Source: Thermoplasmata archaeon (GTDB lineage Archaea > Thermoplasmatota > Thermoplasmata > Lutacidiplasmatales > UBA184). Taken from it: a stretch of DNA of 64,000 bases. The stretch is taken from the NCBI GenBank assembly GCA_028864975.1, contig JAGWLG010000013.1, positions 13,252 through 77,251 on the forward strand, given 5' to 3'. A program made the position numbers and the translations under genes. The notes under the pieces were generated by a model. That model made no database searches, was not told the origin of the DNA, and saw only the letters and a list, made by a program, of their open reading frames with translations. This document shows positions 1 to 64,000 of this stretch, piece after piece (positions within the stretch are counted from its first letter, which is position 1; each line of letters begins with the position of its first letter).

Positions 1-3
1 TGG

Positions 4-1050
4 GTGAACGCGAGCTTCACGCTCCTCGCAGGCGTCGCGGTCCAGGTCAACGCCGGCGGATGCGCTCCGCACCTGAACGGCTCCGCCGTGCTGAACTCGA
101 CCGTCTGGTTCGTCCCGGGGTCGTACAGTTTCGCGACGACGAACTGCTCCTGGCTCTACTTCCCGCCCATCCTCGCGACGGCGGGAGGGGTCACCCTCGC
201 CTCGGGTGGGACTCAGGTGAGCCTCACCGGGAACGGGAGCCTCTCGCTCACCTACGACCGTCTGCTCTATGGGAACTTGACGGGCCCCTCGTCCGCGACC
301 GCCGGGTCCGCCGTCACCCTCGGGTCCTCGGTCTCGGGGGGTACTCCCGGGGGAGAGGGGTACACCTGGGTCTGGTTCTGGGGCGACGGCACCAAGCCTT
401 CCTGGGCGAACTTGACCTCTCGGGCCCCCTCCGCTTCGCACACCTTCGCTTCGGCCGGCTCCTACACGGTCACGCTCCGGATCAACGACACGGACGGGCA
501 GACCATCTGGCGGAGCTTCGTCGTGACGGTAAGCGCGTGCACGGGTAGCTGCGCCGGCCCCCAGACGAAGGCCACTTCGCTCGAGACCTACGCGCTCCTC
601 GCCCTGCTGGCGGTGATCGTGGCGGCCCTCCTGCTCTGGCTCTACGTGCGCCGTCGACGGACCTCGAGGACGGGCGCGGAGGAGGAGACCAAGCCGAGCG
701 GACTCGAGGAGCCCGCGGCGGCGGGAGCCACCGCGGCGTCGGAGGAGAAAGCCCCCGCTCCTGAGGCCTCCCCCACCGTGGGACCGAAGGAAGCGGGTAC
801 TTCGGCGAGCGAGCCGCCCGCTTCGACCGAGCCGCCCCAGGAGGGGGCCCCCCCTGAACCTTCGACGAGCGACACCCCGTCTCCCGACGATAGGGGGGCT
901 CCCACGCCTTCGACGGACGAGGGGGAGGAGCGTTCCCCCGTGGAGCAGGGAACGGCGGGCCCCCCCGCCCCTCAGACGAGCCCGGAGGACGAGGTCACCG
1001 TGGAAGGCGGCGAGGAAGGCGGGCCCGAAGGGGACGCCCCGGACATCTGA
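4..1050 (+). CDS. 5'-partial PKD-domain cell-surface protein with C-terminal TM anchor and acidic Pro/Glu-rich cytoplasmic tail
   Basis: PKD motif YTWVWFWGDG...SHTFASAGSYTVTL; hydrophobic helix followed by RRRR; frame is open to the window edge, so the true start lies upstream. Confidence 0.85.
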   Translation: MNASFTLLAGVAVQVNAGGCAPHLNGSAVLNSTVWFVPGSYSFATTNCSWLYFPPILATAGGVTLASGGTQVSLTGNGSLSLTYDRLLYGNLTGPSSATAGSAVTLGSSVSGGTPGGEGYTWVWFWGDGTKPSWANLTSRAPSASHTFASAGSYTVTLRINDTDGQTIWRSFVVTVSACTGSCAGPQTKATSLETYALLALLAVIVAALLLWLYVRRRRTSRTGAEEETKPSGLEEPAAAGATAASEEKAPAPEASPTVGPKEAGTSASEPPASTEPPQEGAPPEPSTSDTPSPDDRGAPTPSTDEGEERSPVEQGTAGPPAPQTSPEDEVTVEGGEEGGPEGDAPDI

Positions 1051-1074
1051 GCCGCGCGAGCGCCGCCGTTCGGT

Positions 1075-1521
1075 TCACGGCTGGAGCAGGACGCCCGGGA
1101 CCCCCCAGAGCTTCAGCCAGACACGCTTGCCCTCGAAACCGGGGCCGGGCCGGGTCGCCCAGTAGCGGGTCTCCCACTTCCGCGCCCAGAGGACGACCTC
1201 GTGGACGGGGAGCGGTGGGCTCTTCGCGGGCGCCAGGTAGTCCGAGGAGCACTTGAGCGTCGAGCCCACGGAGCCCAGGTCGCCGATCGCCGAGATGAGC
1301 GTGGGGGCTGGAGCGGGGAGATGGATGGGCGTGTAGTCGGCGAGGACACAGCTGCCGGAGGGCGGGCTCTTCCAGTCCTTTCCTGCGATCTCCTGGGCCA
1401 TCTCTTCCGCGGTGACGGGAGGGTTGCCGATCGCCGGGTGGCGTCGCGAGATCTCCCGCTCGGCCTTCTCGAGGAGCTCGAAGAAGGGATGTTTCGCCCA
1501 GTCACGGGGGGATTCGGCCAT
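1075..1521 (-). CDS. hypothetical protein
   Basis: 148-aa ORF overlapping the stop of the CorA-like gene by 20 nt, fills the gap on the same strand; no recognised motif. Confidence 0.5.
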   Translation of the reverse strand: MAESPRDWAKHPFFELLEKAEREISRRHPAIGNPPVTAEEMAQEIAGKDWKSPPSGSCVLADYTPIHLPAPAPTLISAIGDLGSVGSTLKCSSDYLAPAKSPPLPVHEVVLWARKWETRYWATRPGPGFEGKRVWLKLWGVPGVLLQP

Positions 1522-2602
1522 CGTCCTTGGTGGGAGGGGCTTCGGTATTTCTCTCCTTCGAGGAGCGGGCGGCCCCTGCCTTGCGTGCCGTGGGATTCGA
1601 CGGCTTGGGGGGCGCTCGCGCCTCCAAGGCGTTGTAGTCGATGTCGACCCCCTCGATGTTCTCGGTGAGACGGCCGAACCCCTCCTCGACGCGGGCCTCG
1701 TAGCCCTTCATGCCGCGGAAGAGGTCCCGGATCCAACGCTGCCGGAAGAAGTAGTACATCGGGATGATGGTCGAGAAGATCAGGACGTAGGCGACGAGCC
1801 AACCCGGGACGTTCGCCGCCGAAGGCATGCCCAGGATCGTTGCCGCGGTGTTCGGGAAGACGATCACCGAGGTCATCACGGCCAAGATCAGCATCACGTA
1901 GGAGAGGCCGAGCATCCGGATGTTCGAGATGTTCGCCAGCTCCGCGATGCGGTTCGACACCGCGCTCATCCGGTTCGCGACGACCTGCAGCTGGTTCGCC
2001 TGCTCCGTCTGCCGGATCATGAAGATGTCCGTAAGGGCGCTCTGCGTCGCCTGGGTGAGGTCGCGAAGCCGCAGGAGCTCCTGCTCGACCGAGTGGAGCG
2101 CTTTCTCGGAACCCCCCAGCACCGGAAGGAGACCCCCTTCTGCAAGGTCGGCGACCGCGGTAATCGCCCGTCCGAGCTCCTCCCGCACGTCCGCGAGCTT
2201 CTGTTTGAGCTCCAGGACCTTGAGCGGGGGCGCGTGCAAGGCGTCCTGTTCCAGCTCGGCGAGGCCGCGCTCCACATCCTCGATCCTCTCGAGCGATGTC
2301 CGGTTCACCTGGACGAAGGCGTCGAACACTCGGGAGGCGCTTTCGTTGAGATGGTACTCCGCGGAGGGGGTGATCTCCGGTCGGAACTCCCCTTCCGGGA
2401 CGAGGACCTTGAGCCGGGTCCCGTCGGACCAGATGGCGAGAGGGCGGAGCTTGAAGCCCGCCTCCAGCAGCCCCAGATGAAGCATGACCTGGCCGTGGCG
2501 CCGGTTAACCACGTGGCCGGGTCGCCTCTCGGGATGGAGCCCCAGCGAGGCATACCCTTCGGCGAGGTTCTTCGGACCTCCAGAGGGGGGCGGGGTGGAC
2601 AC
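1502..2602 (-). CDS. CorA/ZntB-family divalent cation transporter (GMP variant of the GMN motif)
   Basis: Long amphipathic stalk helices, then two C-terminal TM helices; VIVFPNTAATILGMPS aligns by eye with CorA TIFLPxTFIxGxYGMNF. Confidence 0.75.
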   Translation of the reverse strand: MSTPPPSGGPKNLAEGYASLGLHPERRPGHVVNRRHGQVMLHLGLLEAGFKLRPLAIWSDGTRLKVLVPEGEFRPEITPSAEYHLNESASRVFDAFVQVNRTSLERIEDVERGLAELEQDALHAPPLKVLELKQKLADVREELGRAITAVADLAEGGLLPVLGGSEKALHSVEQELLRLRDLTQATQSALTDIFMIRQTEQANQLQVVANRMSAVSNRIAELANISNIRMLGLSYVMLILAVMTSVIVFPNTAATILGMPSAANVPGWLVAYVLIFSTIIPMYYFFRQRWIRDLFRGMKGYEARVEEGFGRLTENIEGVDIDYNALEARAPPKPSNPTARKAGAARSSKERNTEAPPTKDDGRIPP

Positions 2603-2782
2603 AAGGGTCGCACGGCATCGAGTCCTTGAACCCTTGCTCGGCCCCTCAGGGCCTCAGGAGGCCTGCCCCCCCCATATGCCCTCGTCCCAGGAGGACCGTA
2701 GCCCCTTCCCCGTACGTGCGACGTTTGAGCTTCTACACAGACCCACGACTCGACGAAGGCGGGGCCCCCGAGCGATGCGCGG

Positions 2783-5236
<2,454 letters not shown>

Positions 5237-5465
5237 TCAATTCTCCTCAGAGATGGCCTGCCTTAAGGCCTTCGCCTACACGCGAAAGTGAGCTCTGGAA
5301 ACGAGACCCCCGGCGCCGTGCGGAGACCTCCGGAAAGGGGGACCTGCTGCCGAGAATCGGTGGCCGCCCCAAGCCTCGTCCGATGCGCTACCGCTTGGAC
5401 CGAACGGGCCCTCGGGAGCTCGACGCGAGGGCCACCTCGGGAGACCTCGCGTGCGCGAGCCGGTC

Positions 5466-6401
5466 TCAGGGTCCGCCGCGGGGCCCGTCGGCCGTCGAGA
5501 AGACCTGGAGCGCGCTCTGCTGCGGAAGGAAGGCGTAGAAGTACCCCCTCTTCGGGTCGATGGCGGAGGTGTGGCAGCCCCGTTGCGTGTCGACCGTGTC
5601 CACGCGCTTGAAGGTGAGCGTGTCGAACACGTCGACCTTGCCGGGTTCCCCGACCGCCACGTAGAGACGATGGGTCCTGAGGTCGTGCCAGACCACGTCC
5701 GGGGGACCCGTCAGGGGTAGGGTCCGCTCGACCTGGGAGGTGGCGAGCGAAAGGACCACCAGCTGGGCATCATCGGCGGCCACGAAGGCCCTGCGGGCTT
5801 GGGCATCGATCGCGAGCCCGTGCGGCCCCTCGGCTGGGATGGGGGTCGAGGACGCTGTCGCAAGGTCCATGCTGCGGAGAGACAGGAGGGCAGACGGTTC
5901 CCGAATGTTGAGAAGGAACGAAGAGGAAAGGGAATCGTAGAGACACCAGCGTGGGCGCCCGGGGAGGGGGACCTCGTGCTCGACCTTCCCCGCCGAGAGG
6001 TCGACGAGCCTAGCCGAAGGGTTGGGGCCCACGTCGGCGACAAGGAGGCGCTGATGTCCCGGGTCCCAAGCGAGCCCGTTCGGCTTCGCTCCGACCTGGA
6101 CCGTCCGAAGGACCTTGAACGTCGTCGCCGAGATGACCACGACCCGCCCCGTGGCGCGGGAAGCGGCCACGACCTCGTCCCGGTCCGGGAGGCAGAGGAG
6201 GCCGCTCCCCTCGGGACACCCGGGGATGGAGACCCGATGCTTCCCTGGCCAGGGGTCGAGCACCTCCACGGTGCCGTCCGAGGTGTGCGTCACGAAGACC
6301 CGGCCGCTCGGCAGGTGGACGTCGCCGTGATCGAACGCGCCTGCCCTCCTTGGGGGTATAGGGCGGTCGCCGAGGAGCCGAAGCACGAAGGTCCAACCCA
6401 C
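5466..6401 (-). CDS. YncE/YVTN-type beta-propeller protein
   Basis: Repeated blades (GRVFVTH..DGTVEVLD, VGAKPNGLAWD, PHGLAID, GKVDVFDT); GTG start at 6401 chosen within ORF 5466..6485. Confidence 0.8.
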   Translation of the reverse strand: MGWTFVLRLLGDRPIPPRRAGAFDHGDVHLPSGRVFVTHTSDGTVEVLDPWPGKHRVSIPGCPEGSGLLCLPDRDEVVAASRATGRVVVISATTFKVLRTVQVGAKPNGLAWDPGHQRLLVADVGPNPSARLVDLSAGKVEHEVPLPGRPRWCLYDSLSSSFLLNIREPSALLSLRSMDLATASSTPIPAEGPHGLAIDAQARRAFVAADDAQLVVLSLATSQVERTLPLTGPPDVVWHDLRTHRLYVAVGEPGKVDVFDTLTFKRVDTVDTQRGCHTSAIDPKRGYFYAFLPQQSALQVFSTADGPRGGP

Positions 6402-6522
6402 GTCGGTTTTTTCGCCTTTCGGTCGGACGCACGCGTGTCTTACGTGTGAAGCTCCCCGACCGCGGTGGGTCCAACGGCGGTCCACGGCGGGCTTTTAGTC
6501 GACGGACCGTCGTGCCTCCCAG

Positions 6523-7296
6523 ATGACGGACGGGGGCTCGGCACGACTTCATCACGTGGCCCGACCGACCCAGCCCGTGGTCGAGCCCCATCGCGTGGGG
6601 GATACCGGGGCGGACCTGGAGGCCTACATCTTCGGGACCTTGGACGGGCTCGTCACGAACCTTGCGGTGGTCGCGGGGGTCGTCGCGGCCGGATTCGGCA
6701 TGGGCGCGGTCGCCATCGCCGGCATCGCTGCGATGTTCGCAGGGGCCGTGAGCATGTTCGTCGGGGCCTACGTCTCTTCCCACGCACGGTGGGAGCTGGC
6801 CCAGCGAGAGAAGCGCCGCGAGGAAGAGGAGGTCGAACACGTCCCGGACATCGAGAAGGCCGAGGTCCGAGAGATCTTCGAAAAGTGGGGGTTCCCGGAG
6901 GCCGAGGCTCGCGCGGTCACCGAACGGATCGCCATGAACAAGGAGCTCTGGGTCGACTTCATGATGCAAGAGGAGCTCGGGTTCACCCGCGACGATCTCA
7001 AGCGCCCTCCGAAACGCCACGGCGCGATCATCGGGTTCGCCTACCTCATCGGGTCGCTGATCCCGCTCCTCCCCTTCCTCTTCGTCGAAGGGTGGATGCG
7101 GCGCGCTTCCAGCACCTGGGACAGCCTGGTTGCCGCCATCGCGCTCGGGTGCGTGGCCCTCGCGGTCCTTGGGGCGTACAAGGAACGGTTCGGAGGGGAG
7201 AGGCCGGTCTGGGGCGGGCTTCAGATGGTAGGGATCGGCCTGGGTGCCGCCGCCGCCGTCTACCTCGTGACCTACCTCATCACCAGCTTCCTCTGA
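6523..7296 (+). CDS. VIT1/CCC1-family Fe/Mn transporter
   Basis: IFGTLDGLVT, AGAVSMFVGAYVS, REEEE, MMQEELG, C-terminal TM hairpins. Confidence 0.93.
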   Translation: MTDGGSARLHHVARPTQPVVEPHRVGDTGADLEAYIFGTLDGLVTNLAVVAGVVAAGFGMGAVAIAGIAAMFAGAVSMFVGAYVSSHARWELAQREKRREEEEVEHVPDIEKAEVREIFEKWGFPEAEARAVTERIAMNKELWVDFMMQEELGFTRDDLKRPPKRHGAIIGFAYLIGSLIPLLPFLFVEGWMRRASSTWDSLVAAIALGCVALAVLGAYKERFGGERPVWGGLQMVGIGLGAAAAVYLVTYLITSFL

Positions 7297-7332
7297 GCTT
7301 GGGGAGCGCCTCTCCTCCCCCCAAAGGACCCC

Positions 7333-7338
7333 TAAATA
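7333..7338 (+). promoter_or_regulatory. candidate TATA box for grpE
   Basis: TAAATA in a GC-rich context 22 nt upstream of ATG 7361. Confidence 0.45.
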
Positions 7339-7360
7339 CCCCTTCACGTTGAGGCCGGCG

Positions 7361-7993
7361 ATGGCCTTCTCCGAGGACGAGGAGGAGGAACCGCGCCGGC
7401 GCCGTCGTTCGCGAGGACGAGGCGAAGGCGCCGAGGCTCCGTTGCCCGACCGGGCCCAACCGCTCTCTTGGGCCATCCTCCCCCCGGAGGAGGAAGAAGA
7501 GGAGGGAACGGGTTCCGCAGCCGGGACGGTGAGTGCCGCCGAGACGCCGGCGGCTCCCGCCGCGGAGGACTGGAGGTCCCGCTACCAGTACCTGCTGGCC
7601 GAGTTCGACAACTACCGCCGCCGGGTCCAGAAGGAGACCGAGGCCGCGGTGGCCGCGGCCCGCGGCAAGGTCCTTCTGAAGGTCGTCGCCCTCCACGAGG
7701 GCATCGAGGGGGCGCTCGCCTCCCTCCCCCCGGAAGCGAAGGCCCTGCGCGAAGGACTCATGCTCATCCTGCGGAACATGGACGCGATGATGAAGGAGGA
7801 AGGGGTCGAGCCTGTCGCCTCGGAAGGGGCCAGGTTCGAGCCCGAAGTGCACGAGGCGGTAGGGCAGTCCCCCGCGACGCCCAAGGCGCCCGAGGGGACC
7901 GTGGCGGTCGTGGTCCAGCAAGGCTACCGGGGGCCTACCGGCCTCCTGCGCCCCGCGAAGGTCCTCGTGGCCGCGAAGGCCTCCCCCCGCTAG
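7361..7993 (+). CDS. grpE: nucleotide exchange factor GrpE
   Basis: YLLAEFDNYRRR, FEPEVHEAV, VVQQGY...LLRPAKVLVA. Confidence 0.95.
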   Translation: MAFSEDEEEEPRRRRRSRGRGEGAEAPLPDRAQPLSWAILPPEEEEEEGTGSAAGTVSAAETPAAPAAEDWRSRYQYLLAEFDNYRRRVQKETEAAVAAARGKVLLKVVALHEGIEGALASLPPEAKALREGLMLILRNMDAMMKEEGVEPVASEGARFEPEVHEAVGQSPATPKAPEGTVAVVVQQGYRGPTGLLRPAKVLVAAKASPR

Positions 7994-8060
7994 GGGACCG
8001 GACCTGCCGAGCTCGACCGAATAGCTTCATCTTCCCGCGGAGCAGCCTCGAACGAAGGCC

Positions 8061-9377
8061 ATGGCGGAGCGTTCCAGCGACCTGAGCGGCTTCTACAAGA
8101 AGAGCGCCGAAGAGCGGAGGAAGACCGTTCTCGAGTTCGCCGGCATCGAGCCCGGCGCGGAGCCTGCCTGGCTCCCTCCTCCGGGGGTGGACCGCGGGAT
8201 CCTCGAGAGGATGATCGAGAACGTGATCGGGACGTTCCCGCTACCCTTGGGCATCGCGACGAACTTCCGCGTGAACGGGAAGGACTACTTGGTCCCCATG
8301 GCGCTCGAGGAACCGAGCGTCGTCGCCGCCGCCAGTCATGCGGCCAAGATCGCGCGGGGGAAGGGAGGCTTCCATGCGGCGACGAGCCGACCGGTGATGA
8401 TCGGGCAGATCTCGCTCGTTGACGTACCGGACCCGAACGCCGCCCGGCTTCGTATCCTCGAATCCCAGAACGAGCTGCTCTCGCTCGCGAACGGGAAGGA
8501 CCCCCTCCTCAACAAGGTGGGAGGGGGCGCTCGCGACCTGGAGGTGCGCTTGGTCCCGACCCCGAGGGGCACCATCGTGATCGTCCACCTTCATGTGGAC
8601 GTCCGCGATGCGATGGGCGCGAACGCCGTCAACACCATGGCGGAGGCCCTGGCGCCCGAGCTCGCGAGGCTCTCGGGAGGGCGCAGGAACCTGCGGATCA
8701 TCTCCAACCTCGCGATCCACCGCGTCGCGCGCGCCTGGGCCATCTTCCCGAGGGAAGGGCTTGAAGGTGAGGGGGCGAAGGGACCCGACGTCGTGGAAGG
8801 GGTCCTCGACGCCTGGAACTTCGCGGCCCACGACCCCTTCCGATGCTCGACGCACAACAAGGGGATCATGAACGGGGTCTCCGCCGTGGCGATCGCCACG
8901 GGGAACGACTTCCGGGCGCTCGAGGCGGGGGCCCACTCCTACGCGGCCTGGAAGGCCAAGGACGGCGGGGTGATCGCTCCCCTCACAACCTACGAGAAGA
9001 ACCCGGACGGGGACCTGGTAGGAACGATCGAGATGCCCATGGCCGTGGGGCTCGTCGGCGGGGCCACTGCCGTTCACCCCACCGCCAAGCTCAACGTCCG
9101 CGTCCTGGGCGTCAAGACCGCGAGCGAGCTCGCGGAAGTGATGGCCTCGGTAGGCCTCGCCCAGAACTTCGCCGCGCTCCGCGCGCTCGCGAACGAGGGG
9201 ATCCAGAAGGGCCACATGGCGCTCCACGCCCGGAACGTCGCGGTGATGGTGGGAGCCCAGGGGGCTGAGGTCGATGCGCTCGCCGCTCGTCTCGCCGCCG
9301 AACACACGGGCCGTCAGGACCGTGCCAAGGAGATCCTCGTCGAGATGCGAGGGAAGGTCGCGACCTCAGGGACATGA
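8061..9377 (+). CDS. hmgA: class II hydroxymethylglutaryl-CoA reductase
   Basis: MIENVIG, EEPSVVAA, DAMGANAVNTMAE, THNKGIMNG, GNDFRA, IQKGHMALH. Confidence 0.96.
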   Translation: MAERSSDLSGFYKKSAEERRKTVLEFAGIEPGAEPAWLPPPGVDRGILERMIENVIGTFPLPLGIATNFRVNGKDYLVPMALEEPSVVAAASHAAKIARGKGGFHAATSRPVMIGQISLVDVPDPNAARLRILESQNELLSLANGKDPLLNKVGGGARDLEVRLVPTPRGTIVIVHLHVDVRDAMGANAVNTMAEALAPELARLSGGRRNLRIISNLAIHRVARAWAIFPREGLEGEGAKGPDVVEGVLDAWNFAAHDPFRCSTHNKGIMNGVSAVAIATGNDFRALEAGAHSYAAWKAKDGGVIAPLTTYEKNPDGDLVGTIEMPMAVGLVGGATAVHPTAKLNVRVLGVKTASELAEVMASVGLAQNFAALRALANEGIQKGHMALHARNVAVMVGAQGAEVDALAARLAAEHTGRQDRAKEILVEMRGKVATSGT

Positions 9378-9970
9378 GCAAGAGAGCGGGGGTCCTCGCG
9401 CTCCAGGGGGACGTTCCGCAGCACCTCGAGGCCGCCGCTGCGGTGCTGGGAGGCGATAGGGTCCTCGAGGTCCGGACCCCGAAGGACCTGGAGCAGGTCG
9501 AAGCCCTCTTTCTCCCCGGAGGGGAGAGCACGACCCTCTCCCAACTTCTGGACAAGTCCTTCCTCCGCGTACCCCTCACCTCAAGGATCCGACAGGGGCT
9601 CCCCGTGCTGGCCACGTGCGCGGGCTTGATCCTTCTCGCCCGGGAGCTCGAGCCGACCCCGCACGGCCGGGACCCCGAGCCCCTGCGCGTCCTGGACGTC
9701 AAGGTCCGGCGGAACGACTACGGGCGTCAGGCCGACTCCTTCGAGACGGTCCTGGAGGTCGAGGGCGTGGGGAAGGACATCCCCGCCGCGTTCATCCGCG
9801 CTCCAAGGATCCTCTCCGTGGGCTCTGGCGTACAGGTGCTCTCACGGGTCCGCGAGGACCCGGTCATCGTGCGCCAGGGTTCGATCTGGGGGCTCACGTT
9901 CCACCCTGAGGTGACCGGAGACCATCGACTGCACGCCGCATTCCTCCGGGCGAGCGGGCTTCTCTCCTGA
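9374..9970 (+). CDS. pdxT: pyridoxal 5'-phosphate synthase glutaminase subunit
   Basis: GVLALQGD, LPGGESTT, TCAGLILLA, RRNDYGRQADSFE, FIRAP, FHPE; ATGA overlap with the HMG-CoA reductase gene. Confidence 0.96.
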   Translation: MSKRAGVLALQGDVPQHLEAAAAVLGGDRVLEVRTPKDLEQVEALFLPGGESTTLSQLLDKSFLRVPLTSRIRQGLPVLATCAGLILLARELEPTPHGRDPEPLRVLDVKVRRNDYGRQADSFETVLEVEGVGKDIPAAFIRAPRILSVGSGVQVLSRVREDPVIVRQGSIWGLTFHPEVTGDHRLHAAFLRASGLLS

Positions 9971-10028
9971 GCGCTCCATCGCTCGCTCGACCTTCGACAG
10001 GACGTCGTCGAGCGTGGCTCGGCTCCGA

Positions 10029-10598
10029 TCAATTCGCCACGACGGTGCCCCCGGGGAACGCGTAGCTCCCCGGTTCGAGCGGCACGTCGATGGTCATGTT
10101 GAGCTGGGTGGACCCCCGCGGGGGGATCGAGAGCGGGAGCGAAGGCGTCGTGGAAACGAGACGGTAGGACTGATTGAGCTCTATGGAGTTGACGACGCCC
10201 GTACCAGCGCTCATCGTGTTGGTCAACACGAGGAAGTGATGGCCGGGATACTCCGAGCCCGGCGGGAGGGATTCCGGACCTTCGGGACAGAGAAGGGTGG
10301 GGCCGTAGGAGACTTGGAGCCAGCCCGAGGGCTCTCCCATGTAGGCCACCGCGAAGTGCCCGACCTCGTTGCCGCAGTACCACACGACGACCACCTGGCC
10401 GCCGGTGGACGGGGGGGGCGGGTGGGTCCAGGCCACGATGCCCGCGCCGAGGCCTGCCATCGCAGCCGACAGTACCACGACGAGGACGAGGGACGGCAGT
10501 GAGAACGGATGGGCCGGTGAACGCAGGACCTTCCAGAGGGAAGCTCCAGGAGCCGCTCCCGTCGAGGCAGGGCTCCGTTCAGGACCCGGGTCCGGCAT
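10029..10598 (-). CDS. single-TM membrane-anchored hypothetical protein
   Basis: N-terminal TM helix and a beta-rich extracellular part with N-x-S/T sequons. Confidence 0.7.
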   Translation of the reverse strand: MPDPGPERSPASTGAAPGASLWKVLRSPAHPFSLPSLVLVVVLSAAMAGLGAGIVAWTHPPPPSTGGQVVVVWYCGNEVGHFAVAYMGEPSGWLQVSYGPTLLCPEGPESLPPGSEYPGHHFLVLTNTMSAGTGVVNSIELNQSYRLVSTTPSLPLSIPPRGSTQLNMTIDVPLEPGSYAFPGGTVVAN

Positions 10599-10650
10599 GG
10601 CCGATGGGCTCCAGCGAGGAGACGGAGGAAGACCGCAAAGCCCTCTCCTG

Positions 10651-13206
10651 TCAATCCGGTACCGTCACCGGCTCGACGGTCCAGCTGGACCTACCGAGCA
10701 GCCCCAGGAGGATCGCGATCCCCAGGAGCGTGGTGGGTAGGAAGGCCCAGGGCAGCCAGGTCGCGGCCCCCGGGAGGGCGGGCTGGAGGGACCAGCCGAC
10801 GAGCAGCCCGACGAAGGGATTGCAGACCAAGAGCGCGGAGCCGACCCGGTTCCGCAGTAGGACCCCGGCCTCGAGGGGGGCGTCCTCGGAACCGGTCGTC
10901 ATCTCGGCGCGCACGAGCGCGACCGCATCCGAGAGCTCGATATGGTAGAGGAGCCGCAGGCCGACCGCGCCAAAGACCGCGACGAGCAGCGCCCAGGCAC
11001 CCCCTCCCAACAGGGAGCCCGGACCCATCCCCCCTAGCACGGTGGCATCGGTCCGTGAGAACCCGCCGGTCGCCGCGACGAGGAAGAGCACGACGACCGC
11101 GAGCCCCGCGAACCAGCTCGCGTAGGCGAACAGGGCCGCGAGGCGGACCTTGTCCTGCGCCTCGCCCGCGGTCTCTGGGTCCTCGGTGAAGAAGCGCTCC
11201 GGCTCCACGCCGTAGACCCCCTGGAGGTTGCGACGGACCATCGCGTGGTAGGGCATCGACAGGAGGGCGCCCGCGGTCCCGCCGAGGATGGCGATCCAAG
11301 GGCCCCAACCGAAGGCCCCGCCCGAGCTCGGGACGAAGCTCAGCAAGGCGAGCGGGAGCCAGACCAGGGCCCAGACCTGGAGACCACGACGGTACGCGCT
11401 CAGGATGCGCTTGGGCTCGAGCCCCCCGCCATTGGCGGAGGTCGAGGCGTGCCCTGGAGATTGGGGCTTCGCGGCGTCGATGCGCCGTCGCGCTCGACGT
11501 GCGGTACCGATCCAAGCCAGCCCGACGATCACGATGAGGGCCGACAGCGCGCTCACCAGGGCGGGAGAGATCTCGGCGTTCTCCGTGAACGCGTAGGCCG
11601 CGAGCCCTTGGGTCGAGGTGCAGCCCTCGATGCAGATCGAGGTCCCGACCGCTGCCGCACCGCTCATCGGGGCGGAAGGCGTGGTACCGCCGCCGGTGGG
11701 CGTCCCGCCCTGGTTCTGGGTGCTCTGCGGGCAGACATCGAGGCAGTTCGGGTTCCCCGAGGCCCCGATGGCGATCCAGTACCCCCCTCCGTCGAGGAGG
11801 GAGACGATCGGGAACTGCTCGCTCGCGGGGACGAGGAGCGAGCCCAAGGGAACATGGCACGCCTGCGAGATAGCGAAGGTCAACGTGTTCAGGTCCCAGC
11901 AGTCAACCCCTGTGCCCTTCGGCATCGTGGCCGCGATCTCGACCGTCGTCCCGTCGAGGGGGACCAGCGAGACGATCTCGGGCAGCTGGCTCAACCCTCC
12001 CCCATCCTGCTGGAGCTGGTAGAAAGGTAGCGAGGTGAAGTTGTTCGGGTCGCCCGTCAGTAGCGTCAGCGAGATCGGGGTGATGAGAACCGCGGGAGTG
12101 TCCGGATCCCCCTGTAGGGTCCAGCTCGCGGGGGGTGTGATGAGCGAGAGCGGGCCGCTCCCGAACCCCGAGGAGCCAGGGAAGTGCATCCACAGCGCGA
12201 GCTCCGGGCTGGAGAGGCCGTTGGGGGTCTCGAGGAACGCCATCACGATGCCCTGAGACTCGGGAGCCATCTCGAGGCTCTCCTCCGAGGAGGGGAGCGT
12301 CGCGGTCCCGTTGGTCAGGTTCTGTTCCTTCGTCCAGCTGGCCCCGTAGTTCCCGCTGGTGATCGCGCTCACCTCTCCCGGAGCTCCACCGCAGGGCCCG
12401 ACGGGTTGCTGGATCCAGGCCACGGCCTCCTCGCGGGCCTCGACCGAGGCTTGAAGCGACGTAACGACCTCGCCGGGGGTCGAGACGACGCGAGCATTCC
12501 AGCTCGAACCCTCGTCCTGGCTCGTGGCCACGAGGATCGTGGAGTCCTGGTTGCATCCCCCGGGGGAACCTCCGCCCGTCCCTGGGGGGGTGGTGAGACC
12601 CGAAGCTGCCGTCAGGAGCATGTGGTTACCGTCCGCCGCCACGACGGCCAAGTCCCAGGATGCCCCGCCGGCCACCGCGTGGTAAGGGACGGCGCTCGGG
12701 CTCCACGTGAGGCCGCGGTCCGCGCTCTTCTCGAGGATCACGGAGCCTCCGTTGGACGAGGCCGCGAAGAGCTGGTTGTTCGCTTCCGCGAGAGCGAAGA
12801 AGCTCCCCGAGGGCGCGAGCATCGTGAACTGGTACTCCGGGTTCGCATTGGCCACGATGGCCACCGACAGGCCGAGGAGGACGAGCGCGAAGCCGATCCC
12901 GCGGTTCCAGAGCTGCCCCTTGGGGTCGTCGAGATGCCAGCGACGCATCCTCGCCAGGACCTTGGGGGGGATCGGACGGGGCCGACGCTTGCGCGCCCTG
13001 CGAGGTGGAGGGGGAGGGAGGGGTGAGGACGGGGTTGGAGCAGCGGGGGAGGCAAGGGGTGTCCCGTCCGCAAAGCTGGGTCCTTCGGACCAGGTGGGAG
13101 CAGCTGACAACGGCCCCATCGGGATCGCTTCGGGAGCAGGGCGGGGAGGGATCGGAACGCGCGTTCGCTCGTTCTTGGCGTTCGAGTCGTAGGGTTCGGG
13201 GGTCAC
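10651..13206 (-). CDS. large membrane protein: Pro/Arg-rich N-terminus, TM, Asp-box (BNR, sialidase-like) propeller, multi-TM C-terminus
   Basis: Three Asp-box motifs SADRGLTW, SQDEGSSW, SGNYGASW; about six C-terminal hydrophobic helices. Confidence 0.75.
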   Translation of the reverse strand: MTPEPYDSNAKNERTRVPIPPRPAPEAIPMGPLSAAPTWSEGPSFADGTPLASPAAPTPSSPLPPPPPRRARKRRPRPIPPKVLARMRRWHLDDPKGQLWNRGIGFALVLLGLSVAIVANANPEYQFTMLAPSGSFFALAEANNQLFAASSNGGSVILEKSADRGLTWSPSAVPYHAVAGGASWDLAVVAADGNHMLLTAASGLTTPPGTGGGSPGGCNQDSTILVATSQDEGSSWNARVVSTPGEVVTSLQASVEAREEAVAWIQQPVGPCGGAPGEVSAITSGNYGASWTKEQNLTNGTATLPSSEESLEMAPESQGIVMAFLETPNGLSSPELALWMHFPGSSGFGSGPLSLITPPASWTLQGDPDTPAVLITPISLTLLTGDPNNFTSLPFYQLQQDGGGLSQLPEIVSLVPLDGTTVEIAATMPKGTGVDCWDLNTLTFAISQACHVPLGSLLVPASEQFPIVSLLDGGGYWIAIGASGNPNCLDVCPQSTQNQGGTPTGGGTTPSAPMSGAAAVGTSICIEGCTSTQGLAAYAFTENAEISPALVSALSALIVIVGLAWIGTARRARRRIDAAKPQSPGHASTSANGGGLEPKRILSAYRRGLQVWALVWLPLALLSFVPSSGGAFGWGPWIAILGGTAGALLSMPYHAMVRRNLQGVYGVEPERFFTEDPETAGEAQDKVRLAALFAYASWFAGLAVVVLFLVAATGGFSRTDATVLGGMGPGSLLGGGAWALLVAVFGAVGLRLLYHIELSDAVALVRAEMTTGSEDAPLEAGVLLRNRVGSALLVCNPFVGLLVGWSLQPALPGAATWLPWAFLPTTLLGIAILLGLLGRSSWTVEPVTVPD

Positions 13207-13220
13207 TTCCGCACCTCGAG

Positions 13221-13619
13221 CTATACCATGTGGGAGAGGGGATCGTCCTCTTCCTCGGGTGGAGGGAGCTCCTCCACCGGGCGGGGCGGCGACGGAGGGG
13301 GTCGGAGCGGACCGCGTCGCGAGAGGAGCGTCGCGGCCCCTACCACCCAGAGCAGGAAGAAAACCCCGGAGCCGAGGAAGGGAAGAAGCAGTGGAGACGC
13401 GGAGAAGCTTGACGGGCCATTCGCGGCGCTAGGGGGGGTGCCGTTCCCCGTGCAGTTCACGTGGCAGGTAGGAGCGCCGGCCGTGGGCCCGGAGTGGCCC
13501 TCGATTGTCAGGGTCATTCCAATGGCGAAGAAGAGAAGTGCGAGAAGTCCCACGACCCAAACGAAGCTCCGAAGCGGGCCCCAGGAACTCTCGCGTTCCG
13601 GAGGGGAGGGCGAGGACAT
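13221..13619 (-). CDS. small two-TM membrane protein
   Basis: Two hydrophobic helices around a short CHVNC loop; Pro/Glu-rich tail. Confidence 0.7.
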   Translation of the reverse strand: MSSPSPPERESSWGPLRSFVWVVGLLALLFFAIGMTLTIEGHSGPTAGAPTCHVNCTGNGTPPSAANGPSSFSASPLLLPFLGSGVFFLLWVVGAATLLSRRGPLRPPPSPPRPVEELPPPEEEDDPLSHMV

Positions 13620-13680
13620 CGAGAGAAGGATGAGGCGCGGCGGACTTCAACGAGCCTACAAGTACAGGGTCGAGGGTTGT

Positions 13681-13697
13681 ACACCGTGCCACGGTGT
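13681..13697. promoter_or_regulatory. perfect palindrome ACACCGTG-C-CACGGTGT between divergent genes (candidate operator)
   Basis: 8-bp inverted repeat with 1-nt spacer, 20 nt upstream of the regulator ORF. Confidence 0.55.
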
Positions 13698-13717
13698 GAA
13701 CACCAGGGGCATCGTCG

Positions 13718-14782
13718 TTGCGCGAGCTCACTCCGTCGGAGCACCGGACCCTTCTTGCGATCCTGGCCCTTCCAGGGAGCACGGAACGGGAGAGGATCCG
13801 CTGGTCCCACCTCCCGAGCTCCACCTACAACGTCGTCAAGCGTCGTCTCTACGCGCAGGGTTGGGTGGAGGACCGGTGGGTCCCCCAGCCAGGCCCGCTC
13901 GGGTTCTCCGAGGTCGAGCTGCGGCTCGAGCGCCCCTTCGCCGCCGAACGGGGCAGTCTCGAACGGGTGCAGTCCTCCGACCTCTCGCGGGTCCTTCTAT
14001 GGTCCGGGGTCCATGGGGTTCTTTCGGTCGCGTTCCGCGAGGACGCCGGAGATGCGCCCGGGGGACATCTTGGTCAAGGACGCGACTTTGTCGTTCGAGC
14101 TCGCCCCCGCGAGGGGAGCGTTCCGGTCTATTTCGACTACTCTGGGCTGTGGGCCCGGTTCGCCGGTGAGACGATCCCCCCGGAGTACCCCCGAGGACTG
14201 GACCTTCGACCCGCTCCCGCCCCGGACCGGGAGCGGGCGGCCGCGCGGAGGGCCGTGGGGGGCTTGGGCCCGCCCGATGCCGAGGAGACCTCGCACCGAT
14301 GGACGAACCTGCTTCGGCTCCCGCGCAGCCAACGGAGAGCGGTGGTGGGAGGGCTCGTCTCGGCGCGGAGCCTGCCGAACCTGGCGCGGCTGCCGCCGTG
14401 GGAGGGACGACGGTTGGGGGAGGTCCTGCTCGTGGTGGGCAGGGCGCGGGACCGCTCAGCCCCTTCGCGACTGCTGAACGCTCTGACGAAGGACCGGGGG
14501 GTGTTCCCCTTTCTCTTCGCGGAGGGACACGGCTCGGTCTTGCTCGCGGGGATCGGCCAGACCAGTGCGCGGGACCCGGGGCGGGTCCCTGTTCGGTCGG
14601 CTCGGGGCTCCGTCCTCTCCACTATCAACGCGCACCTGGACCAGGTGGAGGTCCTCATTGAACCCGTCGAGGGCCTGCGGGCGGTGGTGGACCACCGCTA
14701 TGCGTCGCTCTTCGCAGGGGACCTTCCTTTCCCTCCCGTCGGCCGAGGTGAGACCACGACGAAGGCCGCCCCGCACAGGTAG
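13718..14782 (+). CDS. putative winged-helix transcriptional regulator (Lrp/AsnC-like organisation)
   Basis: N-terminal LLAILAL..STERERIRWSHLPSSTYNVVKRRLYAQGWVE resembles a wHTH, followed by VPQPGPLGF as in Lrp linkers; lies directly upstream of a protease gene. Confidence 0.55.
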   Translation: MRELTPSEHRTLLAILALPGSTERERIRWSHLPSSTYNVVKRRLYAQGWVEDRWVPQPGPLGFSEVELRLERPFAAERGSLERVQSSDLSRVLLWSGVHGVLSVAFREDAGDAPGGHLGQGRDFVVRARPREGSVPVYFDYSGLWARFAGETIPPEYPRGLDLRPAPAPDRERAAARRAVGGLGPPDAEETSHRWTNLLRLPRSQRRAVVGGLVSARSLPNLARLPPWEGRRLGEVLLVVGRARDRSAPSRLLNALTKDRGVFPFLFAEGHGSVLLAGIGQTSARDPGRVPVRSARGSVLSTINAHLDQVEVLIEPVEGLRAVVDHRYASLFAGDLPFPPVGRGETTTKAAPHR

Positions 14783-14836
14783 GGGGAGGAGGACCCTTCC
14801 CCGCCGCATCACCCCCCGACACACCCCGAGGGGTCC

Positions 14837-14868
14837 GGCACGGTGTCGGTTCATCCGACATCGTGTCC
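14837..14868 (+). promoter_or_regulatory. 13-bp imperfect inverted repeat upstream of S53 protease 1
   Basis: GGCACGGTGTCGG-TTCAT-CCGACATCGTGTCC; contains the CACGGTGT half-site also seen at 13690-13697. Confidence 0.45.
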
Positions 14869-14887
14869 AAATACCGGCGGGAGATGC

Positions 14888-17800
14888 ATGCGTGAGCATC
14901 GCATGCCGTCCTCACCCCCGGGCCTGCGCGCGCACGACGGAATCGCCGAAAGCCCCCCGACCTCTGGACGACTTGCTGGAGCGCTCGCTCCGTCCAAGCG
15001 CCATGCGCTGCGGGGCGCTGTGCTCCTGGTGGCCCTGCTGGCCCTGATCGGCGTCCCCGGAGCCCAAGCCGCGGCAGGGCCTTCGGCGGCCGCGCACGCC
15101 GCGTCCGGCCAGGCGCTCCCGGGAGGTCTCTCGATGATGCCCGCGAGCTACGGAGTGATGCCGACCCACGTGCAGCTCCTCTCCGCGGTGCCGGCGTCGC
15201 GGGCCATCTCCGTCAACATCGAGATGGGGTTCGCGGACGAGGCGCAGGCCCAGGCGTTCGCCAGCGCGGTCGCGACCCCGGGGTCACCCTCGTACGGCCA
15301 CTACATCCCCGGGGCGGAGTACGTGGGGCTCTTTGGGGCCGAGCCAGGCACCGTGAACGCGCTCGGGAGCTACTTCGAGAGCTACGGCCTCACGTTCCAT
15401 TCGCTGGACAAGCTCGGGCTGCTCTACTCGGTCAGCGGGAACGTGGGCGAGCTCGATTCCGCGCTTCACACCACGCTCTGGACCCAGCAGGCCGGGGGGA
15501 AGGTCGCGGTCGCGCCGCTCACCGCCCCCTCCCTGCCCTCCTCCCTTGCCCCCTGGGTCGAGGGATTCCACAACCTGAACGGCTTCGACCTCCCCCACCC
15601 GCTCTACCAGACGGCGCCGAAGATCACCGCTGCCGCGATCTCCGTTGCGGCCATGCAGGGCGCGTATGACGCGACCCCGCTCCTCTCGGGCGGGGACACC
15701 GGGAGCGCCCACACCATCGGGCTGTCGGAGATGTGCGACCCCGGAGAGACCACGAGCCAGTACTCGAGCGACGCGAGCTCCTTCGACTCCTCCTACGGTA
15801 CCCCCGCCAACAGCATCACCTACTCCGACGGCGGCGCGACGAGCTGCACCAGCGGCTCCTCCGGCTGGGGGACGGAGACCGACCTCGACATCCAGTGGTC
15901 CCACGTCATCGCGACGGGGGCGGCCCAGAACGTCTGCCTGGACAACACCGACCCGTCGATCTGCGACAGCAACTTCGTTTCGGGCGGGATCATCTTCGGT
16001 TCGAACAGCTGGGGCGGGGGAGGGCCCTACCACTCGATCTGGCAATCGGCCATGTCGGCGGGCGACACACTCCTCGCCTCGTCCGGTGACAGCTGCTCCG
16101 GCGTGAGCTACCCCGCGGGAGAGCCCGACGGGGTCGGGGTGGGCGGCACATCGCTCACCGTGAGCGGCAACTCCTACGGAAGCGAGACCGCCTGGAGCTG
16201 CTCGGGAGGCTCGGGCACCGGTGGTGGCTGCGACACCGCGGATGCCGCTCCCAGTTACCAGGTCGGCATGACCGGCTATCCGGGGGCCTGCGCGAGCGGT
16301 AACCGCGGAGACCCGGACGTGGGGATGGACGCGGACCCGAACACCGGGGTCGCGGTCGTCACGCCCACCGGGACGATCCAGGTAGGAGGGACCTCGCTCG
16401 CTTGCCCGATGTGGGCCGCCGCTCTGGACCTTGTCTCCCAGAAGGCGAGCTTCACCGGGTTCATGGCCCCCAACATCTACGGCCTCGCCAAGTCCTCGGC
16501 CTACGCGACCGACTTCCACGACGTCACGAGCGGGAACAACGGCTACGCCGCGACTGTTGGATGGGACCCGGACACGGGGGTCGGCTCCCCCGACATCAAC
16601 CAGATCGCCCTCGGGTGGATCGCCCCGCTCACCACGAGCTTCTCGGCGACTCCCGCGACCGTCGAAGCCGGCGCGACCGTCACGCTGACCGCGGGGGCGA
16701 ACGGCGGTTCAACCCCCTATAGCTACACTTGGACCCTCAACGGGTCGACGACCCTCGCCACGACCACGACCTCCCCCTACAGCTGGGTCCCCCTGCACGC
16801 GGCTACCTACACGGTCGGGGTGACCGTGAAGGACAACAGCGGCAAGACCGCGACCGGAGGGCCCGCGACGATCACCGTGACCCCGGGACCCTCGGTCGTC
16901 TTCACCGCCACCCCTGGTTCGGTGGATGGCGGTCAGGCGGTCTCCATGACCGCGACACCGAGCGGAGGGAGCGGTGTCTACCCGACCTACGACTGGACCC
17001 TCAACGGGACCATCCTCCTAGCCACCTCCTCGGGGAGCCACACCTGGACCGCCCCCGACCACGACTTCGCGGCGGCCCTGGGGGTCCGGGTCTTTGACAG
17101 CGCCGGGGGCAGCGCGATCGCGAGCACGACCATCAATGTGTTCGCGACCCCCACGGTGACCCTCAGCGTTTCCACGGCCGGTCCGATCGATGTGCTCACC
17201 CCCGTGACGCTGTCGGCGGGAGGATGGGGAGGCGCGACCCCGATCACCTACACGTTCCTCGCGAACGGCACGACCGTTCTCTACACCGGTCCGAGCGCGA
17301 CCCCAACCGCCTGGAGCCCCCAGGGCCCTGGGACGTACACGCTGGCCGTTGAAGTGAAGGACGCGAACGGCCTCACCGCGCGTTCGGCCAATGCGAGCCT
17401 TCAGGTGAACGCGAACCCGTCGGTCACGATCACCGGGCTGAGCAGCCCGGTCGTCGACACCGGGACCTACGTCCAGCTCCAAGCCCACGTGAACGGTGGG
17501 ACGAACTGCTGTACGTTCACCTGGAAGATCAACGGTGTCGTCCAGACCGGGGCCGGCTCGAGCACGTACTCGTTCCGCGCTCCTCCTCCTGGAACCGACT
17601 CCATCACCGTGACCGTTCTGGACGGGGTCGGGCGGTCCGCGGCGTCTCAGCCTCTTTCCCTCCAAGTGAACTCGGACCCGACCATCAGCCTGCAAGGGTC
17701 GAACACCGTGGAGGCGGGAGCCACCGACCCGCTGAACGCGGCCGTGGCCCAGGGGACCACCCCGTACTCCTACTCGTGGACCTCGCTGCAGGTCGGGGGC

Positions 17801-18298
17801 GGAGGTGGACCTGCGCCGGTCGGCTCGAACTCGGCGAGCTACGGTTTCTCCTCGACCACCATCGGCCCGTACATCGTCACGGTCACGGTCACGGACTCGG
17901 GCGGTTCGAAGGTCTCCGCCAGTCTGACGATCAACGTGACCGCCGTGCCGGCTTGGTACGAGACCCCGTTCATCCCGGGGACGAGCGCCGCGGAGAGCTG
18001 GGGGATCATGGCCATCGTCATCGTGGCCGTCGTCGTGACCCTCGCCGTGGTCGCGGCGCGTCACCGCAAGAAGGTCCGCGGTGGCGACACTGCGGTCATG
18101 GGGAGCGCCGCGGCCGGCACCTACTCGCCGGTGCAAGCCTCGGGATACTGCCGCGCATGCGCGGCGCCACTGGCGTGGGGCGCTCCGAGCTGCGGACGCT
18201 GCGGCGCGCCGGTCGCGGGCCCCGGGGGCCTACCTCCTGGTTACCCGGCACAATACCCTCCTCAGTACCCGCCCCAGTACCCGCCTCCGGGTCGCTGA
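14888..18298 (+). CDS. S53 (sedolisin) serine protease with propeptide, PKD/Ig-like repeats, TM anchor, cytoplasmic zinc ribbon and PQY repeats
   Basis: ETDLD (Glu/Asp), ASSGD, GGTSLACP (Ser), DVTSGNNG and GWDPDTGVGSP Ca-binding end; about five GGxxPYxYxW repeats; CRAC...CGRC; YPAQYPPQYPPQYPP. Start within ORF 14843..18298 is uncertain. Confidence 0.92.
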   Translation: MREHRMPSSPPGLRAHDGIAESPPTSGRLAGALAPSKRHALRGAVLLVALLALIGVPGAQAAAGPSAAAHAASGQALPGGLSMMPASYGVMPTHVQLLSAVPASRAISVNIEMGFADEAQAQAFASAVATPGSPSYGHYIPGAEYVGLFGAEPGTVNALGSYFESYGLTFHSLDKLGLLYSVSGNVGELDSALHTTLWTQQAGGKVAVAPLTAPSLPSSLAPWVEGFHNLNGFDLPHPLYQTAPKITAAAISVAAMQGAYDATPLLSGGDTGSAHTIGLSEMCDPGETTSQYSSDASSFDSSYGTPANSITYSDGGATSCTSGSSGWGTETDLDIQWSHVIATGAAQNVCLDNTDPSICDSNFVSGGIIFGSNSWGGGGPYHSIWQSAMSAGDTLLASSGDSCSGVSYPAGEPDGVGVGGTSLTVSGNSYGSETAWSCSGGSGTGGGCDTADAAPSYQVGMTGYPGACASGNRGDPDVGMDADPNTGVAVVTPTGTIQVGGTSLACPMWAAALDLVSQKASFTGFMAPNIYGLAKSSAYATDFHDVTSGNNGYAATVGWDPDTGVGSPDINQIALGWIAPLTTSFSATPATVEAGATVTLTAGANGGSTPYSYTWTLNGSTTLATTTTSPYSWVPLHAATYTVGVTVKDNSGKTATGGPATITVTPGPSVVFTATPGSVDGGQAVSMTATPSGGSGVYPTYDWTLNGTILLATSSGSHTWTAPDHDFAAALGVRVFDSAGGSAIASTTINVFATPTVTLSVSTAGPIDVLTPVTLSAGGWGGATPITYTFLANGTTVLYTGPSATPTAWSPQGPGTYTLAVEVKDANGLTARSANASLQVNANPSVTITGLSSPVVDTGTYVQLQAHVNGGTNCCTFTWKINGVVQTGAGSSTYSFRAPPPGTDSITVTVLDGVGRSAASQPLSLQVNSDPTISLQGSNTVEAGATDPLNAAVAQGTTPYSYSWTSLQVGGGGGPAPVGSNSASYGFSSTTIGPYIVTVTVTDSGGSKVSASLTINVTAVPAWYETPFIPGTSAAESWGIMAIVIVAVVVTLAVVAARHRKKVRGGDTAVMGSAAAGTYSPVQASGYCRACAAPLAWGAPSCGRCGAPVAGPGGLPPGYPAQYPPQYPPQYPPPGR

Positions 18299-18685
18299 AC
18301 GCTCGCCTACGCCACGGGCCTCCCGCGCTCTGGGTGCGGGCGTGACCCGGCGGCCCGGAGCGGTCGCGAACGCCGGCGGTCCAGCAGACTACTCTGACCA
18401 CCGGAAGCCCGCGGAGACGTTGTCCTCCTCGCTATGTCGTCGCCTTTCGGAGCGACCACCTCCGATGCCCGACGGCGGTCGCGGTGGCACGCTCCGGCGG
18501 CAGAGGGAAGAAAGAAGCTCGGGATCGAGGGGGGTAGAGGAAGAACCACCACCCCAACATGTTGGATTCCAAGGCCAAGAACGTCGAGGGCCTCCCCCGT
18601 CCGTGCGTCGGTGCCCTCGGCCAAGCCTGAAAACTTTCCCCCCTTCCGATCTGTGAAAGGGTGCCGACCCGACGCCACCACGAGC

Positions 18686-20590
18686 ATGACCTCGGAAGCA
18701 CGACGGCTCTGGCTTTGGAGCAAGCGGAAGCTCTCCATACCTTGGACCAAGGAGCTCGGCCTCCGGGGGGGCGGGTGGAGCAAGGTCTCCCGCGACCTCG
18801 CCCGCTGGGCCGTCATCGCGGTCCCCATCGGGCTGGTGGCCGGGCTGGGAGCCGCGCTCTTCTACGCCATCTGGCTCGTGGCGCAGGACTTCTTCTTCGG
18901 CGTGCTCCTGGGGATCTCGGTCCCCCTCCCTGGCCCGAACCTCATCCGCTGGACCAGTTCGTTCCCGCGTGTCCTCCTCCTTCCTGCCGTGATGGGTCTG
19001 GGGGGGGCCGGGGCCGGGTACATCGCCCAGCTCCTGGCCCCTGAGGTCGCGGGACACGGGACGGACCAAACCATACGCGCCTTCCATCAAGGGGAGGGGA
19101 AGATCCGCGCCCGGGTCCCGATCCTCAAGATCCTGGCCAGCAGCTTGACCCTGGGCACCGGAGGTAGCGGCGGGCGAGAGGGGCCGGTGAGCCAGATCGG
19201 AGGGGGTTTCGGTTCCTGGTGGGCGGACATCCTGGGGCTGTCGGCCCGGGAGCGACGTATCGCCCTCGCGTCCGGGCTCGGAGCCGGGGTGGGCGCGATC
19301 TTCCGTGCGCCGCTCGGAGGCGCCATCTATTCCGCCGAGATCTTCTACACGGGCGACTTCGAGCCGGACGTCTTCGTGCCCTCCATCATCTCCTCGGTGG
19401 TCAGCTACTCCATCTTCGGGGAGATCTTCGGATGGACGAGCCTCTTCGCGACCCCGTCCAACTTGGGCTGGACCGTCCCGCAGATCCCCCTCTACGCCCT
19501 GCTCGGGGTCATCTGCGCCGCCGCGGGGGTGGGGTTCGTGCGGCTCTTCCACAGCATGCATGGCTGGTTCTCCCAAAGCACGTTGCCCCTCTCGCTGCGA
19601 GCCGGGGGCGGGGCGGTCCTCGCGAGCGCGTGCGTTCTGGCGGTCTACTTCGCCTTCCCCGCTTACAATCACTTCGCCGCGCTCTCCGCACTGGGGGTCG
19701 GTTACGGCTTCGTCCAGGCGGCGATGATGGGCCAGGGGGGCTTCCTGGTCTTCGCGCCCATCGCTCTCGTCTCGATCGTCGTCGCGGTCGTGCTGCGGAT
19801 GTTCACGACCTCTCTCACGGTGGGCAGCGGAGGGAGCGCAGGCCTCTTCGGGACCAGCGTGGTCGTGGGAGCTTTGCTCGGGGCGAGCGTGGGGGGCTTC
19901 TTTCACTGGCTCTCTCCCGCCCTCGTCAGCGTGGCGGACGTGGCCGCCTTCGTCATCGTCGGGATGATGGCCTTCTTCGGAGGGATCTCGAAGGCCCCGC
20001 TGGCCGTCCTCGTGATGGTCGTGGAAATGGCCGGGAGCTACACGCTGCTCCTGCCGGCCATGCTCGCGATCTTCCTGGCCTACGTCATGACGGGAAGCGA
20101 CCACCTGTACATCGAACAGATCTCGACGCGGCTACGGAGCCCCGCACATCGGGACGAGTACCGACAGGCGGTCCTGGGCGAGGTGCCGGTGCTCGCGCTC
20201 ACCCGGACGGACCTGCGTCGTGTCCCCCCCGGGAGCACGGTGGAGCAGGTCCTGGCGCAGAACATCGGGTCCCGCCAGTCCTTCTTCCCCGTGGTGCAAG
20301 GGGAGACCTGGCTGGGTGTGGTCACGCTCTCGGACCTCCGCTCCGTCCCCGCCGCCGAGCGGGCCGACCGTACGGTCGAGGACCTGGTCCGACCCTTCGA
20401 GGTCACCGTGGACGAGGGGTCCTCCGCGGCCGACGCCCTGAGGTCGCTCGACCGGGCAGGCGCGGAAGAGGCGGCAGTCCTGACCGGCGGCCCGGAGATC
20501 CGGGTGGCCGGGGTGATCACGCGACGCAGCCTCCAGCAGCTCCGGGCGTCGGCCGGAGGCCTCATGACGGAGGAGACCGGTGCTACCTGA
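18686..20590 (+). CDS. CLC-family chloride channel/antiporter with C-terminal CBS pair
   Basis: GHGTD, GGSGGREGP, FRAPLGGAIYSAE, GGSAGLFG, ISKAPLA..MVVEM, LY; CBS domains. Start chosen within ORF 18434..20590. Confidence 0.92.
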   Translation: MTSEARRLWLWSKRKLSIPWTKELGLRGGGWSKVSRDLARWAVIAVPIGLVAGLGAALFYAIWLVAQDFFFGVLLGISVPLPGPNLIRWTSSFPRVLLLPAVMGLGGAGAGYIAQLLAPEVAGHGTDQTIRAFHQGEGKIRARVPILKILASSLTLGTGGSGGREGPVSQIGGGFGSWWADILGLSARERRIALASGLGAGVGAIFRAPLGGAIYSAEIFYTGDFEPDVFVPSIISSVVSYSIFGEIFGWTSLFATPSNLGWTVPQIPLYALLGVICAAAGVGFVRLFHSMHGWFSQSTLPLSLRAGGGAVLASACVLAVYFAFPAYNHFAALSALGVGYGFVQAAMMGQGGFLVFAPIALVSIVVAVVLRMFTTSLTVGSGGSAGLFGTSVVVGALLGASVGGFFHWLSPALVSVADVAAFVIVGMMAFFGGISKAPLAVLVMVVEMAGSYTLLLPAMLAIFLAYVMTGSDHLYIEQISTRLRSPAHRDEYRQAVLGEVPVLALTRTDLRRVPPGSTVEQVLAQNIGSRQSFFPVVQGETWLGVVTLSDLRSVPAAERADRTVEDLVRPFEVTVDEGSSAADALRSLDRAGAEEAAVLTGGPEIRVAGVITRRSLQQLRASAGGLMTEETGAT

Positions 20591-20611
20591 GCGAGGAAGG
20601 TCGGTCGGAGG

Positions 20612-21313
20612 ATGCCACAACTTCGTGTCGAGCTCCAGCTCCCCCCTTCGTTCTGGCTGACCCGGCTCAGCCAGGGCTTCTCTGAAACCTCGTTCTGGGT
20701 CGTCGCGCTCCAGCGCCATCGCTCTGGCATCGCGGTCGCCCTCCTTTCGGGCTCGGGATGGCCTCCCGGGGCGGTCACCTCTTTCCTGGAGAAGCACCCG
20801 GACGTCGTCCGGGTGCGGGCCCTCGAGCGGAGCCGCTCCACGACCATGCTCCGCGTCCGTTACCGGCGGCCGGTCCTCGTCCCGATCCTGGAAGAGATCG
20901 GGCTCCTCCCGCGCTTCCCGTTCGCCGTACGCTCGGGGGTGGCGTACTGGGAGATCCTGGGCGTCGAGCGCGCTTCGCACGGCATGATCCGGGTCCTCGA
21001 GCACCGACTACCGGGGAGCCGGGTGCGTTCCATCTCCTCCACCCCCACCTTCCCTTCCAGGACCCAGTTCACGCCCCGGCAGGAGCGGGCCTTCGAGCGC
21101 GCGCTCGCGCTCGGGTACTATGACTTTCCTCGCAGGATCACCCTCACTGACCTCGCAGAGACGCTGGGGGTCGACAAGGGGAGCCTCTCCGTTATGCTGG
21201 TCCGCATCGAAGCGCTCCTGGCCGACCACTGGAGGTCGACCGCATCGCTCCCCCGGCCCTGGGTCCCCATGGCCCCGAGACGCAGACGCAGCCGAGGGCG
21301 CGCTCCACGCTGA
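20612..21313 (+). CDS. bacterio-opsin activator (HTH_10)-type regulator
   Basis: FTPRQERAFERALALGYYDFPRRITLTDLAETLGVDKGSLSVML. Confidence 0.9.
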   Translation: MPQLRVELQLPPSFWLTRLSQGFSETSFWVVALQRHRSGIAVALLSGSGWPPGAVTSFLEKHPDVVRVRALERSRSTTMLRVRYRRPVLVPILEEIGLLPRFPFAVRSGVAYWEILGVERASHGMIRVLEHRLPGSRVRSISSTPTFPSRTQFTPRQERAFERALALGYYDFPRRITLTDLAETLGVDKGSLSVMLVRIEALLADHWRSTASLPRPWVPMAPRRRRSRGRAPR

Positions 21314-21431
21314 CCGATCGCCTTGGCTCCAAAGCGCTCCGAGGAGAATCTCACAGGACCCGGAGATCCGAGGGGGCCCGGAGATCCCCCCGATAGGCTT
21401 GCGAGGCGGAACGGCGAGGGCCACGACCCGG

Positions 21432-21707
21432 TCAATACCGGAAGGTGACGACACGGCACTCGTCGCACCGAAACCCTTCCATCCGGGGCGCCATTCGGCC
21501 GACCCCCAACGCCACGACAGGACGATCGCTGAACAGGTCCCAGCGCCCGGACCCATCCTCCCAGGCGGGGGCGAAGACTCCAATGAAATTGGAGGTCCGA
21601 CAGACCGTCAGCGAGCCCGAGCTCATGACTACGCCGCAGGCAGGACACTTCGGAGCTCCGGACAAGAACGGGAGCGGCTTGCCGGCGAATGGCCACTCGT
21701 GCAACAA
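21432..21707 (-). CDS. small zinc-ribbon protein (DUF6487-like)
   Basis: KCPACGVVMSSGSL...GFRCDECRVVTFRY. Confidence 0.7.
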   Translation of the reverse strand: MLHEWPFAGKPLPFLSGAPKCPACGVVMSSGSLTVCRTSNFIGVFAPAWEDGSGRWDLFSDRPVVALGVGRMAPRMEGFRCDECRVVTFRY

Positions 21708-21905
21708 GACCGTTTCGGCCCCAGCTATCTGGCGGCCTTCTGCTTGGGTGATCGAAGGACAAAGCTCGCCGAGGCGATCAAGGTGAAGAAAGGGGCGTCC
21801 CTCGGTGCCGGGACCTTCGCCGCCCGTCTCCTACGAAGTGGGCCAGCGGTGCGTCAGGCTCGTCCCCTAACCTCCCCTACGAGGCGAGCCTTGCGTCGAG
21901 GGTGT

Positions 21906-22229
21906 TCAGAGCGCCCGAGTGTGCATTCCTTCGAACCGCCGATACACCGTCCCTCTGGGACCGATGACCCAGAACTCGACCTTGGCGTTGTCGAAACGGT
22001 AGATTGCTCGCCAACCCAGAGGGTAGCCCGGACGAACGCCGAACTTCACCCGCCAGAACCCGGGGTGGTGGACCAGCCGTTTCACCACGGGCGGGGGAGG
22101 TGGATGAAGCGGGTCGCGGCAGACGCGGCGGCGCAGCTCGTTCAGTTCACGCTGGAGCGAGGGGTCCACCTTCGCGAGCCCGTCGAACTCCTCGGCCGCG
22201 GCGTAGACGAACTCGAAAGGGATGCTCAC
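21906..22229 (-). CDS. RelE/ParE-family toxin
   Basis: VKRL...FWRVKFG...WRAIYRFD...VIGPRGTVY; GTGA overlap with the upstream antitoxin. Confidence 0.8.
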   Translation of the reverse strand: MSIPFEFVYAAAEEFDGLAKVDPSLQRELNELRRRVCRDPLHPPPPPVVKRLVHHPGFWRVKFGVRPGYPLGWRAIYRFDNAKVEFWVIGPRGTVYRRFEGMHTRAL

Positions 22230-22522
22230 ACCACGAGGCCGTTGCGGCGCGTCACTTCCTCACCAGGAATGCGCGGCTGGTGCGCGCGGCGTTTCAGTTC
22301 GGAGCGCAGGCGTGGGGAGAGGCGACCCTTCTCAAGGGCGGCGTCGTCCGAGCCAGAGAAGGTGAAGAAGCTCGTGCGCTCCTTGAGCACCCGCGCGACC
22401 TCCTCGCGGCTCTTGCCTGAGATCGCGACCGAGACCACCTCGTCGTAGGTGGCCCCCGCGGGCTTGAGCTCCGCTAGCCGCCGGGCCGTCTCCGTCGAGA
22501 CCTGGATCGTCGTGGTCGCCAT
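22226..22522 (-). CDS. ribbon-helix-helix-type antitoxin
   Basis: TTIQVSTETARRLAELKPAGATYDEVV, typical of archaeal RHH antitoxins. Confidence 0.8.
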   Translation of the reverse strand: MATTTIQVSTETARRLAELKPAGATYDEVVSVAISGKSREEVARVLKERTSFFTFSGSDDAALEKGRLSPRLRSELKRRAHQPRIPGEEVTRRNGLVV

Positions 22523-22539
22523 CCAAGAACCCAGGCAGG

Positions 22540-22560
22540 CTATAGTCCTTATAGTTTATC
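22540..22560 (-). promoter_or_regulatory. TATA box/operator of the RelE-type TA operon
   Basis: AT-rich patch with a TATAGT direct repeat (22541-22546, 22550-22555), about 20-35 nt upstream of ATG 22522. Confidence 0.6.
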
Positions 22561-22611
22561 GACGCTGGCCCCACGCTCACCACGGGGCCCTCCCGAGGGG
22601 CGCCAGGCAGC

Positions 22612-22633
22612 GGAGCTCTGACGGCAGAGCTCC
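22612..22633. repeat. perfect 9-bp hairpin GGAGCTCTG-ACGG-CAGAGCTCC
   Basis: Inverted repeat in the intergenic region between two TA modules; a second stem GGCCCC...GGGGCC lies just upstream. Confidence 0.6.
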
Positions 22634-22959
22634 CCCTACGGGCTCTTCGGCGGTGGATGTCTGGCAGATCCCCGACGGAGAGGTCCCGGGGAGCGACACC
22701 GGGGTGAGCCTTGGGATGGCCCAGGTGATGGTCTCCTTTCATCTCGAAGGAGTTGGGACCCCCGGCCAGCGTCGTCTGGCCGAGGCGAGGGTCGAGTTCT
22801 CCGGAGGGACATGAGCCGACCCGACGACCGATGGCTCGGCCCCCCGGATGCCGTTCTTCTCCTCGAGGAACGGCACCGAACCGACCCCCTTCACCTCCCT
22901 TGGGCTGGGGCGGACCCACAAGCCGAGCGGTTTGAGTCCCCCGCCAAGCGTACTGCAGG

Positions 22960-23367
22960 TCACCGCCCCACATGTTGCTCGACCCATCGCAGGACACGCT
23001 CGGCCTGGGCCAGGGCACGTTCGGCTTCATCGGCGGAGAGTCCGTCTCCCCCATACTCCACCCGATTCTTGAGGTCCAGAACGGAGAGCACCCGCCGCGT
23101 GACCACTTCCAGCCCCTCGGTCGGAGCGTCTTTCATCAACCGAACGACGTCTCGGTGGTCCTCCCCCTTGTTCCTGAGGCCGAGCTTGCGTACGGTGAAC
23201 GCGTCGCAGGCGGAGATGACGGCGTGTATCGCGGCCAGTCCTGCGCCTGAATACCGTAGGTCTTCGAGCGCCCATCGAGCCATCCCCTCAAACTCACGAG
23301 CTTTGGACAGGTAGTTCGTCGACTCTCTGGAGGCGACCTGCTCGGTCCTGGGGGGAGGTCGTGTCAT
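22960..23367 (-). CDS. HEPN-domain protein
   Basis: YLSKAREF..MA...AIHAVISACDA...GEDH...LKNRVEYG; ATGA overlap with the MNT gene. Confidence 0.85.
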   Translation of the reverse strand: MTRPPPRTEQVASRESTNYLSKAREFEGMARWALEDLRYSGAGLAAIHAVISACDAFTVRKLGLRNKGEDHRDVVRLMKDAPTEGLEVVTRRVLSVLDLKNRVEYGGDGLSADEAERALAQAERVLRWVEQHVGR

Positions 23368-23960
23368 GACGATCTCAGCAGGTCCACGCCCTCGCGCTCC
23401 ACGCTCTCCAAGAAGCTCGGGCTGATGCGCCCATGAAGGTCATCTCGGGTCACGATCAGCGGAGCCAGGACGAGGCCGTATCGATCCCGGATCTTCTGGC
23501 GGACCGGAAAGAGCAGGTCCTCCACGCCTTGGCGATCGGACGCCCGTCGAAGTTCGATGAGGATGTCCACGTCGCTCCAGCCTTTCTCAGTCCCGCGAGC
23601 CACGGAACCGAACAGCAGGGCCCGCCGCACCCGTGGGGAGCGCAGGCCCTCCGTCAGCTCCCTCTTGAGCTCGCTCTCCAGGGCCTCCTCGGCTCGGAAG
23701 AGGGCGCGAAGAGGCCCGAGGAGGGCATTCTTCGGCTCAAGCGTCCATTGATGAATGCGACCCACGACCCGACGGTCGATCACCCCCTCGCCTTCGAGAA
23801 GCGCCAACGCACCCTGAACATGGGAGAGAGCCAAACGACCGCTGCGAGCCAATTCGGGAGCGGTGAACGGCTCCCCCGGGGATCGCGTCAGCACTCGGAG
23901 AACATGGAGGGTACCTTTCCCCCTCAGGAGATCATCCAGTGGGCGGTGAACTCTCATCAA
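23364..23960 (-). CDS. HTH + minimal nucleotidyltransferase (MNT) antitoxin
   Basis: N-terminal ArsR-like wHTH; LLFGSVARG...SDVDILI. Confidence 0.9.
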   Translation of the reverse strand: MMRVHRPLDDLLRGKGTLHVLRVLTRSPGEPFTAPELARSGRLALSHVQGALALLEGEGVIDRRVVGRIHQWTLEPKNALLGPLRALFRAEEALESELKRELTEGLRSPRVRRALLFGSVARGTEKGWSDVDILIELRRASDRQGVEDLLFPVRQKIRDRYGLVLAPLIVTRDDLHGRISPSFLESVEREGVDLLRSS

Positions 23961-23966
23961 CCTGGA

Positions 23967-23988
23967 TATAGGTCGTACAACCTATAAA
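23967..23988 (-). promoter_or_regulatory. TATA box plus operator palindrome of the MNT-HEPN operon
   Basis: TATAGGT-CGTACA-ACCTATA (23967-23986) overlapping minus-strand TTTATA (23983-23988). Confidence 0.7.
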
Positions 23989-24397
23989 GAGGTCGTAGGC
24001 GCCAAGGCGGATTCGAACGCCCGTAATGGCAGAGTTGTGGGCCCGCCGTACGACTTTCTATGATCGGGGACGAGGCACCAACTCAAGATGGCGCGCGCTA
24101 CCCGCGCTCGCCTTCGCGTGGTCGTGCCGCCCCCCAGGATCCTACGGACCTGTGGGCGCGGGCAAGGTTGCGCACGCGGTCCCGCGCCTCGGGCGGGGCC
24201 CGCACGCTACAGCGGGAAGCGCGCGGGCTTGTGTTCATCGGGACGGACAGACCGAGAAGAACGCCTCTCGATCGCGATGGGGCTCGCCCTGGGGTGTTCA
24301 ACCATCGAGCGTGGGGCCCTTTCCCTCTCCTCGGGCCGGTCCCTGGGGGTGGTCGGCGAGGGGCCGGGGCCAGCGCGTGGGGTCCTGAGGCGCGCCG

Positions 24398-24709
24398 TCA
24401 CGCGTTCGCCCGCATCGCGTCCTCGACCATCTCGAGGGCGAGCGCCACGTCCTCGGGGCCGTTCAAGGGAACCGTCGCCCAATCCGCCGAGGGACCCCTC
24501 GTCTTCACACGGTGGTCGAGGTTCCCTTCTGCCTTCAGTTCTTTGATCCGCTGCCGGATCAGCCGGACATCCATGCGGCTGTCGCCATGGAAGTGGGCGA
24601 TCTCTCGTCCCCCAACGAAGTAAGAGTGGCTGTCCCCGTACCTCGAGGGGCGCCGGGAGAGGTCCGCAAGGGCACACAGCCTCCGCTCCAAGTCTTCTCG
24701 AACCGTCAT
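24398..24709 (-). CDS. DUF5519/luciferase-like family small protein
   Basis: YFVGGREIAHFHGD..MDVRL...SADW...EDVALALEMV; ATG 24709 chosen within ORF 24398..24859. Confidence 0.7.
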   Translation of the reverse strand: MTVREDLERRLCALADLSRRPSRYGDSHSYFVGGREIAHFHGDSRMDVRLIRQRIKELKAEGNLDHRVKTRGPSADWATVPLNGPEDVALALEMVEDAMRANA

Positions 24710-24996
24710 GTCCGCCGGGGAGAATACCGAACGCTCAGCATAGTCCTTCCCCGCCGCGAGCGGAATCCCCCCATCCAGAGGTGTGTAGGAATCTGCCGAT
24801 GGCGAGGGAAACCTCCAGGGAATTTCTGTGGCTGTGAGCCGATGGAGGGCACGCGTCACCTGCTCCCCCGATACGAACCGCGGGGTGCCGAGGGCGGATC
24901 GGGGATCGAGCGAAGGCGCGGCCGCCCTGGAGTTCTTCCCCCGGTAGGGTCACCTGCGCAACAGCTAGATGAGGAGATGCGCGCTGCCCTCGACGA

Positions 24997-26169
24997 ATGT
25001 TCAAGGAGCTGAGCGAGCTTCGTCACATCGCTTCCTTCCGCCGGGTGTTCCTTCCGCTCTCAGCGACCTTCTTCGTCTACACCTTCGGCTGGGGGATCGT
25101 CTCCCCCATCTTCTCGATCTACGTCAACCAGGTGACGGGCAGCCCCACGCTGACCGGCCTCGTCCTTTCCCTGACCACGATGGCCGGGATCTTCCTCAAC
25201 ATCCCGTTCGGCATCCTAGAGGACCGCCTCAACATGAAGAGGGTCCTCCAGGTGACCCTCCTGGCGTACGCGGGCCTCGCGGTCCTCTACCCCCTTGCCC
25301 ACACCGTACCCTCGCTCATCGCACTCAGCATCGCCCGTGGAGTGGCCTCCTCCTTCCTGTGGCTGACCTCCTGGGCCTACGTCCTCAGCTACGCGGAGAA
25401 GCAGGTCAAGGGGAAGGAGACCGGGTTCTTCTCCGACATGAACGACCTGGCCTCGGCGGTCTCCCCGGTGCTCGGAGGCTTCGTGGCGCTCCTTTCCTTC
25501 TTCCTTCCGTTCTACCTCCTGGCCGTCACCAGCCTCGCGGCATGCGGGATAGCGACCGCCTTCCTGCACGAGTCTCCCCCGCCTCAGCGCACACCTTGGC
25601 GGACCCAGGTGGATACGGTCGCCCGGTACTTCCGGGACCGGCGCTTCGTCAAGACGATCCTCCTGGTGGTGGTCTTCTACGCGATCATCAACGTCTACTA
25701 CGGGTTCCTCGCGATCCTGCTCAATGGCGAGGGTCTCGGGTACGACGCCATCGGTGTCGTGCTGACCGTGGCGCTGGCCCCCGCGGTCGCTCTCGAGGTT
25801 CCGATGGGCAATCTCGTCGACCGCATCGGCATCCGCCGCACGCTCGCCATCGCAATCGCCGCTACGGCGGGCACGGCGCTTCTCATCCCTTTCTCTGGCG
25901 ACCTGTACTACGCTTTGGTGGTCGTCACGGCCTTCACGGTGAGCTACACCGCGATCTTCATCGCGCTCTACTCGCGAATGTCCGACGTGATGCAGAAGGA
26001 CAAGGTCGCGATGACGGGGGCGATCGCGACCTTCAAGGACCTCGGGTACACTCTGGGGCCGCTGTCCGCGGGATTCCTTATCCCGGTGGTGGGCCTTCAT
26101 GGGACGTTCCTGGGTGCGGGGGCAGCCTTCCTCGTGCTGCTGCCGCTCGCGCTCACGCTTCACGACTAG
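24997..26169 (+). CDS. MFS transporter
   Basis: About 12 TM helices; PFGILEDRLNMK and MGNLVDRIGIRR motif-A variants. Confidence 0.92.
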   Translation: MFKELSELRHIASFRRVFLPLSATFFVYTFGWGIVSPIFSIYVNQVTGSPTLTGLVLSLTTMAGIFLNIPFGILEDRLNMKRVLQVTLLAYAGLAVLYPLAHTVPSLIALSIARGVASSFLWLTSWAYVLSYAEKQVKGKETGFFSDMNDLASAVSPVLGGFVALLSFFLPFYLLAVTSLAACGIATAFLHESPPPQRTPWRTQVDTVARYFRDRRFVKTILLVVVFYAIINVYYGFLAILLNGEGLGYDAIGVVLTVALAPAVALEVPMGNLVDRIGIRRTLAIAIAATAGTALLIPFSGDLYYALVVVTAFTVSYTAIFIALYSRMSDVMQKDKVAMTGAIATFKDLGYTLGPLSAGFLIPVVGLHGTFLGAGAAFLVLLPLALTLHD

Positions 26170-26412
26170 GGTCGCGGGCCGGTTCCGAGGCGGGTTCGGC
26201 CCGAAGCGGAGCGGCCAGGAAGGCCCGGACGACTCGAACTCCAGCCGCCAGAACCCGGGTGGTGGGCCAGGCGTTTCGCCGCGGTGGGGGGGGGCGGCTG
26301 AAGGGGGACGGCCTCGCGTTCGCCGTAGCTGCGACGGCGACGTTGCTCCTGGTGGTGGTCGCGAGAGGGCTCGGGCCCCGACGGGACCGAAGTGCGCTCG
26401 AGCGGTTCTGAA

Positions 26413-29400
26413 CTAGGCTCGGGAGGGCCTCGGAGCGAGGGCATCGGACGAAGGGCCGCGAGTGTACCTCGCGTAGAGCCCCAGGGCGAGCGCCTCCACC
26501 ATGAGGGCGAGCGCGATCGGCAGGAGCGGGGCGCCCATGAACGAGGGGCCGCTCCCTCCGAGGACGACCTGGGTGATCCCCGTCGCGACCGAGGCCGGGG
26601 AGGCGGAGGACGCGCTCACCGCGAGGCTCGCGGTGCAGCTCGGGCCGCTGCCGGGGTTCCCGTTGGAGAGCTGGGGCTCGAAGCAGAAGCCGCCGGAGCC
26701 TCCTGACCCGCTCACGACGACCCAGTAGGTTCCCCAACCGCCGTACTGTCCCTGCGCCTGGGTGAAGAGCCCGATCTGGATCTGCGCGTTGGGGCCGTTC
26801 GCGGTCTGCTGGGCGCTCGAAATGCTGGGCGTGCCGCCCATCCCCGACCCCATCTGGAAGACGGGCTGGGTCCCGGAGACGGTTCCGTCGTTCTCGTAGA
26901 CGTTGACGTAGTACCAGTTGTTCCACTGCGTCTGCGAGAGCGTGAACTGGAGGACCGTAGTCTGCCCCTGGTTGAGGGAGCAGCTCTTCACGCTCCCGAA
27001 CGCGACGGAGTAGGTCGACCCCGCACAGGAGGCGGTGCCCCCCGAAGCGCTCGCGGTGATGGCGACGGAGGAGGTCGCCGAGTGGCCGGCACTGTCCTTC
27101 GCCGTGAGGGTCGCGGTGAAGGTGCCCGCGCTGGCGTAGGTGTGCGAGGGGTTCTGGGCGCTGCTCGAGGCACCGTCGCCGAAGGCCCAACTGTAGGTGT
27201 AGGGCGAGGTCCCCCCGGAGGCTGAGCCCGAGAAGACCACCGCGAGAGGTGCGGTCCCGGAGGTCGGGGTCGCTGAGGCCGACGCGGTGAGCGGGTTGCC
27301 TCCGCCTCCTCCGCCCCCACCTCCACCCCCGCCGCCTGCGCACGCCGGGGAGCTTCCGGGGGCGCTGTTCTCGAGCTGCAGAACGAAACAGAAGCTTCCC
27401 GAGTCGCCCGCAGAGGCCTGGAGCAGGAACTCGTAGGTCCCCCAGCCCCCGTACTGACCGCTCGCCTGGACGTTCAAGTTCACGGATAGCGCGGCGTTCG
27501 GCCCGGCTTGGGACTGGGAGTTGGAAGTGGGCGTGGGAGCGCTGCCCATCGCGGCGTAGACCGTGAAGACCGGCTGGCTCCCGCTCACGGTCCCATCGGT
27601 CTCGTAAGCGTTGAGGTAGTACCAGTTGTTCCATTGGGACTGGGAGAGCGCGGCAGAGTAGAGCGCGCACCCGCCGGTGGGGGCCGAGCCGCTCACCTGG
27701 GTGCCGATGGAGATCGTGGTCGGTGTCGTGCAGCTGCTGCCTCCCCCTCCGCCACCCCCGCCGGAAGTGACCGTGATGGTCTGGACCTGCCCCTGGGCGG
27801 TGGCGCCCTTGCTGTCGGTCACGGTGAGGGTCGCGCTGTAGGTCCCGGCGCTCGTGTAGGTGTGCGAGGGGTTCTGCGCGGTGCTCGTCGCTCCGTCGCC
27901 GAAGGCCCAACTGTAGCTGTAGGGCGCGGTCCCGCCCGAGGCGGACCCCGCAAAGCTGACCGCGAGCGGTGCCGTACCTGAGAGCGGGTTCGCGGCCGTC
28001 GATGCGGTGAGCGGGTTGCCTCCTCCGCCGCCGCCTCCGCTCGACCAGGCCGAGGCGAGCGCTCCGATGTCCGGGGTCCCGACCCCGGTCGCGGCGTCCC
28101 AGCCTACCCCGGCGGAGTACTGCCCGTTGCTGCCGGAGGTGATGTCGTGGAAGAGCGAGGAGTACGAGGAGCCCTTCGCGAGCGAATAGAGCGTGGGCGC
28201 GGCGAACCCGCTCGCCCCCGAGCTCTGGTAGATGAGGTCGAGCGCGGCCGCCCACATCGGGCAGGAGAGCGAGGTCCCCCCGATCTGCTGGCTCTGGCCG
28301 TTCGTGATGACGGGGACCCCGGTGTTCGGGTCCGCGTCCATCGCCACGTCAGGGTCTCCACGCTGGCCGCTCGAGCACTGGGAGGAAAGGCCCGGCATCC
28401 CGCTCTGCCAGGATGGAGGTGCGTCATTGGTGTCGCACCCGCCCCCCGTCCCCTGGTTGCTGGCGCAGTTCCAGACGGTCTCGCTCCCGTAGGCGTTCCC
28501 GCTGGGGGTGATGGAGGTCCCTCCGACCCCGAGCCCGTCGGGCTCGGCCGCGGGGTAGTCCACGGCCGCGCACGCGTCTCCGGAGGACGCGAGGAGCGTG
28601 ACGCCCGCCGACATGGCCGACTGCCATATCGAGTGGTAGGGCCCTCCGCCGCCCCAGCTGTTCGACCCGAAGCCCAGGTGCCAGGCCTGCGCGTTGTTGA
28701 CGAAGGTCTGGTCGCAGACGGAAGGGTCGTTGTTGTCGAGACAGACGTAGAGGGTGGCGCCCGGGGCGATCACGTGGGCCCACTGGATGTCGAGGTCCGT
28801 CTCTCCGCCCCATCCCTGGTTCCCCGGGGAGCAGGTGGTTGCCCCTGAGCCCACATAGTTCACCGTTGCCGAAGGGAGCCCGTACTGGGAATCGAACTGG
28901 TTGAGGTCGCTCGTGTAGGTGCTCGTGCCCTCCGAGGGGTCGCACATCTCGGCGAGCCCGATGGCCCACGCCGAGCCCGTGTCGCCTCCGCTGATCAGGC
29001 TCGCCGCGTCGTAGAACCCGCGCATCGTGGCGGGCGAGGTCGAGGCCGCGACGATCCCCGGGACCACATGGAAGTCCGGGTGGGCGAGGTCGAACTGGTT
29101 CAGTCCATGGAAAGCGAGCACCGCTCCCGCGAGCGACGCCGGAAGCGAGGGTGCCCCCGAAGGCGCCATGCCGCTCTTCGTCCCGAGCTGGTAGTTGGTG
29201 AGGGTGAGATGGAGCGCCGCGTCGACCTGTCCCGCGCTGCCGCTCACACGGTAGAGCAGAGGCCCGTCCGTCGGGGTCACCGTGAGGCCCTTTTGGGCAA
29301 GGTAGGTCGTGAGCCCGTTCACCTGAGAGGCCGACGGGCCGAAGTCGGAGACGAACCGGTCGAGGGGGAGATAGTGGTGATAGTTGGAGGAGGACGGGTC

Positions 29401-29781
29401 GAAGAGCCCGTTCTCGTAGCTTTGCAAGGCGGGCGAGTTCGGCAGGTTGAGCTCGATGGTGAAGCTCACGGGGACGGAGGAGGAGACGAGGCCCAGCGAG
29501 GACGCGCCGGAGGGGGCCAGCGCATCCGCCTGCTTGACCGAGACGAGGCCGCTCGGGGGGGCGAGCGGCGCGGAGGTCGCCCCGAAGAGGACGAACCCCG
29601 AAGGGGAGGAGGAGAGGGTGGGGACGACCCAGGACTCGAGGAACACGAGCACCAGGAAGCTCGCGAGAAGGGCCGCCGCGAACCGAGTCCCGGTCATCCG
29701 CGGCAACGAGGGGACGAGCGCCGACCCCGTCCGGGGGCGATGTCCTCCGGCGTCGGGGCGGGGCCAGGCCCGGTAGACCAT
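26413..29781 (-). CDS. S53 (sedolisin) serine protease 2 with two PKD domains, two copies of a Trp/Tyr-rich beta domain, poly-Gly linkers and C-terminal TM
   Basis: ETDLD, ASSGD, GGTSLSCP, GWDAATGVGTP; FGDG PKD motifs; duplicated QWNNWYY...QYGGWGTY. Start chosen within ORF 26413..29973. Confidence 0.92.
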   Translation of the reverse strand: MVYRAWPRPDAGGHRPRTGSALVPSLPRMTGTRFAAALLASFLVLVFLESWVVPTLSSSPSGFVLFGATSAPLAPPSGLVSVKQADALAPSGASSLGLVSSSVPVSFTIELNLPNSPALQSYENGLFDPSSSNYHHYLPLDRFVSDFGPSASQVNGLTTYLAQKGLTVTPTDGPLLYRVSGSAGQVDAALHLTLTNYQLGTKSGMAPSGAPSLPASLAGAVLAFHGLNQFDLAHPDFHVVPGIVAASTSPATMRGFYDAASLISGGDTGSAWAIGLAEMCDPSEGTSTYTSDLNQFDSQYGLPSATVNYVGSGATTCSPGNQGWGGETDLDIQWAHVIAPGATLYVCLDNNDPSVCDQTFVNNAQAWHLGFGSNSWGGGGPYHSIWQSAMSAGVTLLASSGDACAAVDYPAAEPDGLGVGGTSITPSGNAYGSETVWNCASNQGTGGGCDTNDAPPSWQSGMPGLSSQCSSGQRGDPDVAMDADPNTGVPVITNGQSQQIGGTSLSCPMWAAALDLIYQSSGASGFAAPTLYSLAKGSSYSSLFHDITSGSNGQYSAGVGWDAATGVGTPDIGALASAWSSGGGGGGGNPLTASTAANPLSGTAPLAVSFAGSASGGTAPYSYSWAFGDGATSTAQNPSHTYTSAGTYSATLTVTDSKGATAQGQVQTITVTSGGGGGGGGSSCTTPTTISIGTQVSGSAPTGGCALYSAALSQSQWNNWYYLNAYETDGTVSGSQPVFTVYAAMGSAPTPTSNSQSQAGPNAALSVNLNVQASGQYGGWGTYEFLLQASAGDSGSFCFVLQLENSAPGSSPACAGGGGGGGGGGGGGNPLTASASATPTSGTAPLAVVFSGSASGGTSPYTYSWAFGDGASSSAQNPSHTYASAGTFTATLTAKDSAGHSATSSVAITASASGGTASCAGSTYSVAFGSVKSCSLNQGQTTVLQFTLSQTQWNNWYYVNVYENDGTVSGTQPVFQMGSGMGGTPSISSAQQTANGPNAQIQIGLFTQAQGQYGGWGTYWVVVSGSGGSGGFCFEPQLSNGNPGSGPSCTASLAVSASSASPASVATGITQVVLGGSGPSFMGAPLLPIALALMVEALALGLYARYTRGPSSDALAPRPSRA

Positions 29782-29882
29782 GGTGCTACGGCCTCGATGT
29801 TCGAGGTCCGGGGCGCGGGCGGGGCCCGGGGTCCCTGAGTTTCCGTAGTAGGCGAATCGCGTGTCACGCCGCGGAGAGCCGT

Positions 29883-29900
29883 GTGTCGTCATGACAACAC
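29883..29900. promoter_or_regulatory. near-perfect 18-bp palindrome upstream of S53 protease 2
   Basis: GTGTCGTCATGACAACAC, one mismatched pair. Confidence 0.45.
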
Positions 29901-30012
29901 AACCTAAGGTGACGCGTGCTGAGCCGCTACATAACACGCTCGCCGCGTGGAACAGAATTTGCACGTGACGCATACAGCCCGGGAGCTGCGAAACCCGGAG
30001 CGAGCCCGCTGC

Positions 30013-30471
30013 TCAGGCCCGGAGCGCGAGCACGAACACGAAGATGGCCAGGAGGGTCACGACAGCCATCGCGATGAGGTACGGGAGCCACCCCGGGCGG
30101 TTCCCGAAGACGACGGGGACGGGCCCGATGAGGAGGAACCCTCCGTAGGAGACCCGCGGGGTGCGCGTGTTGCCGCCGCTCGCCGGGGCGGAGCGGACCG
30201 GACCTGTCGAGGCGGTGGTGGAGCGCGAGGAGCCCGCGTCTTCGTCGTCCTCTTCAGTAGCCCGTGCCGCCGCGGAGAAGAAGAGCGCGAAGAACCCCGC
30301 AATGAGCAGCACGATCCCGAGAGCGAGGAGCGGAGAGGAGCCTGCGACGAAGGGAAAGATGAGGAAGACCCCCGCCGTCGCCCCCCCGTGTACGATGGCC
30401 TCGGCGATGAGGCCGACCGCCGCGCCGAAGCAGAGGAGCGCAAGGAGGAAGGGCAGCCAACCTGCTCGCAT
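30013..30471 (-). CDS. DUF131 (TIGR00304-like) archaeal membrane protein
   Basis: GGFLLIGPVPVVFG motif and flanking TM helices. Confidence 0.88.
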   Translation of the reverse strand: MRAGWLPFLLALLCFGAAVGLIAEAIVHGGATAGVFLIFPFVAGSSPLLALGIVLLIAGFFALFFSAAARATEEDDEDAGSSRSTTASTGPVRSAPASGGNTRTPRVSYGGFLLIGPVPVVFGNRPGWLPYLIAMAVVTLLAIFVFVLALRA

Positions 30472-30498
30472 GCCTCGCTCCCCTTGCCGATGGTCCCT

Positions 30499-31554
30499 TC
30501 AGTGGAACGTGTCGAAGCGGTAGGGGGTGAGGGGCCTCTCTCCGATCGCGGAGAGGAACTCGGGGGCCGTGAGCATCGGTCGGTCGTACGACTCTGCGTC
30601 GTCGAGCGCGATCCGCGGGCAGGCGGTGCACACATAGGCGTCGAGGTCCCGACCCATGAGGTCGCGGGGGTCCAGACGGTCGAACAGAAGGATCTCTGCG
30701 CTCCGTCCCTTGGCGCGGGCCTTCTCGACAAGGCTTAAGGCCATCCCTCGCCGGTCCTGGCCCCCGAAGCTGCTCGCCAGCACGCCCCACCGCTTCGCGT
30801 CCATCGCCCGTGCGATGGTCATGAGGCGTTTGGCGACCATCCTATCACGATCGAGGGGAGGGGAGATCTCGACCTGGAGCGGGTCCAGCGCCCACACGGG
30901 GCGGTCCACCGCAAAGGCCAACCCCAGGGGATGGAAGAGCCCGGTCCCGAGGAAGAGCACCCCTTCGGACTTCTCCGCGATCGATTCGGCCGTCGTGTAG
31001 TTGCACCCGAGGGCCTGCCCGGGATAGGCCAGGCGTCGGTCCCCTTCTCCCACGTAGGTCTCGAAGGAACGTCGAGAGAGGGCGTCGCGGAACCTCGGCA
31101 GAATGTCCAGGTGCTGGACCGAGGAGACGATCCCGAGGTGTTTCGGAAGTCCGGCCTTCTCGACCGCCTCGGCCATCCGCTCCACGTCGCCCTCGCTCGT
31201 CCTCATCTCGACGAAGTACGTGGGGAGCGCGAGCGGCATGTTCGGGATCGGGGCGTGGCCGAGGGTGACGATCGCCTCCGCCCCGGGGGCTTCCCGAGGT
31301 GAGGGCGGGTCGCAGGCGCCGAAGCAAGCGCGGGCCACGTGGACCACACGCGCCCCTGTCGCCTCTCGGATCTCCTCCCCCAGCTTCGCGAAGTCGCGGG
31401 TGAGTCCCGCCGGGACCTGGAGCACGATCTTGCGGTAGGCGGAGGCCCGGAGGTCGCGGAAGAGCTCGGGGCCTACTCGAGCGTAGACCCGGGCCCCCGG
31501 GGCCGCTCCACGCGCCGGTCCGGGGCCCAGGGGGACGACAGGAGAGGCGCGCAC
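30499..31554 (-). CDS. dph2: diphthamide biosynthesis radical-SAM enzyme Dph2
   Basis: LQVPAGL, CFGACD, HAPIP, SVQH, GQALGCN, GTGLFHP, TACPRIALDD (three Fe-S Cys); GTG 31554 chosen within ORF 30499..31776. Confidence 0.95.
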   Translation of the reverse strand: MRASPVVPLGPGPARGAAPGARVYARVGPELFRDLRASAYRKIVLQVPAGLTRDFAKLGEEIREATGARVVHVARACFGACDPPSPREAPGAEAIVTLGHAPIPNMPLALPTYFVEMRTSEGDVERMAEAVEKAGLPKHLGIVSSVQHLDILPRFRDALSRRSFETYVGEGDRRLAYPGQALGCNYTTAESIAEKSEGVLFLGTGLFHPLGLAFAVDRPVWALDPLQVEISPPLDRDRMVAKRLMTIARAMDAKRWGVLASSFGGQDRRGMALSLVEKARAKGRSAEILLFDRLDPRDLMGRDLDAYVCTACPRIALDDAESYDRPMLTAPEFLSAIGERPLTPYRFDTFH

Positions 31555-31634
31555 CCCTTCCGACAACGGACCCTCCTCTGAGAGACGCAGTGAGAGGCCC
31601 TTGAGCCTTCGCAGGGGATCGCCCTGGGTTCGCC

Positions 31635-32054
31635 TCAGGGGACGGAGGGCGCCAAAGAGGCGAGCCGTCGGTCGAAGGTGGCGAGGCGATCTATCCGCAG
31701 CTCCCGCATCGAAGCCAGGAGCGCGGCGTCGGTGAAGCTGAGCCGCTGATCGCGGTACTTGCGGAAGACCCCCCACGCAGGCCGCATCAACGAGGTCCCG
31801 AGGGAGGCGATCGAGAGCCCCCGGAGCTCCGGAGTGGGCAACGGGAGGAGCCGGGCCGCAGCCTCTTCGAGGGCGGGGGGGTCCCTTCGGCTGCGGATCA
31901 AGGTGAAGAGCTCGTGGACCACGTGGTCCAGCACGAGGGGAGCCCCGAACTCTCGTCGACCGACACGGTCCAGGAGCGCGGTGGCCCGTTCGTGGGCCTC
32001 ATCATCATGGTTGAGCGCCCCGTAGAGCACCCCGGTGTCGAGGAGGACGCTCAT
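31635..32054 (-). CDS. vapC: VapC PIN-domain toxin
   Basis: VLLDTGVLYG, HE, SFTDA, ATFDRR; ATGA overlap with the antitoxin; ATG 32054 chosen within ORF 31635..32216. Confidence 0.9.
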   Translation of the reverse strand: MSVLLDTGVLYGALNHDDEAHERATALLDRVGRREFGAPLVLDHVVHELFTLIRSRRDPPALEEAAARLLPLPTPELRGLSIASLGTSLMRPAWGVFRKYRDQRLSFTDAALLASMRELRIDRLATFDRRLASLAPSVP

Positions 32055-32326
32055 CGGAAGGTCTTGGCGATGTCGCGGTCGATATCCTCCTCGCGCGAGC
32101 GTTTCCCGGTACGCACGCATAGGCGGTGGAGCCTCTCGAGCTCCCTCTGGGTCATAGGGCGGAACGCGTCGGGTCCCAGGCGGTCCCGTTCGGCCTCGGC
32201 CAGGTCCATGACCCACGAGAGCAGGAGCTGCTGCGGGATCCTCTCGCCATACTTGGCCATGAGCTCCCCCTGGAGCCGGTCCAAGCGGTGCTTGTCGGCT
32301 TCCAGCATTTTCACGGACGTGGTCAT
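32051..32326 (-). CDS. vapB: VapB-type antitoxin (RHH-like N-terminus)
   Basis: TTSVKMLEADKHRLDRLQ...; C-terminal REEDIDR; coupled to vapC. Confidence 0.8.
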   Translation of the reverse strand: MTTSVKMLEADKHRLDRLQGELMAKYGERIPQQLLLSWVMDLAEAERDRLGPDAFRPMTQRELERLHRLCVRTGKRSREEDIDRDIAKTFR

Positions 32327-32333
32327 CGTCGGA

Positions 32334-32366
32334 GTAGAAGTTTCTACAAAATATAAAGCTCTACAA
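32334..32366 (-). promoter_or_regulatory. vapBC TATA box with operator
   Basis: GTAGAA-GT-TTCTAC palindrome (32334-32347); TCTACAA repeated at 32343 and 32360, flanking minus-strand TTTATAT. Confidence 0.7.
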
Positions 32367-32370
32367 GCGG

Positions 32371-32418
32371 GGTTCTGTCCCAGATTCGGGCCGTGGGCCG
32401 GTCAGGCACTCGCCCGTC
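32371..32418 (+). repeat. left terminal inverted repeat (48 bp, imperfect)
   Basis: 37/48 identity to the reverse complement of 33719-33766; outer 26 bp 24/26; CGGGCGAG submotif at the same offset in both ends. Confidence 0.9.
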
Positions 32419-32500
32419 CCGCGTCGGGGCGCCACCTCACCTAGCATGCGATCTCGTGGTCCCCTCCACCTTTATCCGTCGCCCACCACGTAGTTTTCCC

Positions 32501-33739
32501 GTGCCCCCCGTCGTCCTTTCCCTGACCTTCCCTGTGGCCGACCTGCCGCCCCCGGTCCGCTCGGTCATGGCCGAGTTCCGATTGATGGTCAATCGCGGCA
32601 TCCGCTTCGCCCTCGAGGAGAACAAGACCGCCCGGGGGTCCATCCCTCCCTCCTTCCGACAGACGCTCATGCGGGAGCATCGGGTGAACTCGACCCATGT
32701 CGCCGCCGCGCTCGAGGTCGCCCTCACCTGCGCCAAGGGGCACCGACGCCTCCTGCGGAAGGGGAGGGCGGGGCACGTCCCCTACTGCCGACGCCCCTTT
32801 CTGAAGACCTCCAAGTCGAGCTTTCACATCGACCCGGACACCGGGAAGGTTCGCTTATCGCTCCGGAACGGGGAGTGGGTCTCCTTCTTCGTACCCGTCT
32901 CCCAGCATGCACGGCGGACCCTCCTTGACCCGAAGGTCCGCTTGAAGGCGCTCACCCTCACCGAACGGAAGCTCTCCCTCGCCTACGAGGTCGACGCTCC
33001 GGAGCCCTATGTCCCCGAGGCCGCCATCGCTCTCGACACCAATGAGCGCTCGCTCGACGGGGTGCTCGCGACCCCCTCGAGCTGTGAGCCTGTCGTCGTC
33101 CCCTTCCCCGAGGTCAAGAGGGTCCAGCAGACCCACTTCGAGCGCCGACGGAGACTGGGGAGGAAGAAGGCTCACGACCGCAGGGTGAAGCGGCGACTGC
33201 TCGGCCGCGAGGGAAAGCGAGAGCATGACCGGGTGAACTCCCGCCTGCACATGCTGACGAACACCCTGGTCGCCACGGCCCGCGAGAATCGGGCCGTCCT
33301 GGTCCTGGAGGACCTGAAGCCCCCCCAGGGGGGAGGTCGCGGACGCCGGCAGCGTCGTGGGCTCTCCTCCTGGCCGCAGGGGGAGCTGCACCGACAGATC
33401 CGCTACAAGAGCGCCCTGCACGGGGTGCCCCTCATCACCGTGAACCCTCGATACACGAGCAAGACCTGCCCGAGATGTGGCGTGAGAGCCGAAAGGGTGG
33501 GCAAGGTGTTCGACTGCGCGGGCTGCGGGTGGTCCTTGGACCGCCAGCGGAACGCGGGGATCAACATCTACGCAACGGCTCGGCGGGAGACCGCCGAACT
33601 TGGAGGTCTACGGTTCGACCTCGACGCCCTGGCCAAGGATGTGGTGATCCCCCTCTACCCCGCGGGCAGCGCCGCGAGGGCACGGGAGGAGCGGACGGTC
33701 AGGGAGCCCAAGGGGACGGTCGGGCGAGGGACATCCTGA
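32501..33739 (+). CDS. tnpB: TnpB-family RNA-guided protein, RuvC-III D-to-Q variant
   Basis: RuvC-I ALDTNE, RuvC-II VLEDL, zinc finger CPRCG..CAGCG, RuvC-III LDRQRNAGINI; GTG 32501 lies 26 nt after TTTAT (32471-32475). Confidence 0.9.
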   Translation: MPPVVLSLTFPVADLPPPVRSVMAEFRLMVNRGIRFALEENKTARGSIPPSFRQTLMREHRVNSTHVAAALEVALTCAKGHRRLLRKGRAGHVPYCRRPFLKTSKSSFHIDPDTGKVRLSLRNGEWVSFFVPVSQHARRTLLDPKVRLKALTLTERKLSLAYEVDAPEPYVPEAAIALDTNERSLDGVLATPSSCEPVVVPFPEVKRVQQTHFERRRRLGRKKAHDRRVKRRLLGREGKREHDRVNSRLHMLTNTLVATARENRAVLVLEDLKPPQGGGRGRRQRRGLSSWPQGELHRQIRYKSALHGVPLITVNPRYTSKTCPRCGVRAERVGKVFDCAGCGWSLDRQRNAGINIYATARRETAELGGLRFDLDALAKDVVIPLYPAGSAARAREERTVREPKGTVGRGTS

Positions 33740-33766
33740 GCCGCGGCCCGAATCGGGGACAGAACC
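33636..33766 (+). ncRNA. candidate omegaRNA scaffold overlapping the tnpB 3' end
   Basis: AGGATGT (33636-33642) can pair with ACATCCT (33731-33737), enclosing a GC-rich region; position matches TnpB omegaRNAs; boundaries inferred. Confidence 0.45.
33719..33766 (-). repeat. right terminal inverted repeat (48 bp, imperfect)
   Basis: Partner of 32371-32418. Confidence 0.9.
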
Positions 33767-34144
33767 CTCGGAAAAAGTGGCAATCAGCTCCCTACCGGCG
33801 AGGCTCCGCTCCGGTACGATGAAGACGTCGAGCTGAGGTTTGGCCCGGCTACGAAGTGCCTCCAACTCCTTCCTCCTCGCCCTATAGAGGGCGGGAGGGA
33901 CCACGACGAGAATGTCGATGTCGTGAGGAGCGGGCTCCGATGTCACGAAGCTCCCGTTGATAAGGACAGATCCGGAGATGGCCCTGCGCTCGAGGTCCGC
34001 CAAAAGACGACGGAGCTCCCGAAGCAACTCACGACGACGTCGAGTCTGTCCGAACCGCGCCTCCAGCTCGTGGTAGGTGCAGGGCCAGACCCCGAAGGGC
34101 AGCTTCCCATCGTTGTCAAGAAGTGGAATGGTCATCGCCCGCCC

Positions 34145-34804
34145 TCACAGGGTCGAGGACGGGCGGGAGACGCGCGTCGCCGTGAGGCCCCACGACTCCA
34201 GCTCCTCGAACGTCCGCCGCACGGCGGCCTCCAGCAGCCCCCACTGACGCGCGGTGGCAGGAAGCTGCTGCGCGTGGTACGCCCTCCAGGCGACCCGAGC
34301 CACGTACTTGGAGTTCGCCTTTCCCGCGTCCGTGTAGAGGCGCCGACCGAGGTGATCGGGGTCACCTCGCGCGAGGTCGCGGAAGTGGTCGCGCGCTTCC
34401 CGCCAGGCGTACCCGCCTGGCGGCGCGGCCCGCAGGGCCTTCATCCGGTTCTCGGTGCGATCTTCCGAGGGGAGCGCGCGGATCCCCGGGGTCGCGCGCA
34501 GCTCCCGCGTGACGAACTTCGGGTCCGTCATTGCGGCGTCTCCATGACGGGGTGCTCGTAGCTCACGGCGGCATGAAGGGTGCGGACACATAGCTCGCAC
34601 ACGCGCGCGAGTCGCTTCGGGGGGGGAGCGAGGGCCCGCCTTGCGCGTCTTGCCTTCATGCGGGAGGGAGGACGCGCCCCGACCTCGCCGGGGTGCGTAA
34701 GCTACGTAGACCCCCCCGAACCTGGTCCCTTTCGGGAAGCGCTCGCCGCAGTTGCGGCATGTTCGGCAACCGTCGGTGATGTGGACGTAGAATCGGCGGG
34801 CCAT
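34145..34804 (-). CDS. hypothetical protein with Cys clusters (CRTCRNC, CPHPSC)
   Basis: GAGGT Shine-Dalgarno-like sequence before ATG 34804; ends 9 nt before the next start. Confidence 0.55.
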   Translation of the reverse strand: MARRFYVHITDGCRTCRNCGERFPKGTRFGGVYVAYAPRRGRGASSLPHEGKTRKAGPRSPPEATRARVRAMCPHPSCRRELRAPRHGDAAMTDPKFVTRELRATPGIRALPSEDRTENRMKALRAAPPGGYAWREARDHFRDLARGDPDHLGRRLYTDAGKANSKYVARVAWRAYHAQQLPATARQWGLLEAAVRRTFEELESWGLTATRVSRPSSTL

Positions 34805-34847
34805 GGACCTCGTTCCTCGGAAAGGAGGAACGAGTTGGGTGGGGGGC

Positions 34848-35231
34848 TCAGTCGCGCGCTTCTTGGAGGACGAACTGGTGTCGCCTCTCACGCAGGATCA
34901 GGTCGTAGTGCTCGAAGAAAGGCCTCCGCCCGAGGAGCGCGACCGGGGTGTCCCGTCCTTTCTCGGTAACCAGGATCGGGTCCAGGGGGAAGGAAAGCAG
35001 GACCTTCCCCTCGAGGTCCGGGCTGAGGACGTGAAGGTGGACCCTGGAGGCGCGCGCGGGGACAGGGCCCCCGACCGCGGCACGCTCTTGCGTCCTGTCC
35101 CCCTTCTCGAGCCCAAGGACCTCCGCGACCTCCGACGGGACGGCAGAGAAGGTCGAACCCGTGTCGATGACCATCCGGGTCTCCAGATGGGAGCGGCCCC
35201 AGGAGAGACGGACCTTCAGGGAGGGGGCCAT
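34848..35231 (-). CDS. retropepsin-like aspartyl protease
   Basis: VIDTGSTFSAVPSEVAEVLGL and LLGRRPFF; start uncertain, since an FPY motif lies upstream of ATG 35231 within ORF 34848..35555. Confidence 0.85.
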   Translation of the reverse strand: MAPSLKVRLSWGRSHLETRMVIDTGSTFSAVPSEVAEVLGLEKGDRTQERAAVGGPVPARASRVHLHVLSPDLEGKVLLSFPLDPILVTEKGRDTPVALLGRRPFFEHYDLILRERRHQFVLQEARD

Positions 35232-35323
35232 CTCCTTCCGGGCCCCGTACACTACCGGCTGGTAGGGGAAGGCCCGGGAGCGGCTCCGCCCCGCGCGAGA
35301 GGAAGAGGGCGTTCGCGGCCCCC

Positions 35324-35560
35324 CTACAGCAGGAGGGAGTCCTGCTCCAAGACGTGGAACATCATGGGTTCGTGGCCAGGGGAAGCCCTGCGACCCTCCT
35401 CCAGCACCCGGCGCAGCTCCTTGCCTGCTGCGACCACCTTCCGGTTGACGATGGCCACCCACTCGCCACGGTGGCGGCGCATCACCGCGTCCGGTGGCAT
35501 GTCTGCCCCAGGTGGGGCCGAAGGTCCTCGTCCGGGCATGGGCTTGCTCGTCCATCTCAT
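35324..35560 (-). CDS. DUF5678-like small protein
   Basis: HRGEWVAIVNRKVVAAGKELRRVLEE; GGAGG before ATG 35560; usual partner of retropepsin-like proteases. Confidence 0.8.
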   Translation of the reverse strand: MRWTSKPMPGRGPSAPPGADMPPDAVMRRHRGEWVAIVNRKVVAAGKELRRVLEEGRRASPGHEPMMFHVLEQDSLLL

Positions 35561-35669
35561 CGTCCCTCCGCCATTACCCCTTTCGTCATCCGAGCATCCC
35601 CGTCCCCGAGGTCTCCTCACGAGACGGGAAATCTCGGGCCCGACCCCACAGCTCACGCGGGGGCCCGGG

Positions 35670-36032
35670 CTACGGAAGGCCCAACAGGGCCCGAAGCAGG
35701 TCGTCGACCATGCCCATCACAGGGCATGTCCCGAGCTGGCGGAGGATACGGTCCTCCGGGACCGTCGCGAGGTTGTCTAGCGCGAGGACGGAGTCCGTAC
35801 GAAGTCCCATGGAACGTCCCTCGGGGCTCTCGACGTGGAACAGGGGCCTCGTCGGCCCTGTGGTCTCGATCGCGGAGGTGATCGCCGCGACCAGGACGTC
35901 GGGGTAAGGTCCCCTCACCGAGGGGTCCTGGACGAGGAGCGCGGGTCTTGGCTTCCAGGAGCGAAAGTCGATGTTCGGGAACTCGACGAGGGAGACCCCG
36001 CCCCTCTCAAGGCGCGGCGTCATTGTAGACAT
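35670..36032 (-). CDS. mazF: MazF/PemK-family endoribonuclease toxin
   Basis: RGGVSLVEFP....KPRPALLVQ, VLVAAITS, GLRTDS.L.LDNLATV. Confidence 0.9.
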   Translation of the reverse strand: MSTMTPRLERGGVSLVEFPNIDFRSWKPRPALLVQDPSVRGPYPDVLVAAITSAIETTGPTRPLFHVESPEGRSMGLRTDSVLALDNLATVPEDRILRQLGTCPVMGMVDDLLRALLGLP

Positions 36033-36222
36033 CCATCCGGGGGTCGTCCCATTCCCGAGCGAAGGAAGCGAGACGGGCGCGCAGCGCCTTCGCCTCGGAG
36101 GGGGTCATCCCGACCTCGGAGAGCGGTCGCCCCTTGGCGGGGTGCCGATCTTCTGGGGGCTCGTGGGTTTGGGAGGCGGATGCCTTGGATGCCACGAGGG
36201 CAAAAGGGCCCGGGCGGCCCAT
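36007..36222 (-). CDS. putative acidic-tail antitoxin of the MazF-like toxin
   Basis: C-terminal FAREWDDPRMDVYN motif; overlaps the toxin start; ATG 36222 chosen within ORF 36007..36423. Confidence 0.65.
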   Translation of the reverse strand: MGRPGPFALVASKASASQTHEPPEDRHPAKGRPLSEVGMTPSEAKALRARLASFAREWDDPRMDVYNDAAP

Positions 36223-36271
36223 AACGGTTTCCCCGGCCACTCGGTCTGACGAACGCGAAGGGCGGGGCTCG

Positions 36272-36667
36272 TCAGAGAAGGCGGACGTTACGTCCCTCTT
36301 CGCGCAGGACCTCCCTCTCGGCGATCCGTGCGAGCTTGAACGATACGCTTCGACCGGCGCCCCGACGGCGGCGGGCCCCCCTCGCGAAGAACCCCGCCAA
36401 GACGCAGATGTCCGCGGGAACACATAGGTGGGTTCCGGCCCTGGCGACTCCTTCGTTCGTCACCTGATGGCGTGGGAACGCCTCGCTAAGACTTCGCCTG
36501 AGCCACCGTGCCTCCGGCCCCGTCAGGTTCAGCTTGACAAGATGGTCGCTTTCGGCCAGCATCTCCTTGTAGGTCATCTCGAGATAGGACTTCTGAGGCA
36601 TCGAGAGCACCATGGCTTCCGAGGGGACATCTGTTTCGGTCCTCCTCGGAGGTGAAAGGTGACCCAA
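36272..36667 (-). CDS. hypothetical protein (start uncertain)
   Basis: 131-aa ORF heading the minus-strand cluster; no motif recognised. Confidence 0.4.
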   Translation of the reverse strand: MGHLSPPRRTETDVPSEAMVLSMPQKSYLEMTYKEMLAESDHLVKLNLTGPEARWLRRSLSEAFPRHQVTNEGVARAGTHLCVPADICVLAGFFARGARRRRGAGRSVSFKLARIAEREVLREEGRNVRLL

Positions 36668-36676
36668 GCGGCGCCG

Positions 36677-36784
36677 CTACAGGTCGCCCTCCTGGCGTTC
36701 CTCCGCGAGGCGCCACGTCCGGACCCCCCGCCCGCCGAGCACGGCCACCAGGAGGACGGCCGCGGTCAGTCCGAGGTCGATCAT
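36677..36784 (-). CDS. 35-aa single-TM small protein (MIDLGLTAAVLLVAVLGGRGVRTWRLAEERQEGDL)
   Basis: GAGGGG Shine-Dalgarno-like sequence before the ATG; hydrophobic helix then charged tail; below the ORF-track cutoff. Confidence 0.45.
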   Translation of the reverse strand: MIDLGLTAAVLLVAVLGGRGVRTWRLAEERQEGDL

Positions 36785-36982
36785 CGTCCCCTCAACGGGC
36801 GACCAAGTTCGTCGTGGGGAGGAAGCTGGGGCAGCAGGGGCGAGTGGGAGTGAGGAGCGCCGACCCTCGCGCCAGGAGTGTGGCCACGGCCCGCGCGACA
36901 GCCGGCCGCGCGTGGCGGGAAGGGGGAGAGAGCGACCCTACAGGGAGGTCGGGGGCCCCGGCGGCCCTGGCCGAGGGGTCGG

Positions 36983-37555
36983 CTACGGATTCTGCCAAGG
37001 CTCGAGGAGCGGTTCGTCTACGCTGCCGTGCACGTCGACGGAGTTGCTCGATGCCCCGCTGGCACAAAAGTTCGTGATCGTTCCGTCCGCGGTGAACGAC
37101 CAGGAGCCGCTCGATCCCGCCCTATCGTAGTTCAACTGGCCACCGTACGATGAGACAGTAAAGTTGACGGTCGAACCATCGGAGGTCGACCAATCGAACG
37201 AGACGGGTGCGCCATGGGGGTAGTTCGTGACGTAACAAGTGCTGAACGCCGTGCTTCCCGAGATCGGTACACTGAACGAGAAGGGAGTGTTGACCGGGAC
37301 GATTGCGGCGAAGACGAAGGCCCCGACCGCGACTGCCACTACCACAACGGCGCCCAAGTGAATCTTGCGTCCCGAAGGCCTACCTGTCCCGACTCCGGTG
37401 AAGGGCTTCTCACTCTGAGGTTCCACGATTCCATCGCCCCCGCCCTGCTCGCGGGCCTCGTTCGCTCTCGGACCGAGGCTCGCGCCGCACGCACTGCACG
37501 ATGGCGCATCGCCAAAGTTCGCGTTGCCGCAGGCAGGGCAGATGTGTACGCTCAC
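36983..37555 (-). CDS. zinc-ribbon, single-TM protein with extracellular beta domain
   Basis: CPACG...CSACG, then TM and GOLD-like strands; GTGA overlap with the upstream gene. Confidence 0.8.
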   Translation of the reverse strand: MSVHICPACGNANFGDAPSCSACGASLGPRANEAREQGGGDGIVEPQSEKPFTGVGTGRPSGRKIHLGAVVVVAVAVGAFVFAAIVPVNTPFSFSVPISGSTAFSTCYVTNYPHGAPVSFDWSTSDGSTVNFTVSSYGGQLNYDRAGSSGSWSFTADGTITNFCASGASSNSVDVHGSVDEPLLEPWQNP

Positions 37556-38139
37556 GGCTCTTCCTCGGCGTGCAAGTGGATGAAGCTCGGCGCGTCGGAG
37601 TCCGAGGAGGGGAGGGGCGGATCTTGCCCGGCCGTCCCACTCCCAGGAGGCGCCGTCGCCTCGCTCGCCTGAGCTGCGGCAAACACCTGGTCGTAGAGTT
37701 CTTGGAGTATCTCTTTCCGGGGCGGATAGAAGACCTGCTGCTCCCCGTTCGCCAGCGTGAGGAGGAGGACGGGCCGGAGCTCGAGGAGTGATTTTTGGAT
37801 CGAAACCTGAGTAATGTTTTCGAGCGGAATCTCCAGAAGGAAGTCGCTCCGCTGTTGACTGGGTGTGAAACCGAGGGGGGTGTCGTGGCCCAAGTAGTGT
37901 CGAATGCGCCGGTCGGAGAGGACGAAGAGACCCGAGATGTTCTCCATCTGGGAGCCTGCGGCCCCTGGGTTCATCCATCCAAAGTCGACGAGCCCGGGAC
38001 GGCCCGTGAACCAGGCCCCCAAGAACTTCTCATCGGAACCAAGGTCCACGATGGCGCGAAACTCAGAGGGGATGCTGTCCATGGTAGGGATACTGCGGTC
38101 TTCGAGACAGGTGGGAGGCCCTCGAACTTCTTCAACCAT
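37552..38139 (-). CDS. PH-domain-like protein
   Basis: FVLSDRRI...LEIPLENITQVSIQKS..LLLTLANG resembles a bacterial PH fold; start may be 38082. Confidence 0.7.
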   Translation of the reverse strand: MVEEVRGPPTCLEDRSIPTMDSIPSEFRAIVDLGSDEKFLGAWFTGRPGLVDFGWMNPGAAGSQMENISGLFVLSDRRIRHYLGHDTPLGFTPSQQRSDFLLEIPLENITQVSIQKSLLELRPVLLLTLANGEQQVFYPPRKEILQELYDQVFAAAQASEATAPPGSGTAGQDPPLPSSDSDAPSFIHLHAEEEP

Positions 38140-38244
38140 TTGATGGGTAAGAGCTCGTCCAGGATGTGAGCCGGGCGCCTGTAGCGTGGGTGAGCGGGCG
38201 AGCCTCGCGCAGCGGACCTGGCTTCTGGGGCTCCCCGCGTGCGG

Positions 38245-38665
38245 TCATGGACTGCGCGAGGAGTCCTCGTCTCCGATGACTACCCCGCGATGTTCAGCGG
38301 CGGTTCGCCACCCAAGGACTTCCTGGTCCCACTCAGCTTCCAGGACATCGGCCTCGCGCTTCCGGTCGACCAGCTCCATGCCGATCCAGTCCCAGTCGGG
38401 CTGGTTGGGGGGCAGCCCGGGCCGCGGTCGCCTGCAGCCTCGGAAGTGCGGGGCGAGCTCGTAGCTCGCGTCCCCGCAGGAGACGTGGGTCCAGGTCGTA
38501 CGTCACCCGGTACAGCACTGGACCGCAGGTGAAGGACTCGGCGACCCAGCCCGTCACCGGGTCGTCGCGGGCAGCGAGCAAGCCCCCCGACGGCGGCACG
38601 TTCGGCGGGGCGATGTCGACCTCGGCCCCTCAGCCGTTGCAGAGCGCTCGGATGGGGTTGGACAT
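38245..38665 (-). pseudogene. probable zinc-finger pseudogene (in-frame TGA in C-x-x-* plus apparent frameshift)
   Basis: Strong GAGGAGGTG Shine-Dalgarno, then MSNPIRALCNG*G (TGA at 38630-38632); the distal part reads more protein-like in another frame. Confidence 0.5.
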
Positions 38666-38778
38666 GGCGGCACCTCCTCACTGGGGGAGGAGGGGTCGCA
38701 AGTTTCGCCGGCGTCTCCCCTGCGCGGATATGGCGAGCCGACCACAACCGCCTTGGTCCGCGGCGTCTCGGGTGGCCC

Positions 38779-39024
38779 GTGATGGAAGGAACCGCGCCTC
38801 CTTCGAAGCCCAAGAAAGAGCCCAAGGTCGAGCCTCCGCGGGTCATGGAGTGCGCGGACTGCCACAAGAGCTTCGCGAGCAGGTCCGTCTTCCACTGGGA
38901 CGTGCACCTCCCGGAGGGGGGCTACGTCACCGTCTGCACCCCGTGCTTCGAGAAGAGGGACCAGTCGAGGATCAGCGCCGAGCGGCGCGAGGCGGACAAG
39001 CCTCCGGCCAAGAGGCGGAAGTGA
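38779..39024 (+). CDS. small zinc-finger protein
   Basis: CADC...CTPC with Lys-rich ends. Confidence 0.7.
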   Translation: MMEGTAPPSKPKKEPKVEPPRVMECADCHKSFASRSVFHWDVHLPEGGYVTVCTPCFEKRDQSRISAERREADKPPAKRRK

Positions 39025-39151
39025 GCACCCGACGGCGGGCATCGGGGACCTTGTCGCCGAGCCCTTGAAAGGGGACGGGGCTGACCCGGGGCACCTCCTA
39101 GGGGGTGGCGAAGCTCTCGTAGGCTCGACGTTCGGTGTTCGACTGGGTGGA

Positions 39152-39184
39152 CATCTTCGTCCTCGTGGAGGGAGGACGAAGATG
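39152..39184. repeat. perfect 13-bp inverted repeat CATCTTCGTCCTC-GTGGAGG-GAGGACGAAGATG
   Basis: Read directly in an intergenic region. Confidence 0.85.
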
Positions 39185-39342
39185 GCGCGGCTTGGACCCT
39201 TACTCGGGTGACGCCTCGCGCTTCGCGCCCCCGGCCAAAGTTACAGGCTCAGCCCCGGGGCGTGGGAGTGGAGCCGACTGAAAAGTCACGCGCTCGCCTT
39301 CGCACGCACAACTATAGGTAGCGCCAAGTTGGTTCTTGAGGC

Positions 39343-39897
39343 GTGGCAACCGCGACGGGCTTCGGGACCGTGGTAGTGGTGGCTGCGTTGGTATCGGGGG
39401 CCTTACCCGCCCCTGCGGTGACCTCATCGTCGAGCGGTCCGGACAAGGCCGGACAGGGCGCCCCCCACCTAGCAGTAGCGGCTTGGGCAAACGAAACCAG
39501 TGCCCTCAGCCCAACCTGCAAGGGGACCGGGGGTTGGCTGAACGTAACTCTTCAAGCGCGTGCGTGGAACGGAACACCGCCCTACACCTTTGCATGGGCT
39601 TGGGGAGCCCCCCTGACGACCGTGAAGGGCGAATCAACGTGGTACAACTTCACTGGTGGCAGCTACCGGTCAGGGGGGGTGGTGGACTTGAACGTCACTG
39701 ACTCCGTCGGGTCCTCCCTGCAACACCCGGTTTCCCTCCCATGGGTACCCCCGCCCGGCTGTCCGCCGGGAGGCAACAGACCTCCATACCTCGCCTTGGA
39801 GCTTGTCGGTGCGGCGGCCACAATCTCGATCCTGGCCCTAACACTTGTTCTATGGATCCACAGGGCAAAGAGACAACCGCCAACCGTTGTTCGATGA
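39343..39897 (+). CDS. single-PKD surface protein with signal peptide and C-terminal TM
   Basis: GTPPYTFAWAWGA..., LNVTDSVG; C-terminal hydrophobic helix followed by basic residues. Confidence 0.8.
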   Translation: MATATGFGTVVVVAALVSGALPAPAVTSSSSGPDKAGQGAPHLAVAAWANETSALSPTCKGTGGWLNVTLQARAWNGTPPYTFAWAWGAPLTTVKGESTWYNFTGGSYRSGGVVDLNVTDSVGSSLQHPVSLPWVPPPGCPPGGNRPPYLALELVGAAATISILALTLVLWIHRAKRQPPTVVR

Positions 39898-40431
39898 ATG
39901 GAACTGTTGTCGGTGCGCGTTCGCCGAGCCCTGGGAGAGGCCGAGAACTTCTACCGCGCGCCACCGACTTCAAACTCCAAAGGCATGTTACTTCGCGATT
40001 CCCGCCTCCAAGGCGGGGTTCGAAGCGACGCCCCAGGAGTTCACGCCGACACGGAGGCTCGGACCGAGCGCGAGCGCGCTCCACCCTCTCCAAGTCGGGA
40101 GCGTGGAGGAGAGGGCGGTGCAATTCGGGGAGACGCGGTCCCTCGTCAGGCGGACGACGGACACCGTGGGCGTCAGTTCAGCGCACGACCACGGAGGGTC
40201 GATGGCGTGTTCGAAGCACGCCAGGTCGCGCGCTCCGCGGCGGCGCAGCGGGGCAGATCGCCCGCGGTGAGGTTGCCGCTCGCTGTCCGCAGGACCTCGA
40301 GGATGGTCTGACCGAGCCCCTCCGCGTTCGCGCCGTGCGACGGGAGGGTCGCCGGTCATCGAGAAGCGGGCGATGGCCCCAAGGCCGGTGGGAGGGCGGT
40401 CAGTTCCGCGCTCGGAACGATGGTCCGTCGG

Positions 40432-41481
40432 CTACGGGAGGACGTACGCTGTGGGCGGGGGAGGTGGAGCGGGGAGAAGCGTCGCGGGCCTCCCCGGGTC
40501 GAGCCCCGCCTCCGCGGCGCGCTGGAGGTCTCGGATCCGCCGGAGCGCCCGCTCGAGGAGCACCAAGCCGGCACCGATGACCGCGGGGCCAACGGCGCCG
40601 ACCGCGAACGTCGCTGCGAAGGACACGGGATCCCAGCCCGAAGGGAACCTGACGAAGGTCCAGACCGCGCCGAGCAAGCCCCCGACGATCTCGCCTGCGA
40701 CGACGACGACCGTACCTTGGAAGAGCCGACGCCGCTCTTGGAGGTCGGCGCGGCCATGCATCTGGCGCCGAAGGACGCTCCCCGCGACCGCGGCCCCAAC
40801 AGCGGCAAGGATCGCCGCAGGGAGGCCGAGAATCAGGGCTTCGTAGTGAAAGACGACGAAGAAAGTCCACGGTGAGACCACGACGGGCAGCACGAGGAAC
40901 AGGAGGAGGTCAGAGGACCCCACCAGGAAGCTCGCCAGGCCGAAAACAACCGCGATGCGAAACCCGCGCAGCGGATCTCGCTCTGGGGGAGCGCCGCCCG
41001 CTATTCGTCGCGGGTTCGACCGCTCGACGAGCAGACTGGACCTCCAGAGGATCGCCGCGCCGACCAAGGGAGCGAGGGTGACACCCACGAAAACAGTTTC
41101 GAAGAACCCCCCCTCGATGAGCCACGCCGAGTCGAAGGGGGGTGTCGGAGCGACCAACCATTCCAGGTACCCCAGCCTGATGACCAGGCCCAGGAGGGTC
41201 GAGATGAGCGCCCAACGGACTGCCCTGAGGGTCCGCGACACCGTTGCGAATGATGGCTCCCCCAGGCGGCCGAAGGGGTCGTCTCGCGGTCGGCGAACGA
41301 GCAGAAGGGGGAGTCCAACAGCGAGCAGGGAGATCCCCCAGGTGAGAAGGGCTGGGCCAAGCTCGAGGCAACTGATCCCCCCCGGGATCTCCGTGCAAAC
41401 CGGGGCCACCGTCAAGGCGACGCCCGAGAGCAGAAGACCGGCTCCCACCAGGGTCAGTGCACCACCGATGAGCCGACGCAC
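40432..41481 (-). CDS. multi-pass membrane protein
   Basis: About eight hydrophobic helices. Confidence 0.8.
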   Translation of the reverse strand: MRRLIGGALTLVGAGLLLSGVALTVAPVCTEIPGGISCLELGPALLTWGISLLAVGLPLLLVRRPRDDPFGRLGEPSFATVSRTLRAVRWALISTLLGLVIRLGYLEWLVAPTPPFDSAWLIEGGFFETVFVGVTLAPLVGAAILWRSSLLVERSNPRRIAGGAPPERDPLRGFRIAVVFGLASFLVGSSDLLLFLVLPVVVSPWTFFVVFHYEALILGLPAAILAAVGAAVAGSVLRRQMHGRADLQERRRLFQGTVVVVAGEIVGGLLGAVWTFVRFPSGWDPVSFAATFAVGAVGPAVIGAGLVLLERALRRIRDLQRAAEAGLDPGRPATLLPAPPPPPTAYVLP

Positions 41482-41609
41482 GGAAGGGGGAGCGCTGTTC
41501 AGGGGGATGAATCTCGCGGCGTCCCACGCTCTGCGACCAAGAGGGCTTCTCCGCGAACTCAGGACGCACCGACCGAGGGGTTCATCGGGGAGGAGGCGGT
41601 CCGGAGTTC

Positions 41610-42320
41610 GTGGCGGGAGCGTTTGCCTCGCGACGGACGTGGGTCGTCCCGTTGCTCCTCCTGGTCGCGGGCGGGCTCGCGGTCGCTTCGGTCGCCTTCC
41701 CGTTCTGGGAGAACTGGGGAAGGGGGACCGACGGCACCACCAGCGGGTCCACCTGGTCCGTCGACGGGGCCTGCTACGGGATGGACCCCCCGGGGTGGGC
41801 CTGCCAGACCTACCCCCAGTACCTGGCGTACCTCGGGAGTGATGCCCAGTTCATCGAGGTGATGGTGGCAACCATCTACCTCGCTGGAGGGCTGGCCCTC
41901 TCGGGTGCCTTGGTCTCGGCCTTGGCCGCGTCGTTCGTCATCCGGGAAGGACGGCGAGGGCTCACTAGCGGTCTGAACACGGGGCGGCGGCGGGTCGCGA
42001 TCCGTGTCGGAGCCATCCTCCTCGTGATGGCCGCGGCCGCCGTCCCGATCGGGGTCGAGGTGTGGCTCGCCCAGAGCGACGCCCGAGGGCCGGGCAATTG
42101 CACGGTGGCGTTCTTCTCGCTTTGCGGGACGGTAGTCGCTACAGCGGGCCCCGGCTGGTTCATGCTCGTCGCCGCGGCGGCCCTCGGGGCCGCCGCGCTT
42201 CTTCAGGTGAGGAGGGAGGCTCGCCGTGCAGGGCCTCCCGAGGTGCCCTCCCCTCCGAAGTCGGACCCGCCCGGAGAGGGCCGATCCACGGCGAACGCGG
42301 CCGAGTTCTTGCTCCCGTAG
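41610..42320 (+). CDS. four-TM membrane protein with Trp/Cys-containing first loop (claudin-like layout)
   Basis: FPFW...C...C loop, four TM helices, AGPGWFM motif. Confidence 0.75.
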   Translation: MAGAFASRRTWVVPLLLLVAGGLAVASVAFPFWENWGRGTDGTTSGSTWSVDGACYGMDPPGWACQTYPQYLAYLGSDAQFIEVMVATIYLAGGLALSGALVSALAASFVIREGRRGLTSGLNTGRRRVAIRVGAILLVMAAAAVPIGVEVWLAQSDARGPGNCTVAFFSLCGTVVATAGPGWFMLVAAAALGAAALLQVRREARRAGPPEVPSPPKSDPPGEGRSTANAAEFLLP

Positions 42321-42367
42321 ATTCGGGAGCCTCGCGCGACGCGAGTTCGACCCAAGCAGGGCACGTG

Positions 42368-45300
42368 CTACCCGTTCGGCCGCTCCTGTTGCGGAGCGAT
42401 CGTCGCCGGGTCGGGAGGGGGCGCGTCGGACGGCTCGGGGGTCGGGGGAGGAGAGAGGTCCCTCCTCCGACGACGCGAGACGAGGAGGAGCGTGAGGATG
42501 ACCGCAGCGGCGGCGATTGGGAGGACGACCAGAAGGATGCTGGCGGAGGTGGAGAGGCCGAAGAGGGAGAAATGCGGTGGGGCGGGGGGGGGACAGGTGG
42601 CCGCTACTACTTGGACGGTCAGGTTTGCCCAAGCATGCAGGCCGCGCGCGTCGGTAACGAAGAGGCTCGCGGTCAAGGGCCATCTTTGAAACGTGTGGGT
42701 GACGTTCCTTCCGATGACGGCGTTGCCCCCGTCGCCGAAGCTCCACGCGAAGGTGTACGGGGGCACGCCACCACGCGCGTTGCCCGAGACGGTCGCGGTC
42801 TCAGGGCTCTCAGAGCACACGGCCCCTCCTATCCAGGTGTAGTTCGCGAACGCGACGAGGGGGGGCGGGGCTGAGAGTGGGGGAAGTACCTCGATGACCT
42901 GACCCGCGGTCTGGTTGGAGAAGACGTCGAGCGAGTCTTCCACGAGGAGGAAGTAGGTGTAGTTCCCAGTGTGGACGAAATGGACGCTGCTGGGCCCGCA
43001 GGGGAGACCGGGTAGGAAGCCAGTCCCATTCGGGAACCAAAGGCAGTAGTAGGGTGGGGTTCCACCCGATATGGTCGGGTCGAACTCGACCGACCCACCC
43101 ACGCGGACCGATGTCCTGTTCAAGGTGAATCCCGCCGTGATGGGGAGCGCTCCATTGCGCGTGAAGTGGAGAGCAATGCTAGCGTAGTCCGCGATGCTCA
43201 CGTTGAGCCACGGGGTCGTGAATGACTCGAGGGAACCGTTCCCGGTGTTCACGAACCAGTTCCAGAAGGTGTATCCTGCACATGGAAGTGCGTGGGCGGG
43301 GTAGGTCCCTGCCCAGAACTTCGAGGAGGACCCGTTGGGCATCAGGGACCCATTGAACTCCAGCGAGTTGCAGGCAGCCGGGGTGACAAAGAAGCTGGCC
43401 GTCAGACGAGTCGCGGTCCCTTGCCAATAGACGGCCTCGACCGTACCGTTGCCGTAGACCTGGATGGCGACGGGATCGACCGAGCTCGTCCCGGACCAGC
43501 TCATCGACCCCTGGTGGAACTGCCAGATCCACCCGTGGAAGACGTAACCGGGGCAATTGGGGGCGAAGGCGGTGTAGTTGCTACGGGTGAAGAGGCCCCA
43601 CGAGTCGTTGGCCACGAGAGAACCGTTGAACGTCCATGTACACGTCGAGGGCTGCGCCAGGAACGTCACGTTATGGGGAGCGAGAGCCGTGGGGACGTAG
43701 ACGACTGTCACGGATCCATTCCCCCGCACCCAAAGGGTAGAGGGGTTCTGGGTCGAGACGCGGGCCACGCCCGAGACATTGGTCTCGAACTCCTTGAATA
43801 CCTGCCCGGAGCACGTCGGCGCGAAGGCCGTGTAGTTCCCGAAACTGAAGGAGCCAGTAGACGCGTTGGTCCTCGAGGACCCGTTGAAGTCCATGGCACA
43901 CCAGACCGGGACGTCGTAGAACGCCACGGTCGCTTTGGGCGGGGGAGAAGCAATGATCGAGACCGGCACCGCCGTGCTCTGAACGGTGAGTCCGTTGAGC
44001 GTCGCGTTGACAAAGAGGTAGGTGGTACCCGCGGTGGTCCCCGCCGTGAACTTCACGACGCTCCCTGTGGTCGCGTTGAAGTACCCGAGCGGGCCGTTCG
44101 TGGACCACGAATAGGTCGTGCCCGAGGGGCAGGCTCCGCCGGAGCAGGAGGTGGTGGCGGTGAAGGATTGCGAGCCTCCCAGGGCGAGCGCCGCCGAGGA
44201 AGGGGAAACCGACACCGATGCGAGGCCAGCAAAGATGGTGACCTGGACAGGGGTACTTTGGACGATCACCCCTTTGAGCGTGGCGTTCAGGAAGAGGTAG
44301 ATGACGCCCGCAGTCCCTCCTGCCGTGAACCTCACGACGCTCCCAGTGGTCGAGTTGAAGCTCCCGAGCGGGCGGTTCGTGGACCACGAATAGGTCGTGC
44401 CGGGAGGGCACGGACTGCCGGCACAGGAGGGAGAACCGGTGAAGGTCTGAGAGGCACCGGTAGCCAGGGAAGCGGTCGGTGGCGAGACCGAGACCGACTT
44501 CAGCATGGGAGGAGGCACCCAGCCGAGGACGTAGACGCAGTTGCACGATCCTCCGGGCACATACAGGTAGCGGTTGGCGGAGTCGTACGTTCCACCGAAC
44601 GGGGTGAACGCTCCTCCGAACGATAGGTTCTCGACCAATGTCGTACCGTTGAGGATCTGGACGAGACCGGTCGCCTCGAGGTCGAGAATCGTCTGGTTGG
44701 CCGGGTAGTACAGCAAGTCGGTGGCGAAGTCCCACATCGTGACCCCTGTGTCTATCTTGGAGCCGTTGAGCAGAATGACGGTCTTCCCGTTCGGGCCGAG
44801 GGCGCCACTGCTTGCGAGGTACATGAGTCGGGTTGCAGCGTCGTAGACGATGGAGTCCGGGGTGTACCCCGAGCCGAACCTTAGGTACGTCCCAGACGTA
44901 TGGTTCAGGAACATCACGGCTGGACAGCCCGCGTCCGCGTCGACGGTCGAGTGGCCCACATCGAATGCGAACGGTCCTGACCCGTCGCACGTGAGAAGAC
45001 CACCGGTGGGGTCGCCTATCGTAGCCACGTAGGTCGTTCGGTTGACGACATACCAGCAGTCGGAGATGTAGGCGCTTGCGTACACCCAACCATCCCTTGC
45101 GTCGTACGAGAGGTAGTCCGTCAGGCAGCCCCCGGGGGGGAGCGAGACCGTGGCCACCAGACTCGTGCCTTGCAAGACGCTGAGGTTCGTGTAGGTCTCG
45201 TGCGAGACATACGTGAGGCCGTTCACGGGGTCGAAGAGGACCTGGAAGGGGTTGGGCGCGGTCCGAAGCCATATCGTCGCGAGGATGGTGGTACGATTGA

Positions 45301-45739
45301 TGACCACCACGTCGTTGCTACTGAAGTTCGGTAGGTAGACGTACCCTGTACGAGCATCGCACGCGATGACCGAGGAGTTGAAACCCAGGGAGATAGTGGC
45401 CGCGACCGAGGTCCCGTTCAGGACAGAAACGCTGTTCCCCTGTCCATCCGCGACGTAGACCTCGTTGTCCAAGGGATCCAAGCAACTGCCGGCGGGACTG
45501 GGACGGGTTGTTATGGTGGCCACGACGCCCAAGCCACCGCCAGCGGCAGAATGGGGTCGAGCCGAGTGTTGGATGGTGCCCGGATTTCGGGAGGCACGAC
45601 CCGTTTCGGGGTGGAGGTGGTGAGGGTGACTGGGAACTGAGGGCACCGCACCACCTGCCGCCGAGCCGGGAAGAACGAGGACCGTGAACGCGAGGATTGC
45701 AAGTAGCCCTGCGGGCCCGGCTTGAGGGCGCAAGAACAT
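42368..45739 (-). CDS. surface adhesin-like protein: YVTN propeller, 2 Ig-like repeats, 4 Cys-paired repeats, PKD, TM anchor
   Basis: EVYVADG..NSVSVL blades; two SVSVSP..SQ.FT..SC.G..CP.GTTYSWS repeats; PxxC..FNG repeats; GGVPPYTFAWSFGDG; TM + RRRRR. Confidence 0.9.
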   Translation of the reverse strand: MFLRPQAGPAGLLAILAFTVLVLPGSAAGGAVPSVPSHPHHLHPETGRASRNPGTIQHSARPHSAAGGGLGVVATITTRPSPAGSCLDPLDNEVYVADGQGNSVSVLNGTSVAATISLGFNSSVIACDARTGYVYLPNFSSNDVVVINRTTILATIWLRTAPNPFQVLFDPVNGLTYVSHETYTNLSVLQGTSLVATVSLPPGGCLTDYLSYDARDGWVYASAYISDCWYVVNRTTYVATIGDPTGGLLTCDGSGPFAFDVGHSTVDADAGCPAVMFLNHTSGTYLRFGSGYTPDSIVYDAATRLMYLASSGALGPNGKTVILLNGSKIDTGVTMWDFATDLLYYPANQTILDLEATGLVQILNGTTLVENLSFGGAFTPFGGTYDSANRYLYVPGGSCNCVYVLGWVPPPMLKSVSVSPPTASLATGASQTFTGSPSCAGSPCPPGTTYSWSTNRPLGSFNSTTGSVVRFTAGGTAGVIYLFLNATLKGVIVQSTPVQVTIFAGLASVSVSPSSAALALGGSQSFTATTSCSGGACPSGTTYSWSTNGPLGYFNATTGSVVKFTAGTTAGTTYLFVNATLNGLTVQSTAVPVSIIASPPPKATVAFYDVPVWCAMDFNGSSRTNASTGSFSFGNYTAFAPTCSGQVFKEFETNVSGVARVSTQNPSTLWVRGNGSVTVVYVPTALAPHNVTFLAQPSTCTWTFNGSLVANDSWGLFTRSNYTAFAPNCPGYVFHGWIWQFHQGSMSWSGTSSVDPVAIQVYGNGTVEAVYWQGTATRLTASFFVTPAACNSLEFNGSLMPNGSSSKFWAGTYPAHALPCAGYTFWNWFVNTGNGSLESFTTPWLNVSIADYASIALHFTRNGALPITAGFTLNRTSVRVGGSVEFDPTISGGTPPYYCLWFPNGTGFLPGLPCGPSSVHFVHTGNYTYFLLVEDSLDVFSNQTAGQVIEVLPPLSAPPPLVAFANYTWIGGAVCSESPETATVSGNARGGVPPYTFAWSFGDGGNAVIGRNVTHTFQRWPLTASLFVTDARGLHAWANLTVQVVAATCPPPAPPHFSLFGLSTSASILLVVLPIAAAAVILTLLLVSRRRRRDLSPPPTPEPSDAPPPDPATIAPQQERPNG
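43960..44497 (-). repeat. two tandem Ig-like repeats (approximate bounds), with a third copy at about 47395-47650
   Basis: Shared DNA such as GACGCTCCC.GTGGTCG.GTTGAAG..CCCGAGCGGGC.GTTCGTGGACCACGAATAGGTCGTGCC. Confidence 0.85.
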
Positions 45740-45802
45740 CGTCTGGCCTGATACCGATCCGCCGCTATTTGGTCCCTCTCCCGAGCGACCTTTGCTCAGC
45801 GC

Positions 45803-48800
45803 CTACGAGGGTGGAAAGCCAGGAGACCCAGGCGGAGGGGTCGCATGCTCGGGAGGCGTCGCTCTCCCCCGTCGCCTCCGAAGGACGACGAGGACCACGA
45901 CCGCGGCGAGGATGGCCGCAAGGACGCCGGCGATGAGGAGGAGGCTCGCGGTGGGGCTGAGGCCGAGGAAGGAGAAACCACCCGTCGGCGGAGTCTCGGC
46001 AGGGCACTGAGAGGGCGAGCCGAAACTGACGGTCAGGTTCTTCCAAGCCCGATGCCCGGATGAATCGGCCACCTGGAGGTCCGCCTGAGTGCCGGCGACG
46101 TTGAGGCCGCCGTAGGTGTACGTGAGGGTAGCGTTCCGACCTGAGGCGCCGCTGTTGTTCATGGTGAAGATCCAGAAGAATGAGTACGCGGGTACTCCGC
46201 CGCGGGCATTCCCCGCGAACGCGAAGGCTTCGGAAAGGGTGGTGCAGCTCCACGGAGAGACGACTGTCTCATTCGCGAAGGCAACGAGTGGCGGAGGGGA
46301 CGACCGCGAAGGTGCCCTGACCGCAATCGCGACCGCGTTGCTCCCTGCGACCTCGGTGGCGGAGTCCGTCGCCCACACGCGGTAGGTGTAGGTGCCGGGA
46401 TGGGACCAGGAGAGAGTGGCTGCGGTGCAGCCGGTCTGGGATGTGTTGGTGCTGTTGAGGGACCAGGCGCAGGCATAGGGCGGGGCTCCTCCCGAGACTG
46501 TCGGGGTCAGTCTGACGAGAGAACCTACCGTGGCGGAGGTCGCGTTGGCCGAAAGGGAAACCGAGAGCGGGGGCGGCGGTCCGCTGGCCGTGTAATTGGC
46601 GAAGAGCGTCCCCGCTGCCCCGACCGAGACGTTGACCCACGTCCCGATGTAGGCGACACGCTGAGAGGGGAAGGCGTAAAGCCACGCGCGGAACGGATGA
46701 CTCGCGCACGCAGGGGCACGCGCCGCGTAGGTCGACCCGAGGAAGCTCGCCGAGGTGCCGTTCGTCTGAGAGGTACCGTTGAAGGAGACCGGACCGCAGG
46801 GGGAGGGGGAGATGGAGAAGGTGAGGGTGTAGTGGCCGGGCGGGGGGGCGCCGTTGTAGATCTCCGTCAGCGTCCCGTTGGAGGAGACCGAGATGTTGAC
46901 CCACGCGGTCGCGAAGCTCTGACCTGGACCCCTGGCGGGCTGCCAGACCCACCCCGTGGGGGTGCATCCCGCTCGCGCGAGGTCCTTCGCCAGGTACGTT
47001 CCCGACGGATAGTAGCCGGTCGTAGCATTCGACCAGTAGGTCCCGTTGAAGTCTACCGGCTGGCAGGGGAACGGGTGCACGAAGAAGTGGAGGGTGTACC
47101 ACGGCGCGGGACCCCAGACGTAGGTCGCCGTAACGGTCCCATTACCCAGGACGTCGAGGCTCGTGGAGTTGGAGGCGGACGAACCATGGACCCAGCCTCC
47201 GGGGGTCGAGAACGACCAAGACCAGTTGTAGAAGGTGAAACCGGGGCACCGGCTCGCGACGATTGGATAGTTCCCGGCTTTGGCGACCCACTGGCTGTTG
47301 TTGGACGCGTAGGTCCCGTTGAAGGTCCCCGTGCAGACCGAGGGGTCGAAGAGGAGCGTCAGGGAGTAGAGCTGAGGTGTCGAGGTGATCCGAACGAGGA
47401 CTGCGCTGCTCGAGACGGTCACGCCGTTCAGCGTCGCGTTGACGAAGAGGTAGGTGATGCCCGCGGAGCCTCCCGCCGTGAATTTCACGACGCTCCCGGT
47501 CGTCGCGTTGAAGCTTCCTAGCGGGTGGTTCATGGACCACGCATAGGCCGTGCCCGCCGGGCACGGCCCGCCGGTGCAGGTCGGGGTGGCGGTGAAGGAC
47601 TGCGATCCTCCGGGTGCCAAAATCGCTGAGACCGGAGAGACCGTGACGCCGGTCAGGGTCGCCAGGGGGAGGGGGGGTTCGACTGTGACGAGAACGGGGT
47701 TGCTCTCGGCGGTTTTGGCAGAACTGTCCGTGATGTTGACCCAGACGGTGTAGTTCCCCTTCGCGAGGTAGGTGTGGGAGGGGTTCGGCGCTGCGCTGGT
47801 CGTGCCATCGCCGAAGTGCCACACCCATGACGTATAGCTACCGGTTCCCCCCGCGGCGACCTCCGTGAAGTTGGTGTGGAACCATGCGGGGCCGTACGTG
47901 GTGTTCGCGCTCGCGGTCACTGAGAGGGGAACGGAGGACCCCTCGTTGATGACCGACTCTGTTCCGACGGCCGTGTTCGTGCCGACGTACACCTGGTTGG
48001 TCGAAGCATCGTAAGCCAGACCATTGGGGAAGGAGGGGAGGGGTGTGCCGCCGACGACTTTGTTGGTAGCGTCGGAGATCTCGCTCAAGTTCTGGGAACC
48101 GGCGTTGGCCACGAAGACCCGACCCAGGCCCGGAGCATAGTCAAGCCCGAAGGGCTGGGTACCCACCGGGATGTTCGCGACCACCGTGTCGGTCGCATCC
48201 GAGATGACACTGACGTTGTTCGAACCGTGGTTCGTGACGAAGATCTCTCCCTTGGCGCTATCGTAAACAGCGCCCTCTGGGTCGACTCCGACCGGGATGG
48301 TCGCCACCACCGTGTCGGTCCTGTCGGAGACCACGTAGACGTCGGAGTAGACGCAGGGAACGAAGAGCTCCCCCCGACCGCTGTCGTAGGCAACGGAGTA
48401 GGGGTCGGTGTTGAGGAGCACGTTGCGGAGGATCGTGTTGTTGGCGTCGGCGATCACGTCTAGGGAGTTCCCTGCGGTCGCGAAGATCTGGTTCGCTCCC
48501 GGGTCGTATCCCATCGCGTTCAGGTAGTTGCTCACGCCGGTCAGCGATGCGACGACCGTGTTCGAGCTGTCGTTGATGACGCTGATGCTGTTGGAGTTCG
48601 CGTTGGCCACGAAGAGCTCGCCGCGACCGGGGTCGTACGCGATTCCCGAAGGCGCCGCCCCCGTGGGGATGCCCGCCACGGTCTTCTCGGTCGATGCCGA
48701 AATGACCGTCACATTCCCTCCCACCATGCTCGTCACGAACACTTCCCCCTTGGCTCGATCGTAGACGGTGTCGAACGGCTGGCCCCCGACGGTGATGTTG

Positions 48801-49009
48801 GCCACAACGCACCCAGTGCAGGAGGGGGTATCCGACGCCGACGCACCCTCGGCCACAGCGCTCGGGCGCTCCACACTGGAAGGACCCCGTTCGGGCGGTC
48901 CGGCCAGCACGTGGCCGGTGAGCGGAACACCCCAGGGGGCCATCAACAGAAGGACACTCCCGAACGAGAAGCCCGCCACGAGGAGGGCCCGAACGCGATC
49001 GTGCCTCAA
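45803..49009 (-). CDS. paralogous surface adhesin-like protein: YVTN propeller, PKD, Ig-like, 3 Cys-paired repeats, PKD, TM anchor
   Basis: Seven GEVFV../NVSVIS blades with VG..P.G..YD; WHFGDG PKD; same repeats as the neighbour; TM + RRRR. Confidence 0.92.
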   Translation of the reverse strand: MRHDRVRALLVAGFSFGSVLLLMAPWGVPLTGHVLAGPPERGPSSVERPSAVAEGASASDTPSCTGCVVANITVGGQPFDTVYDRAKGEVFVTSMVGGNVTVISASTEKTVAGIPTGAAPSGIAYDPGRGELFVANANSNSISVINDSSNTVVASLTGVSNYLNAMGYDPGANQIFATAGNSLDVIADANNTILRNVLLNTDPYSVAYDSGRGELFVPCVYSDVYVVSDRTDTVVATIPVGVDPEGAVYDSAKGEIFVTNHGSNNVSVISDATDTVVANIPVGTQPFGLDYAPGLGRVFVANAGSQNLSEISDATNKVVGGTPLPSFPNGLAYDASTNQVYVGTNTAVGTESVINEGSSVPLSVTASANTTYGPAWFHTNFTEVAAGGTGSYTSWVWHFGDGTTSAAPNPSHTYLAKGNYTVWVNITDSSAKTAESNPVLVTVEPPLPLATLTGVTVSPVSAILAPGGSQSFTATPTCTGGPCPAGTAYAWSMNHPLGSFNATTGSVVKFTAGGSAGITYLFVNATLNGVTVSSSAVLVRITSTPQLYSLTLLFDPSVCTGTFNGTYASNNSQWVAKAGNYPIVASRCPGFTFYNWSWSFSTPGGWVHGSSASNSTSLDVLGNGTVTATYVWGPAPWYTLHFFVHPFPCQPVDFNGTYWSNATTGYYPSGTYLAKDLARAGCTPTGWVWQPARGPGQSFATAWVNISVSSNGTLTEIYNGAPPPGHYTLTFSISPSPCGPVSFNGTSQTNGTSASFLGSTYAARAPACASHPFRAWLYAFPSQRVAYIGTWVNVSVGAAGTLFANYTASGPPPPLSVSLSANATSATVGSLVRLTPTVSGGAPPYACAWSLNSTNTSQTGCTAATLSWSHPGTYTYRVWATDSATEVAGSNAVAIAVRAPSRSSPPPLVAFANETVVSPWSCTTLSEAFAFAGNARGGVPAYSFFWIFTMNNSGASGRNATLTYTYGGLNVAGTQADLQVADSSGHRAWKNLTVSFGSPSQCPAETPPTGGFSFLGLSPTASLLLIAGVLAAILAAVVVLVVLRRRRGRATPPEHATPPPGSPGFPPS

Positions 49010-49210
49010 ACCTGGCTCCCGTTCGCGGGCGTGCGCGCCCGCTCCTCCTCGATGGGCAGGGGGGCTATTTCTCCCCTCGCCCGCCGGGCGAGGGGCCTCT
49101 CGAGGGGTCGAGAAAGAGGAGGGGCCCGGGAAGTGGGCCCGGCGGTGAGAGGCGGGCCCGTGCCGTCGGCCTACCGCGGGGGCCGTCGCAACCGGGCGAT
49201 CCCGGGGCCG

Positions 49211-49930
49211 TCAGGCGGGCCCCAGGTCGACCACGTTCACCGTCACCTCGTAGCCCGCGACGGAGATGTTCTGCGAGCTCAAGATGAAAGAGATCACGTA
49301 GAACCCGGCGAACATGGTCCCGGTCGCCGTGCAGCTGCTGGAGTCGTTCAGCAGGTCGCACCAGAGCCCCGTCGGACCGAGCTGGGTGGAGTTCGTGAGG
49401 TCGGTGCTGCAACTCATCTCGGAGGAGGGACAGGCGGGGGAGGTCTCGAGCGTCACGCTGACCCGGGAGGACGTGCCGGCCTTCCCCGGCACGGTGAGCC
49501 CATCCTGCCAGATGACGCAGTGTCCCGTCCCGCAGAGCGTGTCACCGGTCCAGATCCGGTGACAGGAGATCGCTCCGGCGAGGCAATAGTTCGGAGGGGG
49601 CGGGGGGGAGTAGGTGAAGCGCGCGACGGTGCCCGCCACCACCAGGAGGGCCAGCACCAAGAGCACCCAGAAGAGGGGGCTCCTACGCCAGGCACCCCGA
49701 TGGAAGAGGGCGTCGAAGGGGCTCGGGGCGTACCTCGGGAGCACCGACGGGCCGTTGCTGACCACCCAGTGCGTTGTCCGAGGGGGGCGTGGTGGGTCCT
49801 CGGTGGGGGGCTCCTCCAGCGTGGAAACGAGGCGCGTGGGCGGAGGGCCCAGGGACGCTCCACAAGCGCGGCAGACCCCCTCCTCCCCGAAGTGGACCTG
49901 GCCGCACCGGGGGCAGACGCGCGTGGTCAA
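49211..49930 (-). CDS. zinc-ribbon, single-TM protein with Cys-rich extracellular domain
   Basis: CPRCG...CRACG N-terminus, TM, eight further Cys. Confidence 0.8.
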   Translation of the reverse strand: MTTRVCPRCGQVHFGEEGVCRACGASLGPPPTRLVSTLEEPPTEDPPRPPRTTHWVVSNGPSVLPRYAPSPFDALFHRGAWRRSPLFWVLLVLALLVVAGTVARFTYSPPPPPNYCLAGAISCHRIWTGDTLCGTGHCVIWQDGLTVPGKAGTSSRVSVTLETSPACPSSEMSCSTDLTNSTQLGPTGLWCDLLNDSSSCTATGTMFAGFYVISFILSSQNISVAGYEVTVNVVDLGPA

Positions 49931-50049
49931 CGCCCGCTTTGAGCGGGCCTCGACCTGATAGAGCTGCCGCCCGGCGAGAGCGGTGGCCGGCGACCGCCGG
50001 ACCGCGAAGGGCGAGTACTGCTCCTGGCCCGGAGACTACAGTAGCCGGA

Positions 50050-50286
50050 CTACTCCCAGCGAACGTCCCTCGGCTGCGCCGCGTTCGCTGCCACCGCTCC
50101 AATGGTGGAGGCGGCGATCCCGACGAGCGCCAGATCGAGGAGAAGCCCTCCGACGTCGTCGCCGGACCTCCGTCTGGGCCGTCGGGGAGGGGGTGGTGGG
50201 GTGTCCGGGATGACCACCTGAGCTTCGCGAAGCACGCCTGGGCCCGCGGCGGTCACGGCGTGGATTCGCCCGGTGATCCTCTCCAC
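50050..50286 (-). CDS. small hypothetical protein with one hydrophobic helix
   Basis: GTG 50286 preceded by AGAGGT; becomes adjacent to the 67-aa gene in the reconstructed empty IS site. Confidence 0.5.
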   Translation of the reverse strand: MERITGRIHAVTAAGPGVLREAQVVIPDTPPPPPRRPRRRSGDDVGGLLLDLALVGIAASTIGAVAANAAQPRDVRWE

Positions 50287-50329
50287 CGTACCTCTACGAC
50301 AGATGGGGGGATCGGGGGGAGGAGCAGAG

Positions 50330-50349
50330 CCCCCGTTTTCAAACGGGGG
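50330..50349 (+). repeat. left-end subterminal hairpin
   Basis: CCCCCGTTT-TC-AAACGGGGG, preceded by AGAG (50326-50329). Confidence 0.9.
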
Positions 50350-50502
50350 GTACGACCTCCCCCCGACCCGTCCAGGGACCACCTTCGGTCCAGAGCTCGA
50401 CACGGGAGCACCTTACAGGTCACGCCGTACCACGGCGACGTTATGCCCGCTGGCCGCCCATGAGCGCCCGGGAGACGCTGCCCGTCCGCTCTCCTCCGCC
50501 CC

Positions 50503-51732
50503 ATGCTGACCGCCGTGAAGTTCCGCCTCTATCCTTTCCCGGACCAGGCGCGGGAGCTCGACCGTCAGCTCTCCGAACTGAACTCCCTCTGGAACCACGC
50601 CCTCGAAGAGCGGTGCGCTGCGTGGAAGAAGGAGAGGCGGTCCCTCACCTTCGTCCAGCAGTGTCAGGAGCTGACCCGGTGGCGGAACTTCGACCGGGAG
50701 GGTCTCGGGAGGGTGAACGCCCAGGTCGCGCAGGAGTGCCTGGCCCGCCTGAACGACGCGTTCCAGCACTTCTTCCGCAGGGTCAAGAGCGGGGAGGCTC
50801 CCGGGTTCCCTCGCTTCAATCGGGAGACCACGTCGCTGACCTATCCCCAGGCCTACGACTCCGTGAGGCTCGTCCCTGGGAGGAACGGGACGCGAAGGCT
50901 CTCCCTGTCCAGGGTGGGGGACCTTCCGATCGAGGTCCACCGGGAGCTTCCCGCGGGCCGTACGAAGACCTGCACGGTCGAGCGGGAGGGAGACCGATGG
51001 TATGCGGTCCTGATCGTAGAGATGGCGGACCCGGTCCCTCCCCCCGACCTTCCTCCCCGCCATCCCTTGGGCGTGGACCTGGGACTCTCTCGCCTCGCCA
51101 CGCTGTCGACCGGGGAGGCGGTCGAGGCCCCGAGGTTCCTCCGACGCTCGGAGGTCCAGCTGAAGCGCCAGCAGCGGAGGCTCTCGAGGAAGCGGAGGGG
51201 CTCCCACAACTGGCGGAAGCAGAAGGCGAGGGTCCAGCGGTGCCACGCGAGGGTCCGGGACCAGCGGCGCGATCTGGCGCACCAGCTCACGTCGACCTGG
51301 GCGCGAGAGCACGACCTCATCGCCTTCGAGGACCTGGACGTGAGGTCGCACCTCATGGGCCCCTTCTCCAAGTCCACCGCCGACGCGGGTTGGGGGATGC
51401 TGCGTCGGTTCGCCGAGTACAAGGAAGCGCGCCGGTCGGGCCGGTACGTCGAGGTGCCGTCGAAGGGGACGACCCAGAGCTGCTCGGCGTGCGCACGGCC
51501 GCATGACCCGCCCCTGACGCTCCGGGACCGCACGTACGAGTGCCCGTGCGGTCTGCGGCTCGACCGAGATGTGAACGCGGCGAGGAACGTGCTCGCCCGC
51601 GCCCTCGCCATCGTAGGGGGGGATACCCCCGAAGTGACGCCGGTGGAGATCGGACCTCCGGTGGCCCGCAAGGGCCGCCGCGTCCGGTCCATGAAGCAGG
51701 AACCGCCCTCGGCCGTGGGTGCGAGCACCTGA
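50503..51732 (+). CDS. tnpB: TnpB RNA-guided endonuclease (intact RuvC triad)
   Basis: AVKFRLYP, GVDLGL (D), AFEDL (E), TTQSCSAC..CPCG, DRDVNAARN (D). Confidence 0.96.
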   Translation: MLTAVKFRLYPFPDQARELDRQLSELNSLWNHALEERCAAWKKERRSLTFVQQCQELTRWRNFDREGLGRVNAQVAQECLARLNDAFQHFFRRVKSGEAPGFPRFNRETTSLTYPQAYDSVRLVPGRNGTRRLSLSRVGDLPIEVHRELPAGRTKTCTVEREGDRWYAVLIVEMADPVPPPDLPPRHPLGVDLGLSRLATLSTGEAVEAPRFLRRSEVQLKRQQRRLSRKRRGSHNWRKQKARVQRCHARVRDQRRDLAHQLTSTWAREHDLIAFEDLDVRSHLMGPFSKSTADAGWGMLRRFAEYKEARRSGRYVEVPSKGTTQSCSACARPHDPPLTLRDRTYECPCGLRLDRDVNAARNVLARALAIVGGDTPEVTPVEIGPPVARKGRRVRSMKQEPPSAVGAST

Positions 51733-51746
51733 CGGCCGGGAGGAAG

Positions 51747-51766
51747 CCCCCCGTTTCAACGGGGGG
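51747..51766 (+). repeat. right-end subterminal hairpin (3' part of the omegaRNA)
   Basis: CCCCCCGTT-TC-AACGGGGGG preceded by GAAG and followed by AGGATA-TCAC. Confidence 0.92.
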
Positions 51767-51772
51767 AGGATA

Positions 51773-51976
51773 TCACTCGCTCGAGATCTCCAGCCGTTCG
51801 CGTTCGATCTCTCGGCGAACGAGCTTGTCGTTCTTGAAGTGTTCCGTTACTCGCTCGCGAACGATGGCCTTCACGCCGGCCTCGCGCAGGGTCTTAGGGT
51901 CGAGCATCAGCCCCCGGCGCCCGCTCGGTAGAGTGACGAGCTCGACCGACGACTCTTGAGCGGATCCCTCAGCCAC
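51773..51976 (-). CDS. 67-aa hypothetical protein
   Basis: Overlaps the upstream 401-aa gene by 8 nt; its TGA stop lies inside the IS right end (TCAC). Confidence 0.7.
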   Translation of the reverse strand: MAEGSAQESSVELVTLPSGRRGLMLDPKTLREAGVKAIVRERVTEHFKNDKLVRREIERERLEISSE

Positions 51977-53174
51977 GCGTCTTCACCTCGATGGCAATGT
52001 TCCGGTTGTAGGAGGTCGTGATCACACCAGGGTCGTGAGGGTCCATGTCCTGGACAAGCCGTTCATCGAAGCTGCGGTGGAGGGTGAAGCCTTTCGCACC
52101 CGGGGGCGGAAGGATCGGGCTCCGGAGCGGAGCTCGGTCCAGCGCTCCAAGGATCGATCGGAGGGCACGGAGGCCCTCGACCGCCAGCTCGGCCTCGACA
52201 GGGAAGGCCAGGTCGGGCTTCTCGACCAAGAACGCCTCGGTCGTCTTCCTGCCGGAGTGGGGAAGCTGCTCTGGCTCCACCGTGACAGGAGCAGGGGAGG
52301 TTGCGAGCGGAAGAGGCGCGATCGTCCTCTCGCCGGTAACGGTCTGCCAGAGCTCCTTGAAGGCCGCCGTGGCTCTTGGATCCGCATCTCGCAGCCAGCT
52401 CTCGGTGGCATGCTCTTGGAAGCGGGTGAGCCAAGACAGCACGGTCACTCGAGAACCCTCGTCAAGGCCGAAATGACCGAGCAGAAGCTGAAGCTGTCCT
52501 GACACAACCGATGCCCCGGCCAAGAAGAGCAAGAGGGAGGTCCAATCCTCAGGACCGGGAATCTCGAGTTCGCCCGGCGGAACGCGGAGAGAGGTCAGAA
52601 CACTGTTCGTTGTGGGCGTACCGCTACGCCCCAGCGTGGACTCGATGGACGCTCGGATCCGCCGGTCCCGGCTGGCAAGTCCCCAAGTCTCGTCGAGGAG
52701 CAGCTGGAGCTCGTTGCGCAGGTCTGACCTGTCGGGCTCGAAGATGTGAGGCAGAACCTCCAGATCCACGGGGACGTCGGGCTTGGAAAGGCGGAGAAAG
52801 AGGCGCTCCTCCCTCGGAGCCACGCCGGCCTCTCGGAGCAGGTCGTGAACCCTCGCTCTGGCCCTGTCCTGATCACCTTCGTCGAGAGAGAATCCCAACT
52901 TCTCCATCTGCTCCAGTACCTCGCCCCGGGTGAGTCCGCACGCCTGCGCGACGGCCCCGATGGTGTAGTGTCCAAGCTCGAACCGCTTCTCCAGAGCGCG
53001 AAGCAGCGCCACGTGCTGGGAGGTCTCCACCTTGTCCTTCAAGGCGTCGAAGACGACCTCGGAGACCGATGCGACCTTCTCGCGGGCCGCAAGCTCCTTC
53101 GCCTTCTCCCACACCTTCGTGTCGACCACGAAGAGCGTGGTGCGCGCCTCCTTGGGCGCTCGCTTCCTCATCAC
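51969..53174 (-). CDS. RHH + UPF0175-like HTH protein with long uncharacterised C-terminal domain
   Basis: RTTLFVVDTKVWEKAKELAARE..SVSEVV (RHH); FELGHYTIGAVAQACGLTRGEVLEQMEKLG (UPF0175-like). Confidence 0.7.
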   Translation of the reverse strand: MMRKRAPKEARTTLFVVDTKVWEKAKELAAREKVASVSEVVFDALKDKVETSQHVALLRALEKRFELGHYTIGAVAQACGLTRGEVLEQMEKLGFSLDEGDQDRARARVHDLLREAGVAPREERLFLRLSKPDVPVDLEVLPHIFEPDRSDLRNELQLLLDETWGLASRDRRIRASIESTLGRSGTPTTNSVLTSLRVPPGELEIPGPEDWTSLLLFLAGASVVSGQLQLLLGHFGLDEGSRVTVLSWLTRFQEHATESWLRDADPRATAAFKELWQTVTGERTIAPLPLATSPAPVTVEPEQLPHSGRKTTEAFLVEKPDLAFPVEAELAVEGLRALRSILGALDRAPLRSPILPPPGAKGFTLHRSFDERLVQDMDPHDPGVITTSYNRNIAIEVKTRG

Positions 53175-53221
53175 TATGTAAGAACAGGAACAAGCATAAG
53201 TAGCCTATGATTCATTTTACT

Positions 53222-53243
53222 GCAACGTTGCCATGTTTAAATA
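53222..53243 (+). promoter_or_regulatory. palindrome GCAACGTTGC next to TTTAAATA TATA box in the divergent promoter
   Basis: 10-bp perfect palindrome 53222-53231; TATA 53236-53243; AT-rich intergenic region. Confidence 0.55.
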
Positions 53244-53280
53244 ATGGCTCACCCTGGCAGTTCCGTGCGAATGACGACAG

Positions 53281-53820
53281 TTGGAGGTCCAGGGGAAGGT
53301 GGCTTCCAGTGACCCTCCGCGGACTCCTGCAAGACCCGAGCCCGTAGTCCGGCTTCCCCGGCCCCCTCTGATCGTCGATGCGATGATGATCTCCCATCGG
53401 TCGAAGTTCGAGGAGCTTCTCTCGCTCACCAAGGATGGCACCAGGCCCCTCTGGGTCCCACCTGCGGTTCGGAGGGAGGTCCGAGGGACCGTGAGAGAGA
53501 TTCCCGCAGCGGTACGCGACTACCAGCTATCACCATCGGAGCAGGACCAAGTGGAACGAATTGTCGAGAGGACCGGACCGGGGGGTAAGGAGCTGGTGCG
53601 ACGCCTCCGACGAACCGGAAGGATAGAGAACCTTGGAGAGATCCAAGCGATGGTCATCGCGAAGACCGTGGGGGGGATCGTGGTCACCGACGACCCCAAA
53701 GCGCAGCGTGTGGCGAGGGCGCGCTTGGGTCCTCAATTCGTGTGGAGCTCCGACGAGGCCTTGAAGCGGCTCCGTGAGGAACTCCACCCGGAGAAGAAGG
53801 GTACCGGACCCTCGGACTAG
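53281..53820 (+). CDS. PIN-domain protein (DUF3368-like)
   Basis: LIVDA, WVPPAVRRE, LGEIQAMVIA, VVTDDPKA. Confidence 0.85.
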   Translation: MEVQGKVASSDPPRTPARPEPVVRLPRPPLIVDAMMISHRSKFEELLSLTKDGTRPLWVPPAVRREVRGTVREIPAAVRDYQLSPSEQDQVERIVERTGPGGKELVRRLRRTGRIENLGEIQAMVIAKTVGGIVVTDDPKAQRVARARLGPQFVWSSDEALKRLREELHPEKKGTGPSD

Positions 53821-53890
53821 CGGGATCGCGCCGCGCTCGCCGGTGGGAGCTCCTTCGCGCCCCCCGATACCTCGCCGTAGAGCCGCAGTT

Positions 53891-54697
53891 CTATCCGGAT
53901 CTGCGTCTGCGGCGCTCGACCCGGAGGAGGATCGCCCCCGCGAAGAGGGCGACCCCGGCCCCGCTGCCGAAGACCACACCCTGGCCGAGCGGTGTGGTCC
54001 ACCAACCCGGAGGTAGGATGGTGACCGCGCCGCAGGCGATGTTCGCGGAGGCGTTGTAGGCGGTGGAGCTGGTCTGCGTGCCTGTCGCGTTCGCGCAGAG
54101 GTTCCACGACCCCGACTCGTTCCCTGATGGACTGAAATGGATGACGGCGAGTTCGCTCTGATTGAAGTGAAGGCTCGGTAGCACGCCGATCGCGTTCGCG
54201 CTCCTGTTCAGCACGCCGCCCACGCTCCCGTACCATGCCACATCGACCGGGGAGCCACCCAGGGAAGTCGCGGCAGGGTTGGTGAGAGCGCTCCCGTTCG
54301 TGAGGTAGAACCTCACGGACACGTTGTGCAACGCAGGGGGCCACGCCGCGCGCACCGCCGCGCATCCGAAGAGCCCCGTCCCGACGAGGACCGAGACCTC
54401 GTAGGTACCGCCGTAGGCCATGATCGAGGGGGCGGTGAGATTCCTCGGGGACAGGAACATCACATCACCACAGACTGGGTGGCCGGCATCCGTGAAGGAA
54501 CTCCCGGTGGCGCGCGACGCGAATGAAGGCGACGGGGCGGACGGACCCGGGTGTTCGGGAGTGGGGAGCGAGGAGGGGAGCGGAACGAGAGCGCCCAGGA
54601 GGAGAGCAATGAGGGCGAGAAGCTTGACCCGCCTCGACAGACGGAAGGGGTCTCTCGGAAACCGCGCCACACCCGGGTCAGGGGGCGACTCGTACAT
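53891..54697 (-). CDS. secreted/membrane-anchored hypothetical protein
   Basis: Signal-like N-terminal helix, many N-x-S/T sequons, C-terminal TM + RRRRR. Confidence 0.8.
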   Translation of the reverse strand: MYESPPDPGVARFPRDPFRLSRRVKLLALIALLLGALVPLPSSLPTPEHPGPSAPSPSFASRATGSSFTDAGHPVCGDVMFLSPRNLTAPSIMAYGGTYEVSVLVGTGLFGCAAVRAAWPPALHNVSVRFYLTNGSALTNPAATSLGGSPVDVAWYGSVGGVLNRSANAIGVLPSLHFNQSELAVIHFSPSGNESGSWNLCANATGTQTSSTAYNASANIACGAVTILPPGWWTTPLGQGVVFGSGAGVALFAGAILLRVERRRRRSG

Positions 54698-55431
54698 CTA
54701 CGCGTCCGCCTCGGGGCTCGGGGCGGCCCAGGCGGATGGATGCTGGGTCGGATCGTCGTGAACGGTCTCGCGTGGGTGACGCGGGACCTGTGGGCGGACC
54801 TGAAGAAGGTCACTCCGAGTGCGATGAAGGCGAGAGGGATCTGGGCATCGAGCCAGTGAGCGTAGAGGAGGAAGTCGGCGAAGAAGCACCCCGCGAAGAA
54901 CGCGAGCGCCAAGCTGTAGCGGCGCCAGGCGTAAACACCGGACGAGTACGCGGTCGGCTTTCGTACCCAAGGTCTCGTGCCGCTTAAGACCGCTCAAGTG
55001 GGCGCGCGACTTGCCTGTCATGGGAGCCGCTTGGATGATGCGGGCTCGACAGCCCCAGATCCAAACCGAAGACCCCGAGGGCGAGTGGGTTCGCACGGGC
55101 GGCTTCGGTGGAGATTGACTTGGCGGGCACCGGTCCTCCTCGCAGAGGGAGGAAGACCAGGCCAGGTAGGGTCCGTCGGATGGTTCTTGGGAAGGGGAGC
55201 TTGGCGGAACCCGTGACCGCCCAGAATGGCGCGTTCGCTCGGTGGGAGCGGCTCCCTCGAAGGGCCCGTGCTGAGCCTTGACTCCCGTGGCACCCGCGAG
55301 CCCTAATTTCTGCCGCACAGTTGATGTGCGAGCTAACCCCCGCCCAGCCCGATGTCGCCGCGATGGGGGGTTCGATCACGCTCAGTGCCCCGCGAGCTGG
55401 CCCCCATTCCCACACACGCGCAGACGCACAA

Positions 55432-55452
55432 TGCGCCAGAAGAACTGGCGCA
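55432..55452. repeat. 8-bp hairpin TGCGCCAG-AAGAA-CTGGCGCA
   Basis: Perfect stem in the long region upstream of the ATPase gene. Confidence 0.6.
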
Positions 55453-55457
55453 GGGGA

Positions 55458-55763
55458 TCACCCTGCCGCGGTCGGAGAACCGGTCAAGGCCCCTCGAGAA
55501 GTTCCGTAACGAGGACCGCTGCCCGGTTCCGTCGGAGGTTCTTCCAGCTCCTCGGGACCGTTTGAGCTCCCTTTTCGGAGGCCCGTGCGGGCGGAGCCGG
55601 AGGGACCGAGACCGAAAGCGCGGAGCACCTTTGGACCGTGTCGCGCGAGGTCCGGAGCGACAGCCGTCCTACCCTTTCCCGACGATCGGACGAGCTCTGG
55701 TCTGTCGAGGAACTCCGCCGCCTCTGGAGGAGGCTGCCGGGGAGCGAGAAAGGCCCCGTTCAT
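55458..55763 (-). CDS. possible small protein divergent from the ATPase
   Basis: ATG about 30 nt from the shared AT-rich patch; no motif. Confidence 0.3.
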   Translation of the reverse strand: MNGAFLAPRQPPPEAAEFLDRPELVRSSGKGRTAVAPDLARHGPKVLRAFGLGPSGSARTGLRKGSSNGPEELEEPPTEPGSGPRYGTSRGALTGSPTAAG

Positions 55764-55800
55764 ATCGGCTCAGAGAAGAGTCCACGATAGATAAGAAATA

Positions 55801-55820
55801 TTATAAATGGATGTACATCC
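55801..55820 (+). promoter_or_regulatory. TATA box (TTATAAAT) immediately followed by the perfect palindrome GGATGTACATCC
   Basis: TATA 55801-55808 lies 27 nt upstream of ATG 55836; 12-bp palindrome at 55809-55820. Confidence 0.7.
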
Positions 55821-55835
55821 CGTTCTCAGGCTCCC

Positions 55836-58800
55836 ATGCCCGGACGTGAGATGACCGAGGTACCGCTCTTGCCGACCGACATCTTCCTGCCGGGGACTCC
55901 CTCGCGTCCTGGGGGCAATGGGGCGCCCACCATGTGGGCCTCTCCGTCGTATCCGTGGGGCGGGTCCGTGGACCACCTCCCCGTCCATCGGTCCGTGCTC
56001 TTCCCACGCCGCGTCCGCGTCCTCCCCGACTTCCGGCCCTTCGGTGCCCTCCCTCGGATGACGGGGGCCCTGGAGGTCCGATGGGACAGCTGGGGGAACG
56101 TGACGTACGGACTGGCCTTCGAACGAACGGACGATGCCCGGTTCTTCGAAGCGGTCCTCCAGGAGAGCTATCCCGGTGTGCAGCTGGTGCCGAGCGTGAG
56201 CGCGATCGCGCTCAGCCGTCCGCTCTACGGGGGGTGGGGGGGATACGCGCTCCGGGCCCGGCTGGCCCGCGACCATGATCATCCCCTGGTCGTCCTTCCC
56301 GAACGCGATTACGGGAACCACCTCCTGCACGTTCTGCGCACCCTCCAGAAGGTCGATGTCACCCTTCAGGTGCTCTTCGAGCCGTACCGTCGAGCTGGGC
56401 GCTTCCTCGTCGAAGCACGGATGGCCGTCTGCGGCCCCGGGAGCCCGGAGGAGGGGGACCTTGCCGGGGGCGCGGGGAGGGCCTTTGCCTCCTGGATCGC
56501 GCAGTTCAACGCGGACAGCTCCGAGAACTCCCTGCAGATGGAGTACGTCGACCCCCGGTGGTGGAACCGTCGGCGAAGGGACCTCTTGTGGGAGTCCATG
56601 CTGCTCCACGACCCTCGTCGCGACCGGGTCCCTCGGGACCGACGTCCCATCCTCTCCGGTGTGGGGTTGGCCGCGATCTGCTCCTTCCCCTCTCTGGGTT
56701 ACCACCCCGAGCTGGCGCGGACCCATGGACCCGTCCTCCCGTCGCCCCCCTCGCCGCCTCCCTGGCGGCCTTTCCCTCCGGCCAGGGCTCTGCCGACCCC
56801 TCCCCCCTCCGTCTCCAGCGCGCCATCGGGAGTCCCCCTCACCTTCCCTCCGCCTCCGCCACCCTCTTCGACACCTGTGAGAGCTCCGTCGACGCCTCCC
56901 GCCCTCGGGACCCTCCCCCCGCGTCCGTCCCCCGCGCCCACGGCGGCAACGGCTCCTCCCGCGCCTTCGTTCCCACCCTCGCTCCCGATCCCACCCCCGC
57001 CCGCTTCATCGGCATCTTCAGCGCCTGCCCTTCCCTTCCCCCCTCCCTCTCCGACGCGTTCCGTCGGGGGGCCGCTCGTGACGGTTTCCCGGACCCCGAT
57101 CGTTCTGGGGCCTTCCTCCTCGTGCCGACTGGTCCTTGGGCCGTCGCCCCAGGGGGGAGCGGTCTTCCTGCTCGAGGGCTGGTACAACCTGCTGACCGTG
57201 GGGAGGACCCGTTCGGGGAAGACCTCGCTCCTCACAGGTATCGCGGTCCAGATCCCCGTGCTTGACCCCGGGTCCATCGTCGTGGTGGTGGACTCCCAAG
57301 GAGGCCTCATCGAGGGCGTGCGGTCGATGCTCTCGCCCGAGCTCGCGGCCCACACCGTGGAGATCGACCCCGCCCAGTGCCTCTTCTCCGAAGGGAACGT
57401 CACTCGGGTCTCCGTAGGATTGAACCCCCTCTCGGCCCCGGACGGGTGGGGGAGCGACCCCCACCGACTGACCGAGGCCGCGCACCTCCTGGCCGATGCC
57501 CTCGTGAGCTCCTTCCGCACGGTCGTCGGCGACGAATCGGTCCGCTCGAAGACCCAGCACCTCCTGTACCACGCCGCCCGAGCGCTGGTGCAGCTGCGGA
57601 GGACGAACCTCTTCGACCTGTTCCTGGTCCTGACGGACCGAGGGGCGGCGGAGCGGTTGGCCGTCTCGGTCTCCGACCCGGTGCTACGGCACTTCCTGGA
57701 GGTCGAGCTGCCCACCCTTCAGCGCGAGCCGCAGTGGGGGGCCTCGCTCTTGCCCGCCCTGAACAAGGTCGAGAAGATCGTCGGGAACCCCCTCCTTCGC
57801 GCGCTCCTCTCCCAGCGCCGGTCGCCCGTCCCGATGACGCGCCTCTTGGAGGAGCGGGTGCTCCTCCTCAACCTGGCCAAGGGACGCATGGGCGCGGAGT
57901 CGTCGACCTTCCTGGGGTCCGTGCTCCTGGAGATGATCGGGGCCGCGCTCCAGCGCGGGGAGGGGACCGGCGGTCGGCGGGTCTACCTCGTCGTGGACGA
58001 GTTCCAGGACCTGGCGCCCCGGGTGCTCACCCAGCTGCTCGCCCAGGGGGCCAAGTGGGGAGTACGGATGGTCCTCGCGACGCAGGACCTCTCGCAGGTG
58101 GCGCAAGAGCTGCGGGCCTCGTTGCTCGCGAACGCCGACGCGTTCGCCTTCCTGCGATGCTCCCCCGAGGACGCGGTGGCCGCGTGGGAGGTGTCCCAGG
58201 CCGAGCGGGCCGGGCTCGCCCCCGGCGACTTCGTCCTCCTGGAGAACTTCCAGGGGGTCGCCGTCCAGGGGTCCCACCTGCTCCCGTTCCGGACGGTCCC
58301 GCTGGCGCCTGCCCCCGCGAGGTCCTCCGCGGTGCGGGAAGCGGTCGTGGCGTCCACGCGACGCTTCTCCTCGGAAGAGGACTCGCTGGACTCGCCGCTC
58401 TGCCGTTCCTCCCGGCTCTTCCCCCGTCTCCTGCCCCTCCTGGAGCCGACGCCCTTGGGTACGGCGGAGCTGGCGGCCAAGGCGGGCGCGGGTGAGGACG
58501 TGGTGGAGGCCTCGCTCCGCGAGGCCGTGCGGGCAGGGCTTCTCTCACGTGTCGCACCGTCGGGGGCGTATGCCCTCGCCGACCTGGGGCGGCGCTGGCT
58601 CGAGGCCCGAAGGGCCCTCCGTCCGGGGGGCGCGGAGGGGGAGGAGCACACGCTCGTGCTCGCTCGCTTCGCGTTGTGGGCCGAGAAGCGGTACGGTTGC
58701 AGCTTCCGCATGGTGCGGCAGCACGGGTCGGCCCCCCGGCCCGACGGGGAGATGGTCCGGGAGGGGCGATGGTGCTCGGTGCAGGTCGAGACGCTGCGCG

Positions 58801-59414
58801 GGAAGAACCGGGCGCAGGTCGTCCGGAACTTCCGAGAGGGGGAGGCGCTGGGGCGGGTCACCGTCTTTGTGGTGCCGGACGCCTCGAGGGAGGTGGAGCT
58901 CATGGGCTATCTGGAGGAGGCCGGGCTCTCCGACCGACGCGGCCGTTCCCTGCTGGTCCTCTTCGAAGGACCCGAGGGCGAGTTCCACCGCTCAACGCCG
59001 GAGGGACCGGAGGACCCCTTCCTCCTCGGCCCGTCGTCTCCCCTCCCGTCGTCGGGGTCCTCCTCCGAGGGCCCCGTCGTGCCTAGCGGAGCTACGCCGA
59101 GGAACTCCACGTTCCCGGAAGGGCTCGACCCGCATGACCGCGCCCAGGTGGTCCTGTGGGAGACGGTGCTGGCGTTGCGGGAGCGAGGGCTCCGCCGTGC
59201 GTCCCATCCGGAGATCCAGGCGGCCCTCCCGGAGGCGTCGCGGATCCTCCTTCCCCCCAACCTCGTCGGGCGTCACCTGAAGGACTGGGGGTTCGTCCAG
59301 CGGGAGGCCTGGGTCCGCCAGTCGAACGGCGAACGGAGGGCCCTTCGCGTCTACATCCTGGAGCCGCTCCCGTCGAGGCGGCAGGACGGGGCGCCGCCAT
59401 CGGAAGGTCCGTAA
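55836..59414 (+). CDS. VirD4/TraG/HerA-like P-loop ATPase fused to wHTH and PD-(D/E)xK-like nuclease domains
   Basis: Walker A GRTRSGKT (57201-57224); Walker B YLVVDEFQ (D at 57996); coupling-protein hallmarks LNLAKGRMG and LATQDLSQ; Pro-rich linker; C-terminal H...RPDG...VQVET. Confidence 0.8.
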   Translation: MPGREMTEVPLLPTDIFLPGTPSRPGGNGAPTMWASPSYPWGGSVDHLPVHRSVLFPRRVRVLPDFRPFGALPRMTGALEVRWDSWGNVTYGLAFERTDDARFFEAVLQESYPGVQLVPSVSAIALSRPLYGGWGGYALRARLARDHDHPLVVLPERDYGNHLLHVLRTLQKVDVTLQVLFEPYRRAGRFLVEARMAVCGPGSPEEGDLAGGAGRAFASWIAQFNADSSENSLQMEYVDPRWWNRRRRDLLWESMLLHDPRRDRVPRDRRPILSGVGLAAICSFPSLGYHPELARTHGPVLPSPPSPPPWRPFPPARALPTPPPSVSSAPSGVPLTFPPPPPPSSTPVRAPSTPPALGTLPPRPSPAPTAATAPPAPSFPPSLPIPPPPASSASSAPALPFPPPSPTRSVGGPLVTVSRTPIVLGPSSSCRLVLGPSPQGGAVFLLEGWYNLLTVGRTRSGKTSLLTGIAVQIPVLDPGSIVVVVDSQGGLIEGVRSMLSPELAAHTVEIDPAQCLFSEGNVTRVSVGLNPLSAPDGWGSDPHRLTEAAHLLADALVSSFRTVVGDESVRSKTQHLLYHAARALVQLRRTNLFDLFLVLTDRGAAERLAVSVSDPVLRHFLEVELPTLQREPQWGASLLPALNKVEKIVGNPLLRALLSQRRSPVPMTRLLEERVLLLNLAKGRMGAESSTFLGSVLLEMIGAALQRGEGTGGRRVYLVVDEFQDLAPRVLTQLLAQGAKWGVRMVLATQDLSQVAQELRASLLANADAFAFLRCSPEDAVAAWEVSQAERAGLAPGDFVLLENFQGVAVQGSHLLPFRTVPLAPAPARSSAVREAVVASTRRFSSEEDSLDSPLCRSSRLFPRLLPLLEPTPLGTAELAAKAGAGEDVVEASLREAVRAGLLSRVAPSGAYALADLGRRWLEARRALRPGGAEGEEHTLVLARFALWAEKRYGCSFRMVRQHGSAPRPDGEMVREGRWCSVQVETLRGKNRAQVVRNFREGEALGRVTVFVVPDASREVELMGYLEEAGLSDRRGRSLLVLFEGPEGEFHRSTPEGPEDPFLLGPSSPLPSSGSSSEGPVVPSGATPRNSTFPEGLDPHDRAQVVLWETVLALRERGLRRASHPEIQAALPEASRILLPPNLVGRHLKDWGFVQREAWVRQSNGERRALRVYILEPLPSRRQDGAPPSEGP

Positions 59415-59617
59415 CGGCCGCGCGCCACACGCGTGGGCTCGGACGAGAGCTCGGGGACGATGATGTCGGGCGGGGAGAGCCCCGTTCTTCCGAAGGGCCC
59501 CGTTCCCTGGGAACCGGCAGAAGACGGTGGCTCGGGCCCTGAGGGAGCACCTGTTGCTAGGGGCAGGCGCCGAGGAACGGGCGCGGTGCCGCTGGCCCCC
59601 TACCGGCGAACGTGGAC

Positions 59618-59827
59618 CTACGCGGGGACGGCCCGTCGACCACGACGGGCCGCGTGGGTGGCAGAGGACTTGGCTCGTCGCTCGGCCAACAACTGGAGAG
59701 CGCGGCCGGCGTCACGGTTCGCCTCGGCGGCGGCTTCTTCGGGGGTCTCCTTGGCCCACCGGGCCGCCCGGACCCTCCGCGAGCGGTGAAGGTCGCGCTG
59801 GAAGGCGGACTCCTTGGGAGCGCTCAT
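59618..59827 (-). CDS. small basic helical hypothetical protein
   Basis: 69-aa ORF in the gap before the divergent surface-protein gene. Confidence 0.4.
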   Translation of the reverse strand: MSAPKESAFQRDLHRSRRVRAARWAKETPEEAAAEANRDAGRALQLLAERRAKSSATHAARRGRRAVPA

Positions 59828-59965
59828 GGGACGTTCTCGGGTGTGACAATCGGCACGGGAGGAAGGCTGCGTGCGCTATTGAGAATGGGGATGCGATCGA
59901 CGACCCTGGGGCGGGCTTCCAGGCTTATTACGCCGTGAAGGCCCTAGGTCGTCCCCCCTTCCACG

Positions 59966-62900
59966 ATGTCACGCCCCTACCACTCTTCGGCCATGACGGC
60001 CCCCTTCGCCGCCGACCCTCATCGGGAGCGAGCAGCACGCCGCGTGCTGGCGATCCTCCTCGCACCCCTGCTTTTCTCCACGGGAGGGGCGGTGGGCGGC
60101 GGCCACGCTGCCGCTCTCGGAACGCCGAGGGCCCTGGCCGCCTCCACGTGGCCGACCTCGGTCGTCGCTTCGGGCTACCTCTCACAAGGGAACTCCTACC
60201 TGCAGGACACGGGCATCCACAGCCCGACCCCGGGGTGGAACGTCCTCTACCAGACGGTGCTCCCGCCGGCCGTCGCTTCGCTGAACGGGGCCTTCTCTTG
60301 GATGGATGCGGGCTATGGCGGGAGCCTGGGGAAGGTCTCGCTTGACCTGACCGACCTCAGCACGGGAGCCACGGTCCAGTACCTCAACGGAACGTCCCAG
60401 CCTTCGCTGGGTGAGTTGTGGTACAACTTCTCGACACCCGGGTACCTGCTCCTGAACGTCTCGGCCAGCTACCGGTTAACCCTCGCGGGCTATTGCTCCC
60501 TGTCCGCCACCTGCCTCGTGGGCGATGGGACCACGGCCCACCGCGCGCTCTTCCTAGCGTTCAACAGGTCCACGTTGGTCCAAGCGAACCGTAGTTCCCC
60601 CCTCCTGGCTTCGGTTGGGGCCCCGAGCTCGGCTTCCTTCGACCTTCCTCTCTCGAGCTCGAGCGTCGTCGAGGTGGACTCGTGGACCAACTCGCTTTCT
60701 CTCGTCGGAGCGCCCGCAGGTTGGGCCATGTTCGACAATCTCTCGGTCCAGGACCTCTCCAGCGGCCGGGTCCTCTGGACGCAGAGCGTGGCGGTGACCC
60801 AACCCTCGGCCGTGACCTGGCGTTTCTGGCCGCAGCTCTCGGTGCCATCGGCGGACCTCATCGCGCTCGAGCTCTCGACCTCGCTCTCGGGAGCGGCCGC
60901 GGGGAGCAAGGTGGTGGCCGTCGGGGGCAGTGGCCACCCCGCGTGGAACCTGACGCTCGCCGCCCCGCCCTTCCTTGCCCTTTCGGTGCTCGAGGGCCCG
61001 GTTCCCCTTCCCGTGGGCGTCTCCACGAGTTCCCTCCTGGTCTCCGGGACCGGTCGCTATCACTTCACGTTCGAAACGGGGAACGGTAGCATCTACTCGA
61101 ACGCGAGCGCCACGAGCAGCGCGACCACCGCATCCTGGCGGTACAATTGGACGGGAGCCTTCGCGCCTCAGGTGTTCCTCGCTGCGAACCTCTCCTCTAC
61201 GGGCATCACCTACTGGGCTGCGAGCGGGGCGCCTGGGCCTCTGGCGGTCTTAGTGGTCGCACCTCCCCCCATGGTGGTCTCCACCGACCCGTCGCCTCCC
61301 GACGGGGTGGGGCCGCTGTTGGTGAACCTCCTCGCGTGGCAGCCTCCTCGCGGGTCGATGTGGCACTACACGATCACCTGGGGGACCCCCGGGGGGACCA
61401 CGGTCCAGAACGGCACGGGCAACGCTAGCTGGACGTACCCCGCGTCGCCGCTGGGGACCTATCCCCTGAACGTCTCCGCCTGCGTCTTCCCCCCTGGCCA
61501 CACCGGCGGGAACCTGTGCGTGCGCGCCTCTCCCACGATCGAGGTCTCGACGGAGGTGACCCCGAGCCTGCACCCCTCGAGAGGGGTCACGGACGCGGGC
61601 GTCGCGGTTGCCTTCACTCCTGCAGAGACCGGAGGCTCCGGGCACTACTCGAACTTCTCCTGGGACTTCGGCGACGGGACACGGGCGTACGGGAACCTCA
61701 CGCTGACCCACGTCTACGCGAACCCTGGGACCTACCGCATCAACCTCACCGTGGTGGATAGCGACGGCAACGTCGGCAGCACGGTCCTGTCCTACCGTAT
61801 CGCCCCCGAGCTGTGGGCGAACGCGAGCGCCTCTCCGACGGTCGGGCCGGCTCCCCTCCCGGTCGAGCTCACGGAGTCGATCTCGGGCGGGACCACCTTT
61901 CTCTCCCCCGGTTTCCCGGCGGGCGTAGGCAATGCCTCCGTGGCCTGGCGGTTCCCTAGGGGAGGGGAGGCCGGTGGCCAGCTCCTGACCCAGGTCTTCA
62001 GCTATCCGGGGACCTACCCCGTCGAGTGCTGGGTCAATGACACGGGCGGGTCCCACCGCTCGGCCAACCTCTCCATCGAAGTGACCGGAGACGCCCAACC
62101 CTTTGGTTGGGCCACCCCCCGCGGCCCGGTGTCGCAATCGGGAGCGTCGGACGGCCCGGGGCCTCGTGCTGCGAGCATCCTGGCTTCGGCCGACCTTGGC
62201 CCTGGGAGCGTGGTGGGGATCTCCTTCCTCTCCGGAGAAGGACCGGATGGGACGCTCCTTGTGGCGGACGCGAACGGCACGCTTTGGGGGTTGGACGGGG
62301 TCACCCTCCATCCCCTTTGGCGCACGGGCCTCGCGGCGTTCGGGGAGGTCCTGAAGGGAGGGCCCAGCTCGGCGGACGGGACGGCCTTCCTCCTCGGAGG
62401 GTCCTCCCTCCTCGGAGCGACCACCCTTTTCGCCTTCAATGCGAGCACGGGGGCGCTCCGCTGGAAGTTGGACGTCGACCCGGCGAACTGGCCGAGCGGC
62501 CTCTTGGGCGCGCCGGTACCGGTCGGAGGCCAGGTCTTTGTCACCAGCCCGGACTTCCTCTCCGCGGTCAACCTCTCCACCGGTGCGCTCCTGTGGCAGG
62601 AGAGCCTCTTCGGGACCGACCCGGGCTACACGATGGCGTACGGCGACAGCTACCTCTTCGGACAATCGCCGCCGACGTACTGGGCACCGGCGAGCGTGAA
62701 TGCGTTCAGCACCCGCTCCCAAGGGTACGGAGCCTTCCCCGATGGGATCTCCTCGGGCGCCTACACGGTCTACGAGGACGGCATGGTCTCGCTCGCCGGG
62801 CCCGCGGGTCAGGCCGAGGGGGCGATCTCCGGCACGCCCCCCTACTGGGACGCGACACTGGGAGGTGGCGCGGCCCTTCTCCCCCCGGCGGTGGCCGACG

Positions 62901-63883
62901 GGAGGGTGTTCTTGACGAACGGGTCGGGGCCCCTCTTTGCCCTCTCCGAGCTCAATGGCTCCCTCCTCTGGGAGAGGCCGGGTCCGATCGTGAGCGCCCC
63001 CGTCGTGGGAGGCGGCCAGGTCTACGTCGGGGTTCGGGGAAGCTCCGGTGACGTGCTGGAGAGCCTCTCGGCCGAGAGCGGGGTGGTGGACTGGCAGCTC
63101 AACCTGAGCGCGGCCCCCGCGACCCTTCCCGCGATCGGCGACGGCATCCTCTACTTCGCGGGCCCGGGGGGCGACATCACCGCCGTGGGGGCGCAGCCGC
63201 TCCGGGTGTCCGTCAGCACCCCTGCGACGGTCGTGTCCGCGGGAGTTCCGGTGAGCTTCCAGGCCCTGTCGAGCGGAGGCAGCGGTCCGGCGACGGTCGT
63301 CGCGTGGCTCTTCTCCGATGGGACGACGGCCAACGGCACCACGGTCGGGCACACGTTCAGTTCCCCGGGCTCTGCCTGGGCTCGCGCGGTCGCGGTCGAC
63401 GCGCAGGGGGACGTCTCCGCACCCTCGGAAGTGGACCTTAGCGTGCTCGCGGCCCCTCTCGCGCCTTCGGTCGTGGTCTCCTCGGACGGGGTTGGAGCGG
63501 CGCGTGTCGCATGGACCCCGAACTCGGGCCCCGACTTTGCGAGCTACCAGCTCTTCGTCGGGATCGACGGGGCTCCCCTGGGGCTGCAGGCCACGATCTC
63601 CGACCCCACGACCACGAGCTGGGGGCTACGCGACCTCCCGCTCGACGCGCTTGTCGAGGTGCAGGTCGGGCTGAACACCACGTTGGGATCGTCGAACCTC
63701 TCGAACCCCGTCTTCTGGAAGGTCCCTCTGGTCGGCCCCGCTCTTTCCGTTTCCGAGGGCCCGGGCCACCCTGGGGAACCGGTCCTCTCTTGGTCGCTCC
63801 CGTTCGTCGATCACTTCGCAGGGTGGCAGGCCGCTTTCGACATCCCCGTGGAAGGTTGGAGGAACCTTAGGTGTCGCTACTAA
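59966..63883 (+). CDS. large secreted protein: PKD domains, PQQ-like beta-propeller, FN3; C-terminus cut by an IS
   Basis: FSWDFGDG/WLFSDG PKDs; AFNASTGALRW, AVNLSTGALLW, ALSELNGSLLW PQQ-like blades; FN3 WTPN...YQL; last codons (RCRY*) derive from the IS end; no TM anchor. Confidence 0.85.
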   Translation: MSRPYHSSAMTAPFAADPHRERAARRVLAILLAPLLFSTGGAVGGGHAAALGTPRALAASTWPTSVVASGYLSQGNSYLQDTGIHSPTPGWNVLYQTVLPPAVASLNGAFSWMDAGYGGSLGKVSLDLTDLSTGATVQYLNGTSQPSLGELWYNFSTPGYLLLNVSASYRLTLAGYCSLSATCLVGDGTTAHRALFLAFNRSTLVQANRSSPLLASVGAPSSASFDLPLSSSSVVEVDSWTNSLSLVGAPAGWAMFDNLSVQDLSSGRVLWTQSVAVTQPSAVTWRFWPQLSVPSADLIALELSTSLSGAAAGSKVVAVGGSGHPAWNLTLAAPPFLALSVLEGPVPLPVGVSTSSLLVSGTGRYHFTFETGNGSIYSNASATSSATTASWRYNWTGAFAPQVFLAANLSSTGITYWAASGAPGPLAVLVVAPPPMVVSTDPSPPDGVGPLLVNLLAWQPPRGSMWHYTITWGTPGGTTVQNGTGNASWTYPASPLGTYPLNVSACVFPPGHTGGNLCVRASPTIEVSTEVTPSLHPSRGVTDAGVAVAFTPAETGGSGHYSNFSWDFGDGTRAYGNLTLTHVYANPGTYRINLTVVDSDGNVGSTVLSYRIAPELWANASASPTVGPAPLPVELTESISGGTTFLSPGFPAGVGNASVAWRFPRGGEAGGQLLTQVFSYPGTYPVECWVNDTGGSHRSANLSIEVTGDAQPFGWATPRGPVSQSGASDGPGPRAASILASADLGPGSVVGISFLSGEGPDGTLLVADANGTLWGLDGVTLHPLWRTGLAAFGEVLKGGPSSADGTAFLLGGSSLLGATTLFAFNASTGALRWKLDVDPANWPSGLLGAPVPVGGQVFVTSPDFLSAVNLSTGALLWQESLFGTDPGYTMAYGDSYLFGQSPPTYWAPASVNAFSTRSQGYGAFPDGISSGAYTVYEDGMVSLAGPAGQAEGAISGTPPYWDATLGGGAALLPPAVADGRVFLTNGSGPLFALSELNGSLLWERPGPIVSAPVVGGGQVYVGVRGSSGDVLESLSAESGVVDWQLNLSAAPATLPAIGDGILYFAGPGGDITAVGAQPLRVSVSTPATVVSAGVPVSFQALSSGGSGPATVVAWLFSDGTTANGTTVGHTFSSPGSAWARAVAVDAQGDVSAPSEVDLSVLAAPLAPSVVVSSDGVGAARVAWTPNSGPDFASYQLFVGIDGAPLGLQATISDPTTTSWGLRDLPLDALVEVQVGLNTTLGSSNLSNPVFWKVPLVGPALSVSEGPGHPGEPVLSWSLPFVDHFAGWQAAFDIPVEGWRNLRCRY

Positions 63884-64000
63884 ATAATTGACTCATTTCG
63901 TCCGCTTGGAGCGCGGGCGAATGGTGTAGTTCCAGTCAGCGTGGAACCGATGGGGCACGAGTCGTAGCGTGGCCATCTGCTCGTCGGTCACCCGGACCCC
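63869..64000 (-). mobile_element. right end of an ISAzo13-family insertion sequence (continues beyond the window)
   Basis: Abrupt AT-rich end AGGTGTCGCTACTAAATAATTGAC next to the transposase stop; exact boundary approximate. Confidence 0.75.
63893..64000 (-). CDS. ISAzo13-family transposase, C-terminal 35 aa (5'-partial, not in the ORF track)
   Basis: Manual translation GVRVTDEQMATLRLVPHRFHADWNYTIRPRSKRTK*, matching the ISAzo13 C-terminal G.KV.DEE......FHG.WNYTI.P pattern. Confidence 0.85.
   Translation of the reverse strand, partial: GVRVTDEQMATLRLVPHRFHADWNYTIRPRSKRTK

Follow-up and report, generated by a model that had tools for sequence, protein, structure and literature searches.

In IS605- and IS607-type transposons TnpB has an accepted role: it cuts the scar-free donor site left by excision, and the transposon is copied back as a result. 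IS6-family elements transpose by a copy-in route, without excision, and duplicate their target. Elements of the IS200/IS605 family carry subterminal hairpins and have neither terminal inverted repeats nor a target duplication (PMC13565253). TnpB on DDE transposons has been known since 2023; Altae-Tran et al. 2023 describe six DDE-associated TnpB branches (DDE-1 to DDE-6) with inverted terminal repeats, as well as solo TnpBs that share ends with transposase-bearing elements (PMC10691335). Among the DDE partners of TnpB, the available sections of a 2026 review name IS630, ISL2, and IS1031, but not IS6 (PMC13565253). IS6 elements are recognizable by GG at the tips of their ends and an internal cTGTt motif, and insertion gives 8-bp duplications; exchange of flanks between copies is expected of their copy-in transposition, and a review of the family records only one member that carries a passenger gene, along with two miniature derivatives (PMC7986276). 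A whole-word literature search for TnpB together with IS6 returned only papers that name each separately and none that gives IS6 as a partner; we found no published description of an IS6-type partner, or of a change of transposon shell inside one TnpB clade.

The window, the 64,000-nt stretch of a Thermoplasmata archaeon genome analyzed here, contains a 1,396-bp unit (32371-33766, on contig C46) in which tnpB is the sole gene and no transposase is encoded. Its arms (32370-32419 and 33718-33767) form a 50-nt inverted repeat with 39/50 complementary positions (78%), and the inverted-repeat score of the unit lies 11 sd above that of shuffled flanks; the imperfect terminal inverted repeats proposed in the sequence-only reading are therefore real. 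The left terminal inverted repeat runs over 32371..32419 on the + strand, with a core formed by its outer 26 nt, GGTTCTGTCCCAGATTCGGGCCGTGG (32371-32396). The right one (33718..33766, - strand) ends in the tip ...GGGACAGAACC and takes in the final 22 nt of tnpB. Both tips of the unit carry GGTTCTGTC.

Further copies were found in the source assembly (3.6 Mb, 89.6% complete). The left 222 nt of the unit recur at C102:49749-49971 with 96% identity, reaching the contig end; the right end recurs at C79:1-144 with 99% identity, from the contig start; and C73:21585-21774 matches the right 190 nt only, with 96% identity. Homology among the copies starts at GG(T/C)TCTGTCCC and stops at GGGACAGAACC, and the flanks beyond are unrelated. 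The C102 copy sets the left boundary, and the right one follows from the copies on C73 and C79, in which the flanks diverge from 33767 onward; together they reproduce exactly the limits that had been proposed for a unit with tnpB alone. On both C73 and C79, the right end is also a 26/26 inverted match to the unit's left end. On the basis of these copy boundaries and this inverted match, we regard the terminal repeats as the genuine ends of a repeated element, which has at least five ends in the source genome, of which three lie at contig breaks or close to them. The repeats are thus not unique to the locus; uniqueness would have counted against the original proposal. A search with the exact and near-exact repeat across 151 genomes of the same archaeal family gave element matches in the source genome only, the remaining matches being orthologous coding sequence, and a metagenome scan with the exact repeat returned nothing. 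A looser pattern was swamped by zinc-ribbon codons (TTCTGTCCGAACTGCGGGA, encoding FCPNCG), with chance matches in, among others, G044 and G062. One solitary repeat-like site (L085) adjoins a peptidase gene and belongs to no element.

The tnpB gene (32502..33739, + strand; ~412 aa) lies in an open frame of 32393-33739, and its stop codon is 27 nt from the right tip of the unit. The likely start, as judged from sequence conservation, is the GTG at 32502: this codon and the peptide VPPVVL.LTFPV, which precede an ATG at 32567, are conserved in a copy from the same genus that lacks that ATG. A non-coding leader, read from the sequence at 32420..32501 (+), separates the left end from tnpB and presumably holds the promoter; folding of 32371-32566 gave structure no better than chance (z 0.08). 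The protein matches Pfam PF07282 at 4.6e-20 (72 bits, cut-off 26.3) and NCBIfam guided_TnpB (NF040570) at 4.3e-28. Its RuvC D-E-D residues are in place, with ALDTN, LEDL, and DRQRNAGINI aligning to structurally solved chains of the TnpB type; the zinc finger (CxxC...CxxC) is kept as CPRCG...CAGCG. A second tnpB in the window (ORF 50464-51729) has the ordinary IS200/IS605 form: the hairpin CCCCCGTTT(C)AAACGGGGG recurs in direct orientation in both subterminal regions, and the terminus is ...GGATATCAC. The contrast drawn earlier between the two genes holds, in that the unit at 32371-33766 has no such hairpins and neither a Y1 nor a serine tnpA.

The tips of the unit, GG...CC with CTGT inside, have the hallmarks of IS6 ends. 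The sequence-only reading had named an IS6-family terminus, and the literature bears it out: GGTTCTGTTGCAAAGTT is the terminal repeat of IS257 (PMC4856351; PMC2920175). Classical IS6 ends also contain a 'caaa' motif, which the unit lacks: it reads CCCAGATTCGGG there, where the local IS6-transposase elements show CAGAA or CAATC. The unit's end, GGTTCTGTCC CAGAT TCGGG, fits the consensus GGTTCTGTYY-N5-TCGGG. We searched the 151 genomes for the IS6 transposase domain (PF13610) and then for ends. A first automatic inverted-repeat search near the PF13610 matches gave recognizable ends at L006 and L124 only, and a later tip-motif search detected paired ends beside several matches that it had missed. 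The consensus also ends IS6-transposase elements in at least seven other genomes of the family (L119, L124, L133, L135, L139, L143, and L155), so the IS6 elements with matching ends that had been called for do exist there. Ends such as GGTTCTGTCCAGAAATCGGG, GGTTCTGTCCAGAACTYGGG, and GGTTCTGTCTAGCCATCGGG occur among L119, L124, L133, L135, L139, L143, and L100.

Target duplications accompany some of these elements. L133 (G052) ends in GGTTCTGTTCAACTATTGGG and has a 9-bp duplication, ATTGGAACG; L135 (G063) and L139 (G112) both end in GGTTCTGTCCAGAACTYGGG, L135 with the 9-bp duplication GTTCGGAGC. L124 (G050), with the end GGTTCTGTTCAATCTCGGG and an N4 spacer, is flanked by CTTGGACC, a duplication of 8 bp, or of 9-10 bp given an ambiguous right tip. 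No duplication was seen at L119 (G008; end GGTTCTGTCCAGAAATCGGGTGG), at L143, L125, and L155 (G150), which fit the consensus, or at L100 (G171, another Thermoplasmata MAG), where the end GGTTCTGTCTAGCCATCGGG lies beside an IS6 transposase. The clear duplications of the family's IS6 elements (L133, L135) are thus 9 bp, against the 8 bp proposed below for the unit. The transposases that match by ends have an N-terminal zinc-binding domain, and L119, L124, and L133 score 134.7, 131.5, and 128.3 bits with NF033587 (NCBIfam cut-off 125). The IS6 elements L006 and L124 each have a second ORF; neither of these is a TnpB remnant.

Compared without gaps from the tip over 22 nt, the unit's end is identical to the tested IS6 ends at 13-15/22 positions; random pairs from the window have a mean of 6.2, and P(>=15) = 1.5e-4. 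The left end and L119 agree at 16/22 positions by the same ungapped count, made by eye. Generic local alignment of the unit's ends with the IS6 ends was no better than shuffles (z 0-1.6). The proposed IS6 link therefore depends on the comparison anchored at the tip and on a sister copy, L017, the 77%-identical copy from the same genus mentioned above. The right end of the IS6 element in G150 agrees with L017 at 20/24 positions in the repeat and also in an 18/19 subterminal block, with a local-alignment z of 8.3. L017 ends ...GGACAGAACC, and its left tip is degenerate, CACGCTGTCC; neither IS605/IS607 ends nor tnpA, either of which would have spoken against the proposal, was found on it.

A putative 8-bp target-site duplication adjoins the unit. 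Its right copy, CTCGGAAA, occupies 33767..33774 (+), and the left copy stands on contig C102 immediately before the left end of the copy there, where the flank ends ...GTCCTCGGAAA. The host gene (33767..34135, - strand) encodes a DUF6932 protein (nucleotidyltransferase-like; PF22014 at 1.5e-22, profile positions 3-115 of 142), and its 3' end is cut off by the insertion; as assembled, the frame enters the element for 52 codons. Joining the unit's right flank to the C102 flank with a single CTCGGAAA gives a DUF6932 frame of 139 aa (profile length 142), whose stop TGA overlaps the ATGA start of a following 87-aa gene. Because the joined frame is restored, we infer that the two flanks are the two sides of a single target with an 8-bp duplication, one site that appears to be split over two contigs. 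A length of 9 bp is also possible, since the element's final C is matched by the C102 base preceding the repeat. The split fits chimeric assembly, recombination between copies, and an IS6-type copy-in exchange of flanks equally well; a similar flank swap was seen among metagenomic copies of a sister TnpB clade. An empty target site was present in none of the three same-genus genomes searched.

The unit thus has inverted ends, multiple copies, an intact TnpB, no IS605-type ends, and a likeness to related IS6 ends. We consider it probable that it is a non-autonomous element, a TnpB gene with a putative guide-RNA scaffold between IS6-family DDE ends, moved in trans. Most likely, a zinc-finger-type IS6 transposase, common in the archaeal family, would bind the GGTTCTGTCC...TCGGG ends in trans and insert the element by the IS6 copy-in route, presumably replicatively, and insertion would leave the 8-bp target duplication. 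In the source genome (89.6% complete), the end consensus matches the five TnpB-element ends only and no IS6 element. The single IS6 copy there (L006, on contig C63; transposase 175-1200, ends 136-159 and 1854-1877) has ends GGTTCCGTTTCGTAAAGGG, identical to the unit's end at 11-12/22 positions. No IS6 transposase match was found in the three other genomes of the genus, and none of the loci examined carried tnpB together with an IS6 or other DDE transposase. Given that no matching autonomous copy is assembled in the source genome, mobilization in trans is a proposal, and the tnpB element may now be stranded in this lineage. The IS6 reading as a whole is largely supported: none of the refuting conditions named beforehand held, and elements that encode IS6 transposases and have matching ends occur in related genomes, although the source assembly contains no such partner.

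The same observations raise the question of whether the unit is a relic, formerly mobile with IS6-type ends and now immobile after loss of its partner transposase. In favor of a relic, the copies diverge by 1-4%, one of them is a 190-nt right-end fragment, the left tip of the same-genus copy is the degenerate CACGCTGTCC, and a matching transposase was found in none of the four genomes of the genus. The tnpB frame and its catalytic residues are intact, however, the end on C79 and that of the unit agree at 99%, and the contig breaks at the copies indicate several near-identical copies; moreover, MAGs often miss repeated elements. On balance we regard a relic as unlikely.

We then compared the unit with more distant relatives of its TnpB, and all of them were bounded by inverted ends and flanked by target duplications. 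The sister TnpB clades, at 41-56% identity, likewise carry tnpB alone between such ends. Relatives at 47-56% identity, from the same archaeal family, have ends (T/G)GCTTTGGGATTTTATTC or GGCTTTGAATCRAAA and 9-bp duplications (CTACGCGTG, GTTCGACCC, ACGAAGCGC). In G023, CTTTGGGATTTTATTC is shared exactly, over 16 nt, between an end of L103 and the tnpB-only elements L021 and L031; L103 is an IS5-family-like transposase element (PF01609; NF033579 at 120 bits, under the cut-off of 140). Relatives at 41-43% identity, from other Thermoplasmata MAGs and 45 metagenome loci, end GGYYCTGTTGCRGAACTCC ... TTTCGCAACAGAACC and have 6-bp duplications, and in G167 the ends of the IS5-like L102 are 16/19 identical to those of the 6-bp-type tnpB elements. 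The 45 loci came from a TnpB protein scan of metagenomes (36-46% identity), which found no close relatives; the same scan of viral sequences gave no locus. In the TnpB tree, the clade of the window's unit has support of 97/100 and the 6-bp type 99/99, and the 9-bp type forms one weak group (68/66). With ends mapped onto the tree, as had been suggested, end type tracks phylogeny.

Since the ends of the sister clades resemble those of IS5-family-like elements in the respective genomes, one TnpB lineage appears to have changed DDE shells, and it is found in three of them. The earlier idea of capture by IS6 therefore stands for the ends of the unit, but the picture is wider, with the sister clades in IS5-like shells. 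It also raises the possibility that the unit's own ends derive from another DDE family, such as the IS5-like elements whose ends resemble those of the sister clades (L103 in G023, L102 in G167), and that such a transposase moves the unit; G000 has eight PF01609 matches. None of these PF01609 loci has ends resembling GGTTCTGTCCC, though, and the unit's ends fit the IS6-element consensus, unlike the IS5-like ends, and we hold this origin to be quite improbable. Chance nesting, in which an IS1341-type tnpB element landed in an IS6-derived miniature element, has a precedent in the known IS6 miniature derivatives (PMC7986276) but is very improbable indeed, as no IS605-type hairpin ends lie inside the repeats, the right tip follows the stop codon so closely, in all relatives examined (41-79% identity) tnpB is followed by an inverted end at an equivalent position, and end type follows the TnpB tree.

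The 3' part of the unit, from 33560 to 33766 (+), is a putative omega RNA scaffold that overlaps the 3' end of tnpB and runs to the right tip. Comparison of the last 230 nt of 16 elements (41-79% protein identity) identified a block inside the tnpB 3' end that is conserved at the nucleotide level, with a stem, GGRGGTC/GACCYC, showing seven compensatory GC-to-AU changes; the final 50-70 nt vary by shell. The C73 fragment retains exactly this scaffold part of 190 nt. Rfam gave no match, and single-sequence folding of the 3' scaffold region was no better than shuffles (z -0.25). A guide RNA from this region would read over the right tip into the target duplication and flank, and if it does, TnpB would recognize the unoccupied target site. 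Among 23 distinct sites of the 6-bp clade, the bases directly 5' of the duplication form a T-rich motif, with T at -3 in 20/23 and TTC in 11-12/23 (by eye). This motif could be a nuclease recognition motif or a target preference of the transposase. It lies where TnpB would need a recognition motif to cut an unoccupied site, and homing may have been refitted to target-duplicating transposons. We put forward, tentatively, that a lineage of TnpB and guide RNA has moved between at least three shells (an IS6-like one with 8 bp and two IS5-like ones, with 9 bp and 6 bp) and kept its RNA-guided function. If this is true, RNA-guided homing has been adapted even to IS6, which does not excise.

Because an IS6 element neither excises nor leaves its target unduplicated, the job of TnpB in an IS6 shell becomes a question. 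It can be tested with matched pairs of tnpB-only and transposase elements that have common ends; the sister clades in other shells, including the one with a candidate motif before its duplication, are also helpful for TnpB function. The IS6 family, for its part, gains a cargo-carrying, transposase-less derivative.

Several described systems share parts of this organization. Eukaryotic Fanzor1 elements (Bao and Jurka 2013, PMC3627910) carry a TnpB-type passenger in inverted-end, target-duplicating transposons; the likeness is one of analogy only, and the unit differs from them in being archaeal, compact, and without an accompanying transposase. Like the unit, the IS1341 group of IS200/IS605 has tnpB as its only gene and a length of ~1.4 kb; a region for the guide RNA overlaps the 3' end of tnpB there, as is proposed for the unit. 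The unit departs from that group in its 50-nt inverted repeats and the proposed 8-bp duplication, neither of which belongs to the IS200/IS605 pattern. The TnpBs of the DDE branches, as described in the 2023 survey, resemble the unit in their symmetrical inverted ends and in a tnpB 3' end that lies <250 bp from the transposon end (PMC10691335); unlike those systems, no locus examined here joins tnpB to a transposase. The related autonomous IS6 elements are 2-2.4 kb long and encode zinc-finger transposases of 390-416 aa. In contrast to IS6 insertion sequences, the unit has tnpB as cargo, no transposase gene, and no 'caaa' motif, and it is at most a passenger-carrying, transposase-less IS6 derivative; with the IS6 (IS26/IS257) family it shares the GG tips and the CTGT motif, and the putative 8-bp duplication and a possible exchange of flanks between copies would be further points in common (PMC7986276).

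The sister clade of TnpB proteins that are 47-56% identical to that of the window comes from three genomes of the same archaeal family, G023, G008, and G017 (loci L021, L031, L027, L029, L032, L018, and L024). In each of these elements tnpB is the sole gene, the ends read (T/G)GCTTTGGGATTTTATTC or GGCTTTGAATCRAAA, and the insertion is flanked by 9-bp duplications. In G023, the end of an element encoding an IS5-family-like transposase (L103:1375-1396) matches the ends of this tnpB-only clade exactly over 16 nt. G017 gave no match to PF01609 or PF13610, the IS5-like and IS6-type transposase domains, despite carrying several of the tnpB-only copies.

The IS6-type elements of this archaeal family (L006:136-1877, in the window's own genome; L135:436-2842; L124:566-2657) are long, at 1.7-2.4 kb, and encode transposases of 340-416 aa that carry a zinc-binding domain at the N terminus; they also hold extra DNA, whose ORFs belong to no known family. 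Two of the family's IS6-type elements are flanked by duplications of 9 bp, not 8 bp.

Elsewhere in the window's genome, a lone right-end fragment of the element under study, 190 nt and 96% identical, lies on another contig (C73:21585-21774, equivalent to L003:1501-1690). All that it retains of the element is the right repeat together with the putative guide-RNA region, and the sequence upstream of it is unrelated. The second tnpB of the window (50464-51729) is of the ordinary IS200/IS605 type, with ends at about 50320-50350 and 51740-51775, direct subterminal hairpins CCCCCGTTT(C)AAACGGGGG, and the terminus GGATATCAC. Small defense-like or toxin-antitoxin-like genes surround the insertion (window 31635-32326 and 33767-34891, minus strand; L002:1180-1446), including a PIN-domain gene and a DUF6932 nucleotidyltransferase-like gene; paralogous neighbors lie on contigs C72 and C92.

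Single copies that join the left flank of one insertion to the right flank of another recur across different samples (L183 versus L193 and L185; L190 versus L191; the window versus contig C102 of its own genome). Such exchanges may reflect transposition by a copy-in route, recombination of one copy with another, or chimeric assembly across repeats.

A more distant TnpB clade (41-43% identity; L058-L069, L070-L099, and L183-L227) is common in other Thermoplasmata MAGs and in metagenomes. Its elements are ∼1.59 kb long, with 6-bp duplications. A T-rich motif in the left flank abuts the 5' side of the duplication, with T at position -3 in 20 of the 23 distinct insertion sites and TTC in 11-12 of them. 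If TnpB recognizes the unoccupied site, its recognition motif would be expected at this position, although the T-rich motif could reflect a target preference of the transposase instead. The ends are GGYYCTGTTGCRGAACTCC and GGTTCTGTTGCGAAAC, and those of an IS5-like element in genome G167 (L102:942-2085) are identical to them at 16 of 19 positions. The first 12 bases of the end in this clade are also identical to the classical tip of IS257 and IS1216.

Follow-up and report, generated by a model that had tools for sequence, protein, structure and literature searches.

A TnpB-family protein with a conserved D-E-Q RuvC site in mobile Thermoplasmata elements bounded by inverted repeats

The window analyzed here (the whole stretch of 64,000 nucleotides from a Thermoplasmata archaeon contig) contains a tnpB-family gene whose RuvC-III motif carries glutamine at the position of a catalytic aspartate. 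Has its product lost nuclease activity and become an RNA-guided binder, as the earlier note proposed, or does it use a rearranged active site that still works? The reading favored here, with a probability of about 0.5, is that D179, E270, and Q349 make up a conserved, non-canonical, and still working RuvC site of a non-autonomous insertion sequence (IS). The parts of the gene that bear on this question are as follows.

32472–32477, plus strand: TTTATC, a TATA-like box inside the element, about 26 nt upstream of the GTG at 32501.
32501–33739, plus strand: tnpB-family ORF, 412 aa from the GTG at 32501; the open frame extends back to 32393.
33035–33046, plus strand: RuvC-I motif D-T-N-E (D179, N181, E182), invariant in the family alignment.
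33308–33310, plus strand: RuvC-II glutamate E270, invariant; its aligned counterpart in Cas12f structures is the MEDL Glu.
33467–33526, plus strand: zinc ribbon CxxC...CxxC (C323, C326, C339, C342), (nearly) invariant and part of the PF07282 match.
33539–33565, plus strand: RuvC-III motif D-R-Q-R-N-A-G-I-N, with Q349 (CAG, 33545–33547) at the catalytic Asp position.

The ORF product exceeds the cut-offs of PF07282 (E = 4.6e-20, 72 bits against 26.3) and TIGR01766 (52.7 bits against 32) and falls one bit short of that of NF040570 (guided_TnpB; 99 bits, cut-off 100), a match limited to residues 145–356. Its AF2 model (pLDDT 87.3) is matched by Foldseek to AsCas12f (8j12_A, E = 1.3e-17, TM 0.67 across 432 columns) and to ISDra2 TnpB (8h1j, E = 2.5e-12). 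As modeled, the protein has the TnpB/Cas12f fold with a complete WED-REC-RuvC-zinc-ribbon (TNB) architecture, and a search that counts as weak evidence returned no fused or longer TnpB forms. The internal box is kept in the nearest relative, L020. Box-to-start spacing follows an established rule in archaeal promoters, and the distance of about 26 nt from the box to the GTG suggests that tnpB would be transcribed from it as a leaderless mRNA.

The active-site motifs read ALDTNE for RuvC-I (D179 at 33035–33037), VLEDL for RuvC-II, and W-S-L-D-R-Q-R-N-A-G-I-N-I for RuvC-III. When the family profile is compared with solved Cas12f/TnpB chains, “DRQlNAG” falls onto “NADYNAA”, which places Q349 in the catalytic Asp site; the triad is D179, E270, and Q349 in place of the canonical D-E-D. 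Sequence and structure-profile alignment thus bear out the original observation that the RuvC-I Asp and RuvC-II Glu are intact and that Gln replaces the RuvC-III Asp, a classic carboxylate-inactivating replacement. The second tnpB of the window, at 50503, was also read correctly: its LDRDVNAARN has Asp at RuvC-III, as do the other readable TnpB paralogues of the source genome, and sister representatives have His. Conservation of the DRQ motif in the clade, which the earlier note proposed to check, is complete among the closest homologues: all 120 (48–99% identity, Thermoplasmata MAGs) have Gln, written as CAG 17 times and as CAA 8 times, and the adjacent Arg uses four codons. This uniformity in the face of CAG/CAA variation argues that the residue is under selection and not decaying. 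Across 49 diverse members, D179, N181, E182, E270, D347, R348, Q349, and N351 are all invariant, and the zinc-finger cysteines and R330/R332 are retained.

An additional glutamate, E182, lies three residues beyond D179 in the DTNE motif; residues 181–183 form a turn following strand 174–180 in the AF2 model. Among 67 scorable 50%-identity representatives, RuvC-III is non-Asp (His or Gln) in 25 of the 33 with Glu at RuvC-I+3 and in 4 of the 34 without it, counts taken over representatives that ignore kinship among the sequences. E182 is therefore a candidate for an acid that compensates for the lost RuvC-III Asp. The accessible text of Altae-Tran et al. (PMC10691335) makes no mention of a co-varying RuvC-I Glu. 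Eight representatives have both the RuvC-I+3 Glu and the RuvC-III Asp and resemble intermediates.

Whether the protein is still guided by RNA can be judged from the 3′ part of the gene and the sequence beyond it.

33578–33704, plus strand: conserved structured RNA, an omegaRNA-like scaffold core that overlaps the ORF 3′ end and shows family covariation.
33578-84/33593-99, 33603-08/33617-22, 33627-34/33697-704, 33641-42/33691-92, 33649-52/33684-87, and 33658-65/33673-80, plus strand: the six scaffold helices.
33705–33744, plus strand: variable linker from the RNA core to the right inverted repeat (TIR), poorly conserved and holding the 33731–33737 arm and the stop codon.
33767–33788, plus strand: right flank, a putative guide template that opens with one copy of the target duplication (TSD), the 8 nt CTCGGAAA.

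RNAalifold applied to the family alignment yields 35 pairs, 21 of them with compensatory changes. Pairing holds in 94.1% of cells, against 36–56% when the alignment is slid, and is equaled in 0 of 500 shuffles; compensatory cells number 115, against 11–37 in slid controls. One such case joins a Gly-synonymous change to a Leu/Pro change. Covariation of this strength within 33578–33704 points to retained RNA guidance, and the arrangement is of the omegaRNA type, with a structured scaffold that shares sequence with the last part of the gene and abuts the right transposon end. Folded singly, region 33560–33790 is no more stable than its shuffles (z = -0.22), so the scaffold becomes visible only through the family alignment; Rfam gives no family at E <= 1 for 32000–34300.

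The stem AGGATGT (33636–33642)/ACATCCT (33731–33737), to which attention had been drawn earlier, is present in the window copy but is not conserved. Over 26 relatives, 50.3% of its cells pair, the level also reached by shuffled or slid alignments, and L020 retains 3 of its 7 pairs; it was rejected as a conserved stem. The companion claim that the 3′ region of the guide RNA is the TIR itself agrees with the geometry: the last 22–49 nt before the right boundary, where the scaffold of a TnpB guide RNA terminates, belong to the right TIR, which would thus form the 3′ terminus of the scaffold. A scaffold that runs into the right TIR implies that the right flank would serve as template for the guide. 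When 22-nt guides derived from the flanks of three copies are searched against the source genome, allowing 2 mismatches, no further site is matched.

The gene is carried by a discrete element, with the following limits and flanking box.

32371–33766, plus strand: whole insertion element, 1396 bp, TIR-bounded, its limits set where homology of the genomic copies begins and ends.
32371–32392, plus strand: left TIR, GGTTCTGTCCCAGATTCGGGCC; an imperfect repeat extends to 32419.
33745–33766, plus strand: right TIR; an imperfect repeat runs from 33718 and covers the final ORF codons and the stop.
32348–32357, no strand assigned: left-flank box, A/T-rich and TATA-like, 15–24 nt from the TIR core.

This element is mobile, solo, and multicopy; its sole gene is that of the tnpB family, with no transposase gene inside. 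Its inverted ends, 32370–32419 and 33718–33767, are 78% complementary over 50 nt, and the outer 22 nt (GGTTCTGTCCCAGATTCGGGCC) differ by a single mismatch and coincide with the points where three genomic copies lose similarity. The ends that had been described as TIRs matching in inverted orientation are thus true TIRs of 22–50 nt at exact copy boundaries. The source genome holds two copies and one fragment, the second copy being 96–99% identical to that of the window over its assembled parts, and copies within one genome are 91–95% identical. Matches occur in 27 of 251 Thermoplasmata genomes, at 1–7 per genome and many of them at contig ends. Hairpin or asymmetric ends free of TIRs and TSDs, as in the IS200/IS605 and IS607 types, were not found, since the element has both TIRs and TSDs.

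The TIR starts with GGTTCTGTCCC..., and its terminus, GGTTCTGT, is similar to IS6-family ends; across the element family the termini are GGTTCTG... or GGCTTTG.... These are likened here to the consensus ends of IS26 and IS903. Related TIRs are found on the IS6-like elements L114 and L132, and the first 14 nt of the TIR of the TnpB element L078 are identical to those of L132.

The 8-bp CTCGGAAA is common to the right flank in the window and to the left flank of the copy on contig C102. That the window element has a perfect 8-bp TSD is proven by the reconstructed empty site, in which an ORF is restored; among relatives, 16 of 26 have TSDs of 9 bp. An A/T-rich heptamer lies at a fixed distance of ~16 nt off the left end at 28 of 28 loci, with insertion in a specific orientation, and the elements are without exception 18–24 nt away from the TATA-like box. 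The box in the window is probably the promoter of a divergent vapB-vapC operon because it is 28 nt from the start at 32326. The surroundings of 80 loci yield no conserved neighbor gene; the best cluster, DUF835, is shared by 4 of them. PMC10691335 and PMC13565253 contain no description of a fixed, oriented, TATA-box-adjacent insertion.

TSDs of 8–9 bp and IS6/IS903-like termini make DDE-type mobilization plausible. The transposase screen covered three families (PF01797, PF13610, and PF01609) in MAGs that are incomplete and in which IS copies are often unassembled. None of 80 loci has a transposase inside the element. With the 22-mer TIR as query and up to 3 mismatches, the source genome returns only five ends of TnpB copies, and a genome-wide scan for GYTYTG...CARARC pairs finds this element alone. 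In genome G001 such ends belong only to TnpB elements, to a 1050-bp element that lacks TnpB, and to two isolated termini, and Y1 TnpA (PF01797) has no match in the four genomes G000–G003, of which G000 is the source genome. The proposal that the protein is guided to TIRs, or steers a cognate DDE transposase, is accordingly not supported, as neither G000 nor G001 yielded a transposase whose ends match.

Like IS6-family members, the element has TIRs of the GGTTCTGT type and a TSD of 8 bp; unlike them, it lacks its own DDE transposase (PF13610). The sole PF13610 gene of the source genome is on contig C63 and has the ends GGGTTCCGTTTCG...; the IS6-like gene of G001 has no recognizable TIRs, and G126, G253, G043, G105, and G006 have no IS6-like transposase, with neither PF13610 nor PF01609 matched in G126 and G253. 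An IS6-like transposase was rejected as the resident partner: it is present in 3 of 27 clade genomes, with ~2.5 expected by chance (251 genomes). The IS4/IS5-type (PF01609) elements examined in these two genomes, G000 and G001, were likewise rejected, as their ends are unrelated. An IS903-like element in G043 has 8 of 11 terminal bases in common with the TnpB element of that genome.

The system is a variant of published RuvC-III-altered and DDE/TIR-associated TnpB branches. The former, described in PMC10691335, are the RIIIr (RuvC-III-rearranged) TnpBs, some of them archaea-only (e.g., RIIIr-6); RIIIr-4 has Asp replaced by His. Like these, the present clade is archaeal and has a branch-wide, non-acidic RuvC-III replacement (120/120 here). 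RIIIr-4 differs in having no C4 zinc finger, whereas here the C4 is kept, the residue is Gln, and there is no RHH/MazE partner. DDE-associated TnpBs with flanking TIRs (DDE-1 to DDE-6, whose partners are ISL2, IS630, and IS1031) are described there and in PMC13565253, as are solo TnpBs that are mobilized in trans. They share with the present element symmetrical inverted ends, a tnpB 3′ end <250 bp from the transposon end, and, for the solo TnpBs, the lack of a transposase; the IS6/IS903-like termini (GGTTCTGT..., GGCTTTG...) and 8–9-bp TSDs set it apart. The resemblance to IS6 and IS5 (IS903 group) is in these termini and in the TSDs (8 bp here, 9 bp in relatives), whereas here the element has no DDE transposase gene and its cargo is TnpB and the omegaRNA. 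ISDra2 TnpB (IS200/IS605; 8H1J, 8EXA) has the same fold, a 3′-overlapping scaffold ending at the right boundary, and a single-gene, IS1341-like unit, but differs in its D-E-D triad, hairpin ends without TIR or TSD, mobilization by Y1 TnpA, and a TAM that abuts the left end.

TldRs (Wiegand et al., 10.1101/2023.11.30.569447) likewise descend from TnpB and combine changes in the RuvC site with continued RNA guidance. They differ in lacking transposon ends, in being tied to fliC/oppF loci, in frequent C-terminal truncation, and in guides that match host promoters; here the zinc finger and RuvC-III helix are present and no neighbor recurs in more than 4 of 80 loci. The TldR criterion is at least two DED mutations, often with C-terminal truncation, and its authors state that single DED substitutions often yield spurious “dead” calls (10.1101/2023.11.30.569447). 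A TldR-like domesticated repressor was therefore rejected for this locus, which has one substitution in a full-length protein on a TIR-bounded, multicopy element with no fixed neighbor and no second guide target. The TldR-like, nuclease-dead assignment first made for it from one substitution is not supported, in view of invariant D179 and E270, co-varying E182, the retained zinc finger and C-terminus, and mobility. Cas12m2 (type V-M; PMC10442227) also has a conserved non-canonical RuvC triad in an otherwise intact effector; it differs in being CRISPR-associated, not transposon-borne, and in having a His-Asp-Asp (HDD) triad, which engages a single metal ion as well as the non-target strand and serves as a model for binding without dsDNA cleavage.

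In the favored reading, the element would be a copy of a ~1.4-kb non-autonomous Thermoplasmata IS family with DDE-style inverted ends, and its omegaRNA scaffold would cover the last ~55 codons and continue into the right inverted repeat. The D-E-Q site, together with E182, would retain metal-dependent chemistry, whether to cleave or nick DNA under guidance, to process its own omegaRNA, or both, and this chemistry may aid retention and spread of the element, e.g., by homing into empty alleles. Insertion would be carried out in trans by an IS6/IS5(IS903)-like DDE transposase beside TATA-like boxes. Conserved RuvC-III alterations are read as probably active by Altae-Tran et al. (PNAS 2023, PMC10691335). 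As observations on the other side, the canonical RuvC-III position has no acidic residue, and D179 and E270 may be kept for RNA processing alone.

A tentative alternative is that the D-E-Q site does not cut and that the transposon-borne protein–omegaRNA complex only binds the flank-matching site, either as a roadblock or as a marker that licenses or blocks a transposase at its own junction or empty allele; in one variant D and E are retained just for omegaRNA processing (cf. Cas12m, Cas12k, and TldR). The position of Q349 and the conserved RNA-guidance apparatus fit such a role, and replicative transposition of the IS6 family, which leaves no excised donor site for repair, would make a nuclease less obviously needed. 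To our knowledge, no benefit of pure binding for a selfish element has been demonstrated, and neither a conserved partner gene among the 80 loci nor a second genomic guide target was found here. Mutation of any DED residue abolished cleavage in tested TnpBs (10.1101/2023.11.30.569447), and Cas12m2 sets a precedent for an altered, conserved triad that only binds (PMC10442227). Against this, one of three residues is altered, the rest of the site is invariant over >100 diverged sequences, E182 co-varies with loss of the Asp, and dead TldR lineages show progressive decay and C-terminal truncation (10.1101/2023.11.30.569447). That the window copy is a pseudogene with a private inactivating Gln, the case that would have undone the original proposal, has the single substitution in its favor and is refuted by the Gln of all 120 homologues, its synonymous codon variation, the intact ORF, the confident model, the conserved RNA structure, and the 96–99% identical second copy.

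A less likely idea is that the D-E-Q TnpB–omegaRNA is a non-cutting or nicking targeting module of a DDE-style element, a minimal CAST-like system without CRISPR, which would recognize the A/T-rich box or the empty allele and direct or license TIR/TSD insertion at ~16 nt in a fixed orientation. At its extreme, the TnpB-fold protein itself would catalyze insertion. Slightly more doubtful still is the general proposition that the TnpB-family protein acts in transposition of its own element, through target choice for another transposase or as the catalyst. It is the only gene of a TSD-making element family and has an RNase-H-fold active site, as DDE enzymes do; the oriented, fixed-distance insertion (28/28) is beside an A/T-rich heptamer that resembles T-rich TAMs. 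Multicopy genomes have neither TIR-sharing elements nor Y1 TnpA, IS6-like transposases do not co-occur, and G126 and G253 are free of PF13610 and PF01609. Yet we know of no TnpB demonstrated to transpose DNA, and the screen was confined to three families in incomplete MAGs with often unassembled IS copies. With copies 91–95% identical within a genome, the transposase may have disappeared or may come in on plasmids or viruses. The termini are like those of real IS6- and IS903-like elements, and a host BRE/TATA promoter that drives a divergent gene accounts well for the A/T-rich box.

Cas12 evolved from TnpB, which also serves as a compact scaffold for genome editing. How far a RuvC site can be rebuilt is probed by this large natural clade, which combines a conserved D-E-Q site with a co-varying Glu and may yield a novel catalytic arrangement, a naturally occurring nickase, or a full-length programmable DNA binder. 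The locus also places an OMEGA module inside archaeal DDE-type (TIR/TSD) elements, outside IS605/IS607, an association regarded as rare in prokaryotes, and raises the question of what use a guide-RNA nuclease is to a transposon without scarless excision. The strict, oriented, TATA-adjacent placement may be the first example of an archaeal IS that targets “safe havens” upstream of promoters.

The tnpB reading frame, open on the + strand from 32393 to the TGA at 33737-33739 and likely beginning at the GTG at 32501, encodes a product that contains CAGCGWSLDRQRNAGINIY, in which CAG at 33545-33547 specifies Gln. The product matches the Cas12f1-like TNB/zinc-ribbon domain (PF07282, E = 4.6e-20) and scores 99 bits against NCBIfam guided_TnpB (cut-off 100), with the C-terminal half alone matched, versus 255 bits for the window's other tnpB (50503-51732, LDRDVNAARN); it is therefore a divergent TnpB. 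PF27234 ("MJ0013") covers the N-terminal part of many homologues, including P0128, P0154, and P0167, and was not reported by hmmscan, with the Pfam copy used, for P0030 or P0022. The AlphaFold2 model, built with 49 homologues, is confident (pLDDT 87.3, pTM 0.78), with disorder limited to residues 275-286 and 382-412, and matches the complete structures of AsCas12f (8j12_A, E = 1.3e-17, TM 0.67) and ISDra2 TnpB (8h1j, E = 2.5e-12). When the family profile is aligned with solved Cas12f/TnpB chains, "LEDL" falls on "MEDL" and "DRQlNAGlNI" on "NADYNAARNI". Q349 therefore occupies the position of the catalytic Asp, as an earlier note had claimed.

The same note proposed a check for conservation of the DRQ motif across the clade, and the Gln is indeed retained in 120/120 best database homologues (48-99% identity; Thermoplasmata and Methanomassiliicoccales MAGs), with motifs DRQ (n = 118), HRQ (n = 1), and ERQ (n = 1). 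Its codon varies synonymously among 25 related loci (CAG in 17, CAA in 8), and the preceding Arg uses four codons, so selection acts on the amino acid. On these two grounds, a private mutation or a decaying pseudogene is excluded with near certainty. Residues D179, N181, and E182 (motif DTNE), E270, D347, R348, Q349, N351, and N355 are invariant in a 49-sequence alignment, with complete or almost complete invariance of the four Cys of the zinc finger and of R330/R332. In an exhaustive search of 50%-identity representatives, the nearest clusters carry DRQ, DKQ, NRQ, DRH, NRH, or NKH, with DTNE throughout, and archaeal relatives at ~30% identity have D-x-N-L-x-N at RuvC-I and DRD at RuvC-III; this variation forms a gradient. 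Among 67 full-length representatives that retain D179 and E270, a non-Asp residue at RuvC-III is found in 25/33 with Glu at RuvC-I+3 versus 4/34 without it (Fisher p ~1e-7, uncorrected for relatedness), and eight sequences combine this Glu with the RuvC-III Asp. Such a distribution would fit the gain of a new carboxylate followed by loss of the old one. The model places D179 at the end of strand 174-180, N181-E182-R183 in the next turn, and Q349 in the first turn of helix 348-363.

The 3' end of the element is conserved at the nucleotide level beyond the requirement of the protein. Across 26 elements, whose last 240 nt were aligned, the last 30 codons are nearly invariant in DNA and disordered in the model. 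RNAalifold yields six helices with 35 pairs, 21 of which show compensatory changes, followed by a variable stretch:
33578-84/33593-99, + strand, RNA helix 1
33603-08/33617-22, + strand, RNA helix 2
33627-34/33697-704, + strand, RNA helix 3
33641-42/33691-92, + strand, RNA helix 4
33649-52/33684-87, + strand, RNA helix 5
33658-65/33673-80, + strand, RNA helix 6
33705-33744, + strand, variable stretch between the RNA core and the right inverted repeat

Pairing holds in 94.1% of cells versus 36-56% after a 1-3-column shift of the 3' partners, double-change cells number 115 versus 11-37 in the slid controls, and 0/500 shuffles match the observed pairing, double changes, or covariation score. In one example, GGAGGUC/GACCUC alternates with GGGGGUC/GACCCC, a synonymous Gly change being matched by a Leu-to-Pro change. 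RNA guidance by the predicted omegaRNA-like scaffold is thus putatively retained. The earlier proposal that the terminal inverted repeat (TIR) forms the 3' part of the scaffold is true by position for the putative scaffold end. The closing stem it described, AGGATGT/ACATCCT (33636-42/33731-37), pairs in the window copy, where its 5' arm overlaps helix 4, and is not conserved: 50.3% of cells pair across the family, the same as in controls. Elsewhere in the source genome, a 193-bp solo right-end fragment (C73:21585-21777, L013:1501-1693) shares 95% identity with the window copy. It starts precisely where helix 1 does on the 5' side (window ~33577) and extends to the TIR end; several substitutions in it disrupt RNA pairs. 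The fragment may have been left by a deletion, or it may be an omegaRNA unit in its own right.

Genome-wide searches of the source genome set the bounds of the element at 32371-33766. The outermost 22 nt of the two ends are inverted copies of each other, apart from one mismatch, and have no match elsewhere in that genome beyond TnpB-element ends. Clear TIRs occur in 26/80 relatives' loci (GCTTTGGGATTTTATTC, GCTTTGAATCAAAACC, GGTTCTGTTGCG), 16/26 of which are flanked by 9-bp direct repeats of target DNA (at least 7/9 matches, many perfect); a further relative, in genome G126, has a perfect 9-bp duplication, CCACTCAGA. The source genome holds a second copy in two pieces: its left end (96% identical) lies at the end of contig C102, and its right end (99% identical) at the start of C79. 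The same octamer, CTCGGAAA, borders the C102 copy on the left and the window copy on the right. Joining the window right flank (33767-34135) to C102:49700-49748 (L012), with one CTCGGAAA removed, restores a 139-aa DUF6932 ORF with a TGA that overlaps the ATG of the gene after it. Both flanks therefore derive from one insertion site with an 8-bp duplication, and C46, the contig bearing the window copy, joins the flanks of two different copies, either because the copies recombined or because the assembly was joined across the repeat. The 175-aa ORF at 33608-34135 (- strand) is a DUF6932 gene, with its last ~53 codons formed by element sequence.

The TIRs and target-site duplications exclude IS200/IS605 and IS607 mechanics, and the four genomes searched yielded no Y1 TnpA. 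No conserved neighbour gene occurs among 80 loci. The termini presumably resemble those of IS6 and IS903. The sole IS6-like element of the source genome (C63:136-1877, L100/L114; ends GGGTTCCGTTTCG) encodes a 341-aa protein with a zinc ribbon and DDE_Tnp_IS240 and has imperfect 24-nt TIRs (GGGTTCCGTTTCGTAAAGGGTGAG); beyond one of its ends, at a distance of 11-21 nt, is the A/T-rich run CTTAAGTATTT. In another Thermoplasmata genome, an IS6-like element with an 8-bp duplication (L132) has a TIR identical to that of TnpB element L078 over the first 14 bases, and a 1074-bp IS903-like element of G043 has ends GCTCTGTAGAAAC versus GTTCTGTAACA in the TnpB element of that genome. No transposase-bearing element with ends matching the TnpB elements was found in the source genome or G001, PF13610 and PF01609 have no match in G126 or G253, and IS6-like transposases co-occur with the TnpB clade in 3/27 genomes (~2.5 expected by chance). 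Copies within one genome are 91-95% identical, so the transposase may have been lost or may be a visitor, and mobilisation in trans by a putative DDE enzyme is the conservative reading. In G001, a 1050-bp element (C2:498981-500030, L103:982-2031) has the TIR type of the TnpB elements there (GCTGTGGGATTTTAATG / GCTTTGGGATTTTATTG), no TnpB homology, and a sole 175-aa ORF with no Pfam match; it may be another non-autonomous rider of their transposase.

The TnpB of this element combines two known kinds, RuvC-III-altered TnpBs and DDE/TIR-associated TnpBs; the accessible literature yielded no description of a RuvC-III Gln with a co-varying Glu, or of a solo TnpB in IS6/IS903-like ends across Thermoplasmata. 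Altae-Tran et al. 2023 (PMC10691335) report six large branches of TnpBs whose RuvC-III motif is altered, several of them archaea-only and the largest with Asp changed to His, and argue that conserved, specific alterations imply retained activity. The reading preferred here, with a probability of about 0.5, is that the conserved non-canonical D-E-Q(+E182) site still works, its activity being putative. The opposite outcome is known from Cas12m2, whose conserved HDD triad holds a single Mg, binds the non-target strand, and does not cut (PMC10442227), and mutation of any DED residue abolished activity in tested TnpBs (10.1101/2023.11.30.569447). Both precedents favour a transposon-borne protein that would bind without cutting, a tentative reading that we rank below a working site. 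A domesticated repressor (TldR) was rejected: three defining TldR features did not hold, and flank-derived guides of the element copies have no second target in the source genome. The study that described TldRs cautions that one DED substitution by itself often makes a TnpB look dead wrongly, and for this reason required at least two DED mutations (10.1101/2023.11.30.569447). Direct involvement of the TnpB protein in transposition or target choice is improbable.

The position of the insertions follows a rule. Positions -24 to -18, counted from the left TIR core, hold an A/T-rich heptamer (TATAAA or TTTAAA-like) in all 28 elements with defined ends, whose left flanks include window 32348-32357, L021-L097, L150, and L149. 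The A/T fraction at these positions is 0.61-1.00 versus ~0.3 elsewhere (genome 67% G+C), and the right flanks of the 28 elements hold nothing comparable. Element orientation relative to the box is fixed, and the start of a divergent host ORF is often found 35-65 nt to the left. Two boxes lie at the window copy:
32348-32357, A/T-rich box; the divergent vapB-like gene starts 28 nt away
32472-32477, + strand, TTTATC box, 26 nt upstream of GTG 32501 and conserved in the nearest relative, L020

A spacing of ~26 nt from box to start is that of leaderless archaeal mRNA, and by this measure the tnpB mRNA would be leaderless. The element seems to bring its own tnpB promoter in the TTTATC box, so the external A/T-rich box would not be needed for tnpB expression. 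At the C102 site, the A/T-rich box lies 37 nt from the ATG of the next gene. Beside the window copy, a - strand pair at 31635-32326 comprises a PIN-domain (VapC-like) gene and, upstream of it, a 91-aa ORF with no Pfam match, both pointing away from the element. The two resemble a toxin-antitoxin module, with the element's target motif as its promoter box. The A/T-rich box is probably the BRE/TATA of the divergent host gene, and the most economical interpretation is that elements insert, in one orientation, a short way upstream of the BRE/TATA of a gene that points away from them; no description of such TATA-adjacent oriented insertion was found in the accessible literature. Candidate readers of the signal are the transposase, promoter-bound TBP/TFB, or the TnpB complex. 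If the box is the BRE/TATA of the divergent gene, the insertion rule would amount to promoter-upstream "safe-haven" targeting.
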